A stretch of 47,140 bases of DNA from Candidatus Saccharimonadota bacterium (GCA_016880595.1 JAEHDC010000018.1:1-47140); one strand, 5' to 3'; positions 1-47,140 are shown, counted from the first letter of the stretch. Made by a program: numbers and translations. The notes: generated by a model from the letters alone, not told the origin.

Positions 1-796
1 CCTGAACCCCAACAACACCTTTGCCAAGGACCTCTTGATATTCTGACGTCACCTCTGTTAAGTTTGCGCGCGCCACCTTGCATGGCGCAATTTCGCGATT
101 ATAATATTGGCCGTCTGACTGTCTAAAAATAATATCCTCACCTGCTTCGCTAAAAGTCTGAAACTCGTGGCTATACTTGCTAAAACTGCCGCCGCTAGCC
201 ATTACAATAACAGTTTTATCGCCAATACCTAACCGTTTAAAGATATTCTCATAGGCTTTAGAAACGCGAGTATAATAGGCTTCATGCTGCGATTGGTCAA
301 GCGCAAATGAATACATATCCTTCATCATAAACTCTCTGCCGCGCATCAATCCGCTTTTGCTCCTTGCCTCATTGCGAAACTTTGTTTGAATCTGGTAAGC
401 CGCAAATGGCAAATCTTTGTACGAGTTAATAAAATTTTTTGCAATTGGAACAATATTTTCTTCATGACTAAATCCGAGTCCCAACTCACTACCATTGGCG
501 AGCTTAGTCTTAAACCAATCGTCTACAACTGCGTCATCCCAACGGCCAGTGCTTTGGTATCGCTCCTTTATCTGAAGAGCTGGCATAAACACCTCTTGGC
601 CGTCAATTTTGTTCATTTCTTCACGGACTATCTGGGCAATTTTATTCATAACCCTCAAACCAAGCGGCAAAAAACTGTAAACTCCAGCCATTTCTTTATG
701 GATGAAACCAGCTTTAATAAGAAGTTGAGCGTTTTTTGCAACTTCATCGCCGGGAATGCTTTTGCTTGTTTTAGTAAACAGCTTGGAAAGTCTCAT
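1..796 (-). CDS. proS: Prolyl-tRNA synthetase, N-terminal part (gene runs off the left edge)
   Basis: Absent from the ORF track because no stop lies in the window. My minus-strand translation from ATG 796-794 reads MRLSKLFTKTSKSIPGDEVAKNAQLLIKAGFIHKEMAGVYSFLPLGLRVMNKIAQIVREEM...FRNEARSKSGLMRGREFMMKDMYSF, a bacterial ProRS N-terminus with class II motifs. GAGGGA lies 7 nt upstream. Confidence 0.85.
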   Translation of the reverse strand, partial: MRLSKLFTKTSKSIPGDEVAKNAQLLIKAGFIHKEMAGVYSFLPLGLRVMNKIAQIVREEMNKIDGQEVFMPALQIKERYQSTGRWDDAVVDDWFKTKLANGSELGLGFSHEENIVPIAKNFINSYKDLPFAAYQIQTKFRNEARSKSGLMRGREFMMKDMYSFALDQSQHEAYYTRVSKAYENIFKRLGIGDKTVIVMASGGSFSKYSHEFQTFSEAGEDIIFRQSDGQYYNREIAPCKVARANLTEVTSEYQEVLGKGVVGVQ

Positions 797-861
797 CGAA
801 AATCCCTCAATTTAACATTAATATTAATAAATTTTAACCCTATTTTGGGCCCATCTCAAAT

Positions 862-1596
862 CTAACCACCATTATACAGATATAGCAGATAAAAGGCCAC
901 GCTATTTTTTATAACATGCAAAAAAATACTTGGCCAAATGCTCTTTGTCTTCTCGAGCAAGTAGCAGCTTACTACACCCATGGCAAAAACGTCAAGCCCG
1001 ACATTCCACTGACCATGCATAAGACCAAAGATTGCACTAGAGGCAATTGCTGCAGCCGCAAATGACATGCGTCGTCTGTAACCTGTGAACAAAATCCCCC
1101 GGAACAAAACTTCCTCTGTTATTGGCGTGATCCCAACCAAAGAGATAAATGCTAATATAAGTTCAAAACCACTTGGCGATGTGTAGCCAACATTTTGATC
1201 TTGACTTGCGTCCATGCCAAAAAATGATGTAGCAATTAATTGCAAACAGAGCGACATTACAAAATATACGCCAAAAAACATTAGAGCCTTAAAAAAATAA
1301 TCCGGCCTAGGCTTATCAAAACCAATATCTTTAAACTTCTTGCCATAAATCTTTAGGCTAATGGCCACAGCCCCAAGAGATAAGGAGTAAGCCAATATTG
1401 TGGAGATTGAGTTTTTAATGTTATTACTAATTGACAATGGAATTAGAATAAAGTCAAAGAATAGCTCCAGTAAGAACCATGGTGCAAAAAGCGCCACTAT
1501 TGCAATGGTCGTTCCAGAAATAATGCCCCAATGATCCTTGGGGTAAAGCCGCTCTCGGGCTTTTGCAAGAATTGTTTTAAAAGAATCTTTTAACAT
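862..1596 (-). CDS. CPBP-family (CAAX-type) intramembrane metalloprotease
   Basis: Polytopic membrane protein with EEVLFRG, FGLMH and HVIKN motifs typical of CPBP/Abi proteases. It overlaps the rseP stop by 20 nt. Confidence 0.8.
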   Translation of the reverse strand: MLKDSFKTILAKARERLYPKDHWGIISGTTIAIVALFAPWFLLELFFDFILIPLSISNNIKNSISTILAYSLSLGAVAISLKIYGKKFKDIGFDKPRPDYFFKALMFFGVYFVMSLCLQLIATSFFGMDASQDQNVGYTSPSGFELILAFISLVGITPITEEVLFRGILFTGYRRRMSFAAAAIASSAIFGLMHGQWNVGLDVFAMGVVSCYLLEKTKSIWPSIFLHVIKNSVAFYLLYLYNGG

Positions 1597-2665
1597 CTAA
1601 AAACGTCACGACTATCATTAAACAAAGGAGCGCTATCATACCGGTTGCCTGGATTGATTCTTCTCTTTCCTTGGTGAGAACTTCTTTATTTAAACGGAAA
1701 AATATTGTTACAAACAGCCTTCCGCCATCTAGCGCCGGTATTGGAAGAGCATTCATAACTGCCAGCGTAAGTGAAATTATGCCTATTAAAAACAAAACTG
1801 ACCCAAAACCATCTTGCGCGCTGCTACTTAAAACACTGAAGATACCAACTGGCCCTGTTACGTTTTCACCAGCCTCGGCAAAATGGGCAGTAAACAGATT
1901 GCCAACAGTTGCAGCCAGACCCTTTAGAGTTTCATAAGTAAACTGCGCCGTTACACCAACGCCAACAATTGGCGCAGACCAAGTGGAACGTCGACTTATA
2001 TTTTCGCCAACGCTCATGCCGATATAGCCTTTCCCACCTGAGCTATCACTGTTTAGCGTAGCTTCCGTTTGCTGTTGTTGGCCGTCACGAGCATAAACAA
2101 CCTCAACTGTTTGTCCAGCAAAACCTTTTGTCAGTTGCAAAAATTGATCAGAGCTTGTGACGTTTTGCCCGCCAATACTGATTAGTTTGTCTCCAGACTG
2201 CAAACCAGCAATCTGAGCCGGACTATCGCTGACAATAGTTGAAGCCTCAACTGCACTACTGCTCTCAACCGTATCGCTAGCCACTGTAAATTGATTTGAT
2301 AAAATTTGTGGCAGCCCCACCAAAGCTAAAGCTGTAAAAATCGCCACAGCAATAAGCCAATTTGTAATTACTCCTGCAAGCAAAATTTTGGTTTTTACCC
2401 AAAGGCTGGCGCCGCCGTATGTTCCCTTACCTTTTGCCGAGTCATACTCACCTTTAAGCCTAACGAATCCACCTAACGGCAGCCAATTCACGCTCAATAA
2501 AGTTCCATTTTTGAGCTTTTTACCCCAGGCTCGCGGCGGGAAACCGATACCAAACTCCTCTACCTCAACGCCATTGCGCTTGGCAACAATTGCATGGCCA
2601 AGCTCATGTAAAACTACCAAACCAACAAAAAGCAGGATTCCAATAACTAAAATAAAAGTCGACAT
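1577..2665 (-). CDS. rseP: Site-2 (M50) zinc metalloprotease RseP/RasP
   Basis: HELGHAIVA (HExxH) lies in the first TM segment. There is a central PDZ-like segment and a C-terminal NALPIPALDGG motif. The start shares one base with the uppS stop (TAATG). Confidence 0.9.
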   Translation of the reverse strand: MSTFILVIGILLFVGLVVLHELGHAIVAKRNGVEVEEFGIGFPPRAWGKKLKNGTLLSVNWLPLGGFVRLKGEYDSAKGKGTYGGASLWVKTKILLAGVITNWLIAVAIFTALALVGLPQILSNQFTVASDTVESSSAVEASTIVSDSPAQIAGLQSGDKLISIGGQNVTSSDQFLQLTKGFAGQTVEVVYARDGQQQQTEATLNSDSSGGKGYIGMSVGENISRRSTWSAPIVGVGVTAQFTYETLKGLAATVGNLFTAHFAEAGENVTGPVGIFSVLSSSAQDGFGSVLFLIGIISLTLAVMNALPIPALDGGRLFVTIFFRLNKEVLTKEREESIQATGMIALLCLMIVVTFLDVKRFF

Positions 2666-3360
2666 TAGTTCCCCCCAAACCGCCTGGTGCGCTTATTATA
2701 TTCTCTTATTATCGCATCAACATCACTAGAGCGCATGTCTGGCCATAGTTTATTCATAAAGTAGAGCTCACTATAGGCAACCCGCCAAAGCATAAAATTG
2801 CTTAAACGCTGCTCACCGCTTGTTCGTACTACCATATCTATATCTGGAATGCTTGGTTCATATAGATGTTGACGTAGGTTTTCTTCGGAAATCTCAATTC
2901 CGCTTTTAATACATGCTCTTGCCGCATCAACAATCTCGCTCTGTCCACCATAATTAAAACAAATAGCAACAGTCGTACGAGTAAAGTCTTTGCTCATCTC
3001 CTCAACCTCTTCCATAGCCTTAAGAACCTTCGGTGGAATCGTCTCTCGCGAGCCCAAAATACAAACTTTAATTTGATGATCAACTATCTCGCGCATATCT
3101 GTTTTAAAAACGCGTAAAGCCAATCCCATAAGATTGCTCACTTCATCTTTAGAGCGTTTCCAGTTTTCTGTAGAAAAAGCGTAAATGGATAAAAATTTTA
3201 TTCCTCGATCTGCTGAATATAAAATCAAGTCTCTTAAAGCATTATAGCCAGCAAGGTGGCCTTCGTAGGTTGGTAGGCCGTGTTTTTTAGCCCAACGGCG
3301 ATTACCATCCAAAATAAAGCCTATGTGTTTAGGTATGTTGTCTGAATTATCTTTACTCAT
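2665..3360 (-). CDS. uppS: Undecaprenyl-diphosphate synthase
   Basis: Motifs FILDGNRRWA, ENWKR and RTSGEQRLSNFMLWR are present. I prefer ATG 3360 over the track's upstream TTG at 3369, because TATAAT at 3369-3374 overlaps that TTG. Confidence 0.9.
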   Translation of the reverse strand: MSKDNSDNIPKHIGFILDGNRRWAKKHGLPTYEGHLAGYNALRDLILYSADRGIKFLSIYAFSTENWKRSKDEVSNLMGLALRVFKTDMREIVDHQIKVCILGSRETIPPKVLKAMEEVEEMSKDFTRTTVAICFNYGGQSEIVDAARACIKSGIEISEENLRQHLYEPSIPDIDMVVRTSGEQRLSNFMLWRVAYSELYFMNKLWPDMRSSDVDAIIREYNKRTRRFGGN

Positions 3361-3368
3361 GTGCTGCA

Positions 3369-3374
3369 ATTATA
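3369..3374 (-). promoter_or_regulatory. -10 box TATAAT 8 nt upstream of the uppS ATG
   Basis: The minus strand reads gagtTATAATtgcagcacATG. No SD is present. Confidence 0.4.
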
Positions 3375-3397
3375 ACTCTAAATGCCTGAAAGACAAA

Positions 3398-3952
3398 TTA
3401 AATTGTCATAATCTCTTGTTCTTTTGCTTTTGCCAAGGAGTCTAATTTTGCTTGAGTCGTCTTCATAATCTCGTCAAGTGACTTTTCTGCACGTTTTACA
3501 TCATCCTCAGATAATTCTTTGGCGTCCTTCTTTATTTTGGCATCTCTTAAAGCATCATGACGAACATTGCGTAATGCAATCCGACAATCCTCAACCTTTT
3601 CACCAAGCTGTTTTACAATTTGTTGACGGCGCTCCGTATTAAGCGGTGGAATTGGAACGCGAATAACCCGACCATCATCACTAGGATTAAAACCAAGAGA
3701 CTGTTCATCACGAATCGACTTAACAATTGCCTGCAAATTGCCTGGATCAAACGGGTTAATCTGCAGAAGTTGCGGCTCCGGAACTACGATTGTCGCCACT
3801 TGTAAGAGTGGCATTTTTGTGCCATAAGCTTCTACTATAATTCCATCAAGCATTCCTGGATTAGCGCGGCCAGTACGGATTTTTTTGGATTCTTCTTCAA
3901 AATGTGTCAACGCCTGATTCATGCGACTTTCATATGATTTTATATCAAACAT
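3398..3952 (-). CDS. frr: Ribosome recycling factor
   Basis: The 184-aa product starting MFDIKSYESRMNQALTHFEEE...RTGRANPGMLD...NPFD...IRVPIPPLTE(R)R matches RRF. The track's upstream extension overlaps the TGtTACAAT promoter. Confidence 0.9.
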   Translation of the reverse strand: MFDIKSYESRMNQALTHFEEESKKIRTGRANPGMLDGIIVEAYGTKMPLLQVATIVVPEPQLLQINPFDPGNLQAIVKSIRDEQSLGFNPSDDGRVIRVPIPPLNTERRQQIVKQLGEKVEDCRIALRNVRHDALRDAKIKKDAKELSEDDVKRAEKSLDEIMKTTQAKLDSLAKAKEQEIMTI

Positions 3953-3958
3953 ACTTTT

Positions 3959-3967
3959 ATTGTAACA
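3959..3967 (-). promoter_or_regulatory. Extended -10 (TGtTACAAT) 6 nt upstream of the frr ATG
   Basis: The minus strand reads ataTGtTACAATaaaagtATG. No SD is present. Confidence 0.5.
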
Positions 3968-4003
3968 TATGCTTCTGACTTGATTTGAGCGCAAAACAAT
4001 AAT

Positions 4004-4567
4004 ATGATTCTTATGAACGCCTCCTCACTAAAGATGGGAAGTAAATTGCAACTACTAAAAAACCGCACATGCTGGGCGTTAATTGCAATTAGCGTTTTGC
4101 TAATAGTTCTGAAACTGGTTGGACCTTTTCAAGCTATTGCTACCTTAGCAACGCCAGCTATTGTAATCAAGCTAGCTCTTCAAATAAAGCGTACGGCAAG
4201 AAACAATAGACTACAAAGAACCATCCAAGCCCTTGCCAAAAGCTACTGCCTTGTTAATGGCTATGATATTCAGGAATGGATTGTTAGCAACACTGTCGCT
4301 ATAAGAGATTTATCTTGCGGCACAGCTGGCTGGACTAGCTACTCTAGCCTTCGAAGAGATAACTGCGGCCATGTCATACGTAATGTTGATTATTGGCTCA
4401 GGAGAGATTGGTCGCCAGACACAACAGTATTGATTGGCCGAGACCTAAGTAACAGATTGTTTGCATTGAGCATCTCTGATAATGACGCAGAGCTGGCAGA
4501 CCCTATTAACAGCATGGGTGCCACAGAAGTACATTATCTTGGGAGAATTAATTTTCCAGTGGGCTGA
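4004..4567 (+). CDS. Hypothetical membrane protein (two N-terminal hydrophobic helices plus a ~110-aa Cys/Trp-containing domain)
   Basis: It is the only long ORF in a 560-nt gap between frr and tsf. No family was recognised and no clear SD is present. Confidence 0.45.
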   Translation: MILMNASSLKMGSKLQLLKNRTCWALIAISVLLIVLKLVGPFQAIATLATPAIVIKLALQIKRTARNNRLQRTIQALAKSYCLVNGYDIQEWIVSNTVAIRDLSCGTAGWTSYSSLRRDNCGHVIRNVDYWLRRDWSPDTTVLIGRDLSNRLFALSISDNDAELADPINSMGATEVHYLGRINFPVG

Positions 4568-4577
4568 CGGTCGTTTT

Positions 4578-4606
4578 TTAGCCTGCGCCTCTTGTGCGCA
4601 GGCTAA
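4578..4606. other. 11-bp perfect hairpin between convergent genes (orphan ORF and tsf)
   Basis: Stem TTAGCCTGCGC/GCGCAGGCTAA with a 7-nt loop. The T-run lies 5' of the stem on the plus strand, so neither orientation has a canonical 3' U-tract. Confidence 0.4.
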
Positions 4607-4621
4607 ACCATCAATAATTAA

Positions 4622-5218
4622 TTACTCGTTTACACCTAACTCAAAACGAGCCATGCGACGTAAAACAATATTTTCACCTAATTTTGAAATATAATTCTTT
4701 ATTAAATCTCCAACCGTTACATCTGGGTTTTTAATAAATGGCTGTTCCATTAAACATTGTTCGGCAAAGTGCTTTTTGAGTATACCTTCAACAATTTGTG
4801 GCAACATTTTTTCAGGCTTACCCTCATTTTTGATCTTTTCAGTAAACTCAGCTTCCTTAGATTCACGTTCCTGAGCTGGAACATCCTCAAGCGTTACGAA
4901 ACGCGGCGCAGTTGCCGCTATGTGCATTGCCAAATCATGGACCAGAGTTTTAAAATTATCAGTGCGAGCCACAAAATCTGTCTCACAGTTAACCTCAATC
5001 AAAACGCCAATTCGATCACCATGCACATAACTATGCACAATTCCTTGGCTAGCTTCGCGTTCACTACGTTTTTCTGCTTTAGTCAAGCCTTTTTTGCGCA
5101 TTTCTTCCAGGGCTTTGTCAAAATTGCCATCTGCTTCTTCCAAAGCATGCTTAGCATCGGTCAAACCTACTCCCGTTAATTCTTTTAACCTTTTAACTTC
5201 TTCAAGAGATATTGTCAT
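4622..5218 (-). CDS. tsf: Elongation factor Ts (short form)
   Basis: The N-terminal UBA-like segment VKRLKELTGVGLTDAKHALEEADGNFDKALEEMRKKG is present, and the gene lies directly downstream of rpsB. Confidence 0.9.
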   Translation of the reverse strand: MTISLEEVKRLKELTGVGLTDAKHALEEADGNFDKALEEMRKKGLTKAEKRSEREASQGIVHSYVHGDRIGVLIEVNCETDFVARTDNFKTLVHDLAMHIAATAPRFVTLEDVPAQERESKEAEFTEKIKNEGKPEKMLPQIVEGILKKHFAEQCLMEQPFIKNPDVTVGDLIKNYISKLGENIVLRRMARFELGVNE

Positions 5219-5226
5219 TTCTTCCC

Positions 5227-5934
5227 CTATTTTTCTTCTACTTTGCGCGCTGCTTTGCCTTCCAAAATAGCAGCTTTGACATAATCTGTAATAATTTTTA
5301 ACGCCTTCAGGGCGTCGTCGTTGGCCGGAATTGGATAGTTGGCCAAATCTGGATTAGCATTAGTATCAGCAATTGCTACTACCGGTATACTTAAACGGCG
5401 AGCCTCCGCCACGGCATTCTTATCATAGATCATATCTACCACAAAAACTGCGCCCGGCTGGCCATTAAGATCTTTAATGCCTCCGTATTTTAAGTTAAGC
5501 GCATCGATTTCTTCCTGGTAACGCTGCACTTCGAGTTTATTGTAACGACCAGCCAATTCACCAGAGGCCATACGAGTTTCAAGCTTTTTAAGGTGCTTAA
5601 TTCGTTCAGTCGTAGTCTTTACATTTGTAAGCATGCCTCCGAGCCAACGTTCGGTAACATACGGCATGCCAACTTCTTCGGCCGCAGCTTTTACAATGTC
5701 CTTGGCCTGACGTTTTGTGCCAACAAAAAGCACTTGCTTGCCACTAGCGATAGTTTTAGTAATGAATGGCAACGCCACATTCAAGCTTTCGACAGTTTTG
5801 GTAAGGTCAATAATATGACTTTCGTTACGTTTGCTGTGAATGTACTTTGCCATCTTAGGATGCCAACGACTAGTTTTGTGGCCAAAATGCGCGCCCGATG
5901 CAAGCAAATCTTTAATGTCTACTTCCACTGCCAT
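5227..5934 (-). CDS. rpsB: 30S ribosomal protein S2
   Basis: Contains LLASGAHFGHKTSRWHPKM...ERWLGGMLTN...PVVAIADTN. Confidence 0.95.
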   Translation of the reverse strand: MAVEVDIKDLLASGAHFGHKTSRWHPKMAKYIHSKRNESHIIDLTKTVESLNVALPFITKTIASGKQVLFVGTKRQAKDIVKAAAEEVGMPYVTERWLGGMLTNVKTTTERIKHLKKLETRMASGELAGRYNKLEVQRYQEEIDALNLKYGGIKDLNGQPGAVFVVDMIYDKNAVAEARRLSIPVVAIADTNANPDLANYPIPANDDALKALKIITDYVKAAILEGKAARKVEEK

Positions 5935-6025
5935 AAGAGTAAAATCCTTTTCTTCCCCTGCGCCCTTCCCTAATCAGGAGGACTTTTTACGCGTAGGGTG
6001 ATTCGTTAAATTTGTAATTGCTTAA

Positions 6026-6034
6026 ATTATACCA
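6026..6034 (-). promoter_or_regulatory. Extended -10 (TGgTATAAT) for the rpsB-tsf operon, giving a leader of about 85 nt
   Basis: The minus strand reads gcaTGgTATAATttaagc. Confidence 0.5.
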
Positions 6035-6075
6035 TGCTAAGGTGTTGTTGCCTAGTACTTTTACAAAAATATCCT

Positions 6076-6103
6076 TTGCATCGACGCCACAGTATGCTAC
6101 CAT
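6076..6103 (+). promoter_or_regulatory. Promoter TTGCAT-16-TACCAT, 7 nt upstream of ATG 6111
   Basis: Read directly from the sequence. No SD precedes ATG 6111. Confidence 0.4.
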
Positions 6104-6110
6104 TACCGTA

Positions 6111-7139
6111 ATGAAGCAATTGCTAAAAATCTATTGGTTCGCACTTGCAGCGACAATCATAATATGGGTTTCTACCGGCATCTTTGCCGGATGGCAGGCA
6201 CTTTTAACAGTAGTTGTACTTACCTTGCTTGAGGTGACATTTAGCGCCGACAACGCGGTTATCAATAGTAAAATCATCACCAGCCTTTCGCCGCTATGGC
6301 AAAAACTTTTTATGACCCTAGGCATTATTATTGCTGTTTTTGCTGTACGTTTTGCTATGCCAATTGCCATTGTGGCGATTTCTGCAAAACTTAGCTTAAG
6401 TGAAGTTGTCAACCTAGCGCTCAATAGCCCATCAGATTATGAGCATTATTTGTCTCTTGCTGAGCCAGCAATTAACGCTTTTGGTGGCGCCTTTTTACTC
6501 ATGATAGCGCTTAGCTACTTTATAGATCATGAGAAACAAACGCATTGGCTTAAATTTCTCGAGCATCGGCTTGGAAAACTTGGCAAGTTTAACGATGTTA
6601 CAATTTTTATAATGCTACTCGCATCTATAATTTTGTACTTTACCGTTTCAGCAGATCACCAAGGCACCATACTTATTGCTTCAATTTGCGCAATGGCATT
6701 AAAGATTGGTCTCAATTTACTAGAAGAGGCTTTTAGCAAAAACAATCCAAGCAATAAAGTTGCCGTCCGACAAGTGTATGGAATGGCAGCATTTGCATCA
6801 TTTTTGTATCTCGAGCTTCTCGATGCTTCATTCTCGCTCGACGGAGTAATCGGCGCCTTTGCTCTTACTAACAACATTATCCTAATCATGGCTGGTCTTG
6901 GCGCTGGCGCTGTTTGGGTCCGAGCTATGACAATCCATCTTGTTAAAAACAAAACGCTTGCAAAATATCAATACCTCGAGCATGGCGCGCATTGGGCAAT
7001 TGGCTTTTTGGGCGGAGTTATGATGCTAAAATTATATGGGGTGGAGCTGCCAGAATGGCTAGTTGGTTCACTTGGCATTGTTTTTATTGGATTAGCCATC
7101 GCAACGAGCATAATGTCCCAACGCGACATTAAGTCATAA
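6111..7139 (+). CDS. Polytopic integral membrane protein, TerC/DUF475-like
   Basis: There are about nine hydrophobic segments. LLEVTFSADNAVINS and LLDASFSLDGVIGAFA resemble the paired TerC/DUF475 motifs. Start moved to ATG 6111 because the track's TTG extension overlaps the rpsB promoter. Confidence 0.6.
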   Translation: MKQLLKIYWFALAATIIIWVSTGIFAGWQALLTVVVLTLLEVTFSADNAVINSKIITSLSPLWQKLFMTLGIIIAVFAVRFAMPIAIVAISAKLSLSEVVNLALNSPSDYEHYLSLAEPAINAFGGAFLLMIALSYFIDHEKQTHWLKFLEHRLGKLGKFNDVTIFIMLLASIILYFTVSADHQGTILIASICAMALKIGLNLLEEAFSKNNPSNKVAVRQVYGMAAFASFLYLELLDASFSLDGVIGAFALTNNIILIMAGLGAGAVWVRAMTIHLVKNKTLAKYQYLEHGAHWAIGFLGGVMMLKLYGVELPEWLVGSLGIVFIGLAIATSIMSQRDIKS

Positions 7140-7164
7140 CTTTGCATTTTTATCTTAAAAAATC

Positions 7165-7193
7165 TTTACATTGCCATAAAAAACAGATATAAT
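7165..7193 (+). promoter_or_regulatory. Near-consensus promoter TTTACA-17-TATAAT, 10 nt upstream of the rpmE ATG
   Basis: The -35 lies at 7165-7170 and the -10 at 7188-7193, with ATG at 7204. No SD is present. Confidence 0.6.
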
Positions 7194-7203
7194 ATTTGTA
7201 ATT

Positions 7204-7533
7204 ATGAAAAGCAACCTTCACCCAACCGACTATCGTCCTGTTGTCATGCAGGATCCAAGCGCAGGCTTTGCCTTCTTAACAAAGTCTACAGCTAAAACCG
7301 ACAAGACCATTAAATGGGAAGACGGTAACGAATATCCTCTCATAGAGGTTTACATTAGTAGCGCCTCTCATCCTTATTTTACAGGCAAGGAAACTCTCAT
7401 CGACACCGAGGGTCGCGTTGACCGTTTTGAAGCTCGTAAAAAAGCTGCCGAAATGCGCCGAAATGCTTTGGCAAGTAAAGCCAAAAAAACCGTTGCTAGA
7501 GCCGAAGCAAAAAATAGCAAAAATAAGAAGTAA
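7204..7533 (+). CDS. rpmE: 50S ribosomal protein L31, type B (no CxxC zinc motif)
   Basis: [14 protein letters not shown]...[13 protein letters not shown] matches L31. The protein contains no cysteines at all. Confidence 0.9.
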
Positions 7534-7568
7534 CTGTCGGCGTCTACGCCAATTTTGGAGGCGGAATA

Positions 7569-8648
7569 ATGGCACGCATACAGCTAGATATCTTACAACT
7601 TAAAACCGAACAAGCCGAATTGTCGGCTTTTTTGGCGCGCCCAGACGCCTTTAGTGACAGTGAGTATGCCAAAAAAACCAAGCGGCTAAGCGAACTAACC
7701 GAAATTATCAGCCTTGTAGAGCGCCAGCAAACCATCAGCAAACAGCTTACAGAAGCAGTAGAAATGGCGCGTGGTGATGATGAACTGGCTGAGCTTGCCA
7801 AAGAAGAAATTCCTTCTTTGGAGAATGAATATTCCAATATTGACAGCAAGCTTTTTGAAATGCTCTCGCCAAAAGACCCAAATGACGAAAAAAATGTCAT
7901 TGTGGAAATTCGTGCTGGTGCGGGCGGCGATGAAGCTAGCCTGTTTGCGGCGGATCTATTCCGTGCATATCAACGCTTTGCTGAACGTCGCGGCTTCAAG
8001 ACCGACCTAATCAGCGAAAGCCCGTCTGAAGTCGGCGGCTTTAAAGAGATAATTTTTAGCATAAAAGGTTCCGAAGTTTATAGTACGTTAAAATTCGAAA
8101 GCGGCGTTCATCGCGTTCAGCGCGTGCCAACAACCGAAAGCCAAGGCCGCATCCACACTTCAACTATCACTGTTGCAGTTTTGCCGGAGGCCGAAGAAAC
8201 AGATGTAGTCATTAACCCTAGCGACCTACGAATTGACGTATTTCGTAGCAGCGGAAACGGCGGTCAGAGTGTCAATACAACAGATTCTGCTGTTCGCATC
8301 ACTCACCTACCAACTGGCTTGGTTGTTAGCTGCCAAGATGAAAAATCTCAAATTAAAAACAAAGACAAGGCTCTAAAAGTTTTGCGCAGCCGCCTACTTG
8401 CTATAAAATTAGAAGAAGAGCAGGCAAAATTGACTGCTGAACGCCGCGGCCTGATTGGCTCAGGCGACCGCAGCGAGAAAATCCGCACATATAACTGGCC
8501 ACAAGATCGTATTACTGACCACCGAATTGGCTACAGTCGTAGTAACATTCCGGGTGCTATGAATGGCGAAATTGACGATTTAATTGAACATTTGCAAGCT
8601 CGCGAGCGTGAAATGCGTGCCGCAGGAATAGAAGAAAAGCAAGGGTGA
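7569..8648 (+). CDS. prfA: Peptide chain release factor 1
   Basis: [14 protein letters not shown] (PxT tripeptide region) and the GGQ motif [24 protein letters not shown] are present. GGAGG SD upstream. Confidence 0.95.
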
Positions 8649-8651
8649 AAA

Positions 8652-9458
8652 ATGACAATCCAGCAATATCTGCATCAAACAACAAACGACTTTGAAGCTG
8701 CAGGTATTATCAGTGCTAGGCTTGATGCTCAAGTTCTAATTTGCAGCTTACTCAAACAAAATAAAGCATGGCTTTTGGCGCATGGCGAACGGAAGATTTC
8801 CCCAGAAATATTACCTCAGCTCTTAGATATTACAGCACGCCGCGCCAGACGCGAGCCAATTGCTTACATTCTTGGTCGAAAAGAATTTTACGGCCGCGAT
8901 TTTTTAGTCTCCCCAGAAGTGCTAATTCCTAGACCTGCAACAGAGCAGCTCATTGACGAAATTAAAGCATTACCTCTTGCCGATCAACCAAAAATATTGG
9001 ATGTTGGCACCGGTAGCGGCATAATTGCTGTCACCTTAAATCTTGAAATGCCACAATCCCGCGTAGAGGCCAGCGATATTGACTCGAGCGCGCTACAAAT
9101 TGCCGAAAAAAATGCAGAGAAACTTGGTGCGCAACAAATACGCTTTTTTGAATCGGACCTCTTGCAGCACGCCAGTCATGATTATGATTGCATCGCTGCC
9201 AACCTGCCATACGTTGATGAGAGTTGGCAGTGCTCACCCGAAACTGCTTTTGAGCCAAAAAAGGCGATTTTCGCAAAAGACAATGGATTAATTTTTATCA
9301 AAACACTATTTCTACAGACACCAAAACACCTTAAAAGTGGGGGGTTTTTGGTATTGGAAGCCGACCCGCGTCAATTTGATAACATCAAAAAAATTGCCGA
9401 GCCAGGCTTTGAATTTATAAAAATACAGGATTTTTGCGCTGTGTTTAGCAAACGCTAG
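8652..9458 (+). CDS. prmC: Release-factor glutamine N5-methyltransferase PrmC/HemK
   Basis: SAM-binding ILDVGTGSGIIA is present, and the gene lies directly after prfA. Motif IV reads NLPY instead of NPPY. Confidence 0.85.
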   Translation: MTIQQYLHQTTNDFEAAGIISARLDAQVLICSLLKQNKAWLLAHGERKISPEILPQLLDITARRARREPIAYILGRKEFYGRDFLVSPEVLIPRPATEQLIDEIKALPLADQPKILDVGTGSGIIAVTLNLEMPQSRVEASDIDSSALQIAEKNAEKLGAQQIRFFESDLLQHASHDYDCIAANLPYVDESWQCSPETAFEPKKAIFAKDNGLIFIKTLFLQTPKHLKSGGFLVLEADPRQFDNIKKIAEPGFEFIKIQDFCAVFSKR

Positions 9459-10015
9459 TTTTTTATTAAACCTTCAATTGAGCCGGCATTTCTTAAAATT
9501 TCAGCTGCACTTACGAGCGAAAAATGCGTGGGCATTCTTTGCATAGCCTGATCGTAATTTAGTAGCTGAATACTAATTTTCTCGCCCGAACCGTGAGTCG
9601 GTGCACTCACACTTTGCACATCCCAGGCAACAAAAATATAAACAAACCATTCAATCTCATCTGATGGCTGAGCTGCCGCAGCAAGCCTCCAGTGATCAAA
9701 GACCATGCCAGTTTCTTCCATCATCTCTCTTTTTGCACAGTCCAGCTCTGTTTCTTGTGGCCGATCATGGCGCCCCCCAGGCAACGTCAAGCCACTACGT
9801 TTTTGACCAGGTTGTTCATCTTGTAGGAAAATCAGCTTTCCATCTTTTATTGCTAAAACCTTAACAGTATCAACACGCTTGAGCATTTCAAATACAGATG
9901 TAGTGCCGTCGTACATTTTTTGCGGCCAGTGATAAATATCATAAATTTTACCCCTAAATACCGGCTTTGCGGTATTAGGAATTAAATGCGCGTTTTCTGG
10001 AATAACAGTGCGCAT
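9455..10015 (-). CDS. NUDIX hydrolase
   Basis: The Nudix box GGRHDRPQETELDCAKREMMEETGM is present. Confidence 0.8.
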   Translation of the reverse strand: MRTVIPENAHLIPNTAKPVFRGKIYDIYHWPQKMYDGTTSVFEMLKRVDTVKVLAIKDGKLIFLQDEQPGQKRSGLTLPGGRHDRPQETELDCAKREMMEETGMVFDHWRLAAAAQPSDEIEWFVYIFVAWDVQSVSAPTHGSGEKISIQLLNYDQAMQRMPTHFSLVSAAEILRNAGSIEGLIKN

Positions 10016-11212
10016 TTACTGAGGGTACTCGGCAAGCGTTACGCTAACCGTTTGCTCTTTACCACCACGAATCAGAGTGAGCTCAACCTTGTCGCCTGGA
10101 GAATATTGTGCAATTAGCGTTGCAAAGCCTTTGCCCGGTTCAATTTCAGTACCATCAACCTTTGTGATTATATCGCCTGCCTGCAAGCTTGCCTTTTCGG
10201 CAGGACTATTAGAGACTACTGCCGACTGGCCATTACTAGCAGCTACCAGCGCACCCTTCGTCACACTTACGCCAAGCTCTTCGGCGTTTTCTGGAGTAAT
10301 TGTCACGTAACGCACACCAACATACGCTTTCGAGAGTTTACCAGTGCTAATAACTGAGGCAATTTCTGTTTTTGCGGCATTTATTGGTATAGCAAAGCCA
10401 ATTGATTCACCATCAGACGAGACGGCCGTATTTATACCAATCACCTCACCTTTTAGGTTCACCAAAGGTCCACCGGAATTACCAAGGTTTATAGCCGCAT
10501 CAGTTTGGAACATATCTTCAAGTTGCTCAGTCGTAGTACCAGTTTCATCTGATGCCGTAAGCGGTCTACCAACACCTGAGATAATTCCGCTAGTTACACT
10601 ATTGCGGAAAATACCCAAAGCGTTGCCAATTGCAATAACCTGCTGTCCAGCCGCCACATCATTTGAATCACCAATCTGCGCCGCAGTCAGACCACTAACA
10701 TCATTAATTTTTATAAAAGCAATATCATTACTCGGGTCACGGCCAACAACTTCAACGTCTGTATATTCTTGACCGTCACTTGTTACTACATTGATGCTTT
10801 GAGTTCCTTCTGGTACTACATGCTTATTAGTCAAAATATAGCCATCTTCGGAGATGATTATGCCACTGCCGGAGCCCTCACTTGTATAGCCGTTCGAACT
10901 TGTATAGCCATTAGTTGAAGTGCTTACAATTTCAGTTGTAATTGCCACCGCGCTTGGACTAACTCTATTAAATACCTCAGATATAACTTCACTCTGTTGC
11001 ATCACAATCGTTTGGCTATTGTCATTAATAGTTTCGGCGTCAATCTTAACTATACCGAGCCTAATAACCGCCCAAACACTTATAAAGCTGACGGCCATGC
11101 AAAGTAAGGCTATGCCTAGTATTAGCCAAATCTTCTTTTTTAAATTCTTATTTATTTTGCCTGATTTTGATTTACTCTTCAGTGGCGCCGGTTCGATAAT
11201 TGCATTACTCAT
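10016..11212 (-). CDS. htrA: HtrA/DegP-family serine protease with N-terminal membrane anchor and C-terminal PDZ
   Basis: The catalytic triad contexts TNKHVV, NDIAFIK and GNSGGPLVN are present. The PDZ-like tail reads SPAEKASLQAGDIITKVDG. Confidence 0.9.
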   Translation of the reverse strand: MSNAIIEPAPLKSKSKSGKINKNLKKKIWLILGIALLCMAVSFISVWAVIRLGIVKIDAETINDNSQTIVMQQSEVISEVFNRVSPSAVAITTEIVSTSTNGYTSSNGYTSEGSGSGIIISEDGYILTNKHVVPEGTQSINVVTSDGQEYTDVEVVGRDPSNDIAFIKINDVSGLTAAQIGDSNDVAAGQQVIAIGNALGIFRNSVTSGIISGVGRPLTASDETGTTTEQLEDMFQTDAAINLGNSGGPLVNLKGEVIGINTAVSSDGESIGFAIPINAAKTEIASVISTGKLSKAYVGVRYVTITPENAEELGVSVTKGALVAASNGQSAVVSNSPAEKASLQAGDIITKVDGTEIEPGKGFATLIAQYSPGDKVELTLIRGGKEQTVSVTLAEYPQ

Positions 11213-11215
11213 ATG

Positions 11216-11980
11216 CTATACTGTCACATCCCATGGTGAAGATATTATTATTATTGCCAACAACGCCGCGCCAAACAATATTGAATTGCGCACCGTTGTC
11301 TTTGTTAATTTTTCGCTCTTTACGTAATCATAAACTTTTGCAACGCAATAGCCCATAACTAACATAATGGGAGCAATTTGAGGAATCTTTATTGATAATC
11401 CAACGTCATAAATATTTGTCCAATGGTACAAAAGCCAGGCAAGCTCTAAGGAGAATAATCCCCATATTGTAGATAACAACTCGATGTATGGCTCTTCATA
11501 ATTACTAACAACGTGTCTAGCCGAGACGTAGCCAATTAGCCAACAAGAAAGCATGGTTATGTATTCTGGCAATATTACTGAATATTGAAAAACCGTTACC
11601 AGACCAACAAATTGCGCTATTCCGGCCTGCAACAGAACACCTTTTCTACTGGAGCGCGGCTTTATTGCCAATAACCAAGCTCCGTAAAGCACAGCCAAAA
11701 CAACTTGCAGCGCAAACTGATCTGATGCAATGTAAATTAGGCCTACAGCACTTATGCCGACCATTATATCAACAAGATTTGCCTTAATGTTAGTCCACCA
11801 AAACCGTGGGCGTAATGCGAATATTCGCCATTTACTTAAAATAACAAGGGCAAAAGCAAGATATGGTGGATCCAAACGAACCAAAAACAAAATTGCAATA
11901 GGCATTAAGAGGTTTAGACCGAAGTAGACCGCTTCGCTGGCTTTGTTACGTGTAGCTTTGGCTCGTAAAAAATCTATCAC
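11216..11980 (-). CDS. Hypothetical polytopic membrane protein (GTG start)
   Basis: There are about seven hydrophobic segments and no recognised motif. TGcTATAAT lies 9 nt upstream of the GTG. Confidence 0.6.
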   Translation of the reverse strand: MIDFLRAKATRNKASEAVYFGLNLLMPIAILFLVRLDPPYLAFALVILSKWRIFALRPRFWWTNIKANLVDIMVGISAVGLIYIASDQFALQVVLAVLYGAWLLAIKPRSSRKGVLLQAGIAQFVGLVTVFQYSVILPEYITMLSCWLIGYVSARHVVSNYEEPYIELLSTIWGLFSLELAWLLYHWTNIYDVGLSIKIPQIAPIMLVMGYCVAKVYDYVKSEKLTKTTVRNSILFGAALLAIIIISSPWDVTV

Positions 11981-11989
11981 AATATTTTT

Positions 11990-11998
11990 ATTATAGCA
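11990..11998 (-). promoter_or_regulatory. Extended -10 (TGcTATAAT) 9 nt upstream of GTG 11980
   Basis: The minus strand reads ggTGcTATAATaaaaatattGTG. Confidence 0.45.
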
Positions 11999-12039
11999 CC
12001 TTACTGCTGAGAGAAAACTTATGGTTACACTATTCCGCT

Positions 12040-13776
12040 TTACTTTCCAACAATCACTACAAAATTAGCCGTAGATGTAATGCCAGACGGCAGCGTCGTT
12101 GCCGTGACTTCAACGCCCAACAAGTCTTTGAGCTTCTGCAAAGTAGCTGGCATCGTACCGCCAGAAAGGTCGTAAAGCATTATCGGTTCTGTGCCATATG
12201 AAGTTGAAATCGTATCAACCGTACCGACAGTTAAATTCTTAGCCGTTATCTCATCAGCTTGCGTTTGGGCCACACCGGTTGTACCGCTAGCATTAAATAC
12301 ATCAATTGTAGCGCCTTCTTTAGAGGCAGCATCAGTTGTAGACAACTTGTAAATAGCCGCCTGGATGTCAGAGTAATCAAAGTTACCAGCATTAGGACAA
12401 ATGTCACCACTGTAACAGTCAGCTGTAGCAAGCGGATTATCGCTATCTTCAAGGCTAAAGGAGGTAATGTTTTCTGTTGCAACGTTTTGACCAAGCTTAA
12501 TCAGTGTCTTAATTTCGTCAGCTGCAAAATTGGTTCGCAGATTATTGCCGAGTGTGGTAAGTAAGTTATTCACAGCCACAGGATTAGCCAACACACCAGC
12601 ACTCACTGCCTTATCTTTTAGTGCAATCAGGATTTTACGTTGGTTGTCTTCGCGATCCGGATTTGAACGACTTAGCCCATAAGTTGGCGACGTGTCACCT
12701 CTTGCACGCGCCAAAGCCAGTGCATGAACGCCATCAAGTGTAACTGGCCCATTCTCGTATTTAACATAATAACAAGTGTAATTGCACATCCAGTCGAAGT
12801 TACGGTCTAGAATACCGCGGGAATCATCACTTTCTATCGTTACTGTAATTCCTCCAACAGCGTCAACAGCCTCCTTGAGAACGGTATAATTGACATGCAC
12901 GGCATATTGAATATCTAGGCCTAGAACCTCTCCAACCTTGTCGCCCAGTGCAGCTGCGGCAGCCTCCTCTCCAAAATCTTGGTTGCAGCTATAAATAACA
13001 TTAATTTTGCCCTCTGTTCCAGAATCGCAGCTTTGCCCGTACTTGACATGCAGATCGCGCGGTATACTAACAATATAAGCATTGTTAGTAGTTTGATTTA
13101 TACTAACAACCATAATTGAATCTGTTAAATTAGCACCTGGGTGATCGGCATCATCCTCAGATGTACCAAATAAGACAATGTTGCTACGGCCGTTCTCATC
13201 CTCCTGCAAAGGCTGCGCTTCGTCAAAAATAGCCGATATAACATTGCCGCTAAAAATTTGGTTGCCGGCGTATAAAAATTTATATATAAAGTATCCGCCC
13301 ACGCCCAAAATAGCTACAATCAGGGTAGTAATAATCGTAACTATTATCTTCTTTTTTCTTGACCACTTTTTACGCAAACGGTTATTCCTGTCTTTTCGGC
13401 TTTCTGGTTTTTTGCCATTTTTTTTAAAGAAGCCACCAGATTTCTTTTTTGGCTGATCGTCGTCCAAATTAAGATCAATACCAATCTTTTCTCTATTTGC
13501 CTGAGGTGCGACAAACTGTTGTGGGTTTGACACCAAACTTGAACTTGATGGACTTTGCAGTCCCACCGAGCTTGGTCGGCGCACGGCCTGAGCACTTTGC
13601 ACTGAGTTATCTAAAAAGCGACTCGGAACATTAACGCCAGACAAATTACGCTGCCTTGGATCCGCGCTACTGCTTTTAGCACGCCTCCTGAGTATAAAAC
13701 CATCTGTGTTATTATTATCTCGATTCATAAACAATTGCTTTAAACTATAGCGCTTTTGAGCCGAGTAGTAAACCAT
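12040..13776 (-). CDS. LytR-CpsA-Psr (LCP) family cell-envelope phosphotransferase with a long basic N-terminal tail
   Basis: After a single TM segment come LFGTSEDD...DSIMVVSINQ...SIPRDL and R-rich LCP core motifs, followed by a C-terminal LytR_C-like module. The start is uncertain; ATG 13728 is an alternative. Confidence 0.8.
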   Translation of the reverse strand: MVYYSAQKRYSLKQLFMNRDNNNTDGFILRRRAKSSSADPRQRNLSGVNVPSRFLDNSVQSAQAVRRPSSVGLQSPSSSSLVSNPQQFVAPQANREKIGIDLNLDDDQPKKKSGGFFKKNGKKPESRKDRNNRLRKKWSRKKKIIVTIITTLIVAILGVGGYFIYKFLYAGNQIFSGNVISAIFDEAQPLQEDENGRSNIVLFGTSEDDADHPGANLTDSIMVVSINQTTNNAYIVSIPRDLHVKYGQSCDSGTEGKINVIYSCNQDFGEEAAAAALGDKVGEVLGLDIQYAVHVNYTVLKEAVDAVGGITVTIESDDSRGILDRNFDWMCNYTCYYVKYENGPVTLDGVHALALARARGDTSPTYGLSRSNPDREDNQRKILIALKDKAVSAGVLANPVAVNNLLTTLGNNLRTNFAADEIKTLIKLGQNVATENITSFSLEDSDNPLATADCYSGDICPNAGNFDYSDIQAAIYKLSTTDAASKEGATIDVFNASGTTGVAQTQADEITAKNLTVGTVDTISTSYGTEPIMLYDLSGGTMPATLQKLKDLLGVEVTATTLPSGITSTANFVVIVGK

Positions 13777-13857
13777 TTACGCATGATATTTTATAATTCT
13801 GAGATCAAACTTAATCGAATAATAGACTAGATTTTTAGTTGCTACCCCTGTATTATT

Positions 13858-14982
13858 ATGCTTATGGATCCCAATAAGCCAAATGGCTCGATGCCAACAA
13901 ATGAACAGACCAACCCTGCGCCTGATAATCTTCAGGTAAAAGCTTACCCCAATGAACAAATCTTGGCACCAGCGGGACAGGCGCAATATCAACAGAATGC
14001 TGTCAATAATACACCAAAAATTTTACCGCAACAGAACGATCAACAGGTCGCTTCCGCCCCTCAAACACAGCCAGCGCCAAGCTTCCAACGGCTAACTCCG
14101 CAGGGCGAGGCTGGTAGCGTTCAAGAGCCAATTTTAATTACTACCCCCACAGAGATTCCGCCAACCCAAGCATTAACACCCGTCACGCCCACTCAAGGCG
14201 CTACAACGGCTCAAGTCCAAAACGCGCCATTTGACCCTAGCCGTGTAAAGGCATACGCATCTTCAACACCGATTAATCCAATTACAGCATCCTACACGCC
14301 AGCACCGGGTACGCATATACCCGATGAAGTTGCCGCGAAGATCAATGAAACACCATTACAAAGCTCAGCTGATATTCTAAAACAAGGCAAAAAGGGCTCA
14401 AGTTTAGCCAGACTAAGAAGTGCCGCATCAATTTTTATCTTTATAGGCGCAATCATTATTGCCGCTTTCTTAATTAACTTGACGGTATTCCAAAGCTACT
14501 ACGTAGACGGCTCTAGCATGACACCAACGCTCCAAAACAATGACCGCTTAATCATTAGCAAAGTTGAGCGGACATTATCTATCATACAAAGCAAAACGTA
14601 TATTCCTGAGCGAGGCCAAATAGTTACTTTAGACAGCTCAATCACTGGCTTAAATGGTCAAAAGGAGCAGCTAATAAAGCGCGTTATTGGCCTGCCTGGC
14701 GATCGCGTACAAATTAGCAATGGCGTTGTAACAATAACAAACTCGGATTATCCAAACGGCGTAAATATTGACCAAGAATTGGGCTTAACTAATCTTGACG
14801 CAACCTACACAGATTCACCAGTGGACGTCATCGTGCCTCAGGGCGCCGTTTACGTTATGGGAGACAACCGTAAACAAGGCGGAAGCTACGATTCACGCTC
14901 TTTTGGCGCAGTTAGCGGTGACAAAATTAGAGGACGTTTATGGGCGCGCGTTCTGCCGCTAGATCAAGCAAGGTTATATTAA
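13858..14982 (+). CDS. lepB: Signal peptidase I with a ~188-aa Pro/Gln/Thr-rich N-terminal extension
   Basis: Contains GSSMTPTL (catalytic Ser), KRVIGLPGD (catalytic Lys) and GDNRKQGGSYDSR. Confidence 0.85.
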   Translation: MLMDPNKPNGSMPTNEQTNPAPDNLQVKAYPNEQILAPAGQAQYQQNAVNNTPKILPQQNDQQVASAPQTQPAPSFQRLTPQGEAGSVQEPILITTPTEIPPTQALTPVTPTQGATTAQVQNAPFDPSRVKAYASSTPINPITASYTPAPGTHIPDEVAAKINETPLQSSADILKQGKKGSSLARLRSAASIFIFIGAIIIAAFLINLTVFQSYYVDGSSMTPTLQNNDRLIISKVERTLSIIQSKTYIPERGQIVTLDSSITGLNGQKEQLIKRVIGLPGDRVQISNGVVTITNSDYPNGVNIDQELGLTNLDATYTDSPVDVIVPQGAVYVMGDNRKQGGSYDSRSFGAVSGDKIRGRLWARVLPLDQARLY

Positions 14983-14993
14983 CCGATCTCCTC

Positions 14994-15881
14994 CTAATTT
15001 AATAAAGATTGGGTTATGCGCTCAAGGTCGTCATCTGACTTAAATTCAATAATCAGCCTCCCACCATGCGCCATGTTGCGAACTGCAACTTTTGTGCCTA
15101 ATCTCTTAGCTAAAGCTTGCGTAGCAGGCGTTTCACTGCGCGTTTTTGCTTTGGCTTTTTCTGAGTTTTTGGTTCCTTCTTTATAGCCAATTACAAACTG
15201 CTCAGTTTTACGCACAGACCAATTATTTGCCATAATTAGATCAAGTAGCTCCTGCTGAACCTGCGGTTCCTGAATTGCAACAATTTGCCTAGCATGGCCT
15301 TCAGTAATCTCACCTCTAATTAGCGCTGTTTTGGCATTCTCTGGCAAACTTAACAATCTTAAAGAGTTACTAACAGTACTAATTGCCTTACCGCCAGCTT
15401 TCTTGCCAATTTCTTCCAATGTCATGTTGAATTGCTGCTGAAGCTTAAGGTATGCCGTGGCAATCTCTAGCGGATTTAAGTCCTCGCGGTTTAAATTTTC
15501 TATTAATGCCAACTCAAGTTTGCGCTGATCAGAATATGTGCGAACCAAGGCCGGAATCTTCTTTTTACCAGCTATCTCTGAGGCACGCCAACGCCGCTCG
15601 CCAGCCACCAGCTCATAACCATCGCCTTTTTGAGTTACGACAATCGGCTGCAAGAGACCATGTTCATTAATTGAATTGGCTAACTCCTGAAGCGCCTCTG
15701 GGTCAAACCAACGGCGCGGCTGATGCGGATTCGGCTGAATTTTAGTAATCTCAATATCACGAAGCTCGCTTAGGGCTTTATCTTCGGCAGCGCTTGGGTC
15801 AAAAGATTCATCAAGCAAAGTTGTTGGGATAAGCGAATCAAACCCTCGCCCCAGACCACGCGTAGATTGTTTTTTAGACAC
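14994..15881 (-). CDS. parB: Chromosome partitioning protein ParB
   Basis: Contains IQPNPHQPRRWFDPEALQELANSINEHGLLQPIVV and GERRWRAS. It overlaps the parA stop by 8 nt. Confidence 0.9.
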   Translation of the reverse strand: MSKKQSTRGLGRGFDSLIPTTLLDESFDPSAAEDKALSELRDIEITKIQPNPHQPRRWFDPEALQELANSINEHGLLQPIVVTQKGDGYELVAGERRWRASEIAGKKKIPALVRTYSDQRKLELALIENLNREDLNPLEIATAYLKLQQQFNMTLEEIGKKAGGKAISTVSNSLRLLSLPENAKTALIRGEITEGHARQIVAIQEPQVQQELLDLIMANNWSVRKTEQFVIGYKEGTKNSEKAKAKTRSETPATQALAKRLGTKVAVRNMAHGGRLIIEFKSDDDLERITQSLLN

Positions 15882-16632
15882 GACTCAACACCTCCTTTGC
15901 TAGCGTCTTATAAGCTCTCGCGCCCTTACTCCAGCGGTCATAAACGCCAACAGGCAGACCATGGCTCGGCGCTTCCGCTAAGCGGATATTGCGCGGAATA
16001 ACAGTTTTAAATACCTTATCCGGAAAATGTTTTTGAACCTCAGCCTGAACCTGCGCGCTCAAGGTGGTGCGAGAATCAACCATAGTCACCACAACCCCAA
16101 GAAGATTAAGCTCAGGATTCAAGCCTTTTTTTACAAGCTGCATAGTCTCGAGCAGTTGCCCAAGACCCTCCAGCGCATAAAACTCTGCTTGAACTGGCAA
16201 TAACAAATGATCTGCGGCTATTAATGCATTTACTGTTAATAAACTTAAGCTTGGTGGACAATCAATGACAACTACGTCATAACTGTGCGAGGAAAGCGCT
16301 TGTTTTAGCCTCGTAAACTTTTGCTGTTTATTTGCTAGCTCAGCTTCATAATTAGCCATCTGCGGAATGGTTGGCAGTAAATACAAGCGTTTCTGACCGC
16401 TATCAACAACACAATCGCTTAGCGATGCCTTATGTTCCATTGCATCAATAACAGTGTAGCGCAGCTGTCGTTTATCCACACCTAAACCACTCGTCGCATT
16501 CCCCTGCGGATCAAAGTCAACTAAAAGTACGGATTTACCGCCTTTTGCCAAATAGTGAGCTAGGTTTACAGCCGTGGTAGTCTTACCTACGCCGCCCTTT
16601 TGATTTGTTACTGCAATTATTTTGCCAGCCAT
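15874..16632 (-). CDS. parA: Chromosome partitioning ATPase ParA/Soj
   Basis: Deviant Walker A motif NQKGGVGKTTTAVNLA is present. Start set to ATG 16632, because the track's extension runs through the rplU terminator. Confidence 0.9.
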   Translation of the reverse strand: MAGKIIAVTNQKGGVGKTTTAVNLAHYLAKGGKSVLLVDFDPQGNATSGLGVDKRQLRYTVIDAMEHKASLSDCVVDSGQKRLYLLPTIPQMANYEAELANKQQKFTRLKQALSSHSYDVVVIDCPPSLSLLTVNALIAADHLLLPVQAEFYALEGLGQLLETMQLVKKGLNPELNLLGVVVTMVDSRTTLSAQVQAEVQKHFPDKVFKTVIPRNIRLAEAPSHGLPVGVYDRWSKGARAYKTLAKEVLSRV

Positions 16633-16669
16633 CTTTAATTTTCTGTTTCCCTCTCTGTTGCTGAGCATT

Positions 16670-16698
16670 ATTGTAGCAGCTTTTGCTAATTCTTGGAA
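16670..16698 (-). promoter_or_regulatory. parAB promoter TTCCAA-17-TACAAT
   Basis: It lies between the rplU terminator and the parA ATG at 16632. Confidence 0.45.
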
Positions 16699-16710
16699 CA
16701 GTTTTAGATT

Positions 16711-16736
16711 CAAAAACCGCCCTATTTTTAGGGCGG
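16711..16736 (-). terminator. Rho-independent terminator after rplU
   Basis: The minus strand reads CCGCCCUaaaaauAGGGCGG followed by UUUUUG. Confidence 0.7.
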
Positions 16737-16743
16737 CTGCTTA

Positions 16744-17055
16744 TTATTTAGTTTTGATCGAGTCAATCTTAATTTTTGTCATTTTTTGACGATGACCAGT
16801 CATGGTTTTCTCTCGTTTTTTAGACTTAAACTTCATGACTTGAATTTTTTCGCTCTTGACTTCCGGCTCAACAACCGTAGCTTTTACGCTTGCGCCTTTA
16901 ACCACCGGTTTGCCGACCGTTGCGGACTTGTCGTCGAAGACCATTAATGGCTCAAGCTCGACAGTTTTAGTTTCATCTGCCAAACGGTCAACCAAAAGTG
17001 TCTGGTTTTCAGAGACAATGTATTGCTTGCCACCAATTTTAATAACTGCTTTCAT
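16744..17055 (-). CDS. rplU: 50S ribosomal protein L21
   Basis: MKAVIKIGGKQYIVSENQTLLVDRL... has the typical L21 N-terminus and length. Confidence 0.95.
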   Translation of the reverse strand: MKAVIKIGGKQYIVSENQTLLVDRLADETKTVELEPLMVFDDKSATVGKPVVKGASVKATVVEPEVKSEKIQVMKFKSKKREKTMTGHRQKMTKIKIDSIKTK

Positions 17056-17126
17056 GATAATTCTTTGCTTAAAGATTATAAATTGTATCTAGTAAATTTT
17101 AACAGATTACGCTGTAAGTGTAAAGG

Positions 17127-17333
17127 CTATTCTTCAGCATTATTTTGAGCGAGGTCGTTAAGTGCGTCATCCCAAAATTCCGAAAGCTGCTCACCATTTG
17201 CTTCTTCGTTAAGTTGCCACCTGTCTTCTGAACGCTCGTTTTCTTCACGGATGGCATTTGTTAGCTCATCGTCATCATCTTCCACCGGAGCAAATTGCAT
17301 ATCATGATGTGGGATTATATCTTTTATTATCAT
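17127..17333 (-). CDS. Hypothetical very acidic 68-aa protein
   Basis: AAAGGT SD lies 8 nt upstream, and a TTGACC-17-TAATGT promoter precedes it. By my count there are 22 Asp/Glu against 4 Lys/Arg. Confidence 0.55.
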   Translation of the reverse strand: MIIKDIIPHHDMQFAPVEDDDDELTNAIREENERSEDRWQLNEEANGEQLSEFWDDALNDLAQNNAEE

Positions 17334-17354
17334 TTTGTTTTACCTTTAGATTTA

Positions 17355-17383
17355 ACATTAGCATGATTGCCTTTTTCGGTCAA
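17355..17383 (-). promoter_or_regulatory. Promoter TTGACC-17-TAATGT for the acidic 68-aa protein gene
   Basis: The -35 lies at 17378-17383 and the -10 at 17355-17360. Confidence 0.45.
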
Positions 17384-17485
17384 ACACAAAAACGCCCTTG
17401 CTTTGCGACGCAACTTGATATATAACTTAAACAGTTGCAGCGCAAATGTGCCGCAAAAAAAAACACTTCCACAAGGAAGGTTGCC

Positions 17486-17875
17486 ATGATCGCAACGAGG
17501 CTAACTCCAGATCAAGTCGAGTGGCTTGCTAGGTTTGGGTACGGGGAACAGGATGACTTTGTAACTCTGCAAGATGGCCGTATTATGAAAACCTCGCTAG
17601 TCTGCGAGGTTAGATGTGTGTTGCTAAAAATACAGCAGCAAGATATCAGTCTCTTCGTGAGGCTGGGAATCGCCACAGACAACGATAGCCGCATGCCTCG
17701 AGACCGCGAGGGAGCGCTTGAAAGCTACAGTCTTGTTGGCGTCAATAGCAAAGGTGGGCGCGCATGGCTGCCTGACAAGCTTACGGCCATACAAACCTTG
17801 TTGACCGTCGACAATGACGGTAATGTAGGCTTTGCCGAACATCCCCTTCAGCAAAAAGAAGTTGCGAGGGATTAA
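17486..17875 (+). CDS. Hypothetical 129-aa protein (orphan)
   Basis: AAGGAAGG SD precedes ATG 17486, and a strong terminator lies 65 nt downstream. No family was recognised. Confidence 0.5.
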   Translation: MIATRLTPDQVEWLARFGYGEQDDFVTLQDGRIMKTSLVCEVRCVLLKIQQQDISLFVRLGIATDNDSRMPRDREGALESYSLVGVNSKGGRAWLPDKLTAIQTLLTVDNDGNVGFAEHPLQQKEVARD

Positions 17876-17939
17876 TTTTGCCTATTGCATTCGTCCTCTA
17901 CCAAAGTGGAAGTGTTTGGCTGGCCCTGTCAGCAAAATC

Positions 17940-17983
17940 CCTGCGGCGGCATCAAAACCGCCGCAGGCCACTTTATTTTTATC
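17940..17983. terminator. Strong terminator between the convergent orphan gene and ileS
   Basis: A 10-bp GC-rich stem CCTGCGGCGG/CCGCCGCAGG (17940-17949 with 17958-17967) has an 8-nt loop. On the plus strand CTTTATTTTTATC follows. On the minus strand GAUUUUGC follows. Confidence 0.75.
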
Positions 17984-18001
17984 TACAACTCTTGATAGCG
18001 C

Positions 18002-20875
18002 CTATACTTTGTCAAGCGAAATCACTACCTCTATACTGTCAATCCTAATTTTCGCTGTATATTTTTGCGTTTCGCTCGTCAATTTTACAGCAAGCGTTTC
18101 TTGTTTCACAAGATCACCAAAGCTCTGCATTGCGCGTTGCAACAAAGTATCATCACTCTGCACGCATAGTACAATCCGGTCGTCGACATTCAACCCACTG
18201 TTTTTGCGTAGATTTTGGATGTGGCGCACTAAATCACGCATAGCGCCTTCTACCTTAAGCTCATCTGTCAGCTCGGTATCCAAAATTACGTCTTGATCGC
18301 CATGAAACTTAACTTGCTTTACATTTAGCTCGTCTGCAATAATTTCTGCAAACTCCTGGCCAAGCTTCGGCGCTGTTACGCTGGCGAGCGGCTGGCGCAC
18401 CTTAATTTTTGCCTGAGCGCGAGCGCTTAAACCCTCATTTATCACATTGCGAGTTTGAGCCATTTCATCCAAAACTTTTTGATCAAACTCACCGGCCAGC
18501 GGCCAATCGCTCAAATGCACAGATTGCGGCATTTGATCGCTGCGCAGCTGCCGCCACAAATAGTCACTGTAAAACGGTGCCCACGGAGCCATGAGCTGGC
18601 TAATGCGCATCAGTGTGTACCACAAAGTTTGATAAGCTTGCTGCTTGTCTGCGTCGTCCTCACTCTTCCAGAATCGGCGGCGTGAGCGACGAATAAACCA
18701 GTTGCTAGCGTCGTCAATTAGCTCAAAAATCGGGTTAATAGCGTGCGCTAATTTGTAGTTGTCCGCGGCGGCGGTAACCTCTGCCACAACTTCTTCCAGC
18801 CGGCTTATCATCCACTTGTCCAGTACGTTTGTGCTGCTTGGCGCTTTTAAATCGCCCGGCGTAAAGCCGTCAATGTCTGCGTACATCTTAAAGAATCGCA
18901 AACTGTTGTTAAGCGTACCAAGCACGTTGCGGTTTAAATCTTTTAGCGCGTCGCGGTTAAAACGCATGTAATCTGCGTTGACCGCTTGCTGGTTGCTAAG
19001 CAGGTACAAACGCAGCGAGTCCGCGCCTTCTGTGGCAAAAACATCGTCCACCGGCGGATAATTTTTAAGCCGCTTGCTGAGTTTTTGGCCGTCAGCTGCC
19101 ATAATCATGCCGTTTACCAACACGTTTTTGTAGGCCGGGCGGTCAAACAAAATAGTGGCAATTACGTGCTGCACGTAAAACCAAAGGCGAGTTTGATCCA
19201 GGCCTTCGCCAATGTAATCAGCAGGGAAGGACGCTTCAAACTTTTCTTTGTTCTCAAACGGATAGTGCTGCTGGGCAACCGGCATGCTACCGGATTCAAA
19301 CCAGCAGTCAATTACTTCCTCTACGCGCCTATAGGTTTTACCATCGCGCGTAAAAGTAATTTCGTCGATGAACGGACGGTGCAGGTCTTCTACGTTTACA
19401 CCCTCGCCCGCCAACTCTTTAAGCTCGGCGATACTACCAACAATAATGTAATCGTTTTCGTCTTCTACATTTGCCCACACTGGCATTGGCGCACCCCAAT
19501 AACGGTTGCGACTAATTGCCCAGTCGCGCGCGCCCGCCAGCCACTTGCCAAAGCGACCGTCTTTAATGTGGCTTGGCGTCCAGTTGATTTCTTTGGCGGT
19601 GCGTTGCAGCTCGTCTTTAATTGCCGAGACGCGCACAAACCAGGTGTTGATTGAGTAGTACAAAAGCGGGCTGTCGCAGCGGTAGCAAAATGGGTAAGTG
19701 TGCTCAAAGGTTTCGGCGGCAAAAACGTGGCCGCGTTGGGTTAGACGCTCGATTATTAATTTGTCTGCGCCTTTAAAGAATTTGCCTGCAACGTCTGCAA
19801 AGCCAAAATCGCCAGTCATGTGGCCGGATTCGTCCACGGTTTTGCGCACTGGAATGTTGTTCTCTTGGCCCAGGGTAAGGTCATCTTCGCCAAAGGCGGG
19901 CGCAACGTGCAGTACGCCGGTGCCGTCTTCTATGCTGACAAAATTCGCCAACCAAACTTTGTATAGGTTCTGGTGATTTTCCAGGCTCTCTAAATTATCC
20001 AACGCAAATAGAGGTTCGTAGCTCTTGCCCGCCAAATCTTCCGCGCTAACTTCTTTGACGATCTCAAATTCGCGCTCGTCTTTCATGACGGCTTCTAGCC
20101 GCTTTTTAGCAAGCACTAAAACTTCCCCGCCGGTTTTTACGTACATATATTGCTCGCCTGGTTTTACGGCTATTGCGGCGTTACCTGGCAAGCTCCAAGG
20201 AGTTGTTGTCCAGCCCAACAAGTACGCATCTTCATCAACCAATTTGAATTTTACAAACAAACTTGGGTCTGGCACGTTGTCGCGGTAACCCTCGTTAAGC
20301 TCAAAGTTAGAAAGCGGCGTGGCGCAGCGCGGACAATACGGCATGCTTTTATAGCCTTTGTATAGCAAGCCCTTTTCATTAACCTGCTTCATAACCCACC
20401 AGACGCTTTCGGTGTAATCACGGTTGATGGTGGCGTAGGCATTGGCGGTGTCCGTCCAGCGGCCAATGCGGTCAAAAAAGCCTTCCCACTCGCCTTTGTA
20501 TTTAAATACCGAGTCGCGGCAGGCATGGTTGAATTTGTCTAGCCCGAGATCCAAAATTTGTTTTTTGCCGCTGACGCCAAATTCTTTTTCTATGGCAAAT
20601 TCTACCGGCAGACCGTGGCAATCCCAACCGTTGCGGCGCTCCACATAGTAGCCGCGCATGGTTTTGTAGCGACCCAAACTATCCTTAATGCTAGTAACCA
20701 AACTGTGGCCAAAATGGGGGAGGCCGTTAGCAAACGGCGGGCCGTCGTAAAAGCTAAAGACTGCCGCGCCTTCCCGATTCTTTAAACTCTCTTCAAACGT
20801 ATTTTCTTGTTCCCAAGTCGCTAGAACCGATTCTTCAACTTCAGCCAGCGCGCTTTTTTTCTTTTCTTCGCTCAT
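18002..20875 (-). CDS. ileS: Isoleucyl-tRNA synthetase, type 2 (eukaryote-like motifs)
   Basis: HIGH region PPFANGLPHFGH and KMSKS region GQKLSKRLKNYP are present. AAGGAG SD upstream, and a T-box leader precedes the gene. Confidence 0.95.
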   Translation of the reverse strand: MSEEKKKSALAEVEESVLATWEQENTFEESLKNREGAAVFSFYDGPPFANGLPHFGHSLVTSIKDSLGRYKTMRGYYVERRNGWDCHGLPVEFAIEKEFGVSGKKQILDLGLDKFNHACRDSVFKYKGEWEGFFDRIGRWTDTANAYATINRDYTESVWWVMKQVNEKGLLYKGYKSMPYCPRCATPLSNFELNEGYRDNVPDPSLFVKFKLVDEDAYLLGWTTTPWSLPGNAAIAVKPGEQYMYVKTGGEVLVLAKKRLEAVMKDEREFEIVKEVSAEDLAGKSYEPLFALDNLESLENHQNLYKVWLANFVSIEDGTGVLHVAPAFGEDDLTLGQENNIPVRKTVDESGHMTGDFGFADVAGKFFKGADKLIIERLTQRGHVFAAETFEHTYPFCYRCDSPLLYYSINTWFVRVSAIKDELQRTAKEINWTPSHIKDGRFGKWLAGARDWAISRNRYWGAPMPVWANVEDENDYIIVGSIAELKELAGEGVNVEDLHRPFIDEITFTRDGKTYRRVEEVIDCWFESGSMPVAQQHYPFENKEKFEASFPADYIGEGLDQTRLWFYVQHVIATILFDRPAYKNVLVNGMIMAADGQKLSKRLKNYPPVDDVFATEGADSLRLYLLSNQQAVNADYMRFNRDALKDLNRNVLGTLNNSLRFFKMYADIDGFTPGDLKAPSSTNVLDKWMISRLEEVVAEVTAAADNYKLAHAINPIFELIDDASNWFIRRSRRRFWKSEDDADKQQAYQTLWYTLMRISQLMAPWAPFYSDYLWRQLRSDQMPQSVHLSDWPLAGEFDQKVLDEMAQTRNVINEGLSARAQAKIKVRQPLASVTAPKLGQEFAEIIADELNVKQVKFHGDQDVILDTELTDELKVEGAMRDLVRHIQNLRKNSGLNVDDRIVLCVQSDDTLLQRAMQSFGDLVKQETLAVKLTSETQKYTAKIRIDSIEVVISLDKV

Positions 20876-21082
20876 CTTTACTCCTTAAAAATAAAAACCA
20901 TTTCTTTTGACTGCTGGAACCCGCTTGTGGCGGGCGGTACCATCCAGCTTCCATAAGAAATGGCTCTTGGTTGTCTGATCTTAACGCGCCAGTTTCGGCA
21001 GATTCTACTAAGGCAGCTCGCCCGTTCTTTCTGCAGCTTCGCGGTTGATAGCCGCTTATTTGACTCACATCAAAACGCCGTT
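20876..21082 (-). promoter_or_regulatory. T-box leader (tRNA-Ile-sensing riboswitch candidate) upstream of ileS
   Basis: The T-box sequence UGGAUGGUACCGCC matches 11 of 14 positions of AGGGUGGUACCGCG. The antiterminator (20913-20948) is canonical: helix GCUGGA/UCCAGC, 7-nt bulge UGGUACC, helix GCCCGC/GCGGGU, loop CACAA. An AGAAAG bulge-like element is present. AUC triplets lie at 20977-20979 (followed by A) and 21001-21003. Confidence 0.7.
20887..20963 (-). terminator. Long composite hairpin plus U-tract at the 3' end of the ileS leader
   Basis: An outer helix CCAUUUCUU/AAGAAAUGG (20955-20963 with 20898-20906) encloses the antiterminator. UUUUUAUUUUU follows at 20887-20897, immediately before the AAGGAG SD. 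Confidence 0.5.
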
Positions 21083-21088
21083 GTTGAG

Positions 21089-21117
21089 ATTATAATTTAT
21101 GTAGCCTAAAAATACAA
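21089..21117 (-). promoter_or_regulatory. Promoter of the ileS leader (TTGTAT-17-TATAAT)
   Basis: The -35 element lies at 21112-21117 and the -10 at 21089-21094 on the minus strand, with a 17-nt spacer. Confidence 0.5.
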
Positions 21118-21120
21118 ATT

Positions 21121-21645
21121 TTACAATTCTATATTTTTGTACGAGTACTTCTTCAAATCAGGCATAATTTGAGCCAATGTCTTGCCAGCCAATTTACCAC
21201 CGGCAATAAACGCCTCTTGTGTAACCTCGGCCAGACAGAAGTCTGGCATTGTAAAAGCCAGCTGATCTTCACGACTAGTAAACTCAAAATCCACCAAAAC
21301 CAGACCTTGCAAGTCATCCAAAAAAATATCTACTTCTGCCAGCCTTCCCTTATAATCATAATAATACCGCCGTTTTGCTACCTTTTTTCCGGGCGCTTTA
21401 ACGAGCGCTGCAAACTCCTCGGCTGTCAGTTTTATAGTGTGCTCATGTTGAAAAGAAGAGTCCGTGCCATCAACTAAAACTTTTTTGGTAATCTCATATT
21501 TGTCGCCGTGCTGACGAATACGCAAACAAGAATGATCAATTTCTAAAGGATAGTATATGTCTACAATATTTTTTGACGGCGCCTTTAATAACTCTGGCGG
21601 CAGCTCACGCACCAGATATGTCAACTCCAACTCAACTTCGATCAT
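21121..21645 (-). CDS. CYTH-domain protein (CyaB/ThTPase-like)
   Basis: Contains the N-terminal IEVELELTY strand, LRIRQHGDKYEITKK, and KRRYYYDYKGRLAEVDIFLDDLQGLVLVDFEF. Confidence 0.7.
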   Translation of the reverse strand: MIEVELELTYLVRELPPELLKAPSKNIVDIYYPLEIDHSCLRIRQHGDKYEITKKVLVDGTDSSFQHEHTIKLTAEEFAALVKAPGKKVAKRRYYYDYKGRLAEVDIFLDDLQGLVLVDFEFTSREDQLAFTMPDFCLAEVTQEAFIAGGKLAGKTLAQIMPDLKKYSYKNIEL

Positions 21646-21919
21646 TTAATGCACTCTCTTGCGGTACGTAGTAACTTAATTCGCTGTAGCTCGGCAGGTG
21701 TTCACCAATCCAGAGATTTTGAACGTGACCTTGATCATCTACAGTTAAGATTGCTGGAAATTGCATAATCTCATAAAGTCTACACATTTCCACCCCTTGG
21801 GACGAATCTGGATCAATTGCTGGCAAATTTTTGCCAGTTTGCATGGCAAAATCGCGCACGTAATCTAGCGCTTGGCGTTCATTCTCGGAATTTGGGCGAT
21901 AAAAAATGTAAGCTTTCAT
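21632..21919 (-). CDS. Small thioredoxin-fold-like protein lacking the CxxC motif
   Basis: The beta-alpha-beta start KAYIFYRPNSENERQALDYV and a cis-Pro-like loop MQFPAILTVDDQG are present. NSEN sits where CxxC would be. The gene overlaps the CYTH gene by 14 nt. Confidence 0.5.
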   Translation of the reverse strand: MKAYIFYRPNSENERQALDYVRDFAMQTGKNLPAIDPDSSQGVEMCRLYEIMQFPAILTVDDQGHVQNLWIGEHLPSYSELSYYVPQESALNDRS

Positions 21920-21926
21920 TAATTTT

Positions 21927-21935
21927 ATTATACCA
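21927..21935 (-). promoter_or_regulatory. Extended -10 (TGgTATAAT) 7 nt upstream of ATG 21919
   Basis: The minus strand reads aaTGgTATAATaaaattaATG. No SD is present. Confidence 0.5.
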
Positions 21936-21997
21936 TTAAACTACTAATTGCTAATAGGCGGAGCACACACAATTGCGCACTCCACCTACCTTTACAG

Positions 21998-22726
21998 CTA
22001 GCCGATCAAATCTCCGTTATAGCTCTTGTAACCCCACCAGGGTCGCTCCGCCTGCCTTCTCCAAACATCAAGCGTTAAGGATATTAGTATGCAGAGAGAG
22101 TACACTGGCCATGCCAAGCAAAAGATGCCATGGAAAAAAATCGCTTCGGCACATTTGCCATACCGGAACCAACTCCAGAAAAACGAAAACTTGTTTGTCC
22201 ACTGCAAGCGGCCACGGAATCCAATAGCACCCTTGGCTGTACGAGGCTTTTCGCCGCAGGCATAATAGGCCCTAAGCGTCGTCCAGGCGCCATGCCTAAA
22301 ATTCCGACTATTAGCAAGCCCAGCCTTAATTAGATCCTGTTCATGCCAGATAGCCTGACTAAATGCGAGTAGCCGCCAAGCCGGCAGACTAACAAACCAA
22401 AACGCCATTACCGCAACGTAATATTGCCATTCTGTAATCGGCATCGTCCTGGTGCCAAACAAACGACCCAATGGATACAACAGATGCAAAACATACGTTA
22501 TACAGATTACAATGCCCATTGGCAGCGCAAAATGGATAATAGCGCGTCTTTGGCGAAAAGCTTTGCTCCAGTCAATTTCTCGATCTCGTTCAGCCGCAAG
22601 CTGCCGGTCAAACTTCATATCCCAGCCGCGCCAGTGCTCAAAACTGTTACCAGGACCAGCGACGAAAAGAGATATCAGGCTGACGATCTCAATCCACATT
22701 AGAACAGTGCGAGCTAGACTCATCAT
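21998..22726 (-). CDS. Hypothetical Trp/Arg-rich membrane protein (about 4 TM segments)
   Basis: A strong AGGAGG SD lies 2 nt before ATGATG. I count about 16 Trp in 242 aa. No family was recognised. Confidence 0.65.
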   Translation of the reverse strand: MMSLARTVLMWIEIVSLISLFVAGPGNSFEHWRGWDMKFDRQLAAERDREIDWSKAFRQRRAIIHFALPMGIVICITYVLHLLYPLGRLFGTRTMPITEWQYYVAVMAFWFVSLPAWRLLAFSQAIWHEQDLIKAGLANSRNFRHGAWTTLRAYYACGEKPRTAKGAIGFRGRLQWTNKFSFFWSWFRYGKCAEAIFFHGIFCLAWPVYSLCILISLTLDVWRRQAERPWWGYKSYNGDLIG

Positions 22727-22803
22727 TGCCTCCTACGGCATTGGCTAAACTGCATAGGTATCCTAAACCATTTTGGAGTAAAAAGCAAATTCGCCAATTG
22801 AGA

Positions 22804-22837
22804 CTCCTAGCTCGCACTGCTGCGCACGAGCTAGGAG
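22804..22837 (-). terminator. Perfect 11-bp hairpin 10 nt downstream of the nrdJ stop (no U-tract)
   Basis: Stem CTCCTAGCTCG/CGAGCTAGGAG with a 12-nt loop. It could be a terminator, attenuator or mRNA-stabilising element. Confidence 0.45.
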
Positions 22838-22847
22838 TGTAAAAGAA

Positions 22848-25580
22848 TCAGCTACAACCGCTTGTAGCGCCGCAAGAGGTACATACATAACAGCTACCGG
22901 CTCGCTGTGTAATATTACCGCAAACCGTACACATCGGCGCAGTATCAGCGCCACTGCGCTTAGCAGATTTATCTTGCGTTTTCTTCTCGAAAATTTCTGG
23001 CTTTGGCATTTCCTCAGCCAAAAGTGTTGGTTGCTGTCTAGCCTGTTCAGCTTCCAGCTCGTCAAAACTGGCAAGGCCAAGCTCTAGACGATCATCAAAA
23101 CTTAGGTAATCCAGCGCCAAGCGGCGGAAAATATAATCCACTAAGCTGCTAGCAGTTTTTACATCTGGATCGTCGGTCATACCCTGTGGCGCAAAACTCA
23201 TATTGCTGAGCGTTTTTACATAACTGCGCAATGGTACGCCATATTGCAGACCATGGCTAACACTTACGGCAAAGCTATCCATTAGGCCGGAAAGCGTAGA
23301 GCCTTGCTTGGCAACACGTACAAATAATTCTCCGGGCGTGCCGTCTTCGTATTCGCCAACTGTCACAAAACCCTTAAGATCAGCAACGTGAAATTCAAAG
23401 GTGCGGGCGCGACGGTTGCGCGGCAATTCGCGACGGACAGCACCCGCCTTAACAACAACCTGAGGCGCCAGAGTCTCGGTCTTTTCTTCCTTCTTTTTCT
23501 CTTTTTTGTCGCTTAGCGGCTGCCAGGCTTTGCAGTTGTCGCGGTAAAGTGCGATTGCTTTAATGCCCATTTTCCAGGCGTCCATGTGCAGTTGCTCAAT
23601 TTCCTCAACCGTTGCACTTTGCGGCATATTGACAGTCTTACTGATAGCCCCAGAGAGGAATGGCTGAGCAGCAGCCATCATCTTAACGTGGCCAAGATAG
23701 TGAATAGCATTTTCTCCAACAGCACAGGCAAAAGCATCAAGATGCTCAGGTTTGAGATGCGGCGCACCAACTACCGAGCCATTATTTGAGATATAATTAA
23801 CAATCTCATCAGCCTGTTTTTTGTAATAACCAAGCGTCGCCAATGCGCGCGGCACAGTTTGGTTGACGATGCTCATTGAGCCACCGCCAACTAGAGTTTT
23901 ATACTTGACCAAGCTAAAGTCCGGTTCAATACCAGTGGTATCACAATCCATCATAAAGCTAATAGTGCCGGTTGGCGCCAAAACCGTGGCCTGGGCATTG
24001 CGCACACCGTATTTTTGGCCAAGAGCCACGGCGTCATCCCAGGAGCTGGCTGCAGCCTGCAATAATTCCTGGCTCACTGAATTATGATCAATCTTATTGA
24101 CCTCTTTGCGATGCTTTTTAAGCACGCCAATCATATCGTCTTTATTTTTTGCGTACTCAGTAAATGGCCCAACTCGTTTGGCGATTTTGGCGCTAGTTGC
24201 ATAAGCATAACCGGTCATAATTGCAGTGAGAGCAGCGGCTTGGGCGCGGCCTTCGTCGCTATCATATGGCAATCCTTGAGCCATAAGCAAGGCGCCAAGA
24301 TTGGCATAGCCCATGCCAAGCTGGCGCAATGCATGGGTATTTTTCTCTATCGCCTCTGTTGGATACTCACTGTAGCCAACCAGAATTTCCTGAGCTAAAA
24401 TAATTATCTCAATAACATGTTTGTAGGCTTCAACATCAAAGCTGCCATCGTCGTTCAGAAACTTGAGTAGGTTAATGCTTGCCAAATTGCAAGCTGAATT
24501 ATTAACGTGCATGTATTCGCTACAGGGGTTGGAACCGTTAATCCGCGCTAGCTTTGGTGTGGTATGCCAGTTGTTGATGGTGGTATCAAACTGGATTCCA
24601 GGGTCAGCGCATTCCCACGCAGCCTTAGCTATTTGGTGCCACAGGTCTCGAGCGCGAACTGTTTTGTGAACTTTTTTGTCTTTAACGCCAACCAAGTCCC
24701 AGTCTTTGTCAGCCTCGACAGCTTCCATAAAATCATCTGTTACGCGCACCGAGTTATTGGCATTTTGATATTGAATACTAATACTATCATGACCATTTAG
24801 GCCCATGTCAAAACCGAGGTTTTGCAATGCATGAGATTTCTTTTCCTCACGTGCCTTGCACCAAATAAATTCTTCAATATCTGGATGGTCGATGTTTAAA
24901 ATTACCATCTTTGCAGCGCGACGCGTTTTGCCACCGCTCTTAATTGCGCCGGCAACAGAATCTGCTCCTCGCATAAAGCTCAGTGGTCCAGAAGCCTTTC
25001 CGCCACTGTTGCTAAGCGCTTCGTGAGATGAACGAAGCGTACTAATGTTGACTCCAGCACCAGAACCGCCCTTAAAGATCATACCTTCTTCGCGATACCA
25101 GTTAAGGATTGATTGCATCGTGTCTTCAACTTGCAATATAAAACAAGCGCTGGCTTGCTGTGCGCGATCTTCCGCACCGATATTGAACCAAACCGGGCTA
25201 TTAAAGCTGGCACGTTGAGTGACTAAGATATATTTTAGCTCTTCGTTAAAAATATCCGCCTCGGCCTCATCCATAAAATAGCCGTTTTCATAACCGTGAC
25301 GAGTAATTGTATCCGCAACGCGGTCGATCAACTGCCGTAAAGAGCTTTCGCGACTCTGAGTTCCGGGCGTACCGCAAAAATACTTTTGACTAACAATATT
25401 AACAGCATTTAAACTCCACGTATCCGGAAACTCTACTTGTTTTTGTTCAAAAACCGTCTTGCCGCTTCCAGGGCTAACAATTTTCGAATCACGTTTAACC
25501 CAAGTGAGCATATCGTAAGGATGCACACCTTCCTCTGTAAAATAGCGCAAAAGCGCCAAACTGGCTGCGGTAGTCGCCAT
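22848..25580 (-). CDS. nrdJ: Class II (adenosylcobalamin-dependent) ribonucleotide reductase
   Basis: Contains FNSPVWFN, ACFILQVEDTM, GGSGAGVNISTLR and NPCSEY, plus a C-terminal Cys-rich tail CTVCGNITQRAGSCYVCTSCGATSGCS. Start set to ATG 25580, which has a GGGGAG SD; the track's extension has none. Confidence 0.92.
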   Translation of the reverse strand: MATTAASLALLRYFTEEGVHPYDMLTWVKRDSKIVSPGSGKTVFEQKQVEFPDTWSLNAVNIVSQKYFCGTPGTQSRESSLRQLIDRVADTITRHGYENGYFMDEAEADIFNEELKYILVTQRASFNSPVWFNIGAEDRAQQASACFILQVEDTMQSILNWYREEGMIFKGGSGAGVNISTLRSSHEALSNSGGKASGPLSFMRGADSVAGAIKSGGKTRRAAKMVILNIDHPDIEEFIWCKAREEKKSHALQNLGFDMGLNGHDSISIQYQNANNSVRVTDDFMEAVEADKDWDLVGVKDKKVHKTVRARDLWHQIAKAAWECADPGIQFDTTINNWHTTPKLARINGSNPCSEYMHVNNSACNLASINLLKFLNDDGSFDVEAYKHVIEIIILAQEILVGYSEYPTEAIEKNTHALRQLGMGYANLGALLMAQGLPYDSDEGRAQAAALTAIMTGYAYATSAKIAKRVGPFTEYAKNKDDMIGVLKKHRKEVNKIDHNSVSQELLQAAASSWDDAVALGQKYGVRNAQATVLAPTGTISFMMDCDTTGIEPDFSLVKYKTLVGGGSMSIVNQTVPRALATLGYYKKQADEIVNYISNNGSVVGAPHLKPEHLDAFACAVGENAIHYLGHVKMMAAAQPFLSGAISKTVNMPQSATVEEIEQLHMDAWKMGIKAIALYRDNCKAWQPLSDKKEKKKEEKTETLAPQVVVKAGAVRRELPRNRRARTFEFHVADLKGFVTVGEYEDGTPGELFVRVAKQGSTLSGLMDSFAVSVSHGLQYGVPLRSYVKTLSNMSFAPQGMTDDPDVKTASSLVDYIFRRLALDYLSFDDRLELGLASFDELEAEQARQQPTLLAEEMPKPEIFEKKTQDKSAKRSGADTAPMCTVCGNITQRAGSCYVCTSCGATSGCS

Positions 25581-25889
25581 AGCCGTCTCCCCTCTATTTA
25601 AATTTTGTTTTTGTTTGCAACTTAAGCAAAACATCCACACAACACCTTCGCCCACCTCTGGCAAGATATGTCGCAGGAACTGCTCCACCAGCACTTGCTA
25701 CTTCTTTTGTACATCAACTCAAAGCAGTTTGCAAGCTTGCTTAAAACTGTTTATCTATTTCTCAATCAATAATTCTGCCAGCATTTTTAAGATAGCTTAA
25801 GGGGTTCGAGCTTTATGTGTAAAAAGTTACTTGACAGCAAATATGACCCTGTTTTAATATTCACAACTTTTTTGAGCAAGCGGATAAGA

Positions 25890-27086
25890 TTAATCGTCAG
25901 ATTTTTTATTACGTCTTCGCATAAATGCTGGCATATCAGCCTCGTCATCGTAATGCCAAATATTACTCGATTTTTCTTTTTCTTCTTTGACAAAACTATC
26001 TTTGCTACCGTCATTTTTATCCAAGTCCATATCAAAACTTGAGATTTCTTCGTCTTTTACCTCTGGCTCGTCAGGCTTTACGTCGTCAACAGAAAGCGCA
26101 CTATTACCAATACTCTTGCTGTGGAAGTAAGCTGAATCAAAACCTGTTGCAATGACCGTTATAATTAGCTCGTCCTCCATCTCCGGCTTTAAGGTCGCAC
26201 CAAAAATGATGTTGGCATCTGGCGCTACGGCACTTGTAATAACTTCAGCGGCTTCATTAATTTCATGCATCGACATGTCATAGCCACCAGTAATATTGAA
26301 CAGTACGCCACGCGCTCCATCTATAGAAACCTCCAGAAGTGGAGACTCTATTGCTTGCTGAGCCGCCAAAACCGCGCGATTTTCACCACTAGCTCGGCCA
26401 ATACCCATCAAAGCCGATCCGGCATTAGCCATAATCGTTTTTACATCAGCAAAATCAAGGTTGATTAGACCATGTTCAGTAATAAGCTCAGAGATTCCTT
26501 GTACGCCTTGACGCAAAACATCGTCCGCAATCTTAAAGGTTTCAAGCAGCGGCGTGCGGCGATCAATTGTCTGTAATAACCGATCGTTAGGAATTGTGAT
26601 GAGCGTGTCAACCTGTTGGCCCAATTTTGCGATTGCCCACTCAGCATTTTGACGGCGTTTCTCGCCCTCAAAGCTAAAAGGCTTAGTAACCACGCCAACG
26701 CTCAAAATTCCCAGTTCTCTAGCCATCTCAGCAACAACAGGACCAGCACCACTACCGGTTCCGCCGCCGGCACCCAGAGTGATAAACACTAAATCAGCAC
26801 CTTCTAGGCTTTTACGAATTTCATCTTTTGTTTCTTCTGCAGCTCTTTGACCGACGGCCGGATCGGCACCGGCGCCAAGACCACGAGTCGTATCCTTACC
26901 AATATGAATTTTTGTATTGGCTTTAGAATTATGCAAGGCTTGCGCATCTGTATTGACCGCAATAAAATGCACGCCTTGTAGACTAGAATCGGCCATGCGG
27001 TTTACGGCTGCTCCACCGGCACCACCAACACCCGCTACTTTTATAGTTGCGAATGTTTGGATATCAGCTGGTTTGACTTCAGGCAT
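25890..27086 (-). CDS. ftsZ: Cell division protein FtsZ
   Basis: Tubulin signature [13 protein letters not shown] is present, and the C-terminal peptide reads DMPAFMRRR. Confidence 0.95.
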
Positions 27087-27116
27087 TGTGTTATGTCCCC
27101 CATTTCGTTCACATTT

Positions 27117-27145
27117 AGTATACAGCCATTTTCGATTTGTACCAA
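27117..27145 (-). promoter_or_regulatory. Internal promoter TTGGTA-17-TATACT upstream of ftsZ
   Basis: It lies in the ftsA-ftsZ spacer, and a GGGGGA SD follows. Confidence 0.45.
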
Positions 27146-27183
27146 ATGCTCGCGTGCCAAAATCTCACCGAACACAATTATTG

Positions 27184-28446
27184 TTACGTTTTAAAGCGCT
27201 CCAACAGATTGCCTGCACGCTTGAACAATTTCCCAAACTGTTGTGATTTTTCTTTGGATTTTGTGGCATTTCTTATCTTATTTTTAGTAATAGCCATTTC
27301 TGCAGTCTCTAAATCAGCCAGCATGAGGCCAAGCGCGGCGGCAAATTCTGGCTTGGCAATCTTATCATTCATTCCGCTAAAACCATTGAGGCTAGCAATT
27401 CTTACTGGTAAGCGAAGCTTGTCTTTTACAAAGTGAGCTAAATTTTTTAGATTAGCACCACCTCCGGTCAGAACAATTCCGCCAGGAAGCTTTCCGGAAC
27501 GATCAATACTAGCCAGTTCTTTATCTACCAGCTCAAAAATTTCATCCAACCGAGCGTCCACAACCATTTCTATATCTTTGCGGCTAAACTCAAATTTTTC
27601 ATCGCCGCGCTTGCACTCAACTGATTTTGGTGCATTTTTTCCCAAAGAAATGGCCGAGGCATGTTCGAGTTTTATAATTTCAGCAACATCAAGGTCAGTA
27701 CGCAAGCCGATTGCCAGATCGTTAGTAATATTTACACTACCCAATGGCAGCACCGCAACGTGCTGCAAATCGCCTTCTTCATAAACAACAATACTCGTGG
27801 TAGTTCCGCCAAAATCAACAACCGCAACGCCATTCTCCATCTGCTGAGGAGTTAAAACGGCTTTTGCAGAAGCCAGGCCGGCAACCATAACTTGGTTAAC
27901 TCCAGTTTGAGTCATTTCGAGGCTTTTAAGAAGATTCTTGACATTAGGGCTGAATGCCGTAATAACGTGCGCATCAACCTCTAATCGAATACCGCTCAGT
28001 CCAAGCGGATCCTTAATATTTTCTTGACCGTCTAACTCGTAGCTGCGCGCGGTAACCTGCAAAATTTCGCGATTTGCCGGTAACTGTAGCACTGTCGCAG
28101 CGTCCTGAGCGCGTGCAATATCATCTTCGGCAATCTCATGATTTTGCGAGTTTACGGCCACAACGCCTTTAGACGACATCGCCATAATATGCGAGCCGTT
28201 AACGTCTACGCTAACGCCCTCAACATGGTGACCGCTCATTCTTTCCGCTTCATCCAAAGCTTTATCAATAGCGTGAGCAGTACCTGTAATATTAACAACT
28301 ACGCCCTTGCGCATTCCGGCGTTCTGTGCTTCGCCAACTCCAACAATAGTTGCCGATTGGTTGGCACCATCAAAGTGACCAATCACACAACGAACATGCG
28401 TGGTGCCGATATCTAGGCCAACACCATAGCGTAAAGATTCTTGCAT
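27184..28446 (-). CDS. ftsA: Cell division protein FtsA
   Basis: Actin-fold motifs VGLDIGTTHVRCVIG and DFGGTTTSIVVY are present. The C-terminal amphipathic helix is FGKLFKRAGNLLERF. The gene lies directly upstream of ftsZ. Confidence 0.92.
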   Translation of the reverse strand: MQESLRYGVGLDIGTTHVRCVIGHFDGANQSATIVGVGEAQNAGMRKGVVVNITGTAHAIDKALDEAERMSGHHVEGVSVDVNGSHIMAMSSKGVVAVNSQNHEIAEDDIARAQDAATVLQLPANREILQVTARSYELDGQENIKDPLGLSGIRLEVDAHVITAFSPNVKNLLKSLEMTQTGVNQVMVAGLASAKAVLTPQQMENGVAVVDFGGTTTSIVVYEEGDLQHVAVLPLGSVNITNDLAIGLRTDLDVAEIIKLEHASAISLGKNAPKSVECKRGDEKFEFSRKDIEMVVDARLDEIFELVDKELASIDRSGKLPGGIVLTGGGANLKNLAHFVKDKLRLPVRIASLNGFSGMNDKIAKPEFAAALGLMLADLETAEMAITKNKIRNATKSKEKSQQFGKLFKRAGNLLERFKT

Positions 28447-28453
28447 ATTTTAT

Positions 28454-28483
28454 AGTATAACGTTTATGCTTGGTCTTATGCAA
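28454..28483 (-). promoter_or_regulatory. Promoter TTGCAT-18-TATACT, 7 nt upstream of the ftsA ATG
   Basis: The minus strand reads TTGCATaagaccaagcataaacgtTATACTataaaatATG. No SD is present. Confidence 0.45.
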
Positions 28484-28491
28484 ATATTAAC

Positions 28492-29247
28492 TTAGTTTTC
28501 CCACGCGGTTAAAATCTCATAGCCGTTTCTCGTGATTAAAACTGTGTGTTCAAAATGGGCTGACAAAGATCCATCAATTGTACGAATTGTCCAACCATCT
28601 GAGTCCATTTTTACGCGGTAGCCACCCAAAGTAGACATCGGCTCTATCGCAATTGTCATGCCAGCCTTTAGCAGGGGTCCCTTGCCGACCATACCATAAT
28701 TTGGGATATTTGGATCTTCATGGACTTCATGACCCACGCCATGTCCAACAAGCTCGCGCACAATTCCCAAATTATGTTGGTCAAGAACTCTTTGAATGGC
28801 AGCAGAGATATCGCCAACCCTAACGCCATCCTTTACTTTTTCGATGCCTGCATAAAGCGACTGCTCTGTTGCCTTTAAAAACTGCTTTTTGGTTTTGGCG
28901 GATTTGCCAACAACCATAGAAAAGGCGCTATCCGTAATCATGCCTTTATATTTAACGCCAAAATCAAAACCTACAACATCGCCTTCATTAAATTGACGGC
29001 CGTTTGGTATTCCATGGACAACTTCGTCATTTACAGAAATGCAAATCGCATGAGGGTAGCCCATATAACCCTTAAACGGGCCAGTTGCGCTGCGTTTCTT
29101 TAACTCTTCATCTACAAAATCAGAAATTTCCAAACCTGTCATTCCGGGCCTTGTAATTTCTTTTACTTTTTTAAGGATTGAAGCCAAAATCCTTCCGCTC
29201 TCGCGCATATTCTCTATTTCATTTGGAGTTTTTACACGAGTGAACAT
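28492..29247 (-). CDS. map: Methionine aminopeptidase type I
   Basis: Contains VHGIPN, DSAFSMVVG, GHGVGHEVHEDP and FEHTVLIT. Confidence 0.95.
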   Translation of the reverse strand: MFTRVKTPNEIENMRESGRILASILKKVKEITRPGMTGLEISDFVDEELKKRSATGPFKGYMGYPHAICISVNDEVVHGIPNGRQFNEGDVVGFDFGVKYKGMITDSAFSMVVGKSAKTKKQFLKATEQSLYAGIEKVKDGVRVGDISAAIQRVLDQHNLGIVRELVGHGVGHEVHEDPNIPNYGMVGKGPLLKAGMTIAIEPMSTLGGYRVKMDSDGWTIRTIDGSLSAHFEHTVLITRNGYEILTAWEN

Positions 29248-29777
29248 GCTTCCAGCTCTGCCTCAACACGATCGTGAACCTGGCCGACCGTACCGGTGCC
29301 GTCAATATGTATTATGCGAATCTTATTTTGGTTTAGATAGTCCAAAATTGGATACATTCTATCACGAAAGATATGGAGACGATCTTTAATTGTTTCTGGA
29401 GTATCGTCAATTCGGCCTCGCAAGCTTAAGCGACGCAGAACTTCTGATTCCGGAACCTCCAAAACTACGACCAGCTCAATAGAACGGTTGCATAATGATA
29501 AATTATCCATCAGCCACTCAGCCTGCGACAACTCTCGTGGATATCCATCCAACACGACGCGGGAAATTCCTTCCGAGCGCTGCAAAGCGTCTATTAACAC
29601 TTTATTAGTAGTTTCATCGTCAATCAATTCGCCGGATGTCATTTTTTTAAGTACATCTGCATCATGAGTATCACGCAAAAGCTGACCAGTAGATAACCAT
29701 CTCCAGCCGTGACGAGCAGCTAAAATTTGCCCCTGCACACTCTTACCTGCGCCGACTGGGCCAAAAAAAATAATCAT
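29232..29777 (-). CDS. adk: Adenylate kinase (short LID, no zinc knuckle)
   Basis: P-loop FFGPVGAGKSVQG, VLDGYPR and RGRIDDTPETIKDRL are present. Confidence 0.85.
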   Translation of the reverse strand: MIIFFGPVGAGKSVQGQILAARHGWRWLSTGQLLRDTHDADVLKKMTSGELIDDETTNKVLIDALQRSEGISRVVLDGYPRELSQAEWLMDNLSLCNRSIELVVVLEVPESEVLRRLSLRGRIDDTPETIKDRLHIFRDRMYPILDYLNQNKIRIIHIDGTGTVGQVHDRVEAELEACSLV

Positions 29778-29781
29778 ATTT

Positions 29782-30225
29782 TTATCCTAACTTTGATTTT
29801 ACCGCAGCGGCGATGCGACCGCCGTCTGCCGATGTGCCAACTTTAGCTTTGACAGCCGAAATAATTACACCAAAATGAACATCTTTACCTTGTTCTGCGA
29901 TAACCGAATCAACAACAGCTGCGAGTTCGTCTTCAGTTAACTGTTTTGGCAAAAACTCTTCAAATATAGATTTCTCTTCTAATTCGGCGTCAGCGCGATC
30001 TTGCCGGCCTGCTTTAGCATATATATTTGCAGCTTCTAAACGTTTTTTTACTTCGCGAGCAAGAACACCTTGAATTTGCTCATCACTTAAACCTTTGTCT
30101 CTTAGAAGTAAGGCTACTTCCTCCGAGAGAATAGCAGCTTTCATGCTGCGCAGAACTTCAACGCGGCGTTTATCCCCGTTAAGCATAGCGTCTTTAATAT
30201 TATTAGCAAGACGCTCTTTTATCAT
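29782..30225 (-). CDS. yqeY: GatB/YqeY-domain protein
   Basis: IKERLANNIKDAMLNGDKRRVEVLRSMKAAILSEEV is typical of YqeY. The gene follows rpsU as in Firmicutes, with a TAATG stop/start overlap. Confidence 0.85.
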   Translation of the reverse strand: MIKERLANNIKDAMLNGDKRRVEVLRSMKAAILSEEVALLLRDKGLSDEQIQGVLAREVKKRLEAANIYAKAGRQDRADAELEEKSIFEEFLPKQLTEDELAAVVDSVIAEQGKDVHFGVIISAVKAKVGTSADGGRIAAAVKSKLG

Positions 30226-30440
30226 TAACGTATACCCAAACGAATTCGCTTAAGTTTATCTGCTTTGCGAGCTCTACGGATAATTGCGCGCTCACGTCGG
30301 TCACGCTTGCTCAAAGGCTTTGTAAAATATTGAAGCGCCTTTACGCGAGGAATAATGCCAGACTGTAGCATCTTGCGATTGAACCTACGGATGAGGTTCT
30401 CGTCAGCCTCCTGACTGTCTTTACGAGTAACTTGAATCAT
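30225..30440 (-). CDS. rpsU: 30S ribosomal protein S21
   Basis: The 71-aa basic protein reads RRFNRKMLQSGIIPRVKALQYFTKPLSKRDRRERAIIRRARK. Confidence 0.9.
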   Translation of the reverse strand: MIQVTRKDSQEADENLIRRFNRKMLQSGIIPRVKALQYFTKPLSKRDRRERAIIRRARKADKLKRIRLGIR

Positions 30441-30448
30441 ATGCTTCT

Positions 30449-30477
30449 ACTTTACCAAAACAGAGGCCAATTTGCAA
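30449..30477 (-). promoter_or_regulatory. Promoter TTGCAA-17-(TGg)TAAAGT, 8 nt upstream of the rpsU ATG
   Basis: The -35 lies at 30472-30477 and the -10 at 30449-30454, with TG at 30456-30457. No SD is present. Confidence 0.5.
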
Positions 30478-30481
30478 GCAC

Positions 30482-32119
30482 TTAATTCAAACTAATTAAT
30501 TTTATAAGCCGCCCTTCATATTTTTTTATACCATGCCACTCATTTTCTAGTAACGTAAACCAAATAGCCACCTCTTCACCAGCGCTTTGCTTAAACAGTT
30601 CTGCCTTACCAAAACCAATTAAACTCATTTCTTTTCCTTCAGAGTCACAAACTTCAAGCTTAAGATGACTGCCGTCTTTACCAATTTCGCGGCGATTTTT
30701 GATTGTTGCACGCTGTAAATAAAAAATTGGCTCTGGATTGCCATGACCAAATGGCTCAAGCGTATTCAAGAAAATAGCGAGCTCCTCGTTAAAATCATCC
30801 ACAGAATTTGTTGCGGCATCTGCGTGCGGTTCAAGATAAACAGATTGATCTTTAAAATTTTGAGATTTATAAAAAATGTTAACGGCCTCTCTAAATTTAG
30901 AGATATCGCAGGTTTTCAGAGTAATACCAGCCGCGAGCTTATGACCACCACCTCTTATGAGCCATTCATCAGCAGCCCGTATCGCTTCAACTGCGCTAAA
31001 ATCTCCAAAACTACGCGCCGATCCTTTGGCTTCATCGTCAATTTCCTCAATGACAAACGTGGGTTTGCTAAATTTTTCTAGCAACTTCGCTGCTACAATC
31101 CCGATAACACCGTGTGACCATTTTTTACCGCTCAGAACCAAAACTGGATCATCGGAAAACTTTTCCGCCTGCTCGCATGCCTCCTTAAAAATTCTATCTT
31201 GAATCTGCCGACGCTCAGAGTTCATATCATGTAGCTTATTGGCAATTTCTAGCGCCCTTAGCGGATCTTCTTCAAGTAATAAATCTAGGCTATGCTTGGC
31301 GGTCTCCAACCTTCCTGCGGCGTTTAAATGAGGACCAATTACAAAACCAAGCGTGCGCGAGTTTATTTTCTCTAAATCAACGCCTGTAACATGTAAAATA
31401 GCCTTTAGACCTGGACGACGTGTTTTTTTAAGAACTTGCAATCCCCAAAAAACATTTGTGCGATTTTCATCAAGAAGCGTTACAACATCACAAACAGTCC
31501 CAAAAGCCACCAAGTCTAGCAACCACTTCTCTTGACCAACATCCAGACCATCTAATCTCGTCTGCAATGCCTGTACAAGTTTAAAAGCTACACCACAGCC
31601 AGCCAAATCCGTAAAGGGGTAATTGTGGTCGGGGCGCTTTGGATTAACCACTGCAATGGCTGGCGGCATAGTTTTAGAAACGCTATGGTGATCCGTTACT
31701 ATAACATCCATCCCCAACCTATTAGCCGATTCAATCTCTTCATGACTCAAGCTGCCACAATCAACCGTCACTATTAACTGTGCGTCTTCTTTAGACAACA
31801 TCTTAATTGCATCAATGCTCAAACCATAACCATCTGTAAAACGATTAGGTACATAGGCATTACACCTTAACCCAAACCTTTTAAAAGCGTCCAGCAATAT
31901 GGCAGTCGCGGTCAATCCATCTATATCGTAATCACCATAGATGTAAACAGATTCATTGTTATTCTTGGCCTGTATCAAACGATTAACAGCTTTAGCCATA
32001 TCCGGCAGCAAGAAAGCGTCATACCTGTTCAGATCATAGTTTGGGTTACAAAAGGTCAAACGTTTTTCAGCATCTTTAATACCCCTGCTCTCCAATATTT
32101 GATCAATGACCCCCGGCAT
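30482..32119 (-). CDS. recJ: Single-stranded-DNA-specific exonuclease RecJ
   Basis: DHH-family motifs YGDYDIDGLT, VTVDCGS and VIVTDHH are present, plus the DHHA1 motif GGGHKLAAG. Confidence 0.9.
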   Translation of the reverse strand: MPGVIDQILESRGIKDAEKRLTFCNPNYDLNRYDAFLLPDMAKAVNRLIQAKNNNESVYIYGDYDIDGLTATAILLDAFKRFGLRCNAYVPNRFTDGYGLSIDAIKMLSKEDAQLIVTVDCGSLSHEEIESANRLGMDVIVTDHHSVSKTMPPAIAVVNPKRPDHNYPFTDLAGCGVAFKLVQALQTRLDGLDVGQEKWLLDLVAFGTVCDVVTLLDENRTNVFWGLQVLKKTRRPGLKAILHVTGVDLEKINSRTLGFVIGPHLNAAGRLETAKHSLDLLLEEDPLRALEIANKLHDMNSERRQIQDRIFKEACEQAEKFSDDPVLVLSGKKWSHGVIGIVAAKLLEKFSKPTFVIEEIDDEAKGSARSFGDFSAVEAIRAADEWLIRGGGHKLAAGITLKTCDISKFREAVNIFYKSQNFKDQSVYLEPHADAATNSVDDFNEELAIFLNTLEPFGHGNPEPIFYLQRATIKNRREIGKDGSHLKLEVCDSEGKEMSLIGFGKAELFKQSAGEEVAIWFTLLENEWHGIKKYEGRLIKLISLN

Positions 32120-32140
32120 GGCTACATTTACATCTGTCTT

Positions 32141-32437
32141 TTAAGATTCGCGTTTTGCTTTAGAGCTATTCTGCTGCGACTTAAGAACGATGCTCTGTAA
32201 TTCTTTAAAAATAATAAATTGCTTGTTTGTAGAGTAAATCTTGGTATTGCCTTGTTTTTCTGCTCGCAAGAAACCAACTCTCTCGAGGCGTTTTAGTTCA
32301 CGCTGAATGTTGCCCGGATCTTCTTTGATAAGCTTGGCTAGGCCGCGTACATGTGTACGAAAATCTGGATATTTAGCATAGACCACAATAATCTTGCGGC
32401 GTACTCTTGATGTTATAAATACGTCTAAACCGTACAT
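32141..32437 (-). CDS. Small winged-helix DNA-binding protein
   Basis: THVRGLAKLIKEDPGNIQRELKRLERVGFLRAEKQGNTKIY fits an HTH followed by a wing. GAGGTGA SD upstream. Confidence 0.6.
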   Translation of the reverse strand: MYGLDVFITSRVRRKIIVVYAKYPDFRTHVRGLAKLIKEDPGNIQRELKRLERVGFLRAEKQGNTKIYSTNKQFIIFKELQSIVLKSQQNSSKAKRES

Positions 32438-32535
32438 CTTTCTAAATCACCTCACTCAGTTGTTAGTTACATAAAGTAGGATTATGAGTCGTTGATAATA
32501 ATTCTACACCTTAAAAAGCTATAAATCAATTAATT

Positions 32536-33189
32536 TTAGATCCAATTCAAAATATTGTTATTTATTATACTTATAGCTTGTTCGTGAGTTGGTATATCAT
32601 TAACATCATAATAGTGCGCTGTTTCTATATAATTATCAGTAACATTAAGGCAATGTAGCTCGTCAGCGAGAATGTGCATTCTGTCCACTGCCGCGACTGC
32701 CGCAACAGGGGTGACAATTATTAGACGATTAATCTTAATTGGTTTTAAAAAATCAGCGATAGCCTCAAGATAGGTGCTATCCCTTAAGCCATCAGATACC
32801 ACTATAACAACATGCTCTTTTAGCATCTCAACATCAAGCGCGCCACCGTTAATCATGAGTCTATTTAGCCGCTGCGTCTTCTCTCTTCTTTGGTCATCAA
32901 TGTAATTATGAAATTCGCTATAATAATCCTCCGCCTGGCCTTCTGTGAGCTCTTTACTATAAACAAATCCCCCACCCTGACTGACTGTGCCTACCGAAAC
33001 ATTCTCGCCCGGTATAGCGACATCCTCTGTTAAAAACATTCCTAATGTGCAATGAAGCCTCTGAGCAATTGGCGCACCAACCACGACAGCTCCTTGGCCA
33101 AGCGCAATAATCGCTGAATTTTCGTAGCGATACTGCATAAGCCGCCCTGCCAAGATCTCACCAGCTTCTGTTCGTGAATGAAAATACAT
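32536..33189 (-). CDS. Phosphoribosyltransferase-like protein with degenerate PRPP-binding motifs
   Basis: The overall pattern F..R.EAG..LA..L resembles predicted PRTases (COG1926-type). IALGQGAVVVG replaces the usual L.RGG.PV, and VVSDGLRDSTY replaces V.DDG.ATG.T. Confidence 0.6.
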   Translation of the reverse strand: MYFHSRTEAGEILAGRLMQYRYENSAIIALGQGAVVVGAPIAQRLHCTLGMFLTEDVAIPGENVSVGTVSQGGGFVYSKELTEGQAEDYYSEFHNYIDDQRREKTQRLNRLMINGGALDVEMLKEHVVIVVSDGLRDSTYLEAIADFLKPIKINRLIIVTPVAAVAAVDRMHILADELHCLNVTDNYIETAHYYDVNDIPTHEQAISIINNNILNWI

Positions 33190-33197
33190 ATGCTTAC

Positions 33198-33203
33198 AGT
33201 TTA
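33198..33203 (-). promoter_or_regulatory. -10-like TAAACT 8 nt upstream of ATG 33189
   Basis: The minus strand reads gaatTAAACTgtaagcatATG. No SD is present. Confidence 0.3.
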
Positions 33204-33260
33204 ATTCAAACTCATCAAGTTGGCTAGCGCGAATCCTATCTTAAATGTATATTATTTAGA

Positions 33261-35192
33261 GTGAAATACTACTTTTTTATCGCGCCAGCAATTATCATAA
33301 GGAGTTCAGAAAACGCCTATACCTATCATGGCGATAAGTTAGTTAATGTCGGTTCTTTTGTAAAAATTAATATCGGCAAAAGAATAGTTCTTGGAGTAGT
33401 CTTAAAGCAAACTACAAAACCTATTTTTGAAACAAAACCTATTTTTGAAATTTTAGATATTCCACCACTGCCAAGCGAACTTTTGCACACAGCTCAATGG
33501 ATTAGTGAATATTACGCCACGCATTTTGCTCTAGTTTTGCAAGCATTGTTACCATCTGGCTTTGACAAAAAAAGACGCTCAACTGATTTTTCCTATGCCC
33601 ATCCTCTTAGAAAAAGAACTAATTTTTTGCTCAATAAAGATCAGCGCGCCGTACTAGATTCTATTTTTAAGAATGTCGGAAGAACTTTTTTGCTACATGG
33701 CATAACTGGCTCCGGCAAAACACAGGTTTACATTGAGGCAATAAAAAACGCTACAAAAGACGGTGGATCTGCTATAATTTTGATCCCAGAAATTTCTTTA
33801 ACGCCACAGCTCGTCGCTGAATTCGCAAACCATTTCAATAATCTCATAGTTACACACTCAAAAATGAATGAATCTAAAAGGCATGCTGCATGGCTCGAGT
33901 CATTAAAAAGCGATCAACAAACAGTTGTGATCGGCCCCAGGTCTGCGCTTTTTATGCCTCTACGGAACATAAAAATTATTATAATCGATGAATGTCATGA
34001 AACAACATATAAACAAAATCAATCACCTAAATATCACGCGCTTAGGGCGGCTAGCATTTTGGCCAAAGCACATAAAGCAACTTTTATAATGGGTAGTGCA
34101 ACGCCAGCAGTCCTTGACTATTATTTAGCACAAAAAAGCCATGCGCAAATACTAGAATTGCCAAAACCAGCCGCCCAAGTAACGCCTGCACGAATAAAGC
34201 TAATAGATTCAAAACTGCGCAATAACTTTACTCATCATCGTTTTCTATCGGATGACCTTTTGCGTATGCTAGAAGAGACTATTGATAAAAAACAACAGGC
34301 TTTATTATTTCACAATCGACGTGGCACCGCCCCAATAACCCTTTGCGAAAACTGTGGCTGGATAGCTCAATGCCCGCACTGTTTCCTGTCTTTGACTATT
34401 CATGCCGATAACCATAAGCTGATATGTCACCTTTGCGGCTACTCATCCAAAATCAGTTCAGATTGTCCCGAATGCCACGAACCAACAATTTTATTCAAAG
34501 GAATCGGAACCAAATTAATCCAATCAGAGATTGAGAAGTTATTTCCACAGGCGAAAATCGCACGTTTTGACGCTGATGTACCCGAGGGTGAATCTATGAA
34601 CAATAAATATCAAGATATATATGATGGCAAAGTTGATATTATTATTGGAACACAAATGCTAGCCAAGGGCTTTGACATTCCAAAATTATCTCTCGTTGGT
34701 ATTATTCAAGCCGATAACGGCTTAATGTTGCCTGATTTTTATTCCGAAGAGCGTATTTTCCAGCTTCTGTGCCAAATTATGGGTCGCGCTGGTCGAAATA
34801 TTCATCAAGGCGAAATTGTCATTCAAACATACCAGCCAGACCACCCAATAATCAAAGATGCCATAGCCAAAGACTATTCAGCTTTTTACGCCAACCAAAT
34901 CGCTAAAAGAAAGCAAAACTCCCTTCCTCCATTCTGTCATCTGCTCAAGCTAACCTGCAGTTTTAAAACCGAATCAGGCGCCATAAACTCATGCAGAAAA
35001 TTAGCCAAAAGTCTACATGAGCAATCAGACATCATCGTTCTTGGACCAACTCCGGCATTTTATGAGCGTCTTGGTGGCGCATATCGCTGGCAATTAGTCA
35101 TCAAAAGCAAAAAACGCGCTAATCTTGTTGAAATCACAAAAGCTCTTCCAAACAACTGGACAGCCGACCTTGATCCTACGAATCTTCTATAG
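33261..35192 (+). CDS. priA: Primosomal replication-restart helicase PriA (GTG start)
   Basis: Walker A GITGSGKTQVY and the DExH box IIIDECHE are present. The Cys-rich zinc region reads CENCGWIAQCPHC...CHLCGY...CPECHE. Confidence 0.9.
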   Translation: MKYYFFIAPAIIIRSSENAYTYHGDKLVNVGSFVKINIGKRIVLGVVLKQTTKPIFETKPIFEILDIPPLPSELLHTAQWISEYYATHFALVLQALLPSGFDKKRRSTDFSYAHPLRKRTNFLLNKDQRAVLDSIFKNVGRTFLLHGITGSGKTQVYIEAIKNATKDGGSAIILIPEISLTPQLVAEFANHFNNLIVTHSKMNESKRHAAWLESLKSDQQTVVIGPRSALFMPLRNIKIIIIDECHETTYKQNQSPKYHALRAASILAKAHKATFIMGSATPAVLDYYLAQKSHAQILELPKPAAQVTPARIKLIDSKLRNNFTHHRFLSDDLLRMLEETIDKKQQALLFHNRRGTAPITLCENCGWIAQCPHCFLSLTIHADNHKLICHLCGYSSKISSDCPECHEPTILFKGIGTKLIQSEIEKLFPQAKIARFDADVPEGESMNNKYQDIYDGKVDIIIGTQMLAKGFDIPKLSLVGIIQADNGLMLPDFYSEERIFQLLCQIMGRAGRNIHQGEIVIQTYQPDHPIIKDAIAKDYSAFYANQIAKRKQNSLPPFCHLLKLTCSFKTESGAINSCRKLAKSLHEQSDIIVLGPTPAFYERLGGAYRWQLVIKSKKRANLVEITKALPNNWTADLDPTNLL

Positions 35193-35212
35193 ATTATTTA
35201 CCGATTTTAGGA

Positions 35213-35218
35213 TATAGT
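35213..35218 (+). promoter_or_regulatory. -10-like TATAGT 9 nt upstream of the def ATG
   Basis: The plus strand reads ggaTATAGTataaataatATG. No SD is present. Confidence 0.35.
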
Positions 35219-35227
35219 ATAAATAAT

Positions 35228-35797
35228 ATGATGACTAAAAAAGACATAATAGCATTACCAAATCCACATTTACGGCAAAAATCTCAGCGTGTACACATAA
35301 TAACGCCAGAGATAGAAAAACTAATAACAAACATGCAATCCGCCACTTTGGATTGGGAAGATAGTCGCCCACACGAGCTTGGCGTCGCCCTTGCTGCAGT
35401 CCAGGTAGACGAGCTTAAGCGCGTTATAATCATAAGAAATGACTTTGATGATAAAGACGACCGTACTTTTATGGCTCTAATCAATCCAGAAATTATTAAG
35501 CATGAAGGTAAAACACTCTACGATCATGAGGGCTGTTTAAGCGTGCCTGATATATATGGGTATGTTCCTCGTTCCAGCAAGATTAGAGTGCGAGCGCTTA
35601 ATGAAAAAGGTCATGAAGTTCGCATAAAAGCCGACGGTTTTTTGGCTAGGATTCTCCAGCACGAAATAGATCACACAAATGGCGTTGTCTTTATTGACCA
35701 CATCAAGAATCAAGATGCATTCTTTTCATTAACAGATGACGGTAAGCTAGAAAAAATTGACCATGACAAGATTGCCAAAAATAGTATTCTTTGGTAG
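35228..35797 (+). CDS. def: Peptide deformylase
   Basis: Contains GVALAAVQV, EGCLSVP and QHEIDHTNG. Confidence 0.95.
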   Translation: MMTKKDIIALPNPHLRQKSQRVHIITPEIEKLITNMQSATLDWEDSRPHELGVALAAVQVDELKRVIIIRNDFDDKDDRTFMALINPEIIKHEGKTLYDHEGCLSVPDIYGYVPRSSKIRVRALNEKGHEVRIKADGFLARILQHEIDHTNGVVFIDHIKNQDAFFSLTDDGKLEKIDHDKIAKNSILW

Positions 35798-36641
35798 TGG
35801 GCCCGTTGCCTGCTCAACCCTACAAGGCATTCTGCCCTATTTTGATATTGAAGCAATAGTTACCAAGCCGCGCGCTGATGGTTTTCGAGGCAGCGTGCCG
35901 GTTCTTGAATTTGCTCAAAAAAACAACGTACCGTTTTACACTCCGCGCACAAAAAATGAGCTTACAGATCTATTTGCAAGCAAAAAATTTTCTAGCCAAG
36001 TTGGGCTAGTCGTTGATTATGGTATCATAATAAGCCTTGCTGTTATAAATAGCTTTCCAAAAGGCATTGTCAATAGTCACTTCTCTCTGCTGCCAGAGTG
36101 GCGTGGTGCTGATCCAATTACTTTTAGTGTTTTAAGCGGCCAGGAAGAAACTGGGGTGAGCTTGATGCTTATCAATGAGAAGCTCGATGAGGGCGAATTA
36201 ATTCTACAATCACCGCATAAATTAACACGCGACATAACAACACCTGAGCTCACCAATCAATTAACGACCCTGAGCAACAGGCTACTAGTAGAAAACTTGC
36301 CCAAATATATTTGTGGCGAATTAAAAATTTATCCTCAGCCCAATACGCCCATAAGCTATTCGCGTAAACTAAATAAAGATGATGGCGCGCTTGATATAAA
36401 TAAGTCAGCAATACAGCTCGAGCGTGAAGTTCGCGCTTTTGCCGGTTGGCCAAAAAGCAAAATTAATTTATTTGGACACAATGTTATCGTAAAAAAGGCG
36501 CGCGTAGCTGAAAGCAAAACTGACGGAGCACTTGTAATTTCTTGTGCCAACAATTCTTACCTTGAAATCATACAGCTCACAGCCCCATCTGGACGCACAA
36601 TGTCTGGAGCAGATTTCTTGCGCGGATACAAAAAAGGTTAA
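35763..36641 (+). CDS. fmt: Methionyl-tRNA formyltransferase
   Basis: IVFFGSGPVA and NSHFSLLPEWRGADPI are present. ATG 35763 is preferred over the track's TTG at 35757. The gene overlaps def by 35 nt. Confidence 0.9.
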   Translation: MTRLPKIVFFGSGPVACSTLQGILPYFDIEAIVTKPRADGFRGSVPVLEFAQKNNVPFYTPRTKNELTDLFASKKFSSQVGLVVDYGIIISLAVINSFPKGIVNSHFSLLPEWRGADPITFSVLSGQEETGVSLMLINEKLDEGELILQSPHKLTRDITTPELTNQLTTLSNRLLVENLPKYICGELKIYPQPNTPISYSRKLNKDDGALDINKSAIQLEREVRAFAGWPKSKINLFGHNVIVKKARVAESKTDGALVISCANNSYLEIIQLTAPSGRTMSGADFLRGYKKG

Positions 36642-36949
36642 TCTTCCAAAGCTAAAATCTGGTCTTTATTGGCCATAATCTCTTCGCGCAACCTAGCAGT
36701 CTCATCATCAACTACCAATTTATAATTTGGACAGTTTTTCTCGAGCCATTGAAGCGCACCATCCTCATCTTGCGAATCAATAAGTTTTTCAAAATCTATT
36801 AGCAACGACTCACTTAAACCTTGAGCTAGCTTAGACCCAACTCTTGTCTCCAAAGTTTCTCTTAAATAATCCAAAAAATCGTCCTTCTGTTCCTTGGACA
36901 TCTTATCTAAACCCACTTCAATCAAAAACGATTCATTTAATACAACCAT
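36638..36949 (-). CDS. Small helical hypothetical protein, paralog A (103 aa)
   Basis: TGcTATAAT lies 9 nt upstream of ATG 36949. The protein aligns by eye with the divergent neighbour. It may belong to a small DUF family common in Patescibacteria, but this is unverified. Confidence 0.6.
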   Translation of the reverse strand: MVVLNESFLIEVGLDKMSKEQKDDFLDYLRETLETRVGSKLAQGLSESLLIDFEKLIDSQDEDGALQWLEKNCPNYKLVVDDETARLREEIMANKDQILALED

Positions 36950-36958
36950 AATAAAAAC

Positions 36959-36967
36959 ATTATAGCA
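36959..36967 (-). promoter_or_regulatory. Extended -10 (TGcTATAAT) 9 nt upstream of ATG 36949
   Basis: The minus strand reads aaaaaTGcTATAATgtttttattATG. Confidence 0.5.
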
Positions 36968-36984
36968 TTTTTCAAAAAATGCTA
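36963..36984. promoter_or_regulatory. 22-bp palindrome TAGCATTTTT-ca-AAAAATGCTA in the divergent intergenic region
   Basis: The 10-nt arms are perfect. The left arm overlaps the extended -10 of paralog A. Confidence 0.4.
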
Positions 36985-37002
36985 ATACGCACAATTACTT
37001 TA

Positions 37003-37011
37003 TGGTACAAT
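37003..37011 (+). promoter_or_regulatory. Extended -10 (TGgTACAAT) for paralog B and the giant-gene operon
   Basis: It lies 27 nt upstream of ATG 37039, which has an AAGGA SD. Confidence 0.45.
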
Positions 37012-37038
37012 TATAAGCAAAAGCAGTTAAGGACAATT

Positions 37039-37344
37039 ATGCTACAAGACAGCCAAGCCGCAAATCAATTTATCGATAAGATTATTGAAGAAAAGAATCT
37101 ACAAGATCTAGATGCAGAGGTTCATAAACAACTGCATAATGACCTTATGCGCCGCCTTGAGGACCGTATCAATCATGCAATCATCAACTCCTTGAACAAT
37201 AAACAGGCTACTCAACTTGAGCATTTAATTGATACTCAACAAATAGATAAAATACAAAGCTTTTTGAAAAAAGAAGGTATAAATGTTAATGGAATTATTG
37301 CTGGCACAATGAGTAAATTTTACTCTGACTATCTTGGAGCATAA
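37039..37344 (+). CDS. Small helical hypothetical protein, paralog B (101 aa)
   Basis: AAGGA SD lies 7 nt upstream of ATG 37039, and TGgTACAAT lies at 37003-37011. The stop is 1 nt before the start of the giant gene. Confidence 0.6.
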   Translation: MLQDSQAANQFIDKIIEEKNLQDLDAEVHKQLHNDLMRRLEDRINHAIINSLNNKQATQLEHLIDTQQIDKIQSFLKKEGINVNGIIAGTMSKFYSDYLGA

Positions 37345-37345
37345 A

Positions 37346-40300
37346 ATGTCAACAATAACAGCTCCTCGACCCTCTTCAATTGACACCAACTTGCCCGGCT
37401 CAGAATACGTCCATGAAGGACGTCTTAAAATTGTTATAGCTGGCCTCGATAAGAATGTCCGCAATGAAGCAGCCAGAACAGCAAATGATGTACTTAAAGA
37501 TAAAACCAGCGGTGGCGGCAACTTTTTATCCTTTCTACGAAATATTAAAGACCGGCAGTTTACTGAGGCAGGTAGAGATATCCGTTCTTTTGGGCGTCGC
37601 TTGCGATATGGCACTCTTGGCCAAGAATATTATCAAAACAAGTATCGGCAGGAAAAAGAAAAAGAAATAGTTGAGCGTGGCGATTTTAAAGATCGTTATG
37701 GCGAAGATTATGAATCGCAAATTACAATGCGCTTTGCTCATGAATTCGACGACCTTGTTCATACAGAAGCTGGTGAGCGGCGTACTAAATTAGACTTCGA
37801 AACAAACCCAGATGGTACTACCAACGAAAAAGGCGTTAAGCTTAAAGAAAACTTATTTGGTCTTATAAAAGAAGCTACGCTTGGAGGCTTTGATGACGAG
37901 AGTGGCAATCTTAATGAAGAGTCTTTTAATGAAGAAAAGAAGCGTGTAATTACCGAATCTGCAAACGACGGCCTAACCGAAGACTATATTGGCGCAAGCA
38001 TGCTCTGGGCCGACAATATATTACAGATAGTTAATCATAGCCGGGCTGCAATTCTATCTCAAAACATTACTGATGAAGCCGAGAAAACGGCTGCGATAGA
38101 AAATATGTTTGAGAATACTGATATAATCCTTGGTGAAGCTAGACTCGGCGCCAGAGGCGAAGTTAAAAAAACAGCTGCCGAGCGTATTAGTGAAAAACTT
38201 AGTAAATGCGACTGGCTAAATGAAGAAACCGTTGCAACGTCCGCTGCAGTCGCCCTTACAGCCGCCTCTTTCGCTGTAAAACGCGGCGCTAGCAGATTAG
38301 CTGCCTCGATTGCCGTACCCGGCGTTACTGGCGGCGTATGGGCGGCCAAACGCGAATATGTAAAGCTCGATGAAGAACGGACTGATATCGCACGCAAAAT
38401 GGCCACCGGCGAAGTTGACATGCAGAGCCTATCTGGACGTACTGCCGAACTTGCAAAAACAGTCTACGAGACTAGATCCGCAAGCGAGCTTAAGGACCAA
38501 ATTAGCGTTCTTTACAACGATGATGGCGAACTTCGCATTGACGATGCCGATCATTTTAAAGAAGCAATATCAATAATAGCCGAGATACAGGCTCGCAATC
38601 GTCTATCCGATCAAAAAGACATCAACCTTATAAGCTATTCTTCTGTCGAGATGGTTGAAAAGGAGCGTTTTGAGCTTGATCTAGCCTTAGCAAAATCAAA
38701 AACCGACATTCAAAAGCTGCTATCCAGCTCATCTGATACCGAACTTAAAGCTTTTGGCCTCGGGGATGAAACTATTGCTGAGCTAAAAAAACCAGACGCA
38801 AACATTCTAAACGTTATTATGGAGCCGCAAATTGAAGGCGCTCAAGGTGTAATGGAAGCTGCAATTGAACGCCTGCAGATTGGCGAAGAAGCTAATGACG
38901 AAGAAAGCATTAATGCACGCGATCGCCTATTTAATAAAATGCGTCGTTCAGAAGTGATGAAGGCTTTTCTTAAGGGCACGGCCATCGGATCTTTTCTCGG
39001 TTTATTTGCCCAAGAAGTCGTCACTTCCGTAGAAGCGGCCGCCGGCGAAAGCACCTCTAGCCTGCTTATAGAAAATCAAGGTGCTACCAAAGAGTCCTGG
39101 CTTAGAAGCGTTCTAGACCATGGCAATGGCGCGCTAGACCATGGAAATTATGAGTATGTTGCAAATGCCAATCCAGAAAATACAATTCTTGTTAACGATG
39201 AGACCAAAATTGTGCTGCCAGATGGCTTTACAATTGAGCCAAGCGCTGACGGAACAGAGGCCATCTTAAGCGGCAACGGCGTAAATATTGAGCACCTTAA
39301 GCTTACTAGTCAAGGCACGCTTACAGATGAGTCGCTTAATCAATTACACGAAGCTGGCTTTAGCACAGAAGTTAGCGCCAACCAAATATCAGAAGACGTC
39401 GACCGTCAGGTTGCTGGCGAATCTGCAAGGGATTTTATAGACAATCATAGCGACGAAGCCGTTACAGTAAAACGTGATTTCTGGTACGACAATGACACTA
39501 CAAGCATCTACGAAGGTAGTGAGTTAGACCTACAGGATCCCGTCATACAATCTGATGGGAGCATAAATATAAGCATAAGCGGTATAAAGGAAAGCGGTAC
39601 GCATGCCGGAAATTATGCCGAATTAAAAGAATTAGCAAAAAACGGCGAACTTAAAATTGCCCTGTCGCTCTCCAAAGGAACTCAATCTGAGGTTTTCCTG
39701 TTTAACGTTGATGAAAATGGCAACGCAATCATACCAAGCGATAGCCCCTGCACCGATCTATTCAACAAAGGTGAAAATGGCCAGTTGAGCTTTGACGGTC
39801 AATATACAGAGGTTGTACAAGTTCACGGCATTGATGAAAACGGTATTACTCATATCAGCCCATTCGCAACTAACATTGGCTCGAATTTAAATAGCTTTGA
39901 TGATACCGTCACAGATAAGGTGACCTACAATTCTACAACATACACGCTTAACCTTACTGAAAATGTTCCTGGGACTGAAGTTGAAGCTAAGACAATAATA
40001 CCATCAGCACTTCCATTAAATACACGTCGCGGACTAGAATATACCGATGCCAACAAAGCAACACCTATAGAGAGCTACTACTTCAGCAACATCGCAGAGG
40101 ATCGTCGTAGAATATGGGCCGAAAATCGCTCACCACGATTACAGGAAAAACCGAATACCCTACTAAATACAGGCGAGGAGCTAAAATGGTATCGCGATGA
40201 ACTCAAACAATTTGACGAAGAATATATCAAAGAGATTGACGGACATCTAAAAGGTAATGAGGATGTCCTGAGGAGGCTGGACTCAAATATTACAGCAGAA

Positions 40301-41398
40301 GTCTGCATTTCAGTTGCCGCAGCAGAAGATTCAGAAAGCATCTACGACACCCTCGTTCAATATGCCCAACAAGATACTGAATCACAAAAATCTACAATGT
40401 TCTTCCTAAACATTCATTGGATGGAACGGCTCGAAAGCGACCCAGAGCAAATGTCTAAAATTCAAAAAACTTTTACGGAAATAGAGCAAGCAATGAGTGA
40501 TTTTCCAAATTTAAACATAGTAGGGTTTGAAACAGTCTGGCCGGATGAACTGATACAATCACTCCACGATGTAAACGATCTCTACGATGAGTCTACTAAA
40601 CGATTATATGACACCGCTGCGCTTGCTACAGAACAAGCGATTCGTAAAGGTCATCGTACCAATAGAGCTGGAGCAATTATTATTAATAGCGACGTCGGTG
40701 CTACGAATTTGGGTCACAATCTTATAAGAAACTTTGTAAAAGAAGCTAACCGACATCCTAGAATAGATGTTTTCTCTACGATTGACAGGGATGAACAAAG
40801 CGGATTGCCGACGGCTTCAGGCTTTAGGTTATCGGCTTACGCAGCAACTGGCGGGTCTTTATACCTATCAGACATGAGCATTAACATCAATGGCGCTATT
40901 GACCAACTTATTGCGGCAGCCCGTCAAGGAGATTCACTTCATCAATCAGCCGATCAAAATGATAATCGACAAACAAACAACGACACCCAGGAAGAACCTC
41001 ATAATAACGAGCAAGCTCAAGTTGAAAATAATGCGCCTGCAAACAATCAACCCAGTACTAGCGGCGCTCCGCAACAGTTGGCACTGTCAAGTGGTACAAC
41101 AAACAATCCATATCAACTCGCAATTACTCAAGCATTGGCCAATATCAATCCTAATGATGAGCTAGATGAAATTACAGCCCAAAAGCCAAACGGAGAAGGT
41201 GGTACTATCTACGCCGATTTCGCATACAACAATCGAAAGATTAATGGCTATTTTTACTTTACTGGATATGATAATGATATGGACCACCTTATTTTTGAAC
41301 CACATAATAATCCCGGCCAAACAGAATTTATCATAGGCCGAGAAAAAGCGTTGTCATTAATAGGAAGCGGTCGGATTATCAAGCATTTACAGAGATAG
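37346..41398 (+). CDS. Giant (1350 aa) multi-domain hypothetical membrane protein
   Basis: The ORF is an uninterrupted 4053 nt, with GGAG 6 nt upstream of ATG 37346. It has three hydrophobic segments and a Q/N-rich linker. No family was recognised. Confidence 0.8.
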   Translation: MSTITAPRPSSIDTNLPGSEYVHEGRLKIVIAGLDKNVRNEAARTANDVLKDKTSGGGNFLSFLRNIKDRQFTEAGRDIRSFGRRLRYGTLGQEYYQNKYRQEKEKEIVERGDFKDRYGEDYESQITMRFAHEFDDLVHTEAGERRTKLDFETNPDGTTNEKGVKLKENLFGLIKEATLGGFDDESGNLNEESFNEEKKRVITESANDGLTEDYIGASMLWADNILQIVNHSRAAILSQNITDEAEKTAAIENMFENTDIILGEARLGARGEVKKTAAERISEKLSKCDWLNEETVATSAAVALTAASFAVKRGASRLAASIAVPGVTGGVWAAKREYVKLDEERTDIARKMATGEVDMQSLSGRTAELAKTVYETRSASELKDQISVLYNDDGELRIDDADHFKEAISIIAEIQARNRLSDQKDINLISYSSVEMVEKERFELDLALAKSKTDIQKLLSSSSDTELKAFGLGDETIAELKKPDANILNVIMEPQIEGAQGVMEAAIERLQIGEEANDEESINARDRLFNKMRRSEVMKAFLKGTAIGSFLGLFAQEVVTSVEAAAGESTSSLLIENQGATKESWLRSVLDHGNGALDHGNYEYVANANPENTILVNDETKIVLPDGFTIEPSADGTEAILSGNGVNIEHLKLTSQGTLTDESLNQLHEAGFSTEVSANQISEDVDRQVAGESARDFIDNHSDEAVTVKRDFWYDNDTTSIYEGSELDLQDPVIQSDGSINISISGIKESGTHAGNYAELKELAKNGELKIALSLSKGTQSEVFLFNVDENGNAIIPSDSPCTDLFNKGENGQLSFDGQYTEVVQVHGIDENGITHISPFATNIGSNLNSFDDTVTDKVTYNSTTYTLNLTENVPGTEVEAKTIIPSALPLNTRRGLEYTDANKATPIESYYFSNIAEDRRRIWAENRSPRLQEKPNTLLNTGEELKWYRDELKQFDEEYIKEIDGHLKGNEDVLRRLDSNITAEVCISVAAAEDSESIYDTLVQYAQQDTESQKSTMFFLNIHWMERLESDPEQMSKIQKTFTEIEQAMSDFPNLNIVGFETVWPDELIQSLHDVNDLYDESTKRLYDTAALATEQAIRKGHRTNRAGAIIINSDVGATNLGHNLIRNFVKEANRHPRIDVFSTIDRDEQSGLPTASGFRLSAYAATGGSLYLSDMSININGAIDQLIAAARQGDSLHQSADQNDNRQTNNDTQEEPHNNEQAQVENNAPANNQPSTSGAPQQLALSSGTTNNPYQLAITQALANINPNDELDEITAQKPNGEGGTIYADFAYNNRKINGYFYFTGYDNDMDHLIFEPHNNPGQTEFIIGREKALSLIGSGRIIKHLQR

Positions 41399-41403
41399 GC
41401 ATC

Positions 41404-43173
41404 TTATAGATTTCGCTTCTTAAGCTCTCTCCTAAACAACTCCAGTTGGTCACCTTCTTGCAGTAGAAGCTTGCCTCTTGTCTTTAATTGCAAGCCACAC
41501 ATGTCGCCCTCAAAAGCTTCTTTAACCTCTTGCTGCTGACGTTGGACTTTGCCAACCTCAGCTTCTGCAATTTGTTCATTTTTCCTCTTTACGCGAACCA
41601 GTAAATTCGGTTCAATTTTTCCAGAAGTGACTTCTCCACCACATATAACTTCATCTTTTGAAGTGCGGAATATGCCCTTTATAGTAAGCTTGCCGAGTTC
41701 CGTCTCAACAACTTCAGGAGCTAATAAATCTTCGAGTGTCTTCTTGGCGTCATCAATTAACTCATATATGATCTTAAACAATCGAACAGGAACTTTATCT
41801 CTTTGGGCTAAATGCTTAACAGCCGGAGGAAGCTGTACATTAAAACCATAAATTATAGCATCCGAACTTTGCGCCATACGAACGTCATTCTCTGATATAC
41901 TACCAATACCACTACTTATTATTCTTGGCGCAACCTCATCGCTCTCAAGCAGCTTCAGGCTATCTGCGACAGATGTGAGTGATCCCTGTACGTCAGCTCG
42001 CAAAATAACATTAACGAGTTGCTTCTCTTTTCGTCTCTTCATAAGCTGCAATAAGTCTGTGCTAGAAATTGCCGACGTCTGAATACTTTCCTTTACTTCA
42101 GTGTGATGCTTTACTGCCAAATTGCGTGCGTCCTTTTCTGTAAGCACAGACACAAAACGATCTCCGAATTGCGGAATATCTTTGAACCCAGTTACGGTTG
42201 CCGGCGTTGACGGACCAGCCTCCTTAAGTGATTTGCCAGCGAAGTCCTGCAAAGTTCTAACTTTAGCATAAGTATCGCCAGCAACCAAAAACGTTCCAGG
42301 CTTGAGCTTGCCGTTTTCAACTAACATACTTACAACCGCACCACGCCCCTGTTCCATGTGTGATTCAATAACCAAACCCTCTGCCGCACCAGTTGTCTCA
42401 GCTCTTAGCTCCTCAAAGTCAGCTACAAGCAAAATCATTTCCAGTAACTTATCAAGGTTTTGTTTTGTTTTTGCCGAAACCTCAACCATGACCGTATCTC
42501 CGCCCCACTCTTCTGGAGTGAGATTATGATCGGTAGCGAGCTGGGTTTTTACACGATTTACATCGGCTTCTGGTTTATCAATTTTATTAATTGCAACAAT
42601 AATCTTTGCATTGGCTTGTTGAGCAAACTTAATAGCTTCAATGGTTTGTGGCTTCACACCATCATCAGCTGCAACAACAATCACCACTACGTCCGTTAAA
42701 GCTGCGCCATGTTGTCTAAGCGCACTAAATGCCTCATGACCTGGAGTATCAAGCAATGTGATCTTGCGGCCGTTATATTCAGTTTGATAGGCGGCGATAT
42801 GCTGCGTTATGCCACCGGCCTCGCCACTTGCAACTTTCATATTTAAAATCGCATCTAGCAAGCTAGTCTTTCCGTGGTCTACATGCCCCATAACTGCCAC
42901 GATAGGCGGGCGGCTGCTGGCGTCCTTGCTCAAGGCACGTGTCTTACGATCTAAACTACTCTTTTCTTCAGCCTCTTTTTGCTTTAGGACAACCTCAAGA
43001 CCAAGCTCATCAACGATAATCTGCGCAGTCTCAAGATCAATACGTTGATTAATTGTGGCCATAATTCCATTTTTAAACAATTCACCTATAAGCTTCGTAA
43101 CTGGCAAATCCAATTGAGCCGCCAGCTCTCCAACGGTAATCATGCCTGGGACCACAAGTATTTTTTGGGCCAT
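41404..43173 (-). CDS. infB: Translation initiation factor IF-2 (short N-terminus)
   Basis: G-domain motifs GHVDHGKTSLLD, DTPGH and NKID are present. AAGGAGA SD upstream. Confidence 0.95.
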   Translation of the reverse strand: MAQKILVVPGMITVGELAAQLDLPVTKLIGELFKNGIMATINQRIDLETAQIIVDELGLEVVLKQKEAEEKSSLDRKTRALSKDASSRPPIVAVMGHVDHGKTSLLDAILNMKVASGEAGGITQHIAAYQTEYNGRKITLLDTPGHEAFSALRQHGAALTDVVVIVVAADDGVKPQTIEAIKFAQQANAKIIVAINKIDKPEADVNRVKTQLATDHNLTPEEWGGDTVMVEVSAKTKQNLDKLLEMILLVADFEELRAETTGAAEGLVIESHMEQGRGAVVSMLVENGKLKPGTFLVAGDTYAKVRTLQDFAGKSLKEAGPSTPATVTGFKDIPQFGDRFVSVLTEKDARNLAVKHHTEVKESIQTSAISSTDLLQLMKRRKEKQLVNVILRADVQGSLTSVADSLKLLESDEVAPRIISSGIGSISENDVRMAQSSDAIIYGFNVQLPPAVKHLAQRDKVPVRLFKIIYELIDDAKKTLEDLLAPEVVETELGKLTIKGIFRTSKDEVICGGEVTSGKIEPNLLVRVKRKNEQIAEAEVGKVQRQQQEVKEAFEGDMCGLQLKTRGKLLLQEGDQLELFRRELKKRNL

Positions 43174-43213
43174 GATCTGTCTCCTTTCTGGCGGCTCTCA
43201 GGGAGCCTGTTAA

Positions 43214-44272
43214 TTACTTTTTAAGGCTAAGTGAGATTTTGCGATTTTCTTTTAAAATCTCCAAAATCTTAAATGTCTTCTTCTCGTTCAGCTTGAAAAT
43301 CTTCTCCGGATCAACACTGTCATCTTCACCAAGCTCAGTTACGTGAACAAGAGCCTCTACAGCCGGACTAAGCTGAATAAAGGCGCCAAACGGCGTAATG
43401 CGCGTTACGGTACCCTCGACTTCATCGCCAACGTTAAACTTCTGCACTTCTTTAGCCCAAGGATCTTCCTGGAGCTGCTTAAGGCTGAGGCTGAGGCGAT
43501 CTTTTTCTATCGAAATGATCTTAGCATCAACAGTCTGACCGACCTTTACATAGTCTGACGGGTCGCTGACGCGCTCCCAACTAATTTCACTGATGTGAAT
43601 TAAACCTTCAATGCCGTCAACGTTTACAAAAGCACCAAAGTCTACAACGCCGGTAACAACACCTTTTACAGTGTCACCGATCTTAAGCTTGTCAAAACGC
43701 TCGGCGAGGCCTTCTTTTATAGCTTCTTTTTCTGAGAAAATAAGCTTGTTCGTCTTCCGATCAGCATCAAGTACGCGAACGCGAAGCGGCTTGTTGATCA
43801 ATGAGTTTAAGCGTTGTAAAATTTCATCTTTATCCGCACCAGCAACGCGAGGATAATGCTCAGCGCTCAGCTGACTCACGGGCATAAAACCACGAATGCC
43901 TTCTAGCTCGATCAATAATCCACCCCTGTTGGCATCATAGGCAATCACCTCGATAGTTTCACCTGCGTCCATTATTCGCTTTATGCCGTCCCAACCACGA
44001 TCTTTTGCAGCTTTGCGCAGGCTTAGTAGAGCGTATCCTTCCTCAATTTCCGGGTCAACAATACTTGCTGTAACTTCATCACCTTCTTTTAGTGACCGCA
44101 TTGCCCCAATCTCGCGACGAGGTACTAGACCCACGCCCTGAGAACCAAGATCAACCCAAAGCTCATGCTTTTTAACAGACAAAACCTTTCCTTCTACAAC
44201 TTCGCCTGCAGTAAGTTGATCAATTTGCTCCTGTTCCAGGAGCTCGTCCATAGTAATTGTGGCTTTCGCCAT
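43214..44272 (-). CDS. rpsA: 30S ribosomal protein S1 (four S1 domains)
   Basis: Repeated S1-domain motifs are present (G.VV.G.V..V....L.VDLG, GFMPVSQLS, GLIHISEIS, ALVHVTEL). Start set to ATG 44272, which has AAAGGTG 8 nt upstream. Confidence 0.9.
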   Translation of the reverse strand: MAKATITMDELLEQEQIDQLTAGEVVEGKVLSVKKHELWVDLGSQGVGLVPRREIGAMRSLKEGDEVTASIVDPEIEEGYALLSLRKAAKDRGWDGIKRIMDAGETIEVIAYDANRGGLLIELEGIRGFMPVSQLSAEHYPRVAGADKDEILQRLNSLINKPLRVRVLDADRKTNKLIFSEKEAIKEGLAERFDKLKIGDTVKGVVTGVVDFGAFVNVDGIEGLIHISEISWERVSDPSDYVKVGQTVDAKIISIEKDRLSLSLKQLQEDPWAKEVQKFNVGDEVEGTVTRITPFGAFIQLSPAVEALVHVTELGEDDSVDPEKIFKLNEKKTFKILEILKENRKISLSLKK

Positions 44273-44365
44273 AGTGTATATAACACCTTTCTTCGTATAT
44301 TTTCTTATAGCACATTGGTGTACCATAAAGATTATTTTCTATTGTACCGTATAAGAGTAAAAAAA

Positions 44366-44791
44366 TCAAAGGGTGGTCTTACAAGAGTGTAATTTACGCC
44401 TAGATTTAGCATAAAGCTGAAAAACAAAAACAAGAAAGCCCATTGCCAAAGCAGAAGGGATTGTTTGTTCTGCCCCAGTTGATGGCATACTAATAGAGGC
44501 GGAGGCGCTTTCTTCAGAGCTATTGTCAGAATTATTGATAACTTCCGTACCACTTTCGTCTTCGTTGGGCACGTCTTGCGTCGCCTGTTCACTCTGCCGA
44601 GGGACGTCAGATGCGCCAACTTGATCCTGACTAATGCCCACCACTTGCGTTTCCGTTTGCGTATAGCTATAAGAGCGGCTTTTTAACCATCTCACACATA
44701 AGATAAGCGACGCCGCCAAAATAATAGCCACAATGATATAGAGAATGATTGGCTGCTTTTTATTGCAACTCGAATCAGAATTAATAGACAT
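44366..44791 (-). CDS. Small acidic surface protein with N-terminal signal anchor and C-terminal LPXTG-like sorting signal
   Basis: GAGGGGA SD upstream. The C-terminus has MPSTG, then the hydrophobic stretch IPSALAMGFLVFVFQLY, then the basic stretch AKSRRK. Confidence 0.6.
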   Translation of the reverse strand: MSINSDSSCNKKQPIILYIIVAIILAASLILCVRWLKSRSYSYTQTETQVVGISQDQVGASDVPRQSEQATQDVPNEDESGTEVINNSDNSSEESASASISMPSTGAEQTIPSALAMGFLVFVFQLYAKSRRKLHSCKTTL

Positions 44792-44875
44792 ACTTTCCCC
44801 TCAACTTCCTCTCTACCCAGTTTACACACAAAAAAAGAATCGCGCAATCGCCTTTGCATGTTGTACACTATAAGT

Positions 44876-45682
44876 ATGATCACAGCTATAGATATTGGAG
44901 GAACGAAAACGCTTATTGCGCAATTTAACAATAAAATGGAGGCACAAAACCATATTAAATTCCCTACGCCATCCGTAGCATCTGATTTTATTACCACTTT
45001 AAATCAATATCTCTCGCAACTAGTTGATATCTCTACAATCACAATTGGCCTGCCAGGGCAAATTTCCGACGATGGTAGTACTGTTATGTATTGCGGTAAT
45101 CTGCCTTGGCGCAATGTGCCTCTCAAAAAAATACTGGCAGAAAATCACAAATGCCCAATTTACCTTGAAAATGACGCAGCAATGGGCGGGCTTGGTGAAA
45201 TGAACGCATTGCCGCACATACCAAAACTGGGCTATTATCTTTCTCTTGGCACTGGTATTGGCGGCTCAATCATTGTCAATGGCAGACTTTTGCCAGAACT
45301 TAAGCGCAGCGAGCCAGGGCATATGATACTCAATAACGGAAAAATATGGTCAGAATGGGAAGACATCGCTTCTGGCCATGCTATAACAGAAAAATTCGAT
45401 AAAATGGCCTACGACCTTAAAACTCCTGAGGAATGGCAGTGGGTAGCAGAGAATATTGCACAAGGCTTAAACTCAATAATTGTCACACTCCTACCGGACA
45501 CAATCGTCATTGGTGGAGGCATTGGACGATTCTTCGATCAATACGGTCATTTCCTAAATGAAAAACTGCGCAAGCGCCTTCCAGATTACATCAAATTACC
45601 CAGAATACTAGAAGCAAAACGTGCTGACGATGCCGTTATTTACGGCTGTTATTACCATGCAACCCATCAAAACCATCTTTAA
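44876..45682 (+). CDS. ROK/glucokinase-like sugar kinase
   Basis: ITAIDIGGTKT, ENDAAMGGLGE and LSLGTGIGGSIIVNG are present. The ROK CxCGxxGC zinc motif is not visible. Start is ATG 44876 or 44858. Confidence 0.75.
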   Translation: MITAIDIGGTKTLIAQFNNKMEAQNHIKFPTPSVASDFITTLNQYLSQLVDISTITIGLPGQISDDGSTVMYCGNLPWRNVPLKKILAENHKCPIYLENDAAMGGLGEMNALPHIPKLGYYLSLGTGIGGSIIVNGRLLPELKRSEPGHMILNNGKIWSEWEDIASGHAITEKFDKMAYDLKTPEEWQWVAENIAQGLNSIIVTLLPDTIVIGGGIGRFFDQYGHFLNEKLRKRLPDYIKLPRILEAKRADDAVIYGCYYHATHQNHL

Positions 45683-46121
45683 AAAAATTACTAGCGATTT
45701 TGCACATATAAGATTCGCTAGTGCCGATACTTTTTATTGGTCACCTAGCACTTCAACGATTTATTATTCTGAGATTAAAAATAATGAGGGCATCTGGAAC
45801 TTAATTCACGAAATCTCACATGCCGCCCTTGGCCACGCTTCATTTAATTCGGACATAGAATTATTACAATGCGAAGCGCAAGCCTGGGAATATGCCGACA
45901 CCACTCTATCACCAAAATATGGCATAACCATCGACTATAATTTTATGCAAGAACAATTAGATACATATCGCACTTGGCTCAATAAAAGAAGCCTTTGTCC
46001 AAACTGCAGGCAAAATGGCATTCAAACACAAAACACCTACAGGTGCATAAACTGCAGGTGTTCGTGGCGAGCCAACGAGGCTCGAAATTGTACCCTAAAA
46101 CGTTTTAGGCTGACAAGGTAA
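45657..46121 (+). CDS. Putative HExxH zinc metallopeptidase with C-terminal CxxC...CxxC zinc ribbon
   Basis: LIHEISHAALGH and CPNCRQNG...YRCINCRC are present, a SprT-like architecture. The start is uncertain (45621, 45630 or 45657), and the gene overlaps the end of the kinase gene. Confidence 0.5.
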   Translation: MQPIKTIFKKITSDFAHIRFASADTFYWSPSTSTIYYSEIKNNEGIWNLIHEISHAALGHASFNSDIELLQCEAQAWEYADTTLSPKYGITIDYNFMQEQLDTYRTWLNKRSLCPNCRQNGIQTQNTYRCINCRCSWRANEARNCTLKRFRLTR

Positions 46122-46356
46122 AGTCGACCTGAGAAGCAGCTTCCTCGATAGTCAAAGGTTTAGACACTGCTTTACCGCGTCGGCTTCTAGATCCACCAAT
46201 TCGACCAGCTTTACGGGCAAGATCGTGATTTGCGGCAAAACCGCCAGTATTACCATTACTACCACCGATAGCACCGATTCGTGCATAAAAATCCTTACCG
46301 TGGCGTTTTTTTATTGTTTCAGCAGCTTTAGCGCCGCCAGTCTTATTACCTGACAT
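46105..46356 (-). CDS. KGG-repeat general stress protein (YciG/GsiB-like)
   Basis: Gly-rich repeats GGAKAAETIKKRHGKDFYARIGAIGG and FAANHDLARKAGRIGG are present. GGAG SD lies 8 nt upstream of ATG 46356. Confidence 0.7.
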   Translation of the reverse strand: MSGNKTGGAKAAETIKKRHGKDFYARIGAIGGSNGNTGGFAANHDLARKAGRIGGSRSRRGKAVSKPLTIEEAASQVDFTLSA

Positions 46357-46454
46357 ATATAAACTCCTTTGCCTCATAAATGATATGTGACTGTTTATAT
46401 TTTAACAGCGCTTGTGCTATCTGTCAATATTTACACAAGCATTATATTATTTTA

Positions 46455-46490
46455 ATACAAAGATAAAACCCTCGGCGTTAACCAAGGGTT
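46455..46490 (-). terminator. Rho-independent terminator after the 5S rRNA
   Basis: The minus strand reads AACCCUUGG-uuaacg-CCGAGGGUU (9 bp with one G-U pair), followed by UUAUCUUUGUAUU. Confidence 0.65.
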
Positions 46491-46500
46491 CTATATAAAA

Positions 46501-46610
46501 CGGCACCGTGCTATTTTCCCACCTAAAAGGCAGTATAATCGCCGCGACTGGGCTTAACTTCTGTGTTCGGAATGGTAACAGGTGTCTCCCCAGTGCCATG
46601 GGCACCGAAA
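46501..46610 (-). rRNA. rrf: 5S ribosomal RNA
   Basis: The minus strand reads UUUCGGUGCCCAUGGCACUGGGGAGACACCUGUUACCAUUCCGAACACAGAAGUUAAGCCCAGUCGCGGCGAU...GGGAAAAUAGCACGGUGCCG. The CCGAACACAGAAGUUAAGC loop C/helix III signature is present. Helix I closes as CGGUGCC/GGUGCCG with two G-U pairs. Ends are approximate. Confidence 0.85.
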
Positions 46611-46645
46611 ACTATATTCAAAATTAAACACAGTTTTCGGTGCCC
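46600..46645 (-). other. 14-bp perfect hairpin in the 23S-5S spacer that includes the 5' strand of 5S helix I
   Basis: GGGCACCGAAAACU (46632-46645 on the minus strand) pairs with AGUUUUCGGUGCCC (46600-46613), with an 18-nt loop. Confidence 0.6.
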
Positions 46646-46764
46646 AAAAGGTACCTTATTGTATGATGTTAAAGGAATATCAGCGTGATGACTCACACTA
46701 ACTACTAGTCAATCCTACCTCATTAGCCAAGATTATGCAAGCATAATCAAAAACTAAAAAGGAC

Positions 46765-47140
<376 letters not shown>

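Follow-up and report, generated by a model that had tools for sequence, protein, structure and literature searches.

A Saccharibacteria-wide family of large proteins encoded next to DUF5663 genes, with conserved hydrophobic helices and a GT-A domain that appears degenerate in one member

The largest open reading frame in the window, the whole 47,140-nt stretch of Candidatus Saccharimonadota bacterium DNA that was analyzed (GCA_016880595.1, JAEHDC010000018.1:1-47140), encodes a protein of 1350 aa. Two small genes matching DUF5663 lie next to its start. The features of the locus are listed below.

36638..36994, - strand: second DUF5663 paralogue, divergent (Pfam E=2.2e-16; likely true start ATG at 36901)
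37039..37344, + strand: upstream partner gene, DUF5663 (PF18908; Pfam E=1.1e-07), ~101 aa from ATG 37039
37346..41398, + strand: large gene (ORF list), 1350 aa, unnamed Saccharibacteria-wide family
37346..38230, + strand: N-terminal region, aa 1-295
38231..38347, + strand: hydrophobic hairpin, segment 1 (aa 296-312), 6-aa loop, segment 2 (aa 319-334), from hydropathy, conservation and charge
38348..38965, + strand: helical region, aa 335-540, from AF2 helices, invariant columns and charge statistics
38966..39031, + strand: third hydrophobic helix (segment 3), aa 541-562, from hydropathy and conservation
39170..39955, + strand: beta-rich domain, aa ~609-870
40091..40933, + strand: GT-A (GT2-like) domain, aa ~916-1196, from AF2, Foldseek, Pfam matches of relatives and a motif audit
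40691..40699, + strand: DxD remnant, D1116-V1117-G1118
40934..41395, + strand: lineage-specific tail, aa 1197-1350, a Q/N-rich linker plus a ~95-aa end

As originally predicted, the frame runs uninterrupted for 4053 nt from the ATG at 37346 to the stop at 41398. A GGAG ribosome binding site, read directly from the sequence, lies on the + strand at 37336-37339, 6 nt 5' of this ATG. An alternative in-frame TTG is present at 37334; the ATG was preferred because relatives begin with 'MS...'. The TAA of the upstream small gene ends at 37344, leaving the 1-nt gap on which an operon had been proposed, and infB converges 5 nt downstream of the large gene. Counts from a promoter and terminator scan were at or below chance. 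The large gene makes up 8.6% of the window, in line with the earlier estimate of about 9%. No other ORF in the window is as large, but 'by far', as had been stated, is too strong: the next two encode 957 and 948 aa (a 1.4-fold difference).

DUF5663 (PF18908) is a small helical family without known function, and both small genes flanking the large-gene start match its Pfam model. The mechanically called ORF of the upstream gene begins at 36979; its start at ATG 37039 was assigned from homologues. In each of 21 related loci, a DUF5663-like small ORF of ~100 aa was found directly 5' of the large gene, with a gap of 0-8 nt or an overlapping start. These results demonstrate that the large gene and a small helical DUF5663 gene form a tight two-gene operon. 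The pair sits in housekeeping synteny, either S1-IF2/Fmt-Def-PriA or between rpsJ and rplC inside the S10 operon, and the second DUF5663 gene adjoins fmt also in two related loci (L001 and L008) and in Southlakia epibionticum. Profiling of presence and synteny, proposed along with the original prediction, returned in the related loci compared a conserved housekeeping position with the DUF5663 partner.

At the syntenic IF2/DUF5663/Fmt locus of S. epibionticum, Tables S1 and S2 of Wang et al. 2023 (PMC10633639) place the essential gene SEML1_0161, coding for a 767-aa hypothetical protein that we matched by position only, and give Tn-seq calls of GD/ES/ES. Table S2 also lists a DUF5663 protein with structural matches to the trigger-factor C-terminal domain and to LTXXQ/Spy-like proteins. 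A weak NCBIfam 'tig' match in the window was likewise counted toward a chaperone-like DUF5663. A 766-aa protein (P0100) considered as a candidate S. epibionticum orthologue was rejected as a partial entry from a MAG. In the library searched, no paper used the term DUF5663, and its pairing with the large protein was not found described; literature searches on SEML1_0161, on DUF5663 and on the envelope or tomography of Saccharibacteria likewise returned nothing on the large-protein family.

The large protein had been called an orphan, a claim that does not hold. A word-indexed search found 15 homologues, and an exhaustive profile search returned 1236 representative clusters. For the latter the profile covered the first ~940 positions; the count applies to E<=1e-3 and falls to 802 at E<=1e-30, and most of the matches are full-length. 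Scanning with two peptide patterns alone matched 14 GTDB species genomes, 12 of them named Saccharibacteria or Saccharimonadales. A word-indexed search with the GT alignment added only 4 further proteins. With few exceptions the named relatives belong to Candidatus Saccharibacteria/Saccharimonadales, an affiliation that fits the reduced, host-dependent genome predicted from the window, and every one is annotated 'hypothetical protein'. The first 965 aa are 50% identical to one relative, P0002, and the GT-like domain 44%. Searches with the whole large protein gave no matches in Pfam, NCBIfam, PADLOC or PDB sequences. The large protein is the product of a functional gene in a large, uncharacterized Saccharibacteria family.

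AF2 models reproduced the domain order read earlier from the translation: a helical part (aa 1-570), a beta-rich part (~609-870), an alpha/beta part (~916-1196) and a low-confidence Q/N-rich linker and tail. The N-terminal region (aa 1-295; 34% charged residues) was modeled as mostly helical with a small sheet, and its invariant columns include the motifs IHxxAGERR and LGEARxGARTE. A fold search of the N-terminal model against the PDB gave no match (best E=0.8), and a profile of the N-terminal and beta-rich regions found nothing in the PDB below E=0.04. The helical region that follows the hairpin contains a near-invariant helix, VExERFELDLALAKAK, and is K/R-rich at its end.

Three conserved, Gly/Ala-rich hydrophobic helices occupy the first half of the protein, at the places where the original prediction put them. 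The hairpin is Ala/Gly/Val-rich with K/R-rich flanks on both sides, and acidic residues are nearly absent from it across ~160 relatives. Over the same relatives, segment 3 carries G544-x3-G548-x3-G552 (Gly conserved in 68-83%) and a Q556-E557 pair (84-86%); its flanks are basic upstream (6.5 K/R) and acidic downstream (1.2 K/R). The 19-residue Kyte-Doolittle maxima in the window copy are 1.11, 1.02 and 1.33 for segments 1, 2 and 3, compared to a usual cut-off of 1.6; many relatives show 1.6-2.3 at the corresponding positions. The earlier designation as a membrane protein is less secure than it was made out to be: hydropathy in the window copy is low, although the segments keep their positions in relatives, where they are more hydrophobic. 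The weakness of these values (1.02-1.33) counts against a membrane tether of the kind proposed below.

Following segment 3, AF2 predicts a flexible linker of ~45 residues and then the beta-rich domain, with pLDDT mostly above 70 and many blocks at 85-95. This domain is Asn/Ser/Thr-rich and strongly acidic (net charge -39), holds the family motif RDFWYDN, and had no PDB sequence match. Two fold searches of a C-terminal model that held the beta-rich and GT-A domains together gave match lists dominated by the GT-A domain.

Structure prediction and Foldseek, suggested earlier as a check, recognized a GT-A fold at aa ~916-1196. Most of it was modeled at a pLDDT of 85-96, with dips near the C-terminal end. 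Searched against PDB and BFVD, the C-terminal model gave GT-A enzymes as top matches, with E~1e-3 and a probability of 0.95-1.0. The window protein itself matched no GT profile in Pfam or NCBIfam, and only 2 of 30 relatives match Pfam GT2 models (Glyco_trans_2_3, E=1.3e-05; Glycos_transf_2, E=8e-04). ClyA/HlyE matches to the GT-region profile in the PDB (E~0.14) were rejected as chance. The GT domain evolves slowly; 127 of 155 members (82%) have it and the other 28 do not. In relatives the motifs occur in the order IPVA..E..IY.TL..Y..Q, DAD, G.N and [DE]D..G..R.

Catalytic motifs were compared over 128 GT domains, those of the 127 relatives plus the window copy. DxD survives, as DAD or D[SVI]D, in 124, and the window copy, which reads D-V-G where the family reads D-A-D, is one of the four exceptions. 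The G.N segment (97-98% conserved) is lost within a deletion of ~45-60 aa. The second acidic motif ([DE]D..G..R, 83% conserved) is absent as well: R1193 is kept, N-G stands at the [DE]D position, and the window copy is the sole one of 128 without an acidic residue there. Of 16 GT positions conserved to at least 90% in the family, the window copy departs at 12, among them two that are deleted and the second Asp of DxD. As judged from this alignment, the GT-A catalytic motifs have decayed in the window copy. The statement that the protein carries no catalytic signature thus holds for the window copy but not for the family, in which a GT-A fold is accompanied by intact motifs.

The tail was described earlier as an aromatic-rich terminal module, a description that found no support: it has no similarity to relatives, and its pLDDT is below 50. 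A relationship to repeats in P0002 and P0014, seen in a MAFFT alignment, was rejected since BLASTP similarity was not significant. C-terminal ends vary among members, the variants being a GT2-like domain (127 of 155), a kinase, PP2C, DUF362 or none. A Ser/Thr kinase ends P0164 (E=8e-26) and P0135 (HRDxKxxN kept), and a PP2C domain ends P0113. P0135 has no hydrophobic segment from the end of segment 3 to its kinase. At locus L008, an in-frame TAA falls at the beta/GT boundary; the idea that this split homologue includes a free-standing cytoplasmic GT protein was dropped, since both ORFs lie in a shared frame that a single TAA interrupts.

We tentatively favor, at somewhat less than an even chance for the full mechanism, a membrane-anchored envelope scaffold that faces the cytoplasm rather than an adhesin. 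The hydrophobic hairpin and the glycine-zipper-type helix would tether the large protein to the cytoplasmic membrane, and the hydrophobic helices would probably promote self-association as well. The helical N-terminal region would remain cytoplasmic, as would all parts after segment 3 (beta-rich and GT2-like; elsewhere kinase or PP2C), a placement chosen because GT-A, kinase and PP2C domains need nucleotide sugars or ATP. The protein may then provide the scaffold on which an envelope glycoconjugate is made or regulated, with DUF5663 possibly serving as chaperone or adaptor. The GT-like domain of the source genome would have a structural or binding role only, in which case the conserved job would lie in the first ~900 residues and DUF5663. 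'Scaffold' is here the default reading, since neither the N-terminal nor the beta-rich domain had a match. Having three hydrophobic segments, the all-cytoplasmic layout needs one that does not span the membrane. The charge pattern of segment 3 argues against the cytoplasmic reading, as it suits a true N-in/C-out transmembrane helix, which would leave the beta-rich and GT-like domains outside the cell.

This charge pattern, following the positive-inside rule in ~160 relatives, is also an argument for a surface protein, in which segment 3 would be a signal-anchor and everything from the beta-rich domain onward would be displayed outside, to attach to the host or to form an outer envelope scaffold. 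The net charge of the beta-rich domain, the flexible linker before it and the host-attached lifestyle of the organism group (as described in PMC10633639) point the same way. However, the beta-rich part leads into the GT-A domain with no intervening hydrophobic segment, and that domain, like the kinase and PP2C domains of relatives, needs cytoplasmic substrates; P0135 likewise lacks one between segment 3 and its kinase. Read by eye, the polar N-terminus (MSTITAPRPSSIDTNLPGSEY...) showed no signal-peptide-like stretch, and the C-terminus (...IIKHLQR) no wall-anchor-like or sorting signal. Adhesin, lectin and Ig-like families or folds were not matched in Pfam, PDB profile or Foldseek searches. 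We consider a surface protein unlikely, and host attachment, one of the two roles originally proposed, was not supported. The other, envelope scaffolding, is plausible at the cytoplasmic membrane face.

Glycine-zipper helices are known from pore-forming toxins. A contact-dependent effector was therefore weighed, whose glycine-zipper half would insert into a membrane and carry variable enzymes (glycosyltransferase, kinase or phosphatase) into the host, with DUF5663 as dedicated chaperone. The conserved N-terminal ~900 aa, the variable C-termini and the small helical gene directly upstream would suit such a protein, and an N-in/C-out segment 3 would expose the enzymes to the host. This reading is nevertheless quite improbable, given the syntenic position in housekeeping loci, even the S10 operon, and a slowly evolving GT domain kept by most members. 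The called genes of related loci showed no sign of an immunity gene or a mobile element, and in the window infB converges on the large gene at close distance. Secretion-system genes are not adjacent, and no toxin family was matched in Pfam, NCBIfam or PADLOC.

A broader proposal, that DUF5663 and the large protein constitute a new Saccharibacteria-wide membrane machine essential for epibiotic growth, with a glycine-zipper oligomer at the contact site and the enzyme modules after segment 3 outside, delivered to or into the host, is to our minds distinctly doubtful. That the large gene is decaying toward loss, without function in the source genome, is highly improbable: the lost catalytic motifs, the deletion, the unique and predicted disordered last ~155 aa and the TAA of L008 are set against an intact frame with a ribosome binding site and tight junction to its partner, the identity to P0002, confident AF2 models of both C-terminal domains, and 28 members without a GT domain, which make loss of GT activity compatible with keeping the rest of the protein.

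For much of the proteome of Saccharibacteria, ultra-small cells that live attached to other bacteria, no function has been assigned. An apparent one-off gene has here become a defined, phylum-wide unnamed family with a fixed DUF5663 partner, a mapped layout and one recognizable enzyme fold. The family naturally includes both intact and dead copies of the GT domain, and comparing them can show where the conserved role resides, in glycosyl transfer or in the first 900 residues. If the syntenic gene of S. epibionticum is a family member, the published transposon data, in the tables cited above, would already indicate a need for growth on the host.

Among known systems, GT2-type GT-A enzymes (PF00535 Glycos_transf_2, PF13632 Glyco_trans_2_3) share their fold with aa ~916-1196 of the large protein; relatives keep GT2-like motifs in order. 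Structural neighbors include PcManGT (6yv7), GtrB (9nyc), hyaluronan synthase (7sp8) and the GT-A domains of LH3, COLGALT1 and CHSY3-CHPF. Unlike GT2 enzymes, the window copy has D-V-G for DxD, a deleted G.N and no second acidic motif, and the GT domain ends a ~900-aa module not known in any described glycosyltransferase. Some family members resemble the membrane-anchored Ser/Thr kinases of the PknB/StkP type, which regulate the envelope in Gram-positive bacteria, in joining a Hanks-type kinase or PP2C to membrane segments, but in this family the kinase comes last, C-terminal to the GT domain, PASTA domains are absent, and the window protein carries no kinase or phosphatase. Large glucosylating toxins and polymorphic effectors pair a GT-A cargo with a hydrophobic translocation region; the family, too, has a GT-A domain and hydrophobic helices rich in Gly/Ala on one polypeptide, and its enzyme end varies. 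It differs from them in its reversed order, with the cargo C-terminal, in the lack of a sequence or fold match and of an immunity-like called neighbor, and in its housekeeping context.

The start, frame and immediate surroundings of the large gene were read from the sequence, together with the other features that bear on it:

36638-36994, minus strand: DUF5663 ORF as mechanically called
36979-37344, plus strand: second, divergent DUF5663 ORF as mechanically called, overlapping the first
37336-37339, plus strand: GGAG, six bases 5' of the large-gene ATG
37346 (ATG) to 41398 (stop), plus strand: large gene, unbroken frame, 1350 aa
41404-43173, minus strand: infB (IF2), 589 aa, short
46498-47140, minus strand: 3' end of 23S rRNA and 5S rRNA

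The TAA of the small upstream gene ends at 37344, 1 base 5' of the large-gene ATG, and the uninterrupted ORF, the GGAG and the 1-nt gap were all found as originally predicted. An alternative in-frame TTG is present at 37334; ATG 37346 is preferred because relatives begin with 'MS...'. The large gene keeps its rank as the largest ORF of the window, followed by an isoleucyl-tRNA synthetase (957 aa) and a class II ribonucleotide reductase (948 aa). The remaining genes are housekeeping genes (FtsA, FtsZ, RecJ, PriA, Def, Fmt, IF2, S1, LCP protein, HtrA and signal peptidase), and no tRNA gene was found across the 47 kb (1-47140). Only 5 nt lie between the large-gene stop codon and that of the convergent infB (41396-41406), with no terminator-like hairpin nearby. 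IF2 homologues at related loci are similarly sized (573-601 aa).

Homologue and profile searches were performed to assess whether the large protein is an orphan, as the original prediction had proposed, and this status did not hold. Searches of Pfam, NCBIfam, PADLOC and the PDB sequence set with the full-length protein gave no match. A word-indexed search returned 15 homologues of 916-1665 aa with 27-47% identity, each named 'hypothetical'. An exhaustive HMMER search, using a profile built on positions 1-938, returned 1236 representative clusters at E<=1e-3, of which 802 also pass E<=1e-30; most of these matches run end to end, in proteins of 1300-1900 aa. Cluster look-ups gave 'hypothetical protein' as the only name. 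Scanning the GTDB species genomes for two peptide patterns yielded 14 loci, 12 of them named Candidatus Saccharibacteria or Saccharimonadales and two on MAG contigs labelled 'Magnetospirillaceae' and 'Woesebacteria'. Both of these contigs, L009 (DATLJN010000099.1) and L011 (JASFQB010000005.1, 'Candidatus Woesebacteria'), carry close homologues. Their labels may reflect mis-binning, since their identity to the window copy (44% and 34%, respectively) exceeds that of many Saccharibacteria matches. In the searched library no paper contains the terms DUF5663 or SEML1_0161, and a broader search on Saccharibacteria envelope and tomography gave nothing on the family. Taken together, the homologue counts, taxonomy, 'hypothetical' names and literature results show that the large protein is a member of a large, phylum-wide and hitherto nameless family.

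In 21 of 21 related loci with upstream DNA, as in the window, the large gene is preceded on its own strand by an ORF of 100-115 aa whose end lies 0-8 nt away or runs into the start of the large gene. These small ORFs are homologous to the window gene for DUF5663, a small helical protein (phmmer E 8.5e-39 to 2.9e-07). The window, L001, L003 and L008 share the neighbourhood S1-IF2-[pair]-Fmt-Def-PriA, within which the cassette is inverted in L003. In the P0009/L017/L020 lineage, the pair lies between rpsJ (S10) and rplC (L3) (L004 476-4836; L005; L017 3297-7657; L020 3522-7885), so that one Saccharibacteria lineage has it inside an S10 ribosomal-protein operon that is otherwise canonical. Neither mobile-element nor immunity-like genes were seen among the called genes of all these loci. 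In the window, a second DUF5663 paralogue adjoins fmt in divergent orientation. Comparison with homologues suggests that the true DUF5663 starts are internal, at ATG 37039 ('MLQDSQ...') and ATG 36901 ('MSKEQ...'), which would leave a ~135-nt upstream region common to both divergent genes.

The published locus of Southlakia epibionticum ML1 has the order S1 (SEML1_0159), IF2 (SEML1_0160), SEML1_0161, SEML1_0162, SEML1_0163, Fmt, Def, PriA, in which SEML1_0161 is given as a 767-aa hypothetical protein without annotation and SEML1_0162 and SEML1_0163 as two DUF5663 genes (PMC10633639). Tables S1 and S2 of that paper score SEML1_0161 and SEML1_0162 by Tn-seq as growth-defective, then essential (GD/ES/ES). 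SEML1_0161, a candidate for a shortened family member, occupies the position syntenic with the large gene, a correspondence of position only; no large gene is present between S10 and L3 in ML1. Table S2 also gives, for a DUF5663 protein, structural neighbours of the trigger-factor C-terminal and LTXXQ/Spy-like kinds (Wang et al., PMC10633639). These neighbours, and a weak NCBIfam 'tig' match obtained in the window, hint that DUF5663 may act as a chaperone or adaptor.

AlphaFold2 models residues 1-600 as mainly helical with moderate confidence (mean pLDDT 64), and Foldseek found no PDB neighbour for this model (best E=0.8). The three predicted hydrophobic stretches lie where they had been placed (seg1, aa 296-312; seg2, aa 319-334; seg3, aa 541-562). 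They are weak in the window copy, where 19-residue Kyte-Doolittle hydropathy peaks at 1.11, 1.02 and 1.33, and are positionally conserved in relatives, often at 1.6-2.3. Among ~160 aligned relatives, the seg1-loop-seg2 hairpin is essentially free of Asp/Glu and is bracketed by K/R-rich flanks (3.5 and 5.5 K/R per flank). In the same relatives, seg3 shows the pattern G544-x3-G548-x3-G552, conserved at 68-83%, together with a Q-E pair conserved at 84-86%, and has 6.5 K/R upstream as compared to 1.2 downstream. GxxxGxxxG is a 'glycine zipper', a helix-packing motif. The expected beta-rich and then alpha/beta layout is also seen in the AlphaFold2 model of residues 560-1350, which has two confident domains, at ~609-870 and ~916-1196, the latter with pLDDT 85-96 across most of its length. 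The Q/N-rich linker and final ~95 aa fall below pLDDT 50 and have no detectable similarity to even the closest relatives; the last 155 residues (window 40934-41395) are unique to the large protein and predicted to be disordered.

The top Foldseek PDB matches of the alpha/beta domain are GT-A enzymes (E~1e-3, probability 0.95-1.0), including chondroitin synthase CHSY3/CHPF, the LH3 and COLGALT1 glycosyltransferase domains, PcManGT, hyaluronan synthase and GtrB; matches in a viral library are of the same kind. On this model the domain is a GT-A glycosyltransferase fold. The GT2-like motifs of relatives stand in the usual order, and two of 30 relatives match Pfam (Glyco_trans_2_3, E=1.3e-05; Glycos_transf_2, E=8e-04). 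The window domain was aligned with 127 family GT domains (128 in all). It retains D1116, D1141 and R1193 and carries the substitutions given below:

Conserved family residues and their window counterparts in the GT alignment
P (94%): S989
N (98%): H1024
R (91%): Q1048
G (93%): D1081
second Asp of DxD (98%): G1118
G (96%): T1145
G (94%): D1186

The G.N segment (97-98% conserved) falls in a ~45-60 aa deletion of the window copy. The [DE]D motif is N-G, making this the only domain of 128 without an acidic residue there, and 'DVG' is among the four exceptions to an intact DxD (124/128). Identity to the closest relative, P0002, is still 44% in the GT domain versus 50% in the N-terminal part. With this identity and the confident model, the domain looks like a retained pseudo-enzyme rather than one in free decay. 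The earlier observation of no recognisable catalytic signature applies to the window copy only, in which the GT-A fold is present with degenerate motifs.

GT domains are carried by 127 of the 155 proteins with a complete N-terminal and beta-rich module and are missing from the other 28. C-terminal Ser/Thr kinases occur in P0164 (aa 1560-1815, E=8e-26) and P0135 (HRDxKxxN loop, aa ~1493), a PP2C phosphatase in P0113 (aa 1478-1674) and DUF362 in one of 30 members scanned. Since no hydrophobic segment was found between seg3 and the kinase of P0135, the beta-rich, GT and kinase parts would share one side of the membrane. About one fifth of members begin with an additional >100 aa before the conserved module, reaching 350-550 aa in P0041, P0042, P0051 and P0062; these N-terminal extensions have no Pfam match in P0041, P0051 and P0062. 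In L008, a 117-kb contig, the homologue (4854-9551) is one frame broken by a single in-frame TAA (7971-7973) exactly at the beta-rich/GT-like boundary, and 13 member sequences are grouped under its downstream part, P0017. The break may represent a genuine split gene, a nonsense allele or a site of read-through.

In the simplest layout, both ends of the protein would be cytoplasmic, because no signal-peptide-like stretch was seen by eye at the N-terminus and the C-terminal enzymes of the family depend on nucleotide sugars or ATP. The hairpin, with its fitting basic flanks, would be an in-out-in membrane anchor, and the seg3 helix, instead of crossing the membrane fully, would be associated with it or serve in oligomerisation. 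On this reading the large protein may be a membrane-tethered, probably oligomeric scaffold that places a glycosyltransferase at the inner membrane face, joined by phospho-signalling enzymes in some lineages, where envelope glycoconjugates would be made or their synthesis controlled. With the glycosyltransferase part presumably catalytically dead in the window genome, the conserved function would be carried by residues 1 to ~900 together with DUF5663.

The original prediction favoured surface display of the region after seg3. The charge asymmetry around seg3, taken alone, predicts N-in/C-out, but GT, kinase and PP2C domains lie downstream of seg3 and no adhesin-type feature was found, leaving this reading doubtful. 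A contact-dependent effector would make enzymes that use ATP and sugar nucleotides compatible with a C-terminus outside the cell, and the variable C-termini and small upstream partner fit; it is nevertheless improbable given the syntenic housekeeping context, with no immunity-like neighbour among the called genes, secretion-system linkage or toxin match. A decaying gene is very unlikely, as the 4-kb frame is intact, the start is coupled and the sequence is conserved. The cytoplasm-side envelope scaffold, taken as a whole package with the family, DUF5663 pairing, helices and degenerate GT-A fold, is put forward tentatively. Its descriptive parts are secure, namely that the gene is real and belongs to this family, that it is strictly paired with DUF5663, that its hydrophobic helices are conserved and that it has a GT-A fold, degenerate in the window; the topology and scaffold role are not.

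Conserved hypothetical proteins are common in such genomes. This family is present in databases without a name or Pfam model, and no paper in the searched library treats it. It is still well suited to experiment, given its strict two-gene module, its position within ribosomal and translation operons, the natural contrast between active and inactive GT domains and the possible essential-gene link. The large protein is best described as a putative membrane-associated multidomain protein bearing a GT-A domain; this GT2-like fold is the one part that can be recognised. Over most of its length it resembles no known kind; the N-terminal helical region, hydrophobic core and beta-rich domain match nothing described. 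Compared to active GT2/GT-A enzymes, the window copy has the fold without the DxD, the second acidic motif or a curated profile match.
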